Below the pieces are notes generated by a model that saw nothing but the letters and a program-made list of their open reading frames with translations, was not told the DNA's origin and ran no database searches. Positions 1 to 32,000 of a stretch of 32,000 nt of DNA are shown one piece after another. How positions within the stretch are numbered: position 1 is the first letter of the stretch; each line of letters starts with the position of its first letter. Origin of the DNA: a virus. The stretch is taken from positions 7,481-39,480 of the IMG/VR virus record IMGVR_UViG_3300014963_000841, one strand, 5' to 3'. A program made the position numbers and the translations under genes.

Positions 1-1607
1 TCGACGGTGTCCAAATAACGTGCTTCTGCGATAGCTTCACTCTTGACGTCGTTTAGATGGCTAAAAGCGTCCTCTGCGGTTGATTTAGCCAAAGCTGCTA
101 ATGTTTCCGCATTAGTAGCTTTGGCTGTGATTTCAGCAACCACTCTGTCGTGGTCTGATTGCTGTTTAGCCATGTCAGCTGCGACTTTCTCAAACTCTTT
201 CTTGATTTTGTCTTGAAGCCCCGTACCGTCCCACGTTCTCAATACCTCTTGCCACATTTCACCAGTCCAGCGATACATGATAGTGTGTCCCTCATGTTCT
301 GGGTCTGGTTTGTACCAAGAATCATTGATTAGGACTTGTCCGGGGTGAGATTCTGTTGGATCAGTGCTTGTGTACCAATTATGGTTAAACCCATTAGCTG
401 ATGGGATAAACTCTGGCAGTTTCTTGACAAACTCAGTAAACTCACCAGCTTTAAACTCATCAATAGCTTTGTTGACGGTACTCTGTACCTTTGCGTCATT
501 GCTTTCGCTAACTCGATCTCCCAGCTTGATGTCGCTAGACTCATTGTTTAAGCGGTTAAATGTGATTTCAAAGATACGTGTATCATAATCAAGATGTCTG
601 TCATGGCGAACAACTCGGATAGTGTCCCCGATTTGAACACCCTTGAGATATACCGTTGACGTTTTAAGTGTCAGCTTGGGTCTGGAAGCCTCAATCAAAG
701 CCTCGTAAGTCTGTTTAATAAGCTCGTTCTTGTCTTCTTCCTCACTAAATTCGACAAAGCCAATCTTTGGGCGCATCTTGCCGTCTGGTTGTTTAATGCC
801 GTATTTAGCGGTCATTTCGGGGATTTCAAGATACTTCTGACCAAGTGGCTTGTCTAGTGGGTCCCCTTTGGCTTTCGACCAGACAATTTCCTCGAAGTTG
901 ATTTTACGACCATAACCATCGGCATCTTTGCCGGTGTCTTCTGCTGAGCTAACTTGTTCCCCCTTACCTCGACCAACTAAGGCGGTGTATAGGTTTGTTT
1001 TTTCAACCTCTTGCAGAATTTCGAGGGCGTTATGACCGTAGACAACACGCTTACCGACTGCTTCACCTATTTTACGCTTGAAATCAATGTATCTAGCGCC
1101 AATCTGACTGCCATTCATTTCAACAAAGAACTGCATTTCTAAGCCCCACACCTTACACACTTTTTTTAGTGCGTCGAATGTGGAAATGTAATAGAAATTA
1201 GTGCTCTTGGGGTTTGTTTCGGCAACGAACCGAGGAGACCAGTTTGTGCCAGTTAAAAGCCATTCGATGACTGGTCTGGCACGTTGGTCTTGTGGTCGTC
1301 TGTCGTAAACAACCGTCTTGCGTAGCTCTTCGATACCGGATTGGACACCGATAAGCGTTGTGATATCCCCTTTGGTATTGCCTTGGGCAATGTAGAAGTA
1401 ATGGAATTTATGAGTATCGTCGATTGACTGAATAGCCATGTATTCCAGTTTTGCCAGCTCGTCATCCTTCAAGGCTTTCATTTCGACGGTCAAGCGGTCT
1501 GAAATGTAGTTTTCAGTGGTTAGGCTGAATTTTTGCAAAGCCTTCTTAATTGCAGGTTTGCGAACAATCTTGATAAGTTTTTCGTCCTTATCGAATAAAT
1601 AGATCAT
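1..1607 (-). CDS. Tail-associated protein / phage minor structural protein N-terminal domain (Tal-like); 5' part only, gene continues past the left edge
   Basis: ATG at 1607 overlaps the Dit stop (ATGA). My translation MIYLFDKDEKLIKIVRKPAIKK... stays open to position 1. The ORF track omits it because there is no stop inside the window. It sits directly after Dit, as in siphophage tail modules. Confidence 0.75.
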   Translation of the reverse strand, partial: MIYLFDKDEKLIKIVRKPAIKKALQKFSLTTENYISDRLTVEMKALKDDELAKLEYMAIQSIDDTHKFHYFYIAQGNTKGDITTLIGVQSGIEELRKTVVYDRRPQDQRARPVIEWLLTGTNWSPRFVAETNPKSTNFYYISTFDALKKVCKVWGLEMQFFVEMNGSQIGARYIDFKRKIGEAVGKRVVYGHNALEILQEVEKTNLYTALVGRGKGEQVSSAEDTGKDADGYGRKINFEEIVWSKAKGDPLDKPLGQKYLEIPEMTAKYGIKQPDGKMRPKIGFVEFSEEEDKNELIKQTYEALIEASRPKLTLKTSTVYLKGVQIGDTIRVVRHDRHLDYDTRIFEITFNRLNNESSDIKLGDRVSESNDAKVQSTVNKAIDEFKAGEFTEFVKKLPEFIPSANGFNHNWYTSTDPTESHPGQVLINDSWYKPDPEHEGHTIMYRWTGEMWQEVLRTWDGTGLQDKIKKEFEKVAADMAKQQSDHDRVVAEITAKATNAETLAALAKSTAEDAFSHLNDVKSEAIAEARYLDTV

Positions 1608-2395
1608 AGACTTTCATCCCTCCACTGAACTTCACGAATAGTCACATTCTTTCCGGTCAATCTATCGCCGTCCTTAACGTAGAACTGCTCAAGCGGGCTA
1701 AAACGTTGCAATTCACTTAGAATATTACGTCCGTCATAAGTAGCTGTCACTTCTTCGGTACCGAATTTAATGACGATTTCCTTATTAGCCGCATAGCTAC
1801 CCTTAAACGATAGCTTGGTTTGACCGTTGATGATTTCAAATTCTGTCGCCGCTGCCGATGTCACGGCTACAATCTTCTCAGGTATCACTTTCTTAGCGTA
1901 AGTTAGATAAACAACGTCGTTAGAACGCTCTGGAACTCGTTTCTTATAGCCGTCTGGCACTAGCAGAACAAAACTGCTAATGACTGACAGCCTATCTTCC
2001 TCTACTTCGTCCGCTTCTTTAAAAATGGCGTAGTAAGTAAAATCCGGCTCATCGTCAAAAGTTACTTCGAGATAGCCGCTAGGGCCTACCTCTCTCAAGA
2101 TGCGGTTAAGTTCTCGGAAAGATGTTCTCATGACTTGGCTAGTGACCGTAGTTAACTGGTATTTAACCTCAATCTCACGCTCTGAGTCATTGACGCTGTC
2201 CACCCAGACACCACGGCGCCCGGGAACTCTAGTAGTTGAAATCTCACGGTTAAGCAACGAGCGGCCCTTAACTGTAAGCTGTCGATATCCTTGGATGGTA
2301 TCCTCTATAGGCGTCCCGTTGATACGCATGTTATCAACTGGCGCTCTTTGCAGCACCGTTGATTCCGTGCGCTTCAATGAAGCATAATCATACAT
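1604..2395 (-). CDS. Distal tail protein (Dit-like, phage tail family protein)
   Basis: 263-aa ORF immediately downstream of the tape measure gene and upstream of Tal. AAGAGG lies before the ATG. Confidence 0.7.
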   Translation of the reverse strand: MYDYASLKRTESTVLQRAPVDNMRINGTPIEDTIQGYRQLTVKGRSLLNREISTTRVPGRRGVWVDSVNDSEREIEVKYQLTTVTSQVMRTSFRELNRILREVGPSGYLEVTFDDEPDFTYYAIFKEADEVEEDRLSVISSFVLLVPDGYKKRVPERSNDVVYLTYAKKVIPEKIVAVTSAAATEFEIINGQTKLSFKGSYAANKEIVIKFGTEEVTATYDGRNILSELQRFSPLEQFYVKDGDRLTGKNVTIREVQWRDESL

Positions 2396-2417
2396 TAGCT
2401 AAAACCTCTTTTCTCTC

Positions 2418-5400
2418 TTAATAGTTATCAAGCATTAATTCCATTGATTGAGCGTTAGTGATGTCCTCAGTAAATGCTCTGTAAGTTGTATCACCCATTT
2501 TAAGCACGATGTCCGCTGCTTGTTGAGTAACCGACATCTTACCGCCGTTAAATGAAACAGATGGATCATACCCTGCTAATCGACCTAACTGGCCGTCCAT
2601 ATTACCAAGCTCATCAGTGATAGCCCCGTTGATATCTTGACCAGTGAATGCGTCGATAGCTCCTTGGGCCATATAGCGCATTGAACGGGCTACTTGGTCC
2701 GCTTTGCTATCAATACCAATGATGAAACCTTTGTCCGTATAGATACCGAACTGACGGAATACACGGGATGGTGATTTGATACCAAGCAAGGCTTTAGCTC
2801 CATTAATCGCATTACTTACCGCACCTTTAACCGCTGAAATCAGCTTGCCGGCTGCGGATGTAACCCCGCTAACGAAACCGCTAATAAGGTTAGCACCGAC
2901 GCTTGCAGCTTGCCCGACGAATCCACGGGCTGCACTAAGAGCACCGCTGAACGCTGAGCGGACCGCTGAAATGATACGCTGACCGGCACTTGATACCGCT
3001 GATACCACGGCACTAAATCCGCTAGTGATAGCTGACTGAATAGAGCTCATGGCACTTGATACTGCTGATCTAACAGTGCTCCAAGCTGAGCTGATAATGC
3101 TCTGAACAGAGTTCATGGCACTTGAAATGATTGACTGGATAGCTGACCATGTACTTGATACAGTGCTAGCAATCGCACTCAATACGCTTCTGATAAGCGA
3201 CAAGATAGCGTTCCAAATCGCACTGATAGTGGCTTGAATAGCTGACATAATTGACGAAATAGCCGCCTGAACCTGCGAGAAGTTACCAGTAACCAATCCG
3301 ACAATAGCAGCTAATACACCAGCTAAAACAGCTTGGATACCCGTCCAGATAGCGTTCCAAATCGCTTGGATAGCTGACAAGGTGCTTGAAATAATGCTTG
3401 AGATACCGGTCATGATAGGTGACAGAATAGACATGATTGTGTTCCAAACGGTTGAGAACACTGTCTGGATAACTGTCCATGCTGCTGACCAAATGGATTG
3501 AATCACGGCAATCCCGGCACTAATCACACCGCTAATGGCAGTCATAGCTCCGCCAGCGATTTGTTGAAGTAATGCCCAAAGTGCTTGGAATGGAACAGCT
3601 AACAACGCCCACGCTGCATCCCAAATCGCACGGATGAAATCTATCCCCGCTTGGATAATCGGACCAATAGCATTGATACCGGTTGAAACAAGCGACTTGA
3701 TACCTTCCCACACAGTAGACAAGATGGTTTTGAACGTTTCCCACGCTCCAGACCAGTCGCCTTGTAAAATCTGCATGCCCATCTTGATGATGTTGAGAAT
3801 AACTTCAATGACTGTTGAAATGACCGTTGTGATCATTTGCCAGCTCGTTGAGAACAGCGTAATCAACAAATTCAATCCAGTTTGAACGACTGGAAGAATA
3901 GCGTTCATGACATTCTCAATCATGCTCTTGAACATGTTCCAGTAAGTCGTCGCCGTCTGCATAATCAAGGCGTGGTTTTCGTTCCAGAATGACGTTAACT
4001 GGCCCCAGATTGACATGACAAACGACACAATGGCTTGAACAGCGCTAGTGATTGCACTCTTGATAGTTTCCCAGATTGCAATGACTTGTGAACGGAAATT
4101 CTCGTTATGATTCCACAAATCAACAAGCGCAGCTACTACCATCCCAACCGCTAACGCAATCCCAGCGAACGCAGCAAGGGCAGCAGCAGAAACACCACTG
4201 GCAGCACTACCAAATGAAACCATCATGGCTTCGCCACCTTCAAAAGCCATTGAAAAGCCTTCTGCTGCTGCGGTACCACTTGAGAAGAACCCAGCAAGCG
4301 AGCTGATAGCACCACCAATTGTGCTTAGTGCAGAAACGACATTCCCAACCCAAATGATTAAGGTCCCAAGCACTGTGATAATAGGCCCCGCTGCTCCAAC
4401 GATAAGCGCTGCCCATTTAACCCAGCCGTCCACTGGCAGATTGTCCCAGATAGTCCCTAGAACACGAACCACATTGTCTTTAAACGTGATGATAGTCTGC
4501 TTCATGTTTTCCATAAGCTGCTTGATATTAGCTTCGTTGTTACCAAGGCCGGCCACTAAGTTCTCAGCGGCTGCTTTCATGGAATTAAACGAACCCGAAA
4601 CGGTTGTACTTGCTTCTTTAGCAGTCGTTCCGGTAACTCCCAATCTATCTTGAGTAATACCGATGGCATCAATCAAGGTATGAAATGGAATATCACGGAT
4701 ATTGTCAGCCGTAGCTTCAAATTCACCATTCAAGACACCAGATTCATTGACCAAACGAGCCATTTCGGACATGGTACCACCATAACCAAGTTTCAGATTG
4801 TCCAGCATTGAATAGTTGTCCTTGGCAAAACCTTGATAAGCGTTTTGAATGTCCGTCATGTTAGTACCGAACTTGTTCGCATTATCTGACATTTGGACAA
4901 GGGCTTTATCCCCGTATTTCGCAGCCTTGGCAGTATCACCGCCTAGCCCTTGTAACAAGGTAGCTGAGAACGACGTCACCTGCTCCATATAGCGGTTAGC
5001 AGACACACCAGCTGTCCTATAGGCTCGGTTGGCATTCTCAATGACGTTGGTGCCCTCACGGTCCATTGTGTTATAGAGCTCTTGGGCTTGCTGTCTGGTC
5101 ATGCCGTAGTCTCTGGCAAGGGCATTGACACTTGAACCATTCTGTTTGAATAGCGTAGAAACACCACCCAAAGATTGCTCAAGGTCTGCATAGCCTTTGA
5201 TGACGGCAGTTAACCCACCGACCATCGGCAATGTGAAAGCCGTGGTCATTCCAGCGCCGACTGATTGCATGGCGCTACCAACTGACTTTAAACTGCTACC
5301 AACTTGAGCAAGCATGCCCCCAGACTGATTTTTTAAATCAGCAAGGGCAGACTTAGCAGCATTGACACCGTTGGTGAAGTCGCTTGAATTGGCACGAAGT

Positions 5401-5429
5401 ATGGCGGTGACGTCAAAAGATGCTCCCAT
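2418..5429 (-). CDS. Tail tape measure protein
   Basis: 1003-aa ORF after the two chaperone ORFs. It has a central hydrophobic segment and a long low-complexity Ser/Ala/Ile region with regularly spaced Trp (SIWSAAW, AIWNAIW, STWSAIQ). Confidence 0.9.
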   Translation of the reverse strand: MGASFDVTAILRANSSDFTNGVNAAKSALADLKNQSGGMLAQVGSSLKSVGSAMQSVGAGMTTAFTLPMVGGLTAVIKGYADLEQSLGGVSTLFKQNGSSVNALARDYGMTRQQAQELYNTMDREGTNVIENANRAYRTAGVSANRYMEQVTSFSATLLQGLGGDTAKAAKYGDKALVQMSDNANKFGTNMTDIQNAYQGFAKDNYSMLDNLKLGYGGTMSEMARLVNESGVLNGEFEATADNIRDIPFHTLIDAIGITQDRLGVTGTTAKEASTTVSGSFNSMKAAAENLVAGLGNNEANIKQLMENMKQTIITFKDNVVRVLGTIWDNLPVDGWVKWAALIVGAAGPIITVLGTLIIWVGNVVSALSTIGGAISSLAGFFSSGTAAAEGFSMAFEGGEAMMVSFGSAASGVSAAALAAFAGIALAVGMVVAALVDLWNHNENFRSQVIAIWETIKSAITSAVQAIVSFVMSIWGQLTSFWNENHALIMQTATTYWNMFKSMIENVMNAILPVVQTGLNLLITLFSTSWQMITTVISTVIEVILNIIKMGMQILQGDWSGAWETFKTILSTVWEGIKSLVSTGINAIGPIIQAGIDFIRAIWDAAWALLAVPFQALWALLQQIAGGAMTAISGVISAGIAVIQSIWSAAWTVIQTVFSTVWNTIMSILSPIMTGISSIISSTLSAIQAIWNAIWTGIQAVLAGVLAAIVGLVTGNFSQVQAAISSIMSAIQATISAIWNAILSLIRSVLSAIASTVSSTWSAIQSIISSAMNSVQSIISSAWSTVRSAVSSAMSSIQSAITSGFSAVVSAVSSAGQRIISAVRSAFSGALSAARGFVGQAASVGANLISGFVSGVTSAAGKLISAVKGAVSNAINGAKALLGIKSPSRVFRQFGIYTDKGFIIGIDSKADQVARSMRYMAQGAIDAFTGQDINGAITDELGNMDGQLGRLAGYDPSVSFNGGKMSVTQQAADIVLKMGDTTYRAFTEDITNAQSMELMLDNY

Positions 5430-5764
5430 TAACTACCCCCTTTCGTTTTTTGATTGATGATCCTATTCTTATCAGCTAACGAAAGCGCTCGACTTCTAGG
5501 CACAGTGTCCTCTGGTTTAAATATCTTACTGAATTCTTTTTCATGATCATAAAACTCATTAAAGGTTCGGTAAGCTGAACGAACACTTTTGCCCTTGCCT
5601 TTGGTAGCTTGCACGGTCTGGTTATACCATGCTTGAATAGCTGCGTTAAAGCGGATGTCCTCTTGTTTAATAGCGTAGGCGGTATTATATACCTCAAATT
5701 CAACAAGCGTTGTCCTAGCAGCTTCGACATAGCTCATGCCGTGCCTTGCAATCAAGAGGGCCAT
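5429..5764 (-). CDS. Tail assembly chaperone, frameshift-extension part (gpT-like)
   Basis: The ORF is in the -1 frame relative to 5806..6147. That frame stays open upstream across the gpG-like stop codon. It lies between the major tail protein and the tape measure gene. Confidence 0.55.
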   Translation of the reverse strand: MALLIARHGMSYVEAARTTLVEFEVYNTAYAIKQEDIRFNAAIQAWYNQTVQATKGKGKSVRSAYRTFNEFYDHEKEFSKIFKPEDTVPRSRALSLADKNRIINQKTKGGS

Positions 5765-5805
5765 TGCGTCGTCATAGCTGAAATCATAATCTGGTTGACT
5801 TTGCC

Positions 5806-6147
5806 CTACTCTTGAACGTTCATTGCGAGTTTGAGTAGGGATGACGCTTTTAACTCGTCAATAATAGAGCCGATTGTCTCTTTGTATTTACCTTTGTCAA
5901 TCAAATCAGCAAGATAGGCTTCGATGTCAGCGTCACTTGGCTTTTGTGGCGATGTAATCGTACCAGCTTTGATGATGTCCACGAATGCAAGAGGGTCGTT
6001 GATAGCGACACCGGCTGAAATCAATGTCATAGCACCGTAACCAGTCTTCATGCCCTCAAGTTCTGCTGAGTGCAATTTGTTGATTTCACGCAAGAACGCA
6101 AGTCCGAATTTCAATTCAAAGTCTCGTCCGTTGATAGATAGAATCAT
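5806..6147 (-). CDS. Tail assembly chaperone (gpG-like)
   Basis: 113-aa acidic ORF directly after the major tail protein and its terminator. This is the conserved position. Confidence 0.65.
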   Translation of the reverse strand: MILSINGRDFELKFGLAFLREINKLHSAELEGMKTGYGAMTLISAGVAINDPLAFVDIIKAGTITSPQKPSDADIEAYLADLIDKGKYKETIGSIIDELKASSLLKLAMNVQE

Positions 6148-6167
6148 GTTTTATTTCTCCTTTATAC

Positions 6168-6196
6168 AAAAAAAAGCAAGGGCACAAAGCCCCTGC
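6168..6196 (-). terminator. Rho-independent terminator after the major tail protein gene
   Basis: Minus strand reads GCAGGGGC-uuugu-GCCCUUGC followed by U8. The single non-Watson-Crick pair is G:U on the minus strand only. Confidence 0.8.
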
Positions 6197-6203
6197 AATT
6201 AGA

Positions 6204-6746
6204 CTAGATAGATGCCGTTAGGCCGTCTTCTTTAGCAAGGGTGTGATAGTCGTACTGAGCGCTTGCAACTGCTTTCTTCTGAGCTTCTGTCAAGCTGTCA
6301 GTTGAAATAATACCGTTGCCGTCAATAGCCATTTCGTAAGAAAGCTCCACTTTGTCGTCAGCGGGTGCTGAAATTTCAAAGTTCTTAAGATAGCCTTGGT
6401 AATATTCAACATCAAAGACTTCTTTAGATCCAGACATGCGTTTAGAAGCAAGGTCAGCTTGCCAGCACTCTACTTTGTCACCTGCGATGAACCATTTACG
6501 CATTTCACGCCACATTTCCGTAGTAGTGCCATCTTCACGATATGCAAGTGATACGAATTCCCCAGACACTTCACCGTCTGAAATTGAGTTAACCACACCG
6601 TCTTTAGTTTTGGTAGTTTCGACCTCTTTCTCAGCGTTGATAGTGTGTTCTGTTTGGAAACGTACTTTAGCAGCATCTTGTGTCTTTTGGTCTTTGACAC
6701 GACGGAAGAAGACCATTAGGTCTTTACCCAAAATAAGTTCTGCCAT
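6204..6746 (-). CDS. Major tail protein
   Basis: 180-aa ORF preceding the chaperone pair and followed by a strong terminator. This position is typical of siphophage major tail proteins. Confidence 0.7.
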   Translation of the reverse strand: MAELILGKDLMVFFRRVKDQKTQDAAKVRFQTEHTINAEKEVETTKTKDGVVNSISDGEVSGEFVSLAYREDGTTTEMWREMRKWFIAGDKVECWQADLASKRMSGSKEVFDVEYYQGYLKNFEISAPADDKVELSYEMAIDGNGIISTDSLTEAQKKAVASAQYDYHTLAKEDGLTASI

Positions 6747-7127
6747 TTATTCCTCCTTTTTGGTATATGAAAATGAAAAATCCAGCACAATGTGGATCAA
6801 TGGCTGGACGTCTGTATTATCCGGTAAGACTTGCTTGTCTGTACCAGTTTTCAATAAGTTGTATTCAAACCCTTTAATTCGTTCGCTGGCTTGTTCTAAC
6901 GCTTGACAGTGGGCATCTAGCTCTGCACGTTGCACTCTAAGTCCGTAGATATGGACGGTTTGTCTTATCGTTCCAAAATTGTCGTTATTGAGCGTAGGTG
7001 CTGAGCTATTCTCGCCAATGAAAGCGAAAGGATAGCTTGCGGATGAATCGGGTAAATAGTCGTAAGTTGCTAGCGTCTCACTAGCAATAGCAAATAGATT
7101 TCTGAATAAGTCGTGGCTAGGTGTCAT
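6747..7127 (-). CDS. Head-tail joining / tail-completion-type structural protein (family not recognised)
   Basis: 126-aa ORF tightly packed between the gp10-like ORF and the major tail protein. Confidence 0.45.
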   Translation of the reverse strand: MTPSHDLFRNLFAIASETLATYDYLPDSSASYPFAFIGENSSAPTLNNDNFGTIRQTVHIYGLRVQRAELDAHCQALEQASERIKGFEYNLLKTGTDKQVLPDNTDVQPLIHIVLDFSFSYTKKEE

Positions 7128-7477
7128 TTAAAGGCTCCTTCCATAACTTTACGGATTTGGTCTGTGAAATAAGGCTCGATTTCTGTCATCATGGGGCGCA
7201 TGAATGGTGTCCCCGGCTGATAACGTGTGCCGTACTCTTGATACCCGCTATATGAGGCGGCAGCGTGAATATGATATTCCTCGACTTTTGGAAGACCGGT
7301 GATTTCACTCTTCAAAAAGCCGGTATCTACTGGGGCTTTACTCTGAGCAATGTTAGTACCCTTCTCCCCGGCATTTTTTAGGACATTGTTAGCTTGGGTT
7401 TTTATTTTTTGGCTTGCATTTCCTAATGCGGCAGCAAGCTCCAAATCCCCACGCCATTCAATTGAAAAGTTAGCCAT
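7124..7477 (-). CDS. HK97 gp10-like head-tail joining protein
   Basis: 117-aa ORF containing KAPVDTGFLKSEI and YSGYQEYGT. It has 4-nt overlaps with both neighbours. Confidence 0.6.
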   Translation of the reverse strand: MANFSIEWRGDLELAAALGNASQKIKTQANNVLKNAGEKGTNIAQSKAPVDTGFLKSEITGLPKVEEYHIHAAASYSGYQEYGTRYQPGTPFMRPMMTEIEPYFTDQIRKVMEGAFK

Positions 7478-7778
7478 TTAGCTCACCTCTTTTCAATCTG
7501 ATTGCGCCCTTAATCGGTGCGTCAATGCGTTCGATAGGGTAATATTTCTTGCCCTCGTATAGAGCGTAGTCGAATGGCTTCTGCTCTTGACTAAATCGGC
7601 ATATCATGACCACGTCTGACCTACTCCCATAGGCTTCAAAGACACGTTGTTGATCAATGAAGTTAACCAAACAAGGCACAATCTTACTAGACTGTGCCTT
7701 TTCTTCGTGTTTATCAGTTATCGGGTTGTAAGTCGAAACGCCTTGATTCACTAACTTGATGCGGTGCGGTGTTTTCAT
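7470..7778 (-). CDS. Head closure / head-tail adaptor protein
   Basis: 102-aa ORF in the connector gene block. Overlapping starts and stops indicate translational coupling. Confidence 0.55.
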   Translation of the reverse strand: MKTPHRIKLVNQGVSTYNPITDKHEEKAQSSKIVPCLVNFIDQQRVFEAYGSRSDVVMICRFSQEQKPFDYALYEGKKYYPIERIDAPIKGAIRLKRGELNG

Positions 7779-8122
7779 AGGAACTTCACCTTACCTTTTC
7801 GAGCCAGCGAACCGTCCAGACCGAAATCTTTATCCAAAATCTTTCTGTAAGGTTTGAACATATCGTCCCAATCCTCGTAAGTGACTGAATAGCCGTCTAC
7901 ATTTTCGGTTTTGACACCCTCTGACCCCTTACGACCATAGAGTTTGTAAACAACATTTTCGATGATGAAATGATACTTCTTGTCAATCTCGGTTGTTCCG
8001 ACTAGTGCTTTGAAATAACTCTCAGCGTCGCTGACTAAGTCTTCAATCAATTTATCCTCAAGATCGTCTTTAACGTCGATACCCAACCGACGCTTAATCT
8101 TCTCAAGTTGGATATCGTTCAT
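7775..8122 (-). CDS. Head-tail connector (gp6-like) protein
   Basis: ATG at 8122 is preceded by GGAGGAGG plus 6 nt. The track start at 8140 lacks an SD. The ORF lies downstream of the capsid gene. Confidence 0.55.
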   Translation of the reverse strand: MNDIQLEKIKRRLGIDVKDDLEDKLIEDLVSDAESYFKALVGTTEIDKKYHFIIENVVYKLYGRKGSEGVKTENVDGYSVTYEDWDDMFKPYRKILDKDFGLDGSLARKGKVKFL

Positions 8123-8123
8123 T

Positions 8124-8396
8124 TTAGACCTCCTCCGCAACCTTTAGAAGTTCTTCTAAATCTGCTTTTTTCGCTTTGGCATCATACTCGATACCAGCTT
8201 CATCAAGTTTTGCTTTGAGCTCTTTGACTGTAAGCTCTTTTGACGGCTCGACTGGTTCGATACCGCCTTTTTCAAGAACCTCTGCCACACGCTCTTTAGT
8301 AGGCTCATAGCCTTCTCGTGGGTAAGTTTCCCCGACTTGGTAGATATATTCGTTATCTTGCAAATCACGGAATGTAATCTTAGCTTTATAGGCCAT
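8124..8396 (-). CDS. Small head-module protein with a C-terminal HeH/SAP-like (Rho-N-like) motif
   Basis: The segment LTVKELKAKLDEAGIEYDAKAKKADLEELL resembles a helix-extended-helix motif. The ORF lies right after the major capsid gene. Confidence 0.5.
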   Translation of the reverse strand: MAYKAKITFRDLQDNEYIYQVGETYPREGYEPTKERVAEVLEKGGIEPVEPSKELTVKELKAKLDEAGIEYDAKAKKADLEELLKVAEEV

Positions 8397-8409
8397 TTGA
8401 ACCTCCTGA

Positions 8410-9342
8410 CTAGACTCCTACTGGTTGGATGGCTGCAAATGCTTCGTCGTTTGGAATAGCTACGGCAATTTCAAAGATTGCACGGAGCGCTTGCATGTCT
8501 TGTTCAAACAAATGAACATCACCAGAATCAAGTGTGCCATCGTTTTGAACTTTAGACAAAGTAGCTTGATCTGCGATTTTAAGGCGCAAGTTAGTACCGT
8601 TCGGGATCCCGTAAACCAAACCGTTGAAGTTACCAGTAATCAATGTACCTGCTGGGTAAGTTTGGCCGTCTTGCAATTGAAGTTGAGAATATGGAAGACC
8701 GTCAAGCTCACCGATTGCGTTAGGGTTGGCTGGTTTAGTGAAGATGTGTTGACCACCGTTCACATTGTCAACGATTCCACGGAGTGTGCGGTTGATTGTG
8801 CGGTGTCCTACGAATGCGTTAGGTTCTTTTTCTGATTTGTCTTCAACATCATAGATGTTATTGAGGTTGATGTCCCCAGATACGATGTTTTGAGCACGTT
8901 TAGCAGACGCCAAAACGTTAGCACCGAATGGATTGTTATACAAACCAAGGAACGCCGCCCCGTCGATTTTCTTGTTGAACAAGTCAACAATCTTGTCCTT
9001 GATTGATTCGAAGAAGTCAGTCCAAGTGTAGTTGAGGACTTCTTCTGTAACTGGCAAGATAACTGCCAATTTACGAGATTCAAGAACGTAAGATTTGGTT
9101 TGTACTTTTGCAGTACCGATTTTTTGACCTTCACCTACGAAGTAAGCGTCTGTCAATTGTCCAACTTCAACGCCCTTGCGGACCATTTTGCCTTCCATTT
9201 CAACTTTTTGACCAAGCTGAATGACTTTTGAAGTTTTTACAAGTTCGTCAGTGAAAAGATCAGTGATGTATTCTGATGTAATCTCTTTACCAAGAGAGTC
9301 AGACAATAGGACTGTGTCCGGATTGAATTTTTGTTGAGCCAT
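8410..9342 (-). CDS. Major capsid protein
   Basis: 310-aa ORF immediately after the scaffold gene. Size and position are typical of a major capsid protein. Confidence 0.8.
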   Translation of the reverse strand: MAQQKFNPDTVLLSDSLGKEITSEYITDLFTDELVKTSKVIQLGQKVEMEGKMVRKGVEVGQLTDAYFVGEGQKIGTAKVQTKSYVLESRKLAVILPVTEEVLNYTWTDFFESIKDKIVDLFNKKIDGAAFLGLYNNPFGANVLASAKRAQNIVSGDINLNNIYDVEDKSEKEPNAFVGHRTINRTLRGIVDNVNGGQHIFTKPANPNAIGELDGLPYSQLQLQDGQTYPAGTLITGNFNGLVYGIPNGTNLRLKIADQATLSKVQNDGTLDSGDVHLFEQDMQALRAIFEIAVAIPNDEAFAAIQPVGV

Positions 9343-9360
9343 GCGCTCTCCTTTCTTTGA

Positions 9361-9912
9361 TTAGAAATTAGTGATTTTGGCTTTATCAAACTTGTCTTTT
9401 CCACGATGTGAGTGCCCTTCCGCTCCACCGCTTGTGCGAGGTGGTAGAGTTTTGGCTTCTTCTCGTTTCTGCAAGTTTAAGATGTTAGCCATGTTTGAAA
9501 CAGCTAGCTTAGTAGCTTCTTCATCGCCTTTAACAACGAAGGCAAGCGTTGACTCGTTGACGGGCACGCCTTGAGCTTCGAGCTCTTTAATAGCGATATC
9601 CTGCATTTGACGTTGAGCGATTTGGGCTTGAAGTGCTGCAATTGTGCTCTGGGCTTCTTCGAATTCTTTATCCCGCTGTTTCTGTTGCAGCTCTTGAAGT
9701 TCTTCTTCACTCATTTTAGCTTTAGCAACGGCTTCCTCGATTTGAGATTGAATACCGGTTTGCATATCAGCAATTTCAAGAGTATGTTTCTCTTCCATCT
9801 GTTTGAGTCTACGCTGCATTTCAGCAACTGACACCATCTTCTCCTCTTTTTCTGGTTGGCTAGCTTCAACCTCTTGAGGATCCTCAACTGTTTCAAGTTC
9901 TTTTTCTGCCAT
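9361..9912 (-). CDS. Capsid scaffolding protein
   Basis: 183-aa highly charged E/K/Q-rich ORF with coiled-coil character, located between the head morphogenesis and capsid genes. Confidence 0.75.
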   Translation of the reverse strand: MAEKELETVEDPQEVEASQPEKEEKMVSVAEMQRRLKQMEEKHTLEIADMQTGIQSQIEEAVAKAKMSEEELQELQQKQRDKEFEEAQSTIAALQAQIAQRQMQDIAIKELEAQGVPVNESTLAFVVKGDEEATKLAVSNMANILNLQKREEAKTLPPRTSGGAEGHSHRGKDKFDKAKITNF

Positions 9913-9998
9913 GATAGGCTCCTTTCTTTACGCTTTTACGAGCAACCCCCTCGAACTCATGCAGCTTTTAACGTCCTCAGCACGGTCTGGACAAAGGG

Positions 9999-10955
9999 TT
10001 ATTCACCCCAAACACCGTTAACAGCTTCTTCATCAAGAGTGCTGCCACCAGCTTTATATTCCATTTTGATGTGGCCATACGCTGAACAGCGACAGTTAGG
10101 GTGCATTGGGTACATGTTAACCCCTTTCTCTGCCTTGTTAATTGGTATGGCTTTTCTATCTAGGGGCTTACAGATATCGCAAGCTCCACTTTCAGCAACA
10201 TAGATTAAATGCGTGAAGTCATTCTCTTTCAGTATCATCAATTCTGTATCAGCATTAATGCGAGCTATTTCGGTCTTGAGCAATCGTTGGGCGTTGGCTT
10301 GGCTTGTGTTATATTTCTTAGCTAATCGCTGCCGTTCCTGCTTAAAACCGTCCATGTCGGTGAAGATACGTGCTAACGAGCTAAACACATCCTTCTGCAT
10401 GTTTCCATGAAGTCCATTCCTGCCCCAAACTCTGCAACTAAAATTCTGCCCGTAGAAATCAGCGTCTAAAATTGCTCTCATACGACTTACCGCATTGACA
10501 GCAGAATTGCCCAGAATACCCGCTTGGCGCTTAAATTCAGCTAAGTATTCACTCTCACGCGCCTCGTCGAAGACTTCGTTAACGTCTGATATAAGACTAG
10601 CTATTTCAAGCCTTAATTCTGCTTTGAGTAGCTCCAACCGACTGACTTTCATTTTTAAGTTAAACATTCTTAGCCATTGGTTAGTGCCGTGTGAGAAATC
10701 CTTCTCGACTACTGCCTTTCTTGCTCGGTCTCTATACTCAGTGACATCGAACTCATTAGCTCGCTTCATAGCTTCGGCACGGCTTAGCCCCTCTTTGTCA
10801 GCGTAGCGCATGTAAAAGCCGTTTATTTGGCTCTGCATACGGTTATATGACGCTTGATAAAGCTCTTTTAAGACCTTGTCACGCTCTATGTCACGCTTGA
10901 TTAGGTCTGATTGCGCTTTTCTCTCGGCATTGTAGCGTTCATTATTCGTCATCAT
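9999..10955 (-). CDS. Minor head / head morphogenesis protein (SPP1 gp7 / Mu F-like)
   Basis: The ORF follows the portal gene. A C-terminal Cys cluster (CDICKPL...HPNCRCS) is typical of this family. The ATG pair at 10955/10952 is the likely start. Confidence 0.7.
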   Translation of the reverse strand: MMTNNERYNAERKAQSDLIKRDIERDKVLKELYQASYNRMQSQINGFYMRYADKEGLSRAEAMKRANEFDVTEYRDRARKAVVEKDFSHGTNQWLRMFNLKMKVSRLELLKAELRLEIASLISDVNEVFDEARESEYLAEFKRQAGILGNSAVNAVSRMRAILDADFYGQNFSCRVWGRNGLHGNMQKDVFSSLARIFTDMDGFKQERQRLAKKYNTSQANAQRLLKTEIARINADTELMILKENDFTHLIYVAESGACDICKPLDRKAIPINKAEKGVNMYPMHPNCRCSAYGHIKMEYKAGGSTLDEEAVNGVWGE

Positions 10956-12441
10956 CCTCAACACCTACAATCTGACTAACTTCTAGATCAGTAGCTCCGC
11001 CCTCTTTGAGCAAACGGCTCTTTTCTTTGCGAGCGTCTGTGAAGCTAGCTGATTCCATAAGCGTCTCTTGTGAGATTTCCATGCCGGAATTGATAGCAGA
11101 TTGAATCTCAGCCCATACATCCGTTGGCAGGTTCTCATGGAACGTAAATGTCAGCATGTCAGCGTCCACTGGTTCGATACCTTTGAGATTGTTAGATAGC
11201 AACTCAAGCAGCTTATAGCGTCGTCTGAGCGCCTTGACAAAGAACCCACGCTTAACGGCTGTAACTTGCTGCAAATCAACTAGCTTGTAGCGGATAGCGA
11301 TCCCAGACGTAGCTGAGAAAGTCGAATCGTCTTGCAAGTTAGGCAATCCAACAATGCGGAAGAAGTCTTTAATCAAACGTGATTTATACGCTTCGACACC
11401 GCTGACATCATATTGTTTGTAGATATAGCCGGCATCTAGTGACGTTTGCTGCCCGTTGTGTCCGACACCACTCTCAAGTACTAGCATGTTAGCGTGCTTC
11501 ATTTTCATGATGTCAGACGCATTCATGCCAGTACTTTCGACATCACCCTTGATAACCAGCATGGCATCGTTAAGGTCTGACATGTAGTTAGCTGTGTCCG
11601 ACTCTGCTGCGTCGTAAGCGTCAATGATTGGAATCCCTTTCTCCCAATCTCCCGAACGCTCTCGGTTATTCTGCCATTCAACTACCGGCACCATTCCGAA
11701 CGGGTTTTCTTTACGCTCGATTTCCTGCCAGTTTGGATCATAGCTGACAATCTTGCTATCAGTGTAGACCGTGACAAACATTTCACCGTTGTACACTGGG
11801 CAATGAACAGCCGCAATGATATCTTTTCGGACGTCTGCGCTACGGATTGTGAACATCTCCCTTGCATCAATCAAGACCACTGCTGGATTGCCAAACTCAT
11901 CATAATAATGCAGCTCAAACGCTCGCCCAAAACGTGAAGCGTCATAGACTAACTCACGGTTAAGAGCTTCAATGTCGTTGTAAGCGTTGAAGTCATCAAT
12001 AGCCGTCAAGTCGCTGTCAGTGTCAGTAGCACCAATTGAAATAGGTTGACCCACCGTATAACCAGTGAAGAAGCGGCTAGCTTGTCCGCCCAGATCATGC
12101 CTAATACGGTAGTCAGCTTTCTCTGGCTCTAGTCGTTTACGACCATTTAGAATGGTGTAGTTGTTCCCGTTTGAGTAGCTCTCTAGGATATTCAAGCGGT
12201 CTATCTGTCCATCTTGGAACTGAGCTACCATCTTCTCTAACTTCTCTCGCCCTTGAAACGTGTCCACTAGGTCGTCAGCTGATTGAGCCATGAAGTGGGT
12301 GTTAGCTTCTTTCGGAAAACGAAGGAAGTCTTCACGTTTCTGCAAGCTAGTCGGTTCCATGTCTCGCTCAAATTGGTATGATCTAGGAATGTACTGTCCT
12401 TCATGTAAAATGTCGTCAGCACTATGTGTTGTGTTCGTCAT
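10942..12441 (-). CDS. Portal protein
   Basis: 499-aa ORF immediately downstream of TerL, with an acidic C-terminus (VEDDDE). Confidence 0.85.
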   Translation of the reverse strand: MTNTTHSADDILHEGQYIPRSYQFERDMEPTSLQKREDFLRFPKEANTHFMAQSADDLVDTFQGREKLEKMVAQFQDGQIDRLNILESYSNGNNYTILNGRKRLEPEKADYRIRHDLGGQASRFFTGYTVGQPISIGATDTDSDLTAIDDFNAYNDIEALNRELVYDASRFGRAFELHYYDEFGNPAVVLIDAREMFTIRSADVRKDIIAAVHCPVYNGEMFVTVYTDSKIVSYDPNWQEIERKENPFGMVPVVEWQNNRERSGDWEKGIPIIDAYDAAESDTANYMSDLNDAMLVIKGDVESTGMNASDIMKMKHANMLVLESGVGHNGQQTSLDAGYIYKQYDVSGVEAYKSRLIKDFFRIVGLPNLQDDSTFSATSGIAIRYKLVDLQQVTAVKRGFFVKALRRRYKLLELLSNNLKGIEPVDADMLTFTFHENLPTDVWAEIQSAINSGMEISQETLMESASFTDARKEKSRLLKEGGATDLEVSQIVGVEDDDE

Positions 12442-12442
12442 T

Positions 12443-13723
12443 CTATCTCCTTATCAATTTGTTAACCCGTCTAATCTTAGCGTCTACATCCTGCCTATCC
12501 TTGACGAAAATAAGGTTTTGCAGTGCGTACCTAATAGCGTCGATACAGTGGTTATAGCTATCGCATGGCTTGTTGATGTACTCGTTTGTATGCTTGTCCT
12601 TCTGCCATGTATAGTTCTCAAGCTCCTCAATCGTCTTGACACATCTTTCATCGACAATGATGTCGAACTGTTGCAAAAATTGAATCCCTTGTAGAACTGA
12701 GCCTTTGCCCTTGTCTACCGGAATAGCTCGACGCAAGCCCAGTGTTTGCAGTTCAGCAATAGATTTCTGCTCTGCTGAGTCGGCCATAATCACCTCTTTT
12801 GAATAACCAAGGCTAGTAATAGCTTCTGCTATCTGGTTGTTAAGCAAGCCCTTCTTGACATATTCCTCTAGGATATATAACCGCTTATTCTCTCGGTCTA
12901 TTTTGACGTGCATAAACGCCGTGGGGTCGTTTGTGAATCCGAAGTCAAGACCAAAAAAGGACGGTAGCTGTTTAAGCTCGTCCTTATTGAGTAATCTCTT
13001 TTCATACTTCGGAAATACTAGCTTGTCAAGAGTGGCAAACTCACCCAAAGCATAGATTTTGTAGTAGGCTTCGTTTCTGTTGGCTAGTTCCTCGATATTC
13101 TCCTTGGTCAAGTCATCCAGAAAGCGATTATCCTTGTACGTCGTTTGATAAACCACTGTATTCTTAGGGCTCTTCACAAAGAATGCGTTATATACCCAGT
13201 TGGCCTTAGACACTGGGTTAAACATCAAATAGATTTGTTTCTGCTTGTGAGCCTTATCCCTCAAGCGAAGTGTTAACTGCGTGTAATCATCAAGCGTAAA
13301 CTCTGACGCTTCTTCCATGACCACGTCTGAAATGCCTTTGATTGACTTGATTTTCTCTGGGTTATCCATCCCTTTAAAAATCAGTTCAGCTCCGTTTGGT
13401 AATTCAATACGGAATGCGCTCATGTTAACCTTGCATAGATTAAGCACACCGAAATAGGACAAGGCTGCTTGCACATCCGCAAACACCGAGTCACGAACCG
13501 TAGAGCCTACTTTTCGCAATATCAATATTTTTCGGGGTTTATCCCACTTTTTAAGAGCCTTGAGGACTATTTTTTGGAAGACGCCGTGACTCTTACCGCT
13601 AGATGCTCCGCCGTAGTGTACCTCGGTGAATGTGTCATAATCAAATAGATGTTCATAGATATGCCGATTAAACACCTTGCTTGGATTGATTTCAAGATTA
13701 ATCGTCATTCCATTCACCGACAT
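12443..13723 (-). CDS. terL: Terminase large subunit
   Basis: Walker A-like GGASSGKS is near the N-terminus. A 426-aa ORF following terS. The ATG at 13708 is an alternative start with an SD-like GGTGA. Confidence 0.9.
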   Translation of the reverse strand: MSVNGMTINLEINPSKVFNRHIYEHLFDYDTFTEVHYGGASSGKSHGVFQKIVLKALKKWDKPRKILILRKVGSTVRDSVFADVQAALSYFGVLNLCKVNMSAFRIELPNGAELIFKGMDNPEKIKSIKGISDVVMEEASEFTLDDYTQLTLRLRDKAHKQKQIYLMFNPVSKANWVYNAFFVKSPKNTVVYQTTYKDNRFLDDLTKENIEELANRNEAYYKIYALGEFATLDKLVFPKYEKRLLNKDELKQLPSFFGLDFGFTNDPTAFMHVKIDRENKRLYILEEYVKKGLLNNQIAEAITSLGYSKEVIMADSAEQKSIAELQTLGLRRAIPVDKGKGSVLQGIQFLQQFDIIVDERCVKTIEELENYTWQKDKHTNEYINKPCDSYNHCIDAIRYALQNLIFVKDRQDVDAKIRRVNKLIRR

Positions 13724-14141
13724 TAATATTGATATTTTGCGTTACATCAGCTTCGACCTTATCTGTCCACATCCTATAGCGCTTACCGATATCAACTGCC
13801 GCAGCCCGACGAGTAGCTACATTCGGTTTAGCTTGAGCAATGCGTTGCATACCCTCACCATCTAGGACAAGTAATGGCTCTTCAACCTCTCCACGCATGA
13901 CAGCAGTTAGAAACTCCATGACCTCTTGTTGATCCGCAACCCGTTCCGACTTTAATTTTTCAAGCTGCTCGTCTATATAAGCCTTGATGTTAGCTTTAGC
14001 AAGCAGTCGGCTTCCGTTAGCTTTCGCAACGTCATTGTTCTTAATATTAGGATAAGCCTTCTTATACGCTTGCGAAGCATTTAGGCTGATGATGTACTCA
14101 TCGGCAAACTTCATTTGTTTCTCGGTCATCCCATTTTCCAT
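13698..14141 (-). CDS. terS: Terminase small subunit
   Basis: The segment MTEKQMKFADEYIISLNASQAYKKAYP...AKANGSRLL is the typical terminase small-subunit HTH N-terminus. AAGGAG lies just upstream. The track's upstream extension to 14240 is unlikely to be coding. Confidence 0.85.
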   Translation of the reverse strand: MENGMTEKQMKFADEYIISLNASQAYKKAYPNIKNNDVAKANGSRLLAKANIKAYIDEQLEKLKSERVADQQEVMEFLTAVMRGEVEEPLLVLDGEGMQRIAQAKPNVATRRAAAVDIGKRYRMWTDKVEADVTQNININVGEWNDD

Positions 14142-14210
14142 CAACTCCTTTCTGATACTGAAAAAGACAACCCACAAAGTGAGCTGTCTCTGTTTTTCTT
14201 CGATAATATA

Positions 14211-14219
14211 ATAATACCA
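14211..14219 (-). promoter_or_regulatory. Candidate late promoter -10 (TGgTATTAT) between arpU and terS, with no -35
   Basis: The minus strand reads TGGTATTAT. The missing -35 fits an activator-dependent late promoter. Confidence 0.3.
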
Positions 14220-14269
14220 CTTTAAACAGTTGTTAGACACCGTGAATTAACCGTCAAAATACCGTTATT

Positions 14270-14686
14270 TCAACGTTCCACAACTAATTTGCCATCTCTA
14301 TACAATTCTGCAAATGCTAGGATAGCATTATTTAGCAATCCTTGAAAGGCTGTCCTTTCGAATCCGATTGCTTGGGCAATTTGCCAGTTTGGTTTCGGTG
14401 GGTATGCCAGATATTTCTCTATCAGTATTCTGCGATAGTCTGGACGATATAGCCCACTAACTGCTTGCTCTATGGCTTCTAGCTCGTTCATAGCATCGAC
14501 ACGCCTAACTGCGATATTTTCCACTGGTCTACTCACTCCGCTGCCACCTCTTGGCATAAAAGTGAACTCTTGTGTAATCTTCTGCTCAGCGCTATCGTGT
14601 GCTATCTCTCGCCAGCGTGGATATTCTCGAAGTTTCCGCTTGCAACCTCTGATAGTTGCTTTCTCATCAATTTCCGGCAATAGCAT
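14270..14686 (-). CDS. arpU: ArpU-family late transcriptional regulator
   Basis: 138-aa ORF directly upstream of terS. The segments KRKLREYPRWREIA and LIEKYL resemble the ArpU/sigma-region-4-like family. Confidence 0.75.
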   Translation of the reverse strand: MLLPEIDEKATIRGCKRKLREYPRWREIAHDSAEQKITQEFTFMPRGGSGVSRPVENIAVRRVDAMNELEAIEQAVSGLYRPDYRRILIEKYLAYPPKPNWQIAQAIGFERTAFQGLLNNAILAFAELYRDGKLVVER

Positions 14687-14700
14687 TGTTCTGTCCTCTT

Positions 14701-14760
14701 TGGTATAATAGTAGTGTTGACTTCCAAAGAGTGCCGGCCATTGTGTCGGTCTTTTTTGTT
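14701..14760 (+). ncRNA. Candidate short antisense transcription unit A (extended -10 plus terminator)
   Basis: TGGTATAAT at 14701-14709, a CCGGC/GTCGG hairpin at 14734-14749, then CTTTTTTGTT. It is antisense to the arpU leader. Confidence 0.3.
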
Positions 14761-14835
14761 TGGCCCAAAAAACATTAAGAAGTTTTATAAGAGAAAGATT
14801 AATGTATTTGTTTTGGGTTGTCTCTTGAGCCTTTT

Positions 14836-14847
14836 ATCACCTCCTTC
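14836..14847 (-). promoter_or_regulatory. Orphan Shine-Dalgarno-like site (GAAGGAGGTGAT) with no usable start codon
   Basis: A 12-nt match to the complement of the 16S rRNA 3' end. There is no ATG, GTG or TTG within 4-13 nt downstream. Confidence 0.4.
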
Positions 14848-15054
14848 TAGCCATCGACACCAGCAAGATCTTTGGCTTTTGATTAGTAATGCGATATCTA
14901 TGAGAAAGAGGGTGTTTCACATCCTTTTTTCTTAAATTTGCTGGGTTTTGTTTGAGCAAGGTCTGTCAGCTTGCTCAGTGTTGAAAAGTGTCCAAGCCAC
15001 TAAAAATCTATATATTTATTTAGCTTCATTTTTTTAGTGTATTTGACAGACAAT

Positions 15055-15095
15055 GACTGGCAAGAGGAATCGAACCTCTTATAACCATTCCAGCC
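15055..15095 (-). ncRNA. tRNA-like minihelix E2 (acceptor-like stem plus canonical T-arm; no D or anticodon arms)
   Basis: The minus strand reads GGCTGGAA-TGGTTATA-AGAGG-TTCGATT-CCTCT-TGCCAGTC. It has G53, a T54-T55-C56-R57-A58 loop and C61-type geometry. Confidence 0.45.
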
Positions 15096-15392
15096 TAGAC
15101 ATAGTGAAATCATTATCGGGGATATTCCCCTTTCGTTTTTTGAAATAATACAAGAATTAAGTCGGTGAATTATGGAGATTTCTGACCTATATCTACTTGC
15201 AGGCATAAGCCTTGAATAATCACGCCACCAGTAATGCGTTTTAGATTTTGTGAATAATAAATAAAGGAATACCTACTTTCTATATTTTAGATTTACTGGA
15301 TTTGGGTAGCATCAACGACCAGTCACGCTTCTGCCGATTTGAATGAAAAGAAATCAAAAGGCTCCTCTTTTCTAATATATATTGACTGGTAA

Positions 15393-15434
15393 TAGCTAGC
15401 GAGGGAGTCGAACCCTCATAGACCGTTCTAGCTA
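15393..15434 (-). ncRNA. tRNA-like minihelix E1 (acceptor-like stem plus canonical T-arm; no D or anticodon arms)
   Basis: The minus strand reads TAGCTAG-AACGGTCTAT-GAGGG-TTCGACT-CCCTC-GCTAGCTA. It starts in the stop codon of ORF 15432..15638. Confidence 0.45.
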
Positions 15435-15638
15435 CACGCCTAACGCATAGGCTTTATATAAGGCTTTTCTAACCGTGGTCTTATTACGCCCCACCTCGCC
15501 TTTAGTTCGGTACTCAAGCATAATTCGATCAGCATCATCATCCAGTCTATCGGGCCAATCGTAGTTATTGAAGACATAATCAACGATTTTGCTGAATAAG
15601 TCTCGTGACAGCATCCCTTCCATTTGAATAGCCTTCAA
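15432..15638 (-). CDS. Hypothetical early protein, sharing a module with the middle of ORF 15663..16139
   Basis: In this 68-aa ORF, MEGMLSRDLFSKIVDYVFNNY aligns with LEGIISVELFNDLQDYLSTNY of the upstream gene. Confidence 0.5.
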   Translation of the reverse strand: MKAIQMEGMLSRDLFSKIVDYVFNNYDWPDRLDDDADRIMLEYRTKGEVGRNKTTVRKALYKAYALGV

Positions 15639-15662
15639 AGGCGTTAGGGCGGCTTTCTCTGC

Positions 15663-16139
15663 TTAGCAACAATTGATGGCGTTTTGGACTTTGTTAGCTT
15701 GCTTCTTATCGCAACCTTTAATGTCTCTGATGTACTTGTTTAGGTCGTTAGGGTGTTCCTTGCGTAGTCCTTCCACTTCCTCCCGGAATCGCTTAAACAG
15801 TCCCTCTGGCAGTCCTGCGTTGATTTTATCCAAAAATGGGCGCGTGGTTTTACCTCTTGTGTAATTAGTAGACAGATAATCTTGCAGGTCGTTGAATAGT
15901 TCAACGGAAATAATGCCTTCTAGTCTATCGACAGTCGCTGGCGATAGACTCGCACGTTCAACGACTGCGCTATTAAACGCTTGATAAATGATACGTGCTT
16001 GTAACTCACTGCACTGTTTCACATCTTGGAAGAACCGCTTATAATCTCTCGGGTGTGCTTTCCTCAGTGATGCATGCTCGCTGACTAACCGTTGATATAA
16101 TTCTGGTGTCAGCCCTGAATATTGGTATGTTTTACTCAT
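15663..16139 (-). CDS. Hypothetical early protein with an internal duplication
   Basis: The 158-aa ORF has two ~47-aa repeats: LYQRLVSEHASLRKAHPRDYKRFFQDVKQC... and LFKRFREEVEGLRKEHPNDLNKYIRDIKGC... Confidence 0.55.
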   Translation of the reverse strand: MSKTYQYSGLTPELYQRLVSEHASLRKAHPRDYKRFFQDVKQCSELQARIIYQAFNSAVVERASLSPATVDRLEGIISVELFNDLQDYLSTNYTRGKTTRPFLDKINAGLPEGLFKRFREEVEGLRKEHPNDLNKYIRDIKGCDKKQANKVQNAINCC

Positions 16140-16384
16140 GAGCCACGCCCCTCAATCACTTTGCAATCAGCGATATATCCCTCTAATGTTATTCCCACAG
16201 CTTCGAATGGGGCGTATTCGCACACAGTTCTCTTAACCACCATTGTAGTAAGTGCTCTTGTGTTTCTTGGACCTCTACCGCAAATAATAGCTACGTCTCT
16301 CCTAAAGCGTTTTCGCTCGAAAGCCATATCATAAAGTTTAGATACATTTCTCATTGCTGATTTTTTCAATTGTCGTTTGTTCAT
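16136..16384 (-). CDS. Hypothetical basic early protein
   Basis: 82-aa ORF with 4-nt overlaps to both neighbours. Confidence 0.5.
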   Translation of the reverse strand: MNKRQLKKSAMRNVSKLYDMAFERKRFRRDVAIICGRGPRNTRALTTMVVKRTVCEYAPFEAVGITLEGYIADCKVIEGRGS

Positions 16385-16806
16385 TGTTTCACCTCTGCCA
16401 GTTTTGGATTTGTGTGTATGTTTCCGATGATTTCAACTTCGAAGATATCTGTGTTAAACAAATCGTATAGAGGAGTTTCTTCAATCTTTCTTTTAGTTTC
16501 CTTAGAAACAAACATCGCCTTGTTTTCGTTAAAAGATACAACTTCCAACCAGCTTGCTAGGTTGGTCACTTTAAGAACATCCCCCTCGAAGATTTCTCTA
16601 TCGTTTTTGTCTCTCATTCCAGTTGATTGCATTAAAACGATATCGTCGAAATCGTAGTAGTCTAAATCTCGACTATCTGGCAATCCTTGCTCAAAATAGA
16701 TTGTTTGCACGCAAATTTCTTTTTCTTCGAAATTGATAGCGATAATATCATCAGCTCCGTACATTTCTTTTGTAGCTTTGTTCCATGCCCTAAATCTAGG
16801 TATCAT
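16381..16806 (-). CDS. YopX-family protein
   Basis: MIPRFRAWNK...MQSTGMRDKNDREIFEGDVL...IIGNIHTNPKL matches the YopX family pattern. Confidence 0.7.
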   Translation of the reverse strand: MIPRFRAWNKATKEMYGADDIIAINFEEKEICVQTIYFEQGLPDSRDLDYYDFDDIVLMQSTGMRDKNDREIFEGDVLKVTNLASWLEVVSFNENKAMFVSKETKRKIEETPLYDLFNTDIFEVEIIGNIHTNPKLAEVKQ

Positions 16807-17090
16807 TGTCCTCTCTCCTTCAAATAGCTAGGGATATCATCCCCAACGTTCACGCTATCGTACTGTTCCTTGCTGACAAGGAATTTCCCGTAAGCACCAC
16901 AATCGAGCGTGTAGAGTTTCCCGACCATGGATTTCCCGGTCACCTTGCCATGCAACTCAACGGCATTATCAGCCTTATGGATTACCACGGTCTCGATAGG
17001 TCGGTTGGTTACTCGTAGCACAGTATTCACGTTGATGGCTAGTGATATTACGAGCAAGATTGTAGCTATCGTTAAATCTTTATGCTTCAT
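16803..17090 (-). CDS. Small membrane-anchored phage protein (DUF1372-like)
   Basis: 95-aa ORF with an N-terminal hydrophobic helix (LTIATILLVISLAINV). Confidence 0.45.
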   Translation of the reverse strand: MKHKDLTIATILLVISLAINVNTVLRVTNRPIETVVIHKADNAVELHGKVTGKSMVGKLYTLDCGAYGKFLVSKEQYDSVNVGDDIPSYLKERGQ

Positions 17091-18241
17091 AGATACCTCG
17101 CTATTTCCTTGATAACGTTGACAGTCACACTGTTCCCTGCTTGCTTATAGAGTTGGCTGTTGCTGTTTACCTCTTGAGCTTTGTCAAAAGCCCAATCTGG
17201 GAAACCTTGTAATCTCCAACACTCTCTAGGCGTTAGCTTTCTGATTCTGAAATTAGGCATTACCACCCCTTGACTATCACCAGTTACTAGCGTGTTAGCG
17301 ATACCTTCACCAACTCGACCTCTGCGAGTTTTGGAGTTAGGGTGCGACAAATTAACACTATCCCCCACACTTGCTTCAGCGTATCCTTGCTTAGTCGCTT
17401 CACGGACACGGATTTTGGGTTCTAATCCGCCGCCTTGCATCGTTCTTATTGTTGGTGATATACCATCCGTTTCGTAAACCACTCCACTTTGATTGAAGTT
17501 GGGCTGTAATACTCCATATTTTTTAATTTCATTCGGTATAGCAACTTGCTTAGGTCCTTTGTAGTCTGTTGCTGTTAAAGTTCCCACAATACCTTTAGGG
17601 TCATGCACTATGTCTCTAGTCCCTTGAGCTGTCCCGTTAGGGTTTTTAGTGTTTCCTAAAATATTGATTCCTAACCGTTTAGCACTAGATTTTTCGTTTT
17701 CTCCTCCGATAGGAAAAACTTTTCGTCCACGTTGTCCTCTAAGATGTCCGATAATGAACACACGTTCCCGGTTTTGTGGTACTCCGAAATCTTTGCTGTT
17801 AAGCACTTGCCATTCCACATCATACCCGAGTTCATCCAACGCTGAGAGGATTGTCTCGAAGGTATTTCCTTTGTCGTGGTTAAGGAGTCCTTTGACATTT
17901 TCAAGGAACAGATACTTAGGTTTGAGTATAGAGGCGAATCTTGCGATTTCAAAGAAGAGAGTTCCTCGAGTATCTTCGAATCCTCTTCGATGTCCTGCAA
18001 TGCTGAAAGCTTGGCACGGAAATCCTCCGCATATAACGTCAACGTGTCCGATGTTTCTAATTTCTTCGTCTGTGACTGTGGTAATGTCATGTAATTCTAG
18101 TTCTCCTTCAGTGTTATGAATTGCTTTATAACTTGCTCTAGCAAATTTGTCGATTTCACAGAATGCTACGCATTCATGACCGGCGCTCTCCATTCCAAAA
18201 CGAAAACCGCCAATACCTGCGAATAAGTCAATGAATTTCAT
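17087..18241 (-). CDS. DNA (cytosine-5)-methyltransferase
   Basis: Motifs in canonical order: I FAGIGG, IV GFPCQAFS, VI ENVKGL, VIII QNRERVFIIG, IX RKLTPRECWRLQGFP, X GNSVTVNV. Confidence 0.92.
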   Translation of the reverse strand: MKFIDLFAGIGGFRFGMESAGHECVAFCEIDKFARASYKAIHNTEGELELHDITTVTDEEIRNIGHVDVICGGFPCQAFSIAGHRRGFEDTRGTLFFEIARFASILKPKYLFLENVKGLLNHDKGNTFETILSALDELGYDVEWQVLNSKDFGVPQNRERVFIIGHLRGQRGRKVFPIGGENEKSSAKRLGINILGNTKNPNGTAQGTRDIVHDPKGIVGTLTATDYKGPKQVAIPNEIKKYGVLQPNFNQSGVVYETDGISPTIRTMQGGGLEPKIRVREATKQGYAEASVGDSVNLSHPNSKTRRGRVGEGIANTLVTGDSQGVVMPNFRIRKLTPRECWRLQGFPDWAFDKAQEVNSNSQLYKQAGNSVTVNVIKEIARYL

Positions 18242-18555
18242 TTTATAACCCTCTCTTTAACAAAGTTGTCATCAATCATTACTCCTTGTCTATCTTTAAT
18301 GTCGTTATAAGCGATTGTTAGGCACTCCTCGACGTCGTAACCGAGTTGCAAGCATAAAACTACTAGCGTTACGATAGAATCGCCTATGGCATCTTTTAGC
18401 GACCACTCTGGGTCAGCGAAATCGTGAGGTTTTAGAAACACATCTCGAATCTCTCCGACTTCCTCAGTCACACGCATCCACTGTATTTTAGGGTCAGCCT
18501 GCTTTAAGTTGCGTTCGTCTGCCCAATGGTTGATTTTATTGATTAGATTATTCAT
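18238..18555 (-). CDS. MazG-like nucleotide pyrophosphohydrolase
   Basis: Start MNNLINKINHWADERNL is preceded by GGAGGTGG. The EEVGE and DAIGD acidic motifs are typical of all-alpha NTP pyrophosphatases. Confidence 0.6.
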   Translation of the reverse strand: MNNLINKINHWADERNLKQADPKIQWMRVTEEVGEIRDVFLKPHDFADPEWSLKDAIGDSIVTLVVLCLQLGYDVEECLTIAYNDIKDRQGVMIDDNFVKERVIK

Positions 18556-18805
18556 CGTCCACCTCCGCACTCTCGATTTCAAACTCGACATCTTCGAGTA
18601 ATAAGTTGTTTTGAAAATCTACGAAACATTCGATTGCGTCTGCATCTTCGGGACTGTATATAGACACTTTTTCTAGAAAGTCTTCAATATCCGTGGTGCG
18701 AACGCCATACTCTGTACGCTCGTGAGTTATTTCTGCTTCCAAAACGTCGTAACATGCAGTGTAGCTAATTTCGTTAGTAGTGTATTTATAATTTTTAATC
18801 TTCAT
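18548..18805 (-). CDS. Highly acidic small protein (about 28% D+E, net charge about -17)
   Basis: The ATG at 18805 is preceded by AGAGGTGGAG. The sequence is MKIKNYKYTTNEISY...EFEIESAEVDDE. Confidence 0.5.
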   Translation of the reverse strand: MKIKNYKYTTNEISYTACYDVLEAEITHERTEYGVRTTDIEDFLEKVSIYSPEDADAIECFVDFQNNLLLEDVEFEIESAEVDDE

Positions 18806-19314
18806 CACTCCACCTCTTTCACTTCCACACCTTCGCAATCAAACACCCAGCCAAAGCCGTTCGCTTCTAGCTCTGTTCTCGTAAAACTTCCACCCTCACT
18901 ATATTGAGTCCTTGTAAACTGTGGCGTTAATTCCTCGTTGTTTAAGTAATATTTGCCTAGATATTGCCCTAAACGACCTTTAATTTTAACCGTATATTTA
19001 GCCTCTTTCTCGACTGTGTAGCCAAACTGGTGCATGTTGACGATAGTAGTGATAGCTTCGTTCTTGCCAGTATGGTACATCCAGTATTTGAACTCGTCCC
19101 ATTTCGTATCAGCCCAGCTTGTAAGATATGCCCAAATATCATCATTTAAGTCATTCTTATGTTCCTCATACCAATCCGCCACACATTGCGACACCACTGG
19201 TTTAGGGAAGAACGAATCGTAAAGGTCTTCTGCGTAAGATACGGATCCACCAGATATCCTTGATATTGTCCGTACCGCTTCTTCTCGGCTTATTGCTTCA
19301 TTTCTATCCATCAC
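18805..19314 (-). CDS. Hypothetical phage protein (DUF1642-like)
   Basis: 169-aa ORF with Trp-rich segments (ADWYEEHKNDL, WADTKWDEFKYWMYH), as seen in streptococcal and lactococcal phage early proteins. Confidence 0.5.
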   Translation of the reverse strand: MMDRNEAISREEAVRTISRISGGSVSYAEDLYDSFFPKPVVSQCVADWYEEHKNDLNDDIWAYLTSWADTKWDEFKYWMYHTGKNEAITTIVNMHQFGYTVEKEAKYTVKIKGRLGQYLGKYYLNNEELTPQFTRTQYSEGGSFTRTELEANGFGWVFDCEGVEVKEVE

Positions 19315-19459
19315 ATTCCACCATTTCTACCTTATATTTCTTAGCATTGCGATATTTCAATTTCAATCTGTGTAATTCATTAATCGCATCGTTCTTGTTG
19401 TTGAAGACATGCTCACTGTCTTCCATGCCGTCGTAATAGACGATAACCTTGTATTTCAT
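19307..19459 (-). CDS. Small hypothetical protein (50 aa)
   Basis: My translation is MKYKVIVYYDGMEDSEHVFNNKNDAINELHRLKLKYRNAKKYKVEMVECDG. It is below the track length cut-off and overlaps the next start. Confidence 0.4.
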
Positions 19460-19460
19460 A

Positions 19461-19736
19461 TCAACCCTCGCTTCTATCTGCGTAGATTACTGTTGCAGTA
19501 GCTACCATGAAGCCGTATGTCTTATTTTGTTCATAAGTAACTCTAACATCTAGTAATTCAACACCGTTTTCTTCACCCCACTTGTTTATTGTTTCATCCA
19601 AACCTTTATCTGTGTCACTGTCACTAAATTTCTTCACTTTCCGTTTCATATTTCTAACCCCCATAGTTATCGGTTCCGGCCCGTCTCTGAAAACCTTTGC
19701 CGGATTCTTTGCTATAAATCGCCTTAACCATTGCAT
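19461..19736 (-). CDS. Small hypothetical protein; start uncertain (19736 or 19649)
   Basis: The internal ATG at 19649 (MKRKVKKFSD...) is preceded by GGGGG plus 8 nt. Confidence 0.45.
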   Translation of the reverse strand: MQWLRRFIAKNPAKVFRDGPEPITMGVRNMKRKVKKFSDSDTDKGLDETINKWGEENGVELLDVRVTYEQNKTYGFMVATATVIYADRSEG

Positions 19737-19963
19737 AGCTCGACCATCTTTCTTAGCAAGTCTTCATCCGGCAGTTGTTCCAGTGTTAGAATCCGATTGA
19801 GCTTTTTAACGTCGATGCCTAGCTTAATGCTGATTAGCTCCATATCCTTGCGATTAGACCAAAACCACCTTGAAAATTCTTGCGTCTGATCTAATACGCT
19901 TGTATGCCCGTAGTTGCCCGGTGCATACACACCAACCAACTTGTCCTTGTATTTGCTATTCAT
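19724..19963 (-). CDS. Small hypothetical early protein
   Basis: 79-aa ORF with a 4-nt overlap to rusA. Confidence 0.5.
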   Translation of the reverse strand: MNSKYKDKLVGVYAPGNYGHTSVLDQTQEFSRWFWSNRKDMELISIKLGIDVKKLNRILTLEQLPDEDLLRKMVELCNG

Positions 19964-20421
19964 TCAAGCTCCTTGATTTCAAATTCAATGCGTGGGTTAG
20001 GACTGTACTTCTTACGAGCTCTTAACTCGCAAACAATACTGTCATCCGTCCAAACAATCCCTTTCTTATCGACCTTGTTATAACCAGCTTTTGAAATGCT
20101 GTCAAAGAGCGATTTGACCAGATTATCAACGTCTGGAGTTTTCGCATGCCAAAGTGTTTCAGACATGAACCGCTTGAACGCATCCCACGTTTTAGCCCTT
20201 GCTTTTGGCGTTGGTTTCTTCGATACATTCAGCGGGGCTTTCATGTAAAATACGACATCAACCATAATCGGGCCGTCAAAGAATTGTCCGTCATATTCTT
20301 GCTCGATAAGTTGCGAGCACTGACGACGCCATGCTTTCATTTTCGGGTCTTCATAAGTTCCGAATTTGCTAAATCGTGGCCTTGTTTGCGGTTTGGGCTC
20401 AATGTTTAAAATCATTTTCAT
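19960..20421 (-). CDS. rusA: RusA-family Holliday junction resolvase
   Basis: KPQTRPRF...VWTDDSIVCELRARKKY matches the RusA pattern. The ORF lies next to ssb. Confidence 0.7.
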   Translation of the reverse strand: MKMILNIEPKPQTRPRFSKFGTYEDPKMKAWRRQCSQLIEQEYDGQFFDGPIMVDVVFYMKAPLNVSKKPTPKARAKTWDAFKRFMSETLWHAKTPDVDNLVKSLFDSISKAGYNKVDKKGIVWTDDSIVCELRARKKYSPNPRIEFEIKELE

Positions 20422-20432
20422 AGTGCACCCAA

Positions 20433-20939
20433 TTAGAATGGCAAATCATCATCGCTGATATCCATAGGGTTTGCGTTCCCGTATGGGCCGTTATCTCTTG
20501 CAAAGTTTGGCCCTTGTTGTTGCGGTGCTTGTTGACCGTAAGGCCCAGCATAGCCACCGTTATCATTGCCGAACGCTCCCGACGTATTGCCTTGATTAGC
20601 ATTACCACCTTCACGCGCTGCACGGCTCTCTAGCATTTGGAAGTTCTCAGCTACCACCTCAGTAACATACACCCGTTGACCTTGCTGATTCTCATAGCTA
20701 CGGGTCTGGATGCGTCCAGTAATTCCAATCAATGCGCCTTTTTTAGCCCAGTTAGCTAAATTCTCGGCTTGCTGACGCCAGATAACGCAATTGATAAAGT
20801 CTGTTTCACGTTCACCGTTAGCATCTTTGAAGTTGCGGTTAACTGCAAGACTGAATGTAGCTACTGCGATGTTACTGGTTGTATATTTTAGTTCGGGGTC
20901 ACGGGTAAGGCGCCCAACTAGCACAGTCGAATTAATCAT
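20433..20939 (-). CDS. ssb: Single-stranded DNA-binding protein
   Basis: OB-fold N-terminus [20 protein letters not shown], a Gly/Gln/Asn-rich linker and an acidic tail DDDLPF. Confidence 0.92.
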
Positions 20940-21913
20940 TGATTTTCTCCTAGAATTTCATAATTTACAAAGTCGTCATCCAACAGCTTAGCGAATTGAT
21001 GCCATTGGTTTTCTCCACCGTGGAACGTAAGAACAAGATTGATCTTGTAAGGTTCAGCGGGTTTGCTAGGCACTTCCTCGACTGGTTTAGTGTCTTCGAT
21101 AACCTCACCAGTTTCAGCATTGACTGCCTTGATTTCCTCGTTCGCTGACTGTTGAGCCATTGCTTCAATTTCTGCTAGACGTGCCGCTTCTGCTTTCGCT
21201 TTGGCTTCCGCTTTCTGCTTACGCTCTACGGCTGCATCGCGGTCCTTCTTCATTTGTTTCAAGATTTCCACTAGAGGTGTATCATTCTGCAACGCTCTAG
21301 TGTATGGTTCAGCCGGTAGCTCATAATCAAGGGCTTGTTCCTCAATCATGGCAGCGTTAGCCTTGTATTCTTCAAGTCGGTCATACTCAGCCAAAACCAT
21401 AGCGTCGATTTCTTCGACAGTCTCTTTTTTGAGTTCCATTTTCTTGTCTTTGAAATACTTCTTCAAAGAATAGCCGTCGTACTTATCCTTGAATGTGTCT
21501 TTATCCAATCCGGCAAGTTTACACTTTTCCTCAAAGACTGATCTAACGTGGTCAACTCGAAGCAATCTTTGGTGTTCGTCAATCTCGTCTCGTTTTGCAC
21601 GTAGCTTGTTGATAAGTCCTTCAAGTGGTCCTTTAGACTCTTTGAAATTAGCTTCAAACTCATTAAGTGGGTTCTTATACACTTTTGAGATGTCTTTTCG
21701 CTTGTTGTCCAGCTTTGTCAAAAGACTATTAAAGCGTGTGAACTCTTTCTTAATATCGTCATATTCAAGTTGGTCCAGTTGCTCGTCAGATAGCTCGCTA
21801 ACTGCCGCTTGAATAGCTGCATCGAACTTGTCAAAATCAAAGTTAATCGTTCCCGGTGTATATACCGGTTCAATCGTTTCAAGATAATTGTTTGTTACGT
21901 CCTTCGTGTTCAT
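20936..21913 (-). CDS. DUF1351-like recombination-module protein
   Basis: 325-aa coiled-coil-rich ORF between recT and ssb, which is the usual position for this family. Confidence 0.55.
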
Positions 21914-21916
21914 GTT

Positions 21917-22771
21917 TTATCCCTTTCGGTTGTTAATTTGCGTTTGAATGTCGTTAGATACCACGTTAAAACCTGCTACTAGCAACTCATGGAAGTCATT
22001 GAGCTTGTACTTCTTCATGTAGTAATTGCCCACTGTTTCGGTTGCTTGTCCAGTGATTAGAGCTAACTCATTGATTTGTTGCATGATGGTGTCATGCTGT
22101 TCATCACTAATGAAGTTAGGTTGAGGTTGCTCTTGTCTCTGCTGCTCAATCTGTGCCATTTTACGAGCTTTAACATCCTCTTGCGTCTCTCGTGGGGTAA
22201 CGTCAATAGGTGCCGCTTGTTCCATTTCATCCGCAGTGTATAGACCGCCCACGTTCTCCGAGAACGCATCTCGGACGGCTGCAACGATTGCCACCTTTTC
22301 AATCATTTGCCCCGATGCTTTCTGCCACCAGTTCTTGTGCGTGTTATAAGCTGACAACTCAACTTCACGATAGACTGGACGGCTTCGGTCCTTGCGGTAC
22401 ACCTCACACCAACCACCGATTAGCGTAGCTTTGCGGGGTAAGATAACGCCCTTCTTAGTTTTAAGCTCGCCTTTTTCATCCTCGTAGATCACACCACTTT
22501 CAAAACCGTCGTAATTTTGGTTTTGCTCAGCTCGTTTCATGAAAGCATCTTTAGATACCACGATTTGAGCCGGGTTGTTCCCGTACTTGATGAAATAGAC
22601 CTCTTTAGTGAAAGGGTTAAGGTTGCGATTTTTAACGATTGCCAGCAATGTTTGAAGCTCTTGTGGGCTTGCTTGGTGTTTTGGGTCAACAAAGTTTCTC
22701 AATGTTTCGCCGTCAAGTTGCTGCAGGTCGGTTAAATACGCCCCTTTTGTTGTTTGTAATTGATTTTCCAT
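21917..22771 (-). CDS. recT: RecT-family single-strand annealing protein
   Basis: NLNPFTKEVYFIKYGNNPAQIVVSKDAFMKRAE and KNWWQKASGQMIEKVAIV match the RecT core. Confidence 0.8.
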   Translation of the reverse strand: MENQLQTTKGAYLTDLQQLDGETLRNFVDPKHQASPQELQTLLAIVKNRNLNPFTKEVYFIKYGNNPAQIVVSKDAFMKRAEQNQNYDGFESGVIYEDEKGELKTKKGVILPRKATLIGGWCEVYRKDRSRPVYREVELSAYNTHKNWWQKASGQMIEKVAIVAAVRDAFSENVGGLYTADEMEQAAPIDVTPRETQEDVKARKMAQIEQQRQEQPQPNFISDEQHDTIMQQINELALITGQATETVGNYYMKKYKLNDFHELLVAGFNVVSNDIQTQINNRKG

Positions 22772-22826
22772 GTCATATCCTTTTTATATGCCCCTAATTC
22801 TCAAATTTTGGGTTCTCTTATCGTTT

Positions 22827-23117
22827 TTAGGTGGTAGTTTCTGATTTTTGGTATTCTTCGTAAAAATCAAAACCCTGCTCTCTAAGTCTGCTGAGTTTTC
22901 GTGCCATAATTTTATTCAAAAGATCAACAACATCCTTTTTATCTTCAGCATCCAGTCTGACCGATGACGAGATGTCTATCCCGTTAATGCTTTCGTAAAC
23001 TTTGACCTCGATATAGTTCTTCCCTTCGGCTGAACTTAGCACTCTTACAATGTCACTTAAGACCCTTGACTCGTCCCAGACTTCTTCAAATTCTTTGAAT
23101 GTTATCGTTGCTCTCAC
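22827..23117 (-). CDS. Hypothetical early protein (GTG start)
   Basis: 96-aa ORF. There is an in-frame TGA upstream of the GTG. Confidence 0.45.
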   Translation of the reverse strand: MRATITFKEFEEVWDESRVLSDIVRVLSSAEGKNYIEVKVYESINGIDISSSVRLDAEDKKDVVDLLNKIMARKLSRLREQGFDFYEEYQKSETTT

Positions 23118-23183
23118 CTCTAAACTTCATTTTTTGATTATCTGCCATAATTAATGCCTACCCTCCCACCACTTCAAGTTCTG

Positions 23184-23519
23184 TTAGTCCGTCAATAAGT
23201 CTAGGAGCGATTTGAGACCATCCTTCATGGATTCTTCACGCTCCGTGCGTTCGAAGTCCGAGCCGTCAAGTTTAGTTACGTTGTATTCAACCTCTACGAT
23301 AAGCGCTTCGCACCCAAACGCTTCGGCTAGTTTGTCAAGCTCGGTTTTTTGTTCTTCGTATGGTTCAACCGGCATAGATAGAGCGTTGTTTAAATCTTCA
23401 CTGAAGCTCGCTTCGAATGCTAGACTGCCTCTGTCTTTGTATTTCCTAAGAAACGCATCTTTTTTAGCACTGTAAAATACGACTAGTTTATTGTTTTTTT
23501 CATGATTATTCTCCTTCAC
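23184..23519 (-). CDS. Hypothetical early protein; annotated GTG start lacks an SD and the SD-ATG at 23503 is out of frame by one A
   Basis: GAAGGAGAATAATC-ATG-A7 at 23503. With A8 the ATG would read MKKNNKLVVFYSAKK in frame. Confidence 0.5.
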   Translation of the reverse strand: MKENNHEKNNKLVVFYSAKKDAFLRKYKDRGSLAFEASFSEDLNNALSMPVEPYEEQKTELDKLAEAFGCEALIVEVEYNVTKLDGSDFERTEREESMKDGLKSLLDLLTD

Positions 23520-25251
23520 CTTCGTTATATTTTTTAAAGCTCAATGTAAAACCTGCGATACCAACAGCGATAACTGCTAGACCAAGAGTTGACATGATAC
23601 CCTCTTTTTCACCAGTATGTGGTAGAGTACCACCGTAAACGGCTGTTTTAGGTGTCTCTTTGCTCACTGGTGCGAGGTTATAAGATACTGTGGTAGATTG
23701 CTCTGCGCTCGTTTTAGAGGCTTTTTCTGGCGTGCTAGGTTTTTCTGGTGTTGGCTTAGTTGGTTCCTCTGGAATTTCAAGCTCTGGCAAGTCCAAGATA
23801 GGGGCATCGTTTGGCACCACTCCACCTTCAAATGGTGGGAGCTCACGTTCTTCTGGAATACCCGGAATGCCACCTTGAAACTCTGGCTTGTAATGCACTG
23901 GAGCTTCATTTGGCACTGTCCCGCCATTCCATTCTGGTTTATCCAAAACTGGCGCATCGTTTGGTACAGTTCCGATAGGCACAGTATACTCCGGTAATTC
24001 TCGCACCTCTGGAATACCGGGGATGCCGCCCTCAAATTCTGGGATGTCAACTTTTGGTGCGTCGTGCGGAATTTCAAAGGTTGGTTCTGGCTTGTTTTCA
24101 CCGCTGGCATCACCACGTCCGCCTACTAATTGCACCTTAGATGTTGAGATAGCCCCAGCATCTACCGCTACCAATGTAGCCTTGTTCGTTGGGTTAGTTG
24201 AGTCTTTAACCGCTGACTTCAAGCGAGTTTGATAGTCGATATACATGATGCGGTTGAATTCCTTGAATTTTGCATCGAACCCGTCTGCTCGGACATTCCA
24301 GCTTTCAAGATAATCCTTGGCTGAGTGGTCAATACCAGTCCACTTGATAGGGTCTTCAACGAAATAGATGTTTTGTGAGCCTTCGATAAACTCTTGGTTG
24401 TCTGACCAAGTATCAGAAAGAACAGCGTTATTCAAGACTTGGCGGGCTGTGTTAAGGCGTAGCGTCCAGTTAATAACCTGTGGGTCTTGCTTATTTTGGC
24501 TGCCCCATTTAGACAAGAGCTCGTTGCTTGGAAGTGGCCCTTCCTCTGCAATCGTGTAAGTCTTAACTGTACCGTCAAAATTGACTGTAACTGGTTTGCC
24601 CGGTGTCACTACGTCTGTCCATTTGGCATCAAACTTGAGTGACATCTTCTTATTGAGCGGGTGACTAGCGAAATAATCGTTAAAAGTAGTAGTGATCTTA
24701 CGAGCTTGAGCATCCGCATTGGCTTTACCAACGACATTCTCGTTGTTGTAAACGTCAAAGTCGAATGATGTTTGAAGCCCGATTTCTTTTGGTAGCTCTG
24801 TTACTACCTTGTCTCCCTCAGCGATAGGCATATCGTCTGGGAAGTTGATGTCTTTATACTCAACTTCGAATGGTGAGTATTTACCATTGCCGTTAGGGAA
24901 AGTAACCTCAACGTTTGGATTTTCAACGTTGATAGTAGTATCTGTTTTAGTAACTGTAGTTGCTGCTGGTGCTTCTGCAATCGGTTGAGATTCCACGGGT
25001 GCTGGTGGAGTAAATACTGGCGTTTCCGCTACGGGTGCCGCTGTTTCAGATGGTGTCACCGTAATATTCCCAGCATTGTCAGCTGTGTAGACATTAGCAA
25101 CCGCTGGTGTTTCAGCTACTAGTGCCGCTGCTTCGTCTGCTGACACTGACCCAGCTCCAATCAATAGAGCTGTAGCAAGAGCAAGTGTTCCGCACAAGCC
25201 ATAGGCTTTGCTCTTAGTGAAAGAAGGTTTTGCAATTTGTTGTGAAGTCAT
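23506..25251 (-). CDS. LPXTG cell-wall-anchored surface protein (MSCRAMM-like adhesin with Pro-rich repeats)
   Basis: Signal peptide (LALATALLIGAGSVSADE), ITTTFNDYF (similar to the TYTFTDYV motif), repeated PEF(E/Q)GGIPGIPE and VPNDAP(V/I)LD units, LPHTGE, a hydrophobic helix and a KKY tail. Confidence 0.88.
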   Translation of the reverse strand: MTSQQIAKPSFTKSKAYGLCGTLALATALLIGAGSVSADEAAALVAETPAVANVYTADNAGNITVTPSETAAPVAETPVFTPPAPVESQPIAEAPAATTVTKTDTTINVENPNVEVTFPNGNGKYSPFEVEYKDINFPDDMPIAEGDKVVTELPKEIGLQTSFDFDVYNNENVVGKANADAQARKITTTFNDYFASHPLNKKMSLKFDAKWTDVVTPGKPVTVNFDGTVKTYTIAEEGPLPSNELLSKWGSQNKQDPQVINWTLRLNTARQVLNNAVLSDTWSDNQEFIEGSQNIYFVEDPIKWTGIDHSAKDYLESWNVRADGFDAKFKEFNRIMYIDYQTRLKSAVKDSTNPTNKATLVAVDAGAISTSKVQLVGGRGDASGENKPEPTFEIPHDAPKVDIPEFEGGIPGIPEVRELPEYTVPIGTVPNDAPVLDKPEWNGGTVPNEAPVHYKPEFQGGIPGIPEERELPPFEGGVVPNDAPILDLPELEIPEEPTKPTPEKPSTPEKASKTSAEQSTTVSYNLAPVSKETPKTAVYGGTLPHTGEKEGIMSTLGLAVIAVGIAGFTLSFKKYNEGEGE

Positions 25252-25307
25252 GGTATAATCTCCTTAGTGTATTTTTTCTTGCATGGGCCCTAACCCATGC
25301 TTTTTTT
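25251..25307 (+). ncRNA. Candidate short antisense transcription unit B (extended -10 plus strong terminator)
   Basis: TTGCAA (25230-35), 18 nt, then TGGTATAAT (25251-59). The hairpin GCATGGG-ccctaa-CCCATGC (25281-25300) is followed by T7. Confidence 0.4.
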
Positions 25308-25476
25308 AGTGCTCTCAACGTGCACCCATCGCCCCACCGTGTCGTGTTCCAATGTTTTATTAGACTTTTTGGGGAAGATTAGGAAAAAAGTAATTTAGTA
25401 AAGTTTTTTGGGGAAAAATTATGGGTATAAGTTACACTCCACGATGAGGCCGTGGCTGCACGCTGAAAGATTGACG

Positions 25477-25593
25477 TTAGTTTGTGTATTTGTTTTTGAG
25501 CCTTTCGCTCTTTTCTTCGGGCGTCTCCACCCACTCAAAGAACGGCTCTGGTTTCGGTTTTTTCTTGGAAAATAGTTTTTTTAATAGCTTCAT
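25477..25593 (-). CDS. Small Lys-rich hypothetical protein (38 aa)
   Basis: My translation is MKLLKKLFSKKKPKPEPFFEWVETPEEKSERLKNKYTN. Its ATG lies 4 nt after the stop of the upstream frame. Confidence 0.4.
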   Translation of the reverse strand: MKLLKKLFSKKKPKPEPFFEWVETPEEKSERLKNKYTN

Positions 25594-25597
25594 GGCA

Positions 25598-25743
25598 TCA
25601 CCCGATTACTTGATCTTCTGGCAATCCATGAGTACGGTTGTATTCACGCATTTGGACATCCCACATCGGGCGGTTGTGAATTACGAATGTTTCTACTTGT
25701 TCATTTTGCTTGTTTGACCAAATCCAATTGATAAGTTTTTTCA
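25598..25743 (-). pseudogene. Small early gene apparently frameshifted at an A5 tract right after its SD-ATG
   Basis: GAGAGG plus 8 nt, then ATGAAAAAC, gives 16 codons and a stop. With one extra A the frame reads MKKLINWIWSNKQNEQVETFVIHNRPMWDVQMREYNRTHGLPEDQVIG and ends 4 nt before the next ATG. Confidence 0.5.
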
Positions 25744-25809
25744 TGTTTTTTACCTCTCTTATTCTTCTAACTACTACTGTATTGTTATCAGTTAGTAGTT
25801 ATTATTTCT

Positions 25810-25871
25810 TAGTGTGCGATAGCACCATATTGTTATTAGTTAGTGCGTGACAACGCCATATTATTATTACT
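25810..25871. repeat. Two tandem 31-bp imperfect direct repeats (24/31 identical)
   Basis: TAGTGTGCGATAGCACCATATTGTTATTAGT versus TAGTGCGTGACAACGCCATATTATTATTACT, in an AT-rich region. Confidence 0.8.
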
Positions 25872-25911
25872 TAGTTATTATTATTATTTAGTTATTATTA
25901 GTGTCGGATTC

Positions 25912-25981
25912 TTCAACTTTTGAACTTTTCAACTTTTGAATTTTTCAACTTTTGAATTTTTCAACTTTTGAATTTTTCAAC
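25912..25981. repeat. Tandem 16-bp iterons, 4.4 copies (TTCAACTTTTGAAYTT)
   Basis: TTCAAC recurs at 25912, 25928, 25944, 25960 and 25976, an exact 16-bp period. Each unit contains the palindrome TTCAA-CTT-TTGAA. An 8-bp-arm hairpin CAACTTAC/GTAAGTTG follows (25978-26002). Confidence 0.9.
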
Positions 25982-26006
25982 TTACGTAAAGTCAGTAAGT
26001 TGTAAC

Positions 26007-26372
26007 TCAGTTATCCACAACTTCTGTTGATAACTCTTTTTCAATCCGACTAACCCAATAATTCCAATAGCTATCTGTAATCGGTATGTCTTGGACAAGT
26101 GGATAAGTTTGAACACCTTGGCCACGGCCCAAGCTCTTGCGATAGATACGGATATATCCCGCTTTCTTCAATTCGTTAAAGGCTGTTCGGTGTGCGTCTC
26201 TGCCACTTTTGGAACGTTTGGAAAGTTCCTCAATGTAAGGCCGCCAATCGTCTTTATTGGTCATCAACACCCATAACAAGCCTTTAGCTTGTAAACTCAG
26301 CTCAGCGTTTTGGGCTGAGTGGTTATTCATTTGAGTATAGTTACTGTCGATGTTTCGTTGGATATACTTCAT
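26007..26372 (-). CDS. Small winged-helix-like protein, candidate replication initiator / replisome organiser
   Basis: The 121-aa ORF contains LSLQAKGLLWVLMTNKDDW...AFNELKKAGYIRIYRK, an HTH/wHTH-like pattern. It lies directly adjacent to the iterons. Confidence 0.4.
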   Translation of the reverse strand: MKYIQRNIDSNYTQMNNHSAQNAELSLQAKGLLWVLMTNKDDWRPYIEELSKRSKSGRDAHRTAFNELKKAGYIRIYRKSLGRGQGVQTYPLVQDIPITDSYWNYWVSRIEKELSTEVVDN

Positions 26373-26382
26373 ATCCCATGAC

Positions 26383-26523
26383 CTATGCTCCTTTCTGGTA
26401 GATGCTTGCCACGATATCGTAGTAGCTATGCCCTGCCGGTATCGTGTACTTAGTTAGATCATCAACTCTGGAACCGTCCGCCATAATGTTGATTATGACT
26501 GGTTCCCATTTTTTTCGTTTCAT
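26383..26523 (-). CDS. Small hypothetical protein (46 aa)
   Basis: My translation is MKRKKWEPVIINIMADGSRVDDLTKYTIPAGHSYYDIVASIYQKGA. AAAGGTAA lies upstream. Confidence 0.4.
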   Translation of the reverse strand: MKRKKWEPVIINIMADGSRVDDLTKYTIPAGHSYYDIVASIYQKGA

Positions 26524-26586
26524 GCTATAATTACCTTTGAATTATTTACCATAGCGGCTGACTCTGGCAGGGGTCAGCCTTTTTTG
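26523..26586 (+). ncRNA. Candidate short antisense transcription unit C (extended -10 plus strong terminator)
   Basis: TTCCCA (26503-08), 17 nt, then TGCTATAAT (26523-31). The hairpin GGCTGAC-10nt-GTCAGCC (26556-79) is followed by T6. Confidence 0.4.
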
Positions 26587-26589
26587 TTT

Positions 26590-26726
26590 CCTTGGCGACA
26601 CTGGAGAACTAGCGAGGTCTTTTGATTTTTGTTTTTAGGAGTCATTATAAAATCAAATCATTTCTAATGGTATTGCTTACATTTCAACTGAATTGTTGCC
26701 CCGCTAGCTCACTAGTGCCGCCAAGG
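26590..26726 (-). repeat. 28-bp imperfect inverted repeat flanking an ~80-nt AT-rich spacer
   Basis: Arms at 26590-26617 and 26699-26726 give 23 Watson-Crick pairs. Three further positions are G:U on the minus-strand RNA but A:C on the plus-strand RNA. Confidence 0.6.
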
Positions 26727-26734
26727 TGACATCC

Positions 26735-27487
26735 TCAATCGTCTTGTTCGATGATTGGCAGGATGCCGTTAACTTTTAGCAATTCATACAAGAACAAGCG
26801 CCCTTTTTGTGTCCAAGTCGTTGTCATATTGACTTGAGCTTGACCGTTCTTATCCTTGTAATCAAATGTCGAACTATCGACATAGCCCTTACCCATGTGT
26901 TTCTTATACAAAATCCATTGACTGTTGACCTTGTGTTGAACACCTAGATCATGCAAGGTTGCATTGAATTTCTTGGCACTCATGCCGTAATCTGCCGCAA
27001 TCTGGGTAACACGCACCGCCCCTTTACTTTCTAGAATGATGTCGAAGTAGCGTGCTTGCTCTTGCGCCAAGGCCAACTCAGCCTCTAGTTTCACCACTTT
27101 AGCCCGTTCGTCTTTAAGAGCTTGAAAGGCTGCAATGGCAAGGTCAGGATCATTAAGTAGTTGTTCTGTAGCATACATGCCATGTTTGCGTATGGTTGGC
27201 AAAACCTCTGATGTGACCCAACGTTTAAACTCCTTGGCTTGTGGTAGTTTGCTTGACAAAATTAGGGAGTATAAACCAGACTCATTGATGATAATCATCT
27301 CTCTGTCTTGACCTGAGGTACCGAAACGGTACTTCAGCTTATCTTCTTCATCTACGTGTCTATTGACATCTCGACTACCATTTTGGTACCCCAAAATCCC
27401 AGCCACATCCTTACCTACAAAGTAAGGCTCATTGTTAATAGTTACTGTTCGGACATCTTGTCCGTGGAAGTTGAAAATTTCATTCAT
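26735..27487 (-). CDS. Phage antirepressor (Bro-N plus KilAC/Ant-type C-terminal domain)
   Basis: Start MNEIFNFHGQDVRTV is preceded by GAAAGGAAA. FVGKDVAGILGY and ESGLYSLILSSKLPQAKEFKRWVTSEVLPTIRKHG are Bro-N hallmarks. Confidence 0.8.
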   Translation of the reverse strand: MNEIFNFHGQDVRTVTINNEPYFVGKDVAGILGYQNGSRDVNRHVDEEDKLKYRFGTSGQDREMIIINESGLYSLILSSKLPQAKEFKRWVTSEVLPTIRKHGMYATEQLLNDPDLAIAAFQALKDERAKVVKLEAELALAQEQARYFDIILESKGAVRVTQIAADYGMSAKKFNATLHDLGVQHKVNSQWILYKKHMGKGYVDSSTFDYKDKNGQAQVNMTTTWTQKGRLFLYELLKVNGILPIIEQDD

Positions 27488-27502
27488 AGTGTTTCCTTTC
27501 TT

Positions 27503-27511
27503 TGATATAAT
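27503..27511 (+). promoter_or_regulatory. Extended -10 promoter (TGaTATAAT) for the plus-strand membrane-protein gene
   Basis: TGATATAAT lies 24 nt upstream of the ATG. GAGG is 7 nt before the ATG. Confidence 0.45.
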
Positions 27512-27535
27512 AGTTAATAAAAACGAGGTTTTGAC

Positions 27536-27958
27536 ATGAAGAATAAATCTGAAATATCTGCTTTTCTGATGTTCGTTGGGTTGCTGTACATTGAATTCCA
27601 CTGTATAACACCAGATAGCCATTCAGCCTTGACTAGGCTGGCCGACATCAATTGGACGTATCTATGCCTAGTGATTGGTATCGCTTTATTCATTTCGATG
27701 TTAGCGTTAAGCTATATCCATGACATCCTACTCTTTTTTAAACTTGAAAAAGACGGTGATATAACTTATAGCTTTGTCGTCACTTTGCCTATCTTTGGAA
27801 TCCTCGTTTTGAGAAACTGCTTGATTGTCCTGTCTGATACTCAATTTGGAAATTTAATGTCCTTTGTTAGCGTCCCTATCTTCGGTGCTTTCTGGTCGCT
27901 TTCCAAACGAACGCTCAAAGCGAACAGGCAGCAAGATGAGAACTCCGACAAGCATTGA
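27536..27958 (+). CDS. Four-helix membrane protein on the strand opposite to the early lytic operon
   Basis: The 140-aa ORF has four hydrophobic segments and its own promoter, RBS (AAAAACGAGGT, also seen before int) and terminator. Confidence 0.6.
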   Translation: MKNKSEISAFLMFVGLLYIEFHCITPDSHSALTRLADINWTYLCLVIGIALFISMLALSYIHDILLFFKLEKDGDITYSFVVTLPIFGILVLRNCLIVLSDTQFGNLMSFVSVPIFGAFWSLSKRTLKANRQQDENSDKH

Positions 27959-28048
27959 GAATGTAAAAAACATATAGGTCGTAAAGTCCCACTCTGGGAT
28001 TGGACGGCCTTTTTGCATGAACTCGATAAAATCGTGGATGTGATTCAT
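27854..28048 (-). CDS. Small hypothetical membrane protein downstream of cro; its 3' end overlaps the convergent gene 27536..27958 by 105 nt
   Basis: The ATG is preceded by AAAGGGG. The 64-aa ORF has one hydrophobic helix. The convergent overlap leaves its reality uncertain. Confidence 0.4.
   Translation of the reverse strand: MNHIHDFIEFMQKGRPIPEWDFTTYMFFTFSMLVGVLILLPVRFERSFGKRPESTEDRDANKGH
27977..28014 (+). terminator. Candidate terminator of the membrane-protein gene
   Basis: An outer stem GGTCGT/ACGGCC encloses the TCCCA-ctc-TGGGA hairpin and is followed by T5. Confidence 0.45.
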
Positions 28049-28068
28049 TTTTTGCCCCTTTCATAATT

Positions 28069-28305
28069 TTAATTATTTAGTTCAAGTTCTTGAACTTCAT
28101 AGTTAAAAAAATATTCAACAATCTCTTTTTTTGAGATTTCTAATAATTTAGCCGCTTTCACAATTTCGTCTTGTTGCCACTTTGCTTTCCCGTTGATTTT
28201 AAACGAAATCGTTGTTGGAGTTATGCCGATGGCTTCTGCGAAATTTTCTTGCGTTCCGTATTTTTCTTTGATACGACCTTTTAATTTAGCATAGTCAAAT
28301 CTCAT
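28069..28305 (-). CDS. Cro-like HTH regulator (XRE/DUF739-like)
   Basis: The 78-aa ORF contains QENFAEAIGITPTTISFKINGK (HTH). It is the first gene of the lytic operon and is divergent from the repressor. The RBS is GAAAGGAG. Confidence 0.75.
   Translation of the reverse strand: MRFDYAKLKGRIKEKYGTQENFAEAIGITPTTISFKINGKAKWQQDEIVKAAKLLEISKKEIVEYFFNYEVQELELNN
28079..28096. promoter_or_regulatory. Distal operator palindrome AGTTCAA-N4-TTGAACT inside the 3' end of cro
   Basis: Both 7-bp arms are identical to those of the operator at 28322-28339. Confidence 0.55.
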
Positions 28306-28320
28306 TGAGTTCTCCTTTCT

Positions 28321-28340
28321 AAGTTCAATCTCTTGAACTT
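28321..28340. promoter_or_regulatory. Operator palindrome AAGTTCAA-TCTC-TTGAACTT in the cro leader
   Basis: Perfect 8-bp arms, just downstream of the lytic promoter -10. Confidence 0.65.
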
Positions 28341-28349
28341 TATGGTTTT

Positions 28350-28378
28350 ATTTTAATCTTTATCTTTTTATTTGTCAA
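28350..28378 (-). promoter_or_regulatory. Early lytic promoter (TTGACA, 17 nt, TAAAAT)
   Basis: Minus strand: -35 TTGACA (28378-28373) and -10 TAAAAT (28355-28350), with a 17-nt spacer. Confidence 0.7.
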
Positions 28379-28386
28379 CAGTTTTT

Positions 28387-28402
28387 GTTCAATTTTTTGA
28401 AC
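28387..28402. promoter_or_regulatory. Operator palindrome GTTCAA-TTTT-TTGAAC between the divergent promoters
   Basis: Perfect 6-bp arms. A further TTGAACTT half-site coincides with the repressor promoter -35. Confidence 0.6.
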
Positions 28403-28418
28403 TTTTTTCCGATTTTTC

Positions 28419-28447
28419 TTGAACTTTTTTATTTTCTACTATATAAT
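28419..28447 (+). promoter_or_regulatory. Repressor (lysogeny) promoter (TTGAAC, 17 nt, TATAAT)
   Basis: -35 at 28419-24 and -10 at 28442-47, about 28 nt upstream of the repressor ATG. Confidence 0.7.
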
Positions 28448-28474
28448 AAAGCCATAAAGGAAAAGGAAAAAAAT

Positions 28475-28861
28475 ATGAAAAATACTACTGCTTCACGTTT
28501 GCGACAAGTTATGAGCGAACGAAATTTAAAACAAGTTGACGTAATTTCCCTTTCGAAAGTACATCAAAAAGAACTTGGCGTTAAACTTGGAAAGAGTGCT
28601 TTGTCTCAATATATCAATGGGAAATCAACACCAGACCAAGAAAAGTTGGTGCTGCTTGCTAGAACGTTGGGGGTATCTGAAGCATGGCTCATGGGGTACG
28701 ATGTCCCTATGACGAAAGAACAACCGCAACCAACCAACGCCCACGACATTGACGAAATCATAGCTAATGCAATGATGTTCGACGGGAAACCGTTGACGGA
28801 TGATGATAAACGTGCCATCCGTGGCATCATTGCGGGATATATGAGCAGCAAGGAAAAGTGA
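28475..28861 (+). CDS. XRE-family CI-like repressor
   Basis: Start MKNTTASRLRQVMSERNLKQVDV. The HTH is followed by a C-terminal extension. The track's upstream extension from 28385 covers the promoter and is not coding. Confidence 0.8.
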   Translation: MKNTTASRLRQVMSERNLKQVDVISLSKVHQKELGVKLGKSALSQYINGKSTPDQEKLVLLARTLGVSEAWLMGYDVPMTKEQPQPTNAHDIDEIIANAMMFDGKPLTDDDKRAIRGIIAGYMSSKEK

Positions 28862-28867
28862 GGTGCT

Positions 28868-29233
28868 ATGACTGAAAGTGAATTGCTTGAGCAGTTCAAC
28901 GTGTCTCTTTGTGAGTTCGATTCTAGCCAGTGGCCACGAGATGGATTTCTAGACCCTGTTAACCGTGTGGTTTACATCAACGGGGATTTACCCCCAGAAA
29001 TACGTTTGAAGGTCATTCTGCATGAATTAGGGCACTTAGAACACAACTCTAAACACTACGAGCGTCTGCGAGAAAAGTACGAGGCTCAAGCCAATAGAAA
29101 TATGATTCATGAATTGTTGAAAAATGAAAATCTGGACGATTTCAATTACTTACACTTCATGGAAAAATATAATCTCACCACGATTTGTGATGAGACGTTT
29201 GTAAAAAATGAATATCTAAAAATGATGAGGTAA
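28868..29233 (+). CDS. ImmA/IrrE-family zinc metallopeptidase
   Basis: HEXXH motif HELGHLEH. The ORF is immediately downstream of the XRE repressor, matching the ImmR/ImmA-type arrangement. Confidence 0.75.
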   Translation: MTESELLEQFNVSLCEFDSSQWPRDGFLDPVNRVVYINGDLPPEIRLKVILHELGHLEHNSKHYERLREKYEAQANRNMIHELLKNENLDDFNYLHFMEKYNLTTICDETFVKNEYLKMMR

Positions 29234-29237
29234 TGTC

Positions 29238-29786
29238 ATGAATTTATTAACAGTTCAAACTCAATTAATGCAAGCCGGCGTCCCTAAGATGTTTGGCACT
29301 CGAAAAGAGGTTAACTACCTACCGCAATTACTATCAGACGACGAGGTGATACAATATGCCGCATCTGGATTTTATGACGGCAACACTGTCTTAATCGTTT
29401 TAACTCAAAAACGCATTATGTTTGTTGACAAAGGCATGATTTACGGCGTCCAGACTTCTGAAATCCCTCTTGATATGGTCAATGGGGTATCGTCTAAAAG
29501 TGGGGTTCTCTTAGGTGAAATCTCGGTGATGAACGGGGTATCTTGGGCACATATCAAGAACATCCCGAAGATTGCTGTCCCAGTCCTATCTGACAAGATT
29601 AAACGTGCATCCGAAGCATACAAACAAAGTCTATATAGACCACAGATAGAGGTTAGTCAGAGCAGTCAACCGCTATCACAGAATTTAATTGCTGACGAAT
29701 TGATTAAGCTGAAATCATTAGTTGATAACGGCGTACTCACTGAGGAAGAATTTCAAGCACAGAAAGCTAAATTATTATCACAATAA
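29238..29786 (+). CDS. Bacterial PH-domain (YokE-like) protein with a C-terminal SHOCT motif
   Basis: KEVNYLPQLLSDDEVIQYAASG...IMFVDKG is a PH-like core. The C-terminal ELIKLKSLVDNGVLTEEEFQAQKAKLL is SHOCT-like. Confidence 0.6.
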   Translation: MNLLTVQTQLMQAGVPKMFGTRKEVNYLPQLLSDDEVIQYAASGFYDGNTVLIVLTQKRIMFVDKGMIYGVQTSEIPLDMVNGVSSKSGVLLGEISVMNGVSWAHIKNIPKIAVPVLSDKIKRASEAYKQSLYRPQIEVSQSSQPLSQNLIADELIKLKSLVDNGVLTEEEFQAQKAKLLSQ

Positions 29787-29829
29787 AAAAAGCCCTACAC
29801 TCACCGTCGCCAAACTTCGAGTGTAGAGC
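29785..29829 (-). terminator. Minus-strand rho-independent terminator between the PH/SHOCT gene and int
   Basis: The minus strand reads CTACACTC-16nt-GAGTGTAG-GGC-U7. There is no U-run in the plus orientation. Confidence 0.55.
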
Positions 29830-29917
29830 AAGCATCACAGAAAAAATCGTGTAAACTGAGAGCAGTCTTACAAGTCTTTTTCTGTACCCATTTTATCAAA
29901 AACGAGGTACAAACACA

Positions 29918-31360
29918 ATGGCAACACATAAAGTCGCTATCTATGTCCGAGTATCGACCACATCGCAAGTTGATGAAGGCTATTCTATCGACGAGCAAAA
30001 GGCAAAGTTGACAAGCTACTGTGAGATTAAGGACTGGAATGTTTATGAGATATACACAGACGGCGGTTTCTCTGGGTCTAACACGGAACGCCCTGCCCTA
30101 GAGCAGTTAATAAGGGATGCAAAGAGAAAACTGTTTGATACTGTTCTAGTGTATAAGCTAGACCGTTTGAGCCGCAGTCAGAAAGATACACTCTATCTGA
30201 TTGAAGATGTCTTTCTGGAGAATGATATAGAATTTGTCAGCTTGCTCGAAAACTTTGACACCTCAACGCCATTCGGTAAGGCAATGATTGGGCTCCTCAG
30301 TGTGTTTGCCCAGCTAGAAAGAGAACAAATCAAGGAGCGTATGCAGCTAGGCAAACTTGGACGGGCAAAGTCCGGCAAGGCCATGCAGTGGTCAAAGACT
30401 TCCTACGGCTACGACTATGTCAAAGAGACCGGCACGCTATCAATCAATCCATATCAAGCTTTAATCGTCCGAAAAATGTTCAAATGGTATTTATCAGGTA
30501 TGTCGATAACCAAGCTCAGAGACGCCCTCAATGAGCAATATGGGCAAGATAAAGAGTGGAACTATAGAACGGTGCGGGTTATCCTCTCAAACCCGGTATA
30601 TTGTGGATACAATCAGTTTAAAGGGCAGATATTCCCCGGCACTCATGAGCCTATCATATCAGAGGACGACTTTAACAAGACGCAAGAGGAAATCAAAACA
30701 AGACAAAGGACAGCCGCCCAGCGTTTCAATCCAAGGCCATTTCAAGCTAAATACATGCTTTCTGGTATAGCTCAATGCGGTTACTGTTCAGCCCCTCTTG
30801 CTATCAAGCTAGGCATGAAACGAAAAGACGGCACGCGCTTAGTCAAATATGAGTGTAAGCAGCGACACCCAAGGAAGACCAAGGGCGTGACTGTTTACAA
30901 CAACAATGAAAAGTGTGATTCTGGGTTTTATTTCAAAGACGATATAGAGCACTTCGTCCTAACTGAAATCAGCAAACTACAAACTGATTCAGATTATATC
31001 GACAAGCTATTTTCAAACACTGACAAAGAGACGATAGACCGGGACAGCTACCAGAAACAGATTGATAATCTAACCGCTAAAATTAGCAGGCTTAATGACT
31101 TGTATATTGATGACCGGATTTCACTGGAAGAATTACAAAAGAGGTCAAGCGACTTCATGGCAGAAAGAACAGCACTTGAAAAAGAGCTAGACGCTGACAC
31201 CTCTCTCAAAGCTGTAGAGCGAAAGAAAGATATTAGACGGGTGCTTGACACCAAGGACATCTTCACGCTTGATTACAATCAGCAGAAAGCCATAGCACGC
31301 GCCTTGATAAGCAAGGTTAAAGTTACTAGTAAATCCATCGTTATTTTATGGAAATTATAG
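29918..31360 (+). CDS. int: Large serine recombinase (phage integrase)
   Basis: Resolvase-type N-terminus VAIYVRVSTTSQ with the catalytic Ser, then a recombinase domain, a Cys-rich zinc-ribbon region (CGYCSAP...YECKQRH...CDS) and a coiled-coil C-terminus. Confidence 0.92.
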   Translation: MATHKVAIYVRVSTTSQVDEGYSIDEQKAKLTSYCEIKDWNVYEIYTDGGFSGSNTERPALEQLIRDAKRKLFDTVLVYKLDRLSRSQKDTLYLIEDVFLENDIEFVSLLENFDTSTPFGKAMIGLLSVFAQLEREQIKERMQLGKLGRAKSGKAMQWSKTSYGYDYVKETGTLSINPYQALIVRKMFKWYLSGMSITKLRDALNEQYGQDKEWNYRTVRVILSNPVYCGYNQFKGQIFPGTHEPIISEDDFNKTQEEIKTRQRTAAQRFNPRPFQAKYMLSGIAQCGYCSAPLAIKLGMKRKDGTRLVKYECKQRHPRKTKGVTVYNNNEKCDSGFYFKDDIEHFVLTEISKLQTDSDYIDKLFSNTDKETIDRDSYQKQIDNLTAKISRLNDLYIDDRISLEELQKRSSDFMAERTALEKELDADTSLKAVERKKDIRRVLDTKDIFTLDYNQQKAIARALISKVKVTSKSIVILWKL

Positions 31361-31385
31361 AGCGTTTTGCTATCCTTCATTTCAA
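31361..31385. other. Prophage-host junction (att half-site region) inside comGC
   Basis: The comGC frame reads ...LRAFTLIEM up to about 31378 and then loses pseudopilin character (KDSKTLYNFHK...). The integrase stop is at 31360. Confidence 0.5.
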
Positions 31386-31440
31386 TCAGCGTAAAAGCAC
31401 GTAATTTAACGGCATTCAATTTTTTCAACATCATTTTCAT
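31378..31440 (-). pseudogene. comGC: 5' fragment of comGC/comYC (major competence pseudopilin) interrupted by the prophage
   Basis: ATG at 31440 overlaps the comGB stop (ATGA). The frame MKMMLKKLNAVKLRAFTLIEM carries the prepilin-peptidase motif but lacks the following hydrophobic helix. Confidence 0.7.
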
Positions 31441-32000
31441 GACATCATTCCTTCCATATTTTGATACATTGGTAATAGCATAGCTGCATAGATCATTACA
31501 ATCACGACAGCAACAATAACAAAAATGAGGGGTTGCACAAAGGTTGTTGCCTTATTAAGACGGTTAAAGAAAGCCTGCCAAACCTCTTCAGCATAGACTT
31601 CTAACTCATAGCCCAACCTAGCATTAGCCTCTCCATAAGCAATAATTAAGGATAGTTCCTTAGTGAAGAAAGGGTGACTAGCAATACGGTCAGGAAAACT
31701 CTGTCCTAGCATCAAGGCTTCTTCTAAATCAGTCCCCAGCTCACGAAAGAGCTTGGACTTTTGCTCTTTCATTAGAGCAACCAAGTCTAGCAAGTCAATA
31801 CCTTGCCCTAAGAGATTTCCCCATTCTCTAGCATAATAGGCGGTCGTATATAGCCTGACAGTTTGGCCTATAAAAGGGATTTTTGCCATTCGTCGATAAA
31901 AGACAAGGGCTGGCTGGCGTTTCACCCATAGATAGAGAATTAAGCTTAATACAAGCAGTCCGCACAAAGTCACAAAAAAGAGCTGGGGAAAAATCTGAAC
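31437..32000 (-). CDS. comGB: ComGB/ComYB competence pseudopilus platform protein (GspF family), C-terminal part; gene continues past the right edge
   Basis: YYAREWGNLLGQGIDL...FFTKELSLIIAYGE...LLPMYQNM is typical of ComGB. The frame is open to position 32000. Confidence 0.85.
   Translation of the reverse strand, partial: VQIFPQLFFVTLCGLLVLSLILYLWVKRQPALVFYRRMAKIPFIGQTVRLYTTAYYAREWGNLLGQGIDLLDLVALMKEQKSKLFRELGTDLEEALMLGQSFPDRIASHPFFTKELSLIIAYGEANARLGYELEVYAEEVWQAFFNRLNKATTFVQPLIFVIVAVVIVMIYAAMLLPMYQNMEGMMS

Follow-up and report, generated by a model that had tools for sequence, protein, structure and literature searches.

The non-coding island upstream of arpU in the window (the whole 32-kb stretch of DNA analysed) carries two minihelices that, judging by their sequence, are tRNA-derived and resemble the top half of a tRNA. 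They belong to a string of small modules, in the 5′ to 3′ order minihelix, optional cassette, GUCUGUCA, r-hairpin, unit c, orphan Shine-Dalgarno (SD) sequence and anti-SD hairpin (Table 1), and the region does not behave as one large fold. Our best explanation, which is tentative and quite possibly right, is that the island may be a conserved non-coding leader, transcribed and untranslated, that links DUF1340 to arpU and acts as sense-strand RNA, with ArpU gated post-transcriptionally and the minihelices serving as processing signals of the RNase P/Z type. The leader probably sets the timing of late activator synthesis. In literature searches we found neither tRNA-like elements nor an antisense RNA described for this site.

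The island, its neighbours and its relatives

The island is 745 bp long (14687–15431), has minus-strand sense and separates the DUF1340 gene from arpU in a prophage of the Streptococcus salivarius/thermophilus type. The first-pass annotation had described it as the longest non-coding gap; its size is real, but a 708-nt gap at 545–1252 nearly equals it. The coordinates also stand, except that the element extends beyond 15431: minihelix 1 (MH1, 15436–15391) takes in the UAG stop codon of DUF1340 (15434–15432) as part of its 5′ strand. In the window an in-frame TAA (15665–15663) interrupts the DUF1340 gene, so the locus may be decaying here; the intact orthologue of SA-TP2 matches PF07067 (E = 7e-78). 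With regard to DUF1340 function, a PDB sequence search gave noise only, a single-sequence AlphaFold model (pLDDT 46) was unusable, and the homologue search returned only relatives of ~90% identity, too shallow a set for a better model. A scan of GTDB species representatives yielded one locus. No sense-strand terminator is predicted in the region.

The absence of genes claimed for the island agrees with our results: its ORFs lack Pfam and PHROG matches, are preserved intact in no more than 1, 8 and 2 of 32 relatives, and do not keep their reading frame between the window and SA-TP2. Candidate genes of 68, 73 and 40 aa were rejected for these reasons (no family match, no conservation, frame lost), as was a 25-aa ORF that follows the SD-like motif in unit a. 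Another ORF, at 14602–14775 on the minus strand, matches phrog_26202 but overlaps the arpU start and is probably over-annotated.

The leader is a feature of siphophages of S. salivarius and S. thermophilus. The same modules occur in cos phages (Abc2, P7631, M19, STP1), pac phages (O1205, TP-J34, 20617), the 5093-group phage SW24 and the 987-group phage 9874, always upstream of a regulator gene in the phages examined. This architecture precedes at least four unrelated late regulators, including ArpU and the Ltrb type. Comparison of the homologous intergenic regions, as proposed in the first-pass annotation, revealed both conservation and covariation. At the nucleotide level the leader is at least as conserved as the flanking DUF1340 coding sequence, and its loops and motifs do not vary even between phage genera that share just 45–50% identity in their DUF1340 proteins. 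Modules come and go as indels in relatives. A duplicated cassette of ~330 nt, composed of units a and b and minihelix 2 (MH2), is missing from 14 of 54 unique relatives, which implies that half of the island is dispensable; the cassette indel junctions fall at repeats.

Table 1 Coordinates of the island modules and flanking genes in the window
Feature	Coordinates	Strand	Details
DUF1340 gene	15432–16139	−	Last gene of the early cluster; context of the leader
MH1	15391–15436	−	Covariance model R1, 34 bits, E ~5e-7
Unit a	15319–15389	−	CCAGUCA (15389–15383) with UGACUGG (15325–15319)
Unit b	15228–15299	−	Paralogue of unit a; closing helix CCAGUAA/UUACUGG
Hairpin GGGGAAUAUCCCC in optional cassette	15118–15130	not assigned	Followed by TTTCGTTTTTT on the + strand; terminator-like
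MH2	15052–15098	−	R1, 71 bits, E ~1e-16
Motif f, GUCUGUCA	15044–15051	−	Complementary to downstream hairpin loop
r-hairpin, UGAGCAAG/CUUGCUCA	14953–14977	−	Invariant 9-nt loop CUGACAGAC (14969–14961)
Unit c	14860–14945	−	CCAGCAA (14945–14939) with UUGCUGG (14866–14860)
Orphan SD-like AAGGAGGUGAU	14836–14846	−	No start codon at working distance; STAB-SD-like
Predicted antisense small RNA gene	14701–14757	+	Promoter and intrinsic terminator; RNA ~45 nt
Anti-SD hairpin	14696–14731	−	CUCUUUGG (14731–14724) with CCAAAGAG (14703–14696)
arpU, late transcriptional activator	14270–14686	−	phrog_248, E = 1e-42; same annotation in relatives

Minihelices, closed units and pairing motifs

R1 matches exactly two places in the 32-kb window, MH1 and MH2, and has 114 matches in 88 related loci; in loci anchored on arpU these lie 300–750 nt upstream of that gene. 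In MH1 an 8-bp acceptor-like stem (15435–15428 with 15399–15392) encloses the D-loop-like linker AACGGUCUA, of 9 nt, and a T-stem of 6 bp, whose 7-nt loop reads UUCGACU (15412–15406). The predicted fold of MH1 has an energy of −16.5 kcal/mol (z = −2.4), compared to −13.0 for the opposite strand. In MH2 (−15.2 kcal/mol; opposite strand −8.3) the stem is formed by GGCUGG (15095–15090) and CCAGUC (15060–15055), the linker is AAUGGUUA, and a 7-bp T-stem carries the loop UUCGAUU. The third CCAGTCA at 15060–15054, to which a degenerate partner ~52 nt further on had been ascribed, has no such partner; it is the 3′ strand of MH2 and pairs with GGCUGG. Pairing of the MH2 linker sequence AAUGGUUG with CAGUCAUU was also rejected, as it fails in GACGGG and GGCGAG variants, and it is the acceptor-like stem that covaries instead.

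Across the 114 homologous hits (74 distinct sequences), 97.9% of minihelix cells are paired, compared to only 37–52% in slid-alignment controls. Eight of the 13 pairs have changed on both sides, giving 132 compensatory cells versus 37 in shuffles, a level reached in 0 of 500 shuffles, and roughly 10% of the cells are G·U. The T-arm loop with its flanking pair, GG-UUCGAYU-CC, is invariant in all copies, and the inner T-stem pairs are 100% G-C; the minihelices thus agree with the definition of a tRNA T-arm, a 5-bp stem closed by G53-C61 with the 7-nt loop U54 U55 C56 R57 A58 N N. The linker A-R-Y-G-G-U of the long forms fits the D-loop consensus and, in alignment, corresponds to the D-arm of the real tRNA-Lys of phage SVep1, and it is absent altogether from the short forms found in many relatives. 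The first minihelix of S. thermophilus phages has 12 bp, capped by a T-loop of 7 nt; with acceptor and T stems of 7 + 5 bp stacked in tRNA, this is the length expected of a tRNA top half. The window minihelices have 13–14 stacked pairs, not 12. An anticodon arm is lacking, neither CCA nor G3·U70 is conserved, and the 3′ trailer is R-U-U or R-U-C, without a CCA start. This shape, with a coaxial helix of ~12 bp, a T-loop cap and a non-CCA single-stranded trailer, is that of a minihelix substrate of RNase P/RNase Z, and from the shape alone we infer that such cleavage may occur. Alternatively, the canonical T-loop may serve as a module of tertiary structure or as a decoy that attracts some other tRNA-binding factor. 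A gap of 3–4 nt, starting R-U, separates each minihelix from the 5′ arm of a long-range helix that follows it.

The minihelices are not tRNA genes: they lack a cloverleaf, with just 9–11 nt between the acceptor-like stem and the T-stem. ARAGORN found neither tRNA nor tmRNA in the window and no tRNA in 12 of 13 related loci. The thirteenth, SVep1, has one tRNA-Lys elsewhere, in its late-regulator/HNH region, followed by TTACAGTCA. A scan of the window with Rfam 15 gave no match at all at gathering score. At E ≤ 10 in 14500–15700 there was likewise no tRNA or riboswitch, nor any of the large RNAs GOLLD, ROOL and HEARO envisaged by the first-pass annotation. The latter scan produced only two matches, both partial: a tmRNA match confined to a 17-nt T-arm (11 bits; gathering score 47), too little for the minihelices to be tmRNA, and a Tymovirus tRNA-like element (17 bits; gathering score 40).

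Units a, b and c are three paralogues closed by CCAGNNA/UNNCUGG. Relatives have five covarying versions of this closing helix, which is unbroken in 30 of 30 aligned units, and in the interiors of the three units no conserved pairing was found. Unit a begins 3–4 nt past MH1 and contains UAGAAAAGAGGAG; the interior of unit b carries UAGAAAGUAGGU and that of unit c AAGAAAAAAGGAUG and CGCAUUACU. A purine-rich motif containing GGA is repeated in each closed unit. Several of these pairings had been noticed in the first-pass annotation: ACCAGTCA (15390–15383) does pair with TGACTGGT (15325–15318), 57 nt apart, and CCAGTAA (15299–15293) with TTACTGG (15234–15228), 58 nt apart. The compensatory C-to-A and G-to-T change that distinguishes them is real and represents one case among the five covarying versions. 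Likewise, CGCATTACT occurs twice as reported (15238–30 and 14893–85), and the repetition of CTGGT..GTYGATG..CTA at 15323–15306 and 14864–14846 arises because units a and c are paralogous. The true third unit is unit c, closed by CCAGCAA and TTGCTGG. Motif density in the island is above chance: CCAGTMA has five sites within 340 nt versus 13 in the whole 32 kb (7.1 expected), and GTCTGTCA has four occurrences versus 0.9 expected. The terminator-like + strand hairpins at 14904–14930 and 15118–15130 have no upstream promoter and are more weakly conserved.

Motif f lies 3–4 nt past the last minihelix in all relatives, and its pairing with the loop is invariant in 124 of 136 unique contexts and varies only to G·U in seven. 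The stem of the r-hairpin (z = −3.0) covaries among at least six versions, and the G·U intermediates can pair on the sense strand only. This is the hairpin that the first-pass annotation assigned to TGAGCAAG/CTTGCTCA, present at 14977–14953, with 8 bp rather than 9 and, in relatives, a covarying stem under an invariant 9-nt loop. Full f:r pairing and the r-hairpin may be mutually exclusive. Further downstream, the equivalents of the orphan SD in relatives are GGAGGUGAUAA or GGGGGUGGUAAA. The 3′ arm of the anti-SD hairpin, CCAAAGAG, overlaps the arpU RBS (GAGGA 14698–14694; ATG 14686). The hairpin folds at −9.9 kcal/mol (z = −2.4), and the helix shows compensatory changes at two positions (U-A/C-G/U·G and G-C/A-U); in Ltrb-type phages no obvious anti-SD helix was found. 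Sense folds are more stable than antisense folds, and G·U pairs are frequent in the minihelices, in the r-hairpin, in the helices of the units and in the f:r pairing, which places these structures on the sense strand. The earlier suspicion of structured RNA is thus borne out by the covariation, by G·U pairs specific to one strand and by a T-arm that is canonical for tRNA.

The antisense small RNA gene predicted on the opposite strand has the layout of a cis-antisense gene, with its own promoter and a terminator at a fixed short distance. The promoter has an extended −10 element TGGTATAAT at 14701–14709 and a predicted TSS at ~14716, and the terminator consists of a hairpin (14733–14750) and a T-run (14752–14757; T6). 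Of 106 unique relatives, 105 retain TGnTAT(A/G)AT, where each of the four bases is represented at n, and 39–48 nt separate the promoter from the T-run. The terminator is represented by at least five unrelated hairpin sequences, and all 34 of 34 distinct hairpins are more stable on the + strand (mean −8.1 versus −2.8 kcal/mol). The predicted RNA is convergent and complementary to the 5′ arm of the anti-SD hairpin. In phage 2972, RNA-seq detected antisense RNA at another site, between ORF37 and ORF38 (PMC13575424). Similar antisense cassettes are present at two early genes, which, on the more speculative proposal given below, would suggest a phage-wide layer of short antisense control.

Proposed mechanism and alternative explanations

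TEX RNA-seq of the related phage 2972 identified one early and one middle primary promoter only, too few for late timing, and arpU was assigned to the early cluster; post-transcriptional processing of RNA was invoked (PMC11551762). In the mechanism that we propose, the tRNA-processing enzymes RNase P and/or RNase Z would cleave early read-through transcripts at the minihelices, in the manner of tRNA-punctuated transcripts. The new 5′ end of the arpU RNA would be buried at once in the adjacent long-range helix, and the orphan SD would shield it. The anti-SD hairpin and the antisense RNA would then set ArpU translation, so that cleavage, shielding and translation control may jointly time the early-to-late switch. 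More speculative, and in our view rather doubtful, is the broader proposal of an undescribed family of anticodon-less tRNA-derived minihelices that serve as RNA punctuation in streptococcal dairy and oral phages and that, with RNase P/Z cleavage, a self-pairing leader and a 45-nt antisense RNA, would make up a late-activator timer. If this timer exists, RNA and not a dedicated promoter would set the early-to-late switch in all S. thermophilus phages.

The minihelices and units could alternatively be trans-acting or decoy RNAs rather than cis processing signals, which we consider unlikely. In that case the tRNA top-half mimics would possibly soak up a host tRNA-binding factor or a defence toxin that targets acceptor ends, and the SD-like UAGAAnnGAGGA repeats could titrate either 30S subunits or a regulator of translation. 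A T-arm strictly of the tRNA type and a D-loop-like linker, both kept even where the stems change, would suit such a role, as would the GGA-containing motif of each closed unit together with the orphan SD, and a copy number that differs among phages as expected of sponge-like elements. The fixed position of the minihelix element on the DUF1340 stop codon, upstream of the late regulator in every phage examined, nevertheless favours a cis role. Furthermore, no sense-strand promoter or terminator is predicted around the minihelices, and the partner protein is putative.

It is improbable that the island acts as DNA, whose hairpins or binding sites would serve packaging (pac, TerS), the late activator, recombination or replication and whose inverted repeats would be protein half-sites. 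Invariant 7–9-nt motifs do occur in inverted pairs, GTCTGTCA and its complement are separated by an AT-rich variable spacer, and the position of the cassette junctions at repeats would also be in keeping with this explanation. In addition, 16 of 80 IMG/VR contigs end in the equivalent of 14720–14991, but these ends are scattered over 270 nt and do not fall on one base. Since the architecture is common to cos and pac phages and to at least four unrelated late regulators, it is not packaging-specific, and both a packaging end and the pac, TerS or ArpU boxes suggested in the first-pass annotation are disfavoured. Many of the pairs, among them about a tenth of the minihelix cells, are G·U; read from the opposite strand they become A·C mismatches, which also argues against DNA boxes, and the wobble intermediates of the other helices work on one strand only. 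The loop, moreover, is the tRNA T-loop consensus, for which we know of no role in DNA.

We give still less credence to the idea that the minihelices are relics of decayed phage tRNA genes and the repeats neutral duplication debris with a spacing function only. The real tRNA-Lys near the late regulator of SVep1, the resemblance of the minihelix 5′ half to a D-arm and the optional nature of the cassette are compatible with it; compensatory changes that maintain both stems in 74 distinct sequences, loops and motifs that stay invariant between genera, and nucleotide conservation no lower than that of adjacent coding DNA all contradict it. Finally, a single large RNA of the GOLLD/ROOL/HEARO type or a hidden small protein gene, either of which a long conserved non-coding stretch in a Lactobacillales prophage might bring to mind, is largely refuted and very improbable given the lack of Rfam matches, the modular and indel-tolerant organization, the exclusively local helices in RNAalifold and the unconserved ORFs without family matches. 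Overall, the interpretation of the island in the first-pass annotation is partly supported.

Phages of S. thermophilus are the main biological threat to yoghurt and cheese fermentation and a leading CRISPR model. A tRNA-mimic leader and a predicted antisense RNA upstream of the late activator offer concrete, mutable targets for the RNA-processing idea. If our preferred explanation of a processed leader is true, it would provide a bacterial-virus example of tRNA-shaped processing signals. The minihelix would illustrate that a tRNA gene can be reduced to its top half while still under selection, and is a compact RNA motif so far missing from Rfam.

Comparison with known systems

tRNA-like processing signals within longer transcripts include mitochondrial tRNA punctuation, the MALAT1/mascRNA 3′-end module and bacterial operons with embedded tRNAs. 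As in those, a tRNA-shaped element in the island lies between functional RNA segments, structure follows directly on the downstream RNA, and the acceptor/T coaxial helix and T-loop elbow, the parts read by RNase P and RNase Z, are kept. In contrast, the island minihelices lack an anticodon arm and, in the short forms, a D-arm, the element overlaps a stop codon, and cleavage is only predicted. The tRNA-like domain of tmRNA, whose T-arm is the best Rfam match, shares the acceptor-type stem, the canonical T-arm, a putative D-loop analogue without a D-stem and the lack of an anticodon arm. The stem strands of the minihelices are, however, 9–30 nt apart, whereas those of tmRNA are the ends of a 350-nt RNA, and the minihelices have no tag ORF, pseudoknots, G3·U70 or CCA. 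GOLLD, ROOL and HEARO are likewise non-coding, conserved and tied to Lactobacillales prophages; the island gives no covariance-model match to them, is much smaller and consists of separable modules.

The cryIIIA leader of Bacillus thuringiensis contains the STAB-SD 5′ stabiliser. The island leader is similarly long and has a near-perfect SD (AAGGAGGUGAU) that lies downstream of a likely processing site and is not followed by a start codon; the S. thermophilus versions are weaker (GGGGGUGGU), and a stabiliser role here is putative. Phage regulators under antisense control are known from lambda (PaQ and OOP) and P22 (sar), and PaQ acts on Q. The predicted island RNA is also short, terminator-ended and convergent into the 5′ region of a key regulator, in this case the late activator. 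It differs in being only ~45 nt long and predicted from sequence only, and in covering the anti-SD arm of the leader instead of the RBS or coding sequence. In phages P1 and P7, RNase P releases the C4 antisense RNA from the icd-ant operon leader, and the loops of C4 base-pair with sites further along that transcript. The island is unrelated to C4 in sequence, its GUCUGUCA pairs with a hairpin loop and not with an RBS, and the function of this pairing is putative. Even so, each belongs to a regulatory leader of a phage, with a tRNA-like shape that may guide processing and with short invariant stretches, located before a regulator gene, that are complementary to downstream sites of the same RNA.

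Locus, coding status and extent

As a prophage, the window belongs to the Streptococcus salivarius/thermophilus group of siphophages. Its lytic genes are encoded on the minus strand, and the integrase/repressor side, at the right end, on the plus strand. Among database records, S. salivarius phage SA-TP2 is closest (86% identity across 14832-15500), and S. thermophilus phages align to arpU and ~160 nt upstream of it. The island upstream of arpU contains a conserved non-coding RNA structure on the sense strand, with mimics of tRNA top halves, and an opposing promoter–terminator pair. The first-pass annotation had called the island non-coding, and our searches bear this out, since its ORFs have no Pfam or PHROG match and, despite high nucleotide conservation, are intact in just 1, 8 and 2 of 32 close relatives. 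The repeats it listed all lie where it placed them; the structured region, however, begins at 15436, where the upstream gene's final codons are. A third CCAGTCA (15060-15054) had been misread as a degenerate repeat's 5' arm: it belongs to a tRNA-like minihelix as its 3' strand, and the real third unit pairs CCAGCAA (14945-39) with TTGCTGG (14866-60).

The in-frame TAA of the DUF1340 gene (15663-15665, minus; Tyr in SA-TP2) splits 236 codons into ORFs of 158 and 68 aa, and in-frame stops recur in a few relatives from metagenomes (L073, L013); the interrupted gene may be a pseudogene of a decaying prophage or dispensable. A 57-aa ORF (14602-14775, minus), in another frame across the arpU start and without an SD, matches phrog_26202 (E = 4e-32), probably a family of over-annotated ORFs riding on conserved leader and arpU DNA.

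Features of the leader and related elements
Feature	Position	Strand	Remarks
DUF1340 gene	16139-15432	minus	PF07067, phrog_1814; upstream neighbour; in-frame TAA
MH1	15436-15391	minus	minihelix; covariance model match, 34 bits
Unit a	15389-15319	minus	closed by CCAGNNA/UNNCUGG
Unit b	15299-15228	minus	closed by CCAGNNA/UNNCUGG
MH2	15098-15052	minus	minihelix; covariance model match, 71 bits
Motif f	15051-15044	minus	GUCUGUCA, 3-4 nt after last minihelix
r-hairpin	14953-14977		loop CUGACAGAC (14969-14961)
Unit c	14945-14860	minus	closed by CCAGNNA/UNNCUGG
Orphan SD	14846-14836	minus	AAGGAGGUGAU, near-perfect; start codon absent downstream
Anti-SD hairpin	14731-14724 with 14703-14696	minus	CUCUUUGG pairs CCAAAGAG over arpU RBS
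arpU	14686-14270	minus	downstream neighbour; then terS, terL, portal
Antisense -10 element	14701-14709	plus	TGGTATAAT
Antisense terminator	hairpin 14733-14750	plus	then T-run
Further cassette	25230-25307	plus	TTGCAA-18-TGGTATAAT, hairpin 25281-25300, T7
Further cassette	26503-26585	plus	TTCCCA-17-TGCTATAAT, hairpin 26556-26579, T6
tRNA-Lys(UUU)	2719-2792 of S. vestibularis phage SVep1 (L208)		between late-regulator region and HNH gene

Minihelices and accessory sense-strand modules

MH1 and MH2 have a common design of stem, ~9-nt linker, T-stem, UUCGAYU loop, T-stem and stem. A covariance model built from one subtype matches these two sites alone in the 32-kb window and finds 114 sites across 88 related loci; where loci are anchored on arpU, the sites are 300-750 nt upstream of that gene. 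In an alignment of 74 distinct minihelix sequences derived from the model's sites, 97.9% of cells pair and 8 of 13 base pairs change on both sides. Compensatory cells number 132 vs 37 ± 14 in shuffles, a value attained in 0/500 of them, and when partners are slid, pairing drops to 37-52% of cells, with almost no compensation. The predicted fold thus has strong covariation. The stems vary widely in sequence. The outer stem occurs as UAGCUAG/CUAGCUA, GGCUGG/CCAGUC, AGCCAG/CUGGCU, GACGGG/CCCGUC, GGCGAG/CUCGUC and CUUGUAG/CUAUAAG; GG-UUCGAYU-CC, whose loop and closing G-C pairs are the tRNA T-arm consensus, is invariant, and the linker A-R-Y-G-G-U fits the D-loop consensus. The anticodon arm is absent, so these are not tRNAs or tmRNAs. 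About one in ten cells is G·U, and the fold therefore exists on the sense strand only; single-sequence folds give -16.5 (sense) vs -13.0 kcal/mol (other strand) for MH1 and -15.2 vs -8.3 kcal/mol for MH2.

Motif f and the r-hairpin's invariant 9-nt loop are complementary, a pairing unchanged in 124 of 136 unique contexts and altered in 7, only to G·U. The r-hairpin stem has at least six covarying versions, with G·U intermediates that pair on the sense strand only. One IMG/VR relative (L101) has the loop CUGACUGGC instead, complementary to CCAGUCA of MH2 and not to motif f, so the two pairing systems look interchangeable. The helix closing the paralogous units a, b and c occurs as CCAGUCA/UGACUGG, CCAGUAA/UUACUGG, CCAGCAA/UUGCUGG and two wobble versions, and is broken in none of 30 aligned units; the interiors have the UAGAAnnGAGGA motif in common, and no conserved pairing was found inside the aligned units. 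The anti-SD hairpin has compensatory changes at two positions.

Relatives fall into length classes: 14 unique sequences with a single minihelix and without units a or b, 8 of intermediate length, and 32 that, like the window, have a ~330-nt cassette (about 15390-15060). The cassette is therefore optional; it appears to be a tandem copy of part of the core leader. Its bounds (15390-15052) read ATT/ACCAGUCA and CCAGUCATT/GUCUGUCA, phages with a single minihelix have CUAGCUAUU/GUCUGUCA there, an exact indel with a 3-nt ATT repeat at its flanks, and in other relatives the junctions fall at CCAGUNA. Of 80 metagenomic phage contigs from IMG/VR, sixteen (L008, L011, L017, L026, L028, L029, L034, L036, L045, L046, L055, L063, L069, L071, L075, L081) end within the leader, at equivalents of 14720-14991 (L081 at 15407), six of them near 14975-14991, the variable, AT-rich spacer; the probable cause is that assemblies broke at a mosaic junction.

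Antisense cassettes

Among 106 unique sequences, lying upstream of at least four unrelated regulator genes, TGnTAT(A/G)AT is kept in 105, with all four bases seen at n, and the -10 element lies 39-48 nt from the T-run. All 34 distinct versions of the hairpin are more stable on the plus strand (means -8.1 vs -2.8 kcal/mol). A conserved antisense RNA of ~45 nt is predicted, whose sequence would complement the anti-SD hairpin's 5' arm. In phage 2972, an RNA-seq study reports one antisense RNA at a different place, between ORF37 and ORF38 (PMC13575424).

Two further plus-strand cassettes have the same build; in each, the -10 element coincides with the spacer between SD and ATG of an early gene on the minus strand. 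TGNTATAAT has five sites in the window, all on the plus strand (1.2 expected). Terminator-like antisense-strand sites number 5 in 14500-15700 vs 0.9 expected; hairpins with T-runs at 14904-14930 and 15118-15130 (plus) are less conserved in S. thermophilus phages, and no promoter was found upstream of them.

Proposed role, origin and known systems

The existence and structure of the element are well supported; its functional role we infer. Late-regulator genes are the last in the early operon (PMC3753634), and in phage 2972 primary promoters are early and middle only, with post-transcriptional processing invoked (PMC11551762). The minihelices probably direct RNase P/RNase Z cleavage of early read-through RNA, because just the determinants read by these enzymes are kept. 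The orphan SD and the fixed spacing of 3-4 nt from a minihelix to the helix that follows would protect the new 5' end, and the anti-SD hairpin and antisense RNA would set ArpU translation.

Such tRNA-like RNAs could instead act in trans as decoys or sponges, which we consider unlikely. More doubtful still are DNA-level sites, which the first-pass annotation had offered beside a structured RNA. A hairpin with a T-loop extends over the DUF1340 stop codon in the cos/Ltrb group (Abc2, P7631, M19, STP1, CHPC927), the pac/ArpU group (O1205, TP-J34, 20617), the 5093-group (SW24), the 987-group (9874) and S. salivarius YMC-2011. Downstream, the modules come in one order in every minihelix-bearing group, and this common architecture argues against a role specific to pac packaging or ArpU binding, which is disfavoured. 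DUF1340 itself occurs in 336 phage records, every one from Streptococcus, and in one GTDB species-representative genome.

The sole exception among the groups examined is SVep1: its DUF1340 homologue is truncated, and it has no minihelix and retains only the A-run hairpin and TGCTATAAT module. In a MAFFT alignment the minihelix 5' half aligns with the D-arm of this phage's genuine tRNA-Lys, which is followed by TTACAGTCA, resembling the TTACCAGTCA after MH1; in S. thermophilus phages the helix has 12 bp and so is as long as the acceptor/T stack. The minihelices are thus likely tRNA-derived top halves. That they persist as neutral relics of tRNAs, beside compensatory change on this scale, is the least probable of these three alternatives.

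The element fails the membership tests for a tRNA, tmRNA, GOLLD, ROOL, HEARO, packaging site or protein gene, and we found no published description of it. Directed cleavage within a regulated leader remains our preferred reading, and in design the element is similar to tRNA-punctuated transcripts, the tRNA-like domain of tmRNA, the RNase P-matured C4 RNA of phage P1 and the antisense control of lambda Q.

Follow-up and report, generated by a model that had tools for sequence, protein, structure and literature searches.

We analyzed a 32,000-nucleotide stretch of a viral genome (IMG/VR virus record IMGVR_UViG_3300014963_000841, positions 7,481 to 39,480; hereafter, the window), in which two short tRNA-like elements, E1 and E2, lie between a DUF1340 gene and the gene of a late transcriptional regulator. 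The features of this region are as follows.

15432..16139, minus strand: DUF1340 (phrog_1814) gene; Pfam PF07067, 5.7e-43 and 2e-26 for its two pieces
15389..15435, minus strand: E1, mimic of the top half of a tRNA; covariance model (CM) scores of 60.1 bits (E 1.5e-14, R1) and 54.6 bits (R2)
15435/15392, minus strand: possible extra G·U pair of E1
15434-15428, minus strand: E1 5′ strand, UAGCUAG
15427-15418, minus strand: E1 linker, AACGGUCUAU
15417-15413, minus strand: E1 T-stem, GAGGG
15412-15406, minus strand: E1 T-loop, UUCGACU
15405-15401, minus strand: E1 T-stem, CCCUC
15400, minus strand: E1 bulge, G
15399-15393, minus strand: E1 3′ strand, CUAGCUA, followed by the tail UUAC
15052..15390, minus strand: optional noncoding cassette of ~339 nt with E2 at its end, delimited by locus comparison
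15050..15097, minus strand: E2, mimic of the top half of a tRNA; CM scores of 36.6 bits (R1) and 46.7 bits (R2)
15095-15090, minus strand: E2 5′ strand, GGCUGG
15089-15080, minus strand: E2 linker, AAUGGUUAUA
15079-15075, minus strand: E2 T-stem, AGAGG
15074-15068, minus strand: E2 T-loop, UUCGAUU
15067-15063, minus strand: E2 T-stem, CCUCU
15062-15061, minus strand: E2 bulge, UG
15060-15055, minus strand: E2 3′ strand, CCAGUC, followed by the tail AUUGU
14989..15048, minus strand: hairpin directly 3′ of E2 (inverted repeat I1), UGUCAAAUACACUAAAAA / UUUUUAGUGGCUUGGACA, then CUUUUC
14270..14686, minus strand: ArpU-type late transcriptional regulator gene, next downstream; transcriptional regulator by the annotation of its SA-TP2 homologue
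14240-13698, minus strand: terminase small subunit gene, after the ArpU-type gene; Terminase_2 Pfam match

The phrog_1814 assignment of the DUF1340 gene was made on its homologue in phage SA-TP2; in the window, this gene is split by an in-frame TAA (15665-15663). The 5′ strand of E1 includes the TAG stop codon of this gene (15434-15432). An integrase-like ORF (29918-31360) was found 15 kb from the two elements, which are located away from the integrase gene and from the prophage ends. The preliminary description had placed the elements in an ORF-free gap, which was essentially right, as indels in relatives disrupt the sole ORF there (15206-15000, 68 aa).

The sequences and coordinates given in that description were correct for E1 (TAGCTAGA at 15434-15427, T-arm at 15417-15401, GCTAGCTA at 15400-15393; minus strand) and for E2 (GGCTGGAA at 15095-15088, T-arm at 15079-15063, TGCCAGTC at 15062-15055; minus strand). 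As it had proposed, both T-arms (GAGGG-UUCGACU-CCCUC and AGAGG-UUCGAUU-CCUCU) are canonical, with the G53-C61 pair and a UUCRAYU loop, and are stacked on an acceptor-like stem formed by the complementary flanking strands. The elements are armless acceptor/T-arm minihelices and not tRNA genes: 10 nt separate the 5′ strand from the T-arm, and ARAGORN called 0 tRNA and 0 tmRNA in the window. Rfam similarly returned 0 families at the gathering score and no tRNA match even at E<=10. E1 and E2 share one architecture, consisting of an acceptor-like stem of 6-8 bp with G-C as its innermost pair, a D-loop-like linker of 10 nt (AAYGGUUNNN), the canonical T-arm and a bulge of 0-2 nt ahead of the 3′ strand. 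Past the stem, both carry A-U rather than A-C. The short segment before the T-arm had been noted as a distance of 8-10 nt; it is no arbitrary spacer but a conserved D-loop-like motif. The A:G mismatch reported at the same inner position of both stems is better described as the linker junction, where the first A of AAYGG is opposite a bulge of one nucleotide (G) in E1 and of two (UG) in E2, so that the positions are not strictly identical. The D-loop-like GG linker, the overlap of E1 with the stop codon, the cassette ending in E2 and the family across phage lineages were absent from the preliminary description.

Next, the two elements were compared with the remainder of the window. The motif GGTTCGAYTCC occurs in two copies, as compared with 0.02 expected, and the 25-nt motif GAAYGGT-N7-GGTTCGAYTCC likewise occurs twice against an expectation of 0.00. 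The family covariance models R1 and R2 matched E1 and E2 alone in 32 kb. Single-sequence folding gave the minihelix as the minimum-free-energy structure of each element, although the folding energy z-scores were modest (-1.2 for E1 and -2.2 for E2), indicating that energy alone proves nothing and that comparative evidence carries the reality of the minihelices. Five compensatory double changes distinguish E1 from E2. In relatives, the acceptor-like stem of E2 covaries (GGCUGG/CCAGUC, GACGGG/CCCGUC and GGCGAG/CUCGUC), as does its T-stem (AAGAGG/CCUCUU, CAUGGG/CCCGUG and AAGAAG/CUUCUU). Furthermore, the stems of the window and of phage SA-TP2 differ by three substitutions, each of which yields G·U on the minus strand. 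No U-run was found 3′ of E1 or E2 and no minus-strand terminator was called at either, and both were therefore rejected as intrinsic terminators.

E1 was kept directly after the DUF1340 stop codon in ~70 streptococcal phage loci. The preliminary description had named decay from intact tRNA genes as the observation that would speak against it; the ~70 loci keep the same truncated element, with 0 intact tRNA there. The cassette (start ACCAGUCAAU, end GCCAGUCAUU) is present in about half of these loci. It holds two related ~90-nt units, a stem of ACCAGUC (15390-15384) and GACUGGU (15324-15318), and a covarying hairpin, GGGGAAUAUCCCC (15130-15118), the fold being a consensus fold. In 30 related loci, TTGTCTGTCA follows directly after E1 (three of these 30 are E1/E2 hybrids), whereas in 38 others an insert puts TTGTCTGTCA 165-406 nt from the E1 start. 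A coding function of the cassette was rejected on the basis of frame-breaking indels among relatives. A small-RNA gene on the plus strand across the complement of E2 was rejected as well: a covarying terminator-like hairpin lies there on the plus strand, but no plausible plus-strand promoter was found. The I1 hairpin comprises 18 nt with 83% complementarity; in relatives, its arms are conserved and its loop varies from 3 to 24 nt. From its sequence, I1 may be the end of the early transcript, as a putative terminator. Among isolated relatives, the E1-cassette-E2 region was found in phage SA-TP2 only. The part common to S. thermophilus phages was the ArpU-upstream hairpin alone, and in S. equinus phages a distant search matched 85 nt within the cassette only, while sequence reading and CM comparison detected a divergent minihelix in S. 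equinus phage PY1.

The same architecture, with fully covarying stems, was observed in more than 60 unrelated phage lineages with diverse hosts. In 24 hand-registered members, 94.4% of the cells were paired, and changes on both sides were seen in 93 cells, as compared with 27 after shuffling; slid controls of this alignment showed 42-50% pairing. Similarly, 94.3% of the cells were paired in 80 CM-aligned members (slid controls, 44-52%), with 340 double changes against 103±8 in shuffled alignments. Family-wide, G·U outnumbered A·C by 57 to 8, in members chosen by a criterion that scores Watson-Crick pairs only, and ~78% of the elements lie on the same strand as the flanking coding sequence. The G·U excess and the co-orientation with genes indicate an RNA-level feature. 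The 3′ tail, which was outside the selection criterion, reads R(53/62)-C(53/62)-N-A(40/62), its third position being depleted of C. The T-loop UUCGAYU was retained also in copies found by CM only. E1 and E2 genuinely belong to this family of ~45-nt phage RNA elements, which is widespread.

The number of loci depended on the pattern used. A looser first pattern gave at least 120 loci, and two of the ~120 pattern matches listed were real tRNAs; some members adjoin real tRNA genes in the same orientation. The narrower GAATGGTT variant had 61 exact matches in viral contigs. When 185,579 species were scanned with one genome each, the stricter GAAYGGTT/GATTCC pattern had 26 exact matches, of which about a dozen only were true elements. 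The 'Staphylococcus' label of one metagenome-assembled genome (L132) is doubted, since the composition of the contig suggests a binning error; this locus had no match in the phage collection. The minihelix family has apparently not been described before. No description of it was found in the accessible parts of the full-text literature, although a 2023 catalogue may list the motif as uncharacterised (PMC10690425). At least in part of that catalogue, which holds 10,006 candidate viral structured RNAs, tRNA-like candidates are named only generically (PMC10690425).

The position of the elements relative to genes was then analyzed. The gap from the stop codon to the stem was mostly 0-13 nt, with a median of ~6 nt, and the next same-strand start had a median distance of ~30 nt downstream of the element. 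The adjacent genes are unrelated and encode a head protease, RecT, an ArdC-like protein, tail proteins and DUF1340. At 10 diverse loci the upstream proteins fell into unrelated PHROGs, the downstream proteins look unrelated by inspection, and no consistent partner protein gene was found among the flanking proteins. Several phages carry arrays. Mycobacterium phage Predator has seven copies in 70 kb, all on the plus strand, within the small-gene array gp42-gp52; six of them are in intergenic gaps and one falls within gp49 as annotated, at its 5′ end, and the start of this gene is probably set wrongly. In an IMG/VR phage locus (L159), five copies occupy five consecutive gaps, each followed by ACGAY, a hairpin and a ribosome-binding site, and another locus (L137) consists of three tandem units of a small ORF plus an element. 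As a general part of the module, however, such a hairpin was not supported, as the 40 nt downstream of the elements were no more stable than controls (p=0.21). Thus, the downstream hairpin is a trait of some arrays only.

It is well established that RNase P, RNase Z and the CCA-adding enzyme accept an acceptor/T-arm coaxial stack as their minimal substrate. In mitochondrial 'tRNA punctuation', tRNAs located between cistrons direct the processing of polycistronic transcripts. Compared with synthetic minihelices, the phage elements are apparently a natural minimal substrate, in DNA phages, in which the D-loop mimic is kept. In MALAT1-type lncRNAs, RNase P and RNase Z generate the ends of the flanking RNAs at a tRNA-like module (mascRNA or MEN-beta). 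The Rfam mascRNA model aligned to family members at 20 bits (gathering score, 42.5), and mascRNA and MEN-beta differ from the phage elements in being eukaryotic and having a cloverleaf with an anticodon-like arm, with no homology between them. The tymovirus TLS gave a sub-threshold partial or gapped Rfam match only.

In plant mitochondria, RNase P and RNase Z cleave t-elements at the ends of mRNAs; some of these cuts fall within the reading frame or at its end and thereby remove the stop codon (PMC1920247). Like the phage elements, t-elements are non-decoding and tRNA-like, combine a GGTTCRANYCC T-arm motif with an acceptor-like stem and reside within mRNAs at cistron boundaries, and their stop-removing cuts resemble the cleavage predicted for E1 (PMC1920247). 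The phage elements accordingly share with t-elements the motif in a non-decoding fold and the cistron-boundary site on the transcribed strand. In contrast, t-elements belong to organelles, number a few per genome and form degenerate cloverleaves that vary in shape, whereas the phage elements have a uniform 45-nt minimal design without D-stem or anticodon arm, with a conserved AAYGGUU linker, and occur in many bacterial virus lineages. Processing of t-elements was shown experimentally, whereas the phage elements are known here from sequence.

The elements also resemble the tRNA-like domain (TLD) of tmRNA in having an acceptor stem, a T-arm and a stemless GG-containing D-loop analogue. Positions 1-374 of the Rfam tmRNA model, with the middle deleted, aligned below threshold to the Predator and Wildcat copies, such that the linker ACGGUUUC fell on cuGGaUUC and the tail ACGA on ACCA. 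The RF00023 gathering score of 47 was unreached: E1 matched by its T-arm only (14.1 bits), and the mycobacteriophage copies scored 18-21 bits. Unlike tmRNA, the elements have no mRNA-like region, resume codon, tag ORF or pseudoknots, their halves are joined by the 10-nt linker, and they show neither a conserved G3·U70 nor any stem position with a conserved G·U. The tRNA-like module of the bacterial Y RNA YrlA mimics acceptor, D and T parts of tRNA; in M. smegmatis, RNase P cleaves it and CCA is added, and YrlA-like RNAs are present in mycobacteriophages too (PMC4201824). YrlA RNAs whose acceptor-like stem is unlike the 7 bp of M. smegmatis showed no detectable RNase P cleavage (PMC4201824). 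YrlA is a separate gene with a D-arm, a Ro60-binding stem bearing GNCGAAN0-1G and an adjacent rsr gene. The phage elements have none of these features, as they are 45 nt long without a further stem and intercistronic. The neighbours of E1 and E2 are the DUF1340 gene and the ArpU-like regulator gene, without rsr, and Rfam gave no Y-RNA match in 14700-15800 at E<=10.

For the family, structure, conservation, strand, positions and membership are established. The enzymes that would act on the minihelices, and the consequences of cutting, we infer. From the comparative evidence, the likeliest explanation, with a chance that we put at about even, is that the minihelices serve as RNase P/RNase Z punctuation signals in phage mRNA. 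The preliminary description had suggested RNase P, RNase Z or CCA-adding-enzyme substrates that punctuate the transcript, and this guess fits the comparative data because of the sense-strand orientation, the intercistronic sites, the arrays in consecutive gaps and the R-C-N-A tail. In the proposed mechanism, the minihelix would be transcribed within the sense-strand mRNA and would copy that part of tRNA, or of the tmRNA tRNA-like domain, which is read by tRNA-processing enzymes. The acceptor-like stem would stack coaxially on the T-stem to give 11-13 bp in total beside a canonical T-loop, on which the GG of the stemless AAYGGUU linker could dock to form an 'elbow'. With the D-stem and anticodon arm missing, the minihelix cannot decode. 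RNase P would cleave at the 5′ edge of the stem, and RNase Z or exonucleases would cut past the discriminator-like purine, thereby parting the upstream cistron from the downstream RNA and freeing a small minihelix. In this prophage, E1 would mark the end of the last early gene (DUF1340), and E2 the end of the optional noncoding cassette ahead of the hairpin that precedes the late-regulator gene.

The R-C-N-A tail and the T-loop, kept without being selected for in our searches, are features that tRNA enzymes use and argue for punctuation. Nevertheless, several observations argue against it. As the DUF1340 stop codon is inside the E1 stem, cleavage 5′ of E1 would yield a stop-less mRNA, which looks costly unless intended. 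The acceptor-like stem is usually 6 bp instead of 7, giving a stack of 11-12 bp, and in YrlA RNAs a departure from the 7 bp went with a lack of detectable RNase P cleavage. E1 and E2 have A-U instead of A-C past the stem. Moreover, an RNase P cut would strip the upstream mRNA of a protective 3′ structure, the downstream hairpin is not general, and the strong conservation of the D-loop-like linker suggests that the partner may be other than processing enzymes.

We therefore weighed other explanations. The freed minihelix, possibly CCA-tailed, might act in trans as a decoy or sponge, which we consider possible though unlikely; a decoy for host factors or defence toxins had also been suggested in the preliminary description. 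The candidate targets would be a factor reading the acceptor end or elbow (e.g., acceptor-end-modifying defence or toxin-antitoxin toxins), the CCA-adding enzyme, T-loop modification enzymes, or SmpB and the trans-translation machinery. Several findings favor such a role: a cleavage signal might not require the strict conservation seen in the elbow-forming linker and the R-C-N-A tail, the tRNA-like domain of the Rfam tmRNA model can be aligned with members over its whole length, and the family is strongly enriched in phages (26 exact matches in the species genomes vs 61 in viral contigs, from different patterns). However, there is no conserved aminoacylation identity element, with G3·U70 lacking and stems varying freely, no protein gene is consistently associated, and copy number and position resemble operon punctuation. 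A trans role would also need the same processing steps, and would thus be an extension of punctuation rather than an exclusive alternative. In its specific form, in which a tRNA/TLD mimic is excised by host RNase P and RNase Z and then acts, e.g., as a CCA-tailed decoy, this explanation appears rather unlikely to us; acceptor-end-modifying defence toxins, SmpB-dependent ribosome rescue and tRNA quality control could then be the host targets. If true, phages would possess a novel class of RNA for counter-defence or host takeover, besides any punctuation.

A cis-acting mRNA element independent of tRNA enzymes, i.e., an intercistronic stabiliser, an exonuclease barrier or a modulator of termination and re-initiation, seems quite improbable. 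The stem lies a median of ~6 nt past the stop codon, a spacing typical for structures that act on the ribosome there, and the next start is 15-60 nt beyond; however, a plain hairpin would suffice for this, and the invariant T-loop, the GG linker and the RCNA tail are left unexplained. In addition, the reading frame is not consistently continued through the element and the E1 stem contains the stop codon, and a readthrough or recoding signal was rejected for the same reasons. We hold it very improbable that the elements are DNA-level sites, such as a recombination or module boundary or a pseudo-att site for tRNA-targeting integrases, with the T-arm as inverted binding sites around a 7-bp overlap. 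The elements do lie at gene boundaries, streptococcal loci differ in the presence of the cassette, which E1 and E2 bound, and three loci (L068, L075 and L086) are 5′-E1/3′-E2 hybrids, as expected from recombination in the shared T-arm. Nevertheless, such hybrids are rare (3/~70), have non-complementary acceptor strands and resemble by-products of homologous recombination between paralogues. The G·U to A·C ratio, the strand bias relative to genes and the 15-kb distance of the integrase gene also oppose a DNA site, and covarying stems with a fixed loop and linker are the pattern of a folded RNA. Finally, functionless remnants of decayed tRNA or tmRNA genes, or attP-type 3′ tRNA fragments, would explain a tRNA-type T-arm with a 3′ acceptor strand, as found in integration-site fragments. 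We regard this as hardly credible, because each element has its own complementary, covarying 5′ strand, there is strong purifying selection, with compensatory changes, unrelated phages share one and the same truncation, the homologous site of ~70 relatives contains no intact tRNA, and neither the integrase gene nor the prophage ends are adjacent.

To our knowledge, tRNA punctuation has so far been linked to mitochondria and to a few lncRNAs of eukaryotes. If RNase P and RNase Z cut the elements, this strategy would extend to tailed phages of Firmicutes, Actinobacteria, Bacteroidota and Proteobacteria, with the smallest natural substrate yet seen, and the splitting of some phage operons into separately stable mRNAs would be explained. 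A trans-acting excised RNA would instead represent a new kind of tRNA mimic encoded by phages. The family serves as a natural experiment on the tRNA features that processing enzymes need, with testable predictions arising from its 6-bp stem, its stemless GG linker and its R-C-N-A tail, in which C75 is lacking. It is also a widespread, strongly covarying structured RNA family still absent from Rfam 15 and, if cut, would give annotators a new non-coding feature. Several copies are at present hidden by spurious CDS calls, e.g., at the start of Wildcat gp144 and in CDS0068 of S. equinus phage PY1.

The two minus-strand minihelices of the preliminary description, E1 and E2, were present at the positions it gave when the window was read directly.

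15434-15393, minus strand: E1, UAGCUAG-AACGGUCUAU-GAGGG-UUCGACU-CCCUC-G-CUAGCUA
15095-15055, minus strand: E2, GGCUGG-AAUGGUUAUA-AGAGG-UUCGAUU-CCUCU-UG-CCAGUC

The motif GGTTCGAYTCC was observed twice in the window against an expectation of 0.02, and the 25-nt pattern common to E1 and E2 was expected 0.00 times. The minihelix was the minimum-free-energy fold of both, with unremarkable folding energy z-scores (-1.2 and -2.2). Comparison of E1 with E2 showed five stem positions, three of them in the T-stem, at which both sides had changed and pairing was retained. The earlier statement that these are not tRNA genes was borne out by ARAGORN, which returned 0 tRNA and 0 tmRNA in the window. No Rfam 15 family matched E1 or E2 at gathering scores, and at E<=10 the matches were limited to 17 nt of T-arm against tmRNA and a weak alignment to the tymovirus tRNA-like structure. 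We built a covariance model of the minihelix, R1, from a 24-sequence alignment, as well as a second model, R2. The R1 scan of the window matched E1 and E2 only, as did the R2 scan of the 32 kb (54.6 and 46.7 bits).

Scanning IMG/VR with GAAYGGT-N7-GGTTCGAYTCC gave at least 120 loci. Among the matches listed, about 70 were streptococcal-phage loci with E1 directly 3' of the DUF1340 stop codon and two were true tRNAs; others came from unrelated phages and had the same linker and T-arm between different but complementary 6-7-nt flanking strands. In the 24-sequence alignment, 94.4% of stem cells were paired (42-50% in slid controls), and 93 cells had changed on both sides compared with 27±4 in shuffles. 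Similarly, 80 aligned members were 94.3% paired (slid controls, 44-52%) with 340 double changes versus 103±8 in shuffles. That the elements are functionless remnants is hardly credible beside these values. The search pattern fixes the linker and T-loop, so their conservation is partly imposed. Copies found by covariance model alone, namely extra ones in Mycobacterium phage Predator and the viral locus L159, E2 variants, and one in the S. equinus phage PY1, keep both, with T-loops UUCGA(C/U/G/A)U and GG-bearing linkers AACGGUU, AGUGGUU, ACUGGCAGAG and AUCGGUUUUU. A stricter GAAYGGTT/GATTCC pattern matched only 26 times across 185,579 species (one genome each), about a dozen being true elements and five being CPR tRNA-Arg genes, whereas the narrower GAATGGTT variant had 61 exact matches in viral contigs, indicating that the family is phage-associated.

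The acceptor-like stem was 6 bp in 41 of 64 members and 7 bp in 21, and its innermost pair was G-C in 77 of 80. It is followed by a linker, AAYGGUUNNN, resembling a D-loop without its stem, and by a T-arm with a 5-bp stem and a 7-nt loop. The bulge that comes next is 0-1 nt long, or 2 nt in E2, and can often add one T-stem pair. In the 3' tail, which was unselected in the search, position +1 was A in 43 of 62 members and a purine in 53, +2 was C in 53, +4 was A in 40, and the variable +3 was C in only 7. These counts define an R-C-N-A tail close to the tRNA end R73-C74-C75-A76, with the full CCA avoided. E1 and E2 deviate from the family R-C, having A-U at +1/+2. The mycobacteriophage copies aligned end to end, with the middle deleted, to the Rfam tmRNA model, in which the linker ACGGUUUC lay opposite cuGGaUUC and the tail ACGA opposite ACCA. 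The scores were 18-21 bits for tmRNA (gathering score, 47) and 20 bits for mascRNA (42.5); thus, the likeness to both is resemblance, not membership.

Stems were chosen by Watson-Crick pairs alone, a criterion symmetric for both strands. The non-canonical stem cells comprised 57 G·U and 8 A·C, every G·U being an A·C mismatch on the opposite strand, and of the longest open frames within 600 nt on each side of an element, 39 of 52 upstream and 42 of 52 downstream shared its strand. Both observations fit a structure in the sense transcript and not a double-stranded DNA site, and a role in DNA recombination is accordingly very improbable. Of 39 elements with an ORF of at least 60 aa ending nearby upstream, 31 had the stem start -7 to +13 nt relative to that ORF's stop codon. 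The next same-strand ORF started at a median of about 30 nt downstream. The neighboring genes were unrelated (head maturation proteases then capsid or scaffold; RecT; ArdC-like; tail protein; DUF1340). The comparisons show an RNA structure conserved on the sense strand and placed exactly where cistrons meet.

The window represents a prophage of the Streptococcus salivarius/thermophilus type, its genes on the minus strand. The DUF1340/phrog_1814 gene lies upstream of E1, and its TAG stop codon (15434-15432) falls within the E1 5' strand; since an ArpU-type regulator gene and terminase genes lie downstream, the elements are located at the end of the early block. Phage SA-TP2, the nearest isolate to the region (84-87% identity), retains both elements, and its three stem substitutions each create a minus-strand G·U pair. 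The DUF1340 gene (16139-15432, minus strand) contains an in-frame TAA at 15663-15665, a Tyr codon in relatives, which splits it into ORFs of 158 and 68 aa and may make it a pseudogene here. Its protein looks internally duplicated.

The elements keep the features of RNase P, RNase Z and CCA-adding-enzyme substrates: a coaxial acceptor/T stack, the T-loop, an elbow-capable GG and a purine-C tail. These features are established determinants for the processing enzymes on minihelix substrates. RNase P and RNase Z would cut at the elements, dividing the polycistronic RNA and releasing the minihelix; cutting E1 at 12 bp from the T-loop would separate UAG from the last sense codon and leave a DUF1340 mRNA without a stop codon. 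Precedents are the plant mitochondrial t-elements, where some cuts take away the stop codon (PMC1920247), and the YrlA module of M. smegmatis, which RNase P cleaves and which receives CCA (PMC4201824). We consider such cutting the best explanation, at about even odds in our judgment, although most stems in the family are 6 bp and nothing obvious would protect the upstream 3' end. The excised RNA might serve as a trans-acting decoy, a role that would depend on the same processing and that we regard as unlikely. A cis role independent of tRNA enzymes, with the placement near stop codons in its favor and the retained enzyme determinants against it, seems less probable still. tRNA-like processing signals are of a kind already known. 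Searches of Rfam 15 and of full-text literature found no such design, armless, with an elbow and uniform across DNA phages of many phyla; it may be listed unnamed among the candidate viral RNAs of a large catalogue from 2023. On these searches, the family is a new form within that known kind.

Three further features accompany the elements.

15390-15052, minus strand: cassette insert, begins ACCAGUCAAU, ends GCCAGUCAUU
15048-14989, minus strand: hairpin directly 3' of the last minihelix, an inverted repeat with 18-nt arms, then a U-rich run
15118-15140, plus strand: hairpin GGGGATATTCCCC then TTTCGTTTTTT, reading as an antisense intrinsic terminator

About half of the ~70 related loci carry the cassette, which comes in several lengths. 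It has two ~90-nt units related to each other, several stems and recurring complementary CCAGUnA/UnACUGG motifs like E2's own strands, and lacks a conserved ORF. The streptococcal loci showed three states of this region. In 30, E1 was directly followed by UUGUCUGUCAA, three of these being 5'-E1/3'-E2 hybrids, and in 38 an insert set UUGUCUGUCAA 165-406 nt from the E1 start, mostly closing with E2 before the same UUGUCUGUCAA. In the hybrids (L068, L075 and L086), the E1 5' half is fused to the E2 3' half and the acceptor strands do not complement each other; recombination between paralogous T-arms, with loss of the cassette, appears to have produced them. E2 covaries in both stems among relatives, in some of which E2 lacks the linker. 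The 15048-14989 hairpin, kept in relatives with loops of 3 to 24 nt, is a candidate that may end the early transcript. The 15118-15140 stem also covaries among relatives (GGGGA/TCCCC, GGAGG/CCTCC, GGAGA/TCTCC), and no plus-strand promoter was found for it. Another strong terminator-like hairpin lies at 14733-14760 on the plus strand, immediately upstream of where the ArpU-like gene starts. Read on the minus strand, its G·U pairs would become A·C. Many S. thermophilus phages share the surrounding 60 nt at 97-98% identity, and the hairpin may mark an antisense transcript end.

Some phages carry arrays. Seven copies occur in the 70 kb of Predator (NC_011039, L184), every one on the plus strand and confined to the small-gene array gp42-gp52 (36841-40435). 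Six occupy gaps between genes; the annotated 5' end of gp49 covers the other, and the start of gp49 was probably mis-called. No copy is annotated, and ACGA and a hairpin come after most of them. L159 (IMGVR_UViG_2778261335_000001) has five copies filling five consecutive gaps, with ACGAY, a hairpin and a GAGGAGG ribosome-binding site after each. In L137, a unit of small ORF plus element is repeated in tandem to give three units within 1.7 kb. Two copies lie 34 nt apart in L151, and L179 and L180 are also multi-copy. Mycobacterium phage Wildcat has two copies, one of which (L181, 4499-4544) is overlapped by the annotated gp144 start, and the Streptococcus phage PY1 element (L183, 1330-1378) is overlapped by the annotated 31-aa CDS0068; both annotations are probably artefacts over non-coding RNA. 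Some copies adjoin real, co-oriented tRNA genes, about 130 nt upstream of them, as in L008 (element 1577-1601, tRNA-Arg 1746-1819) and L095 (element 3563-3587, tRNA-Pro 3732-3810).
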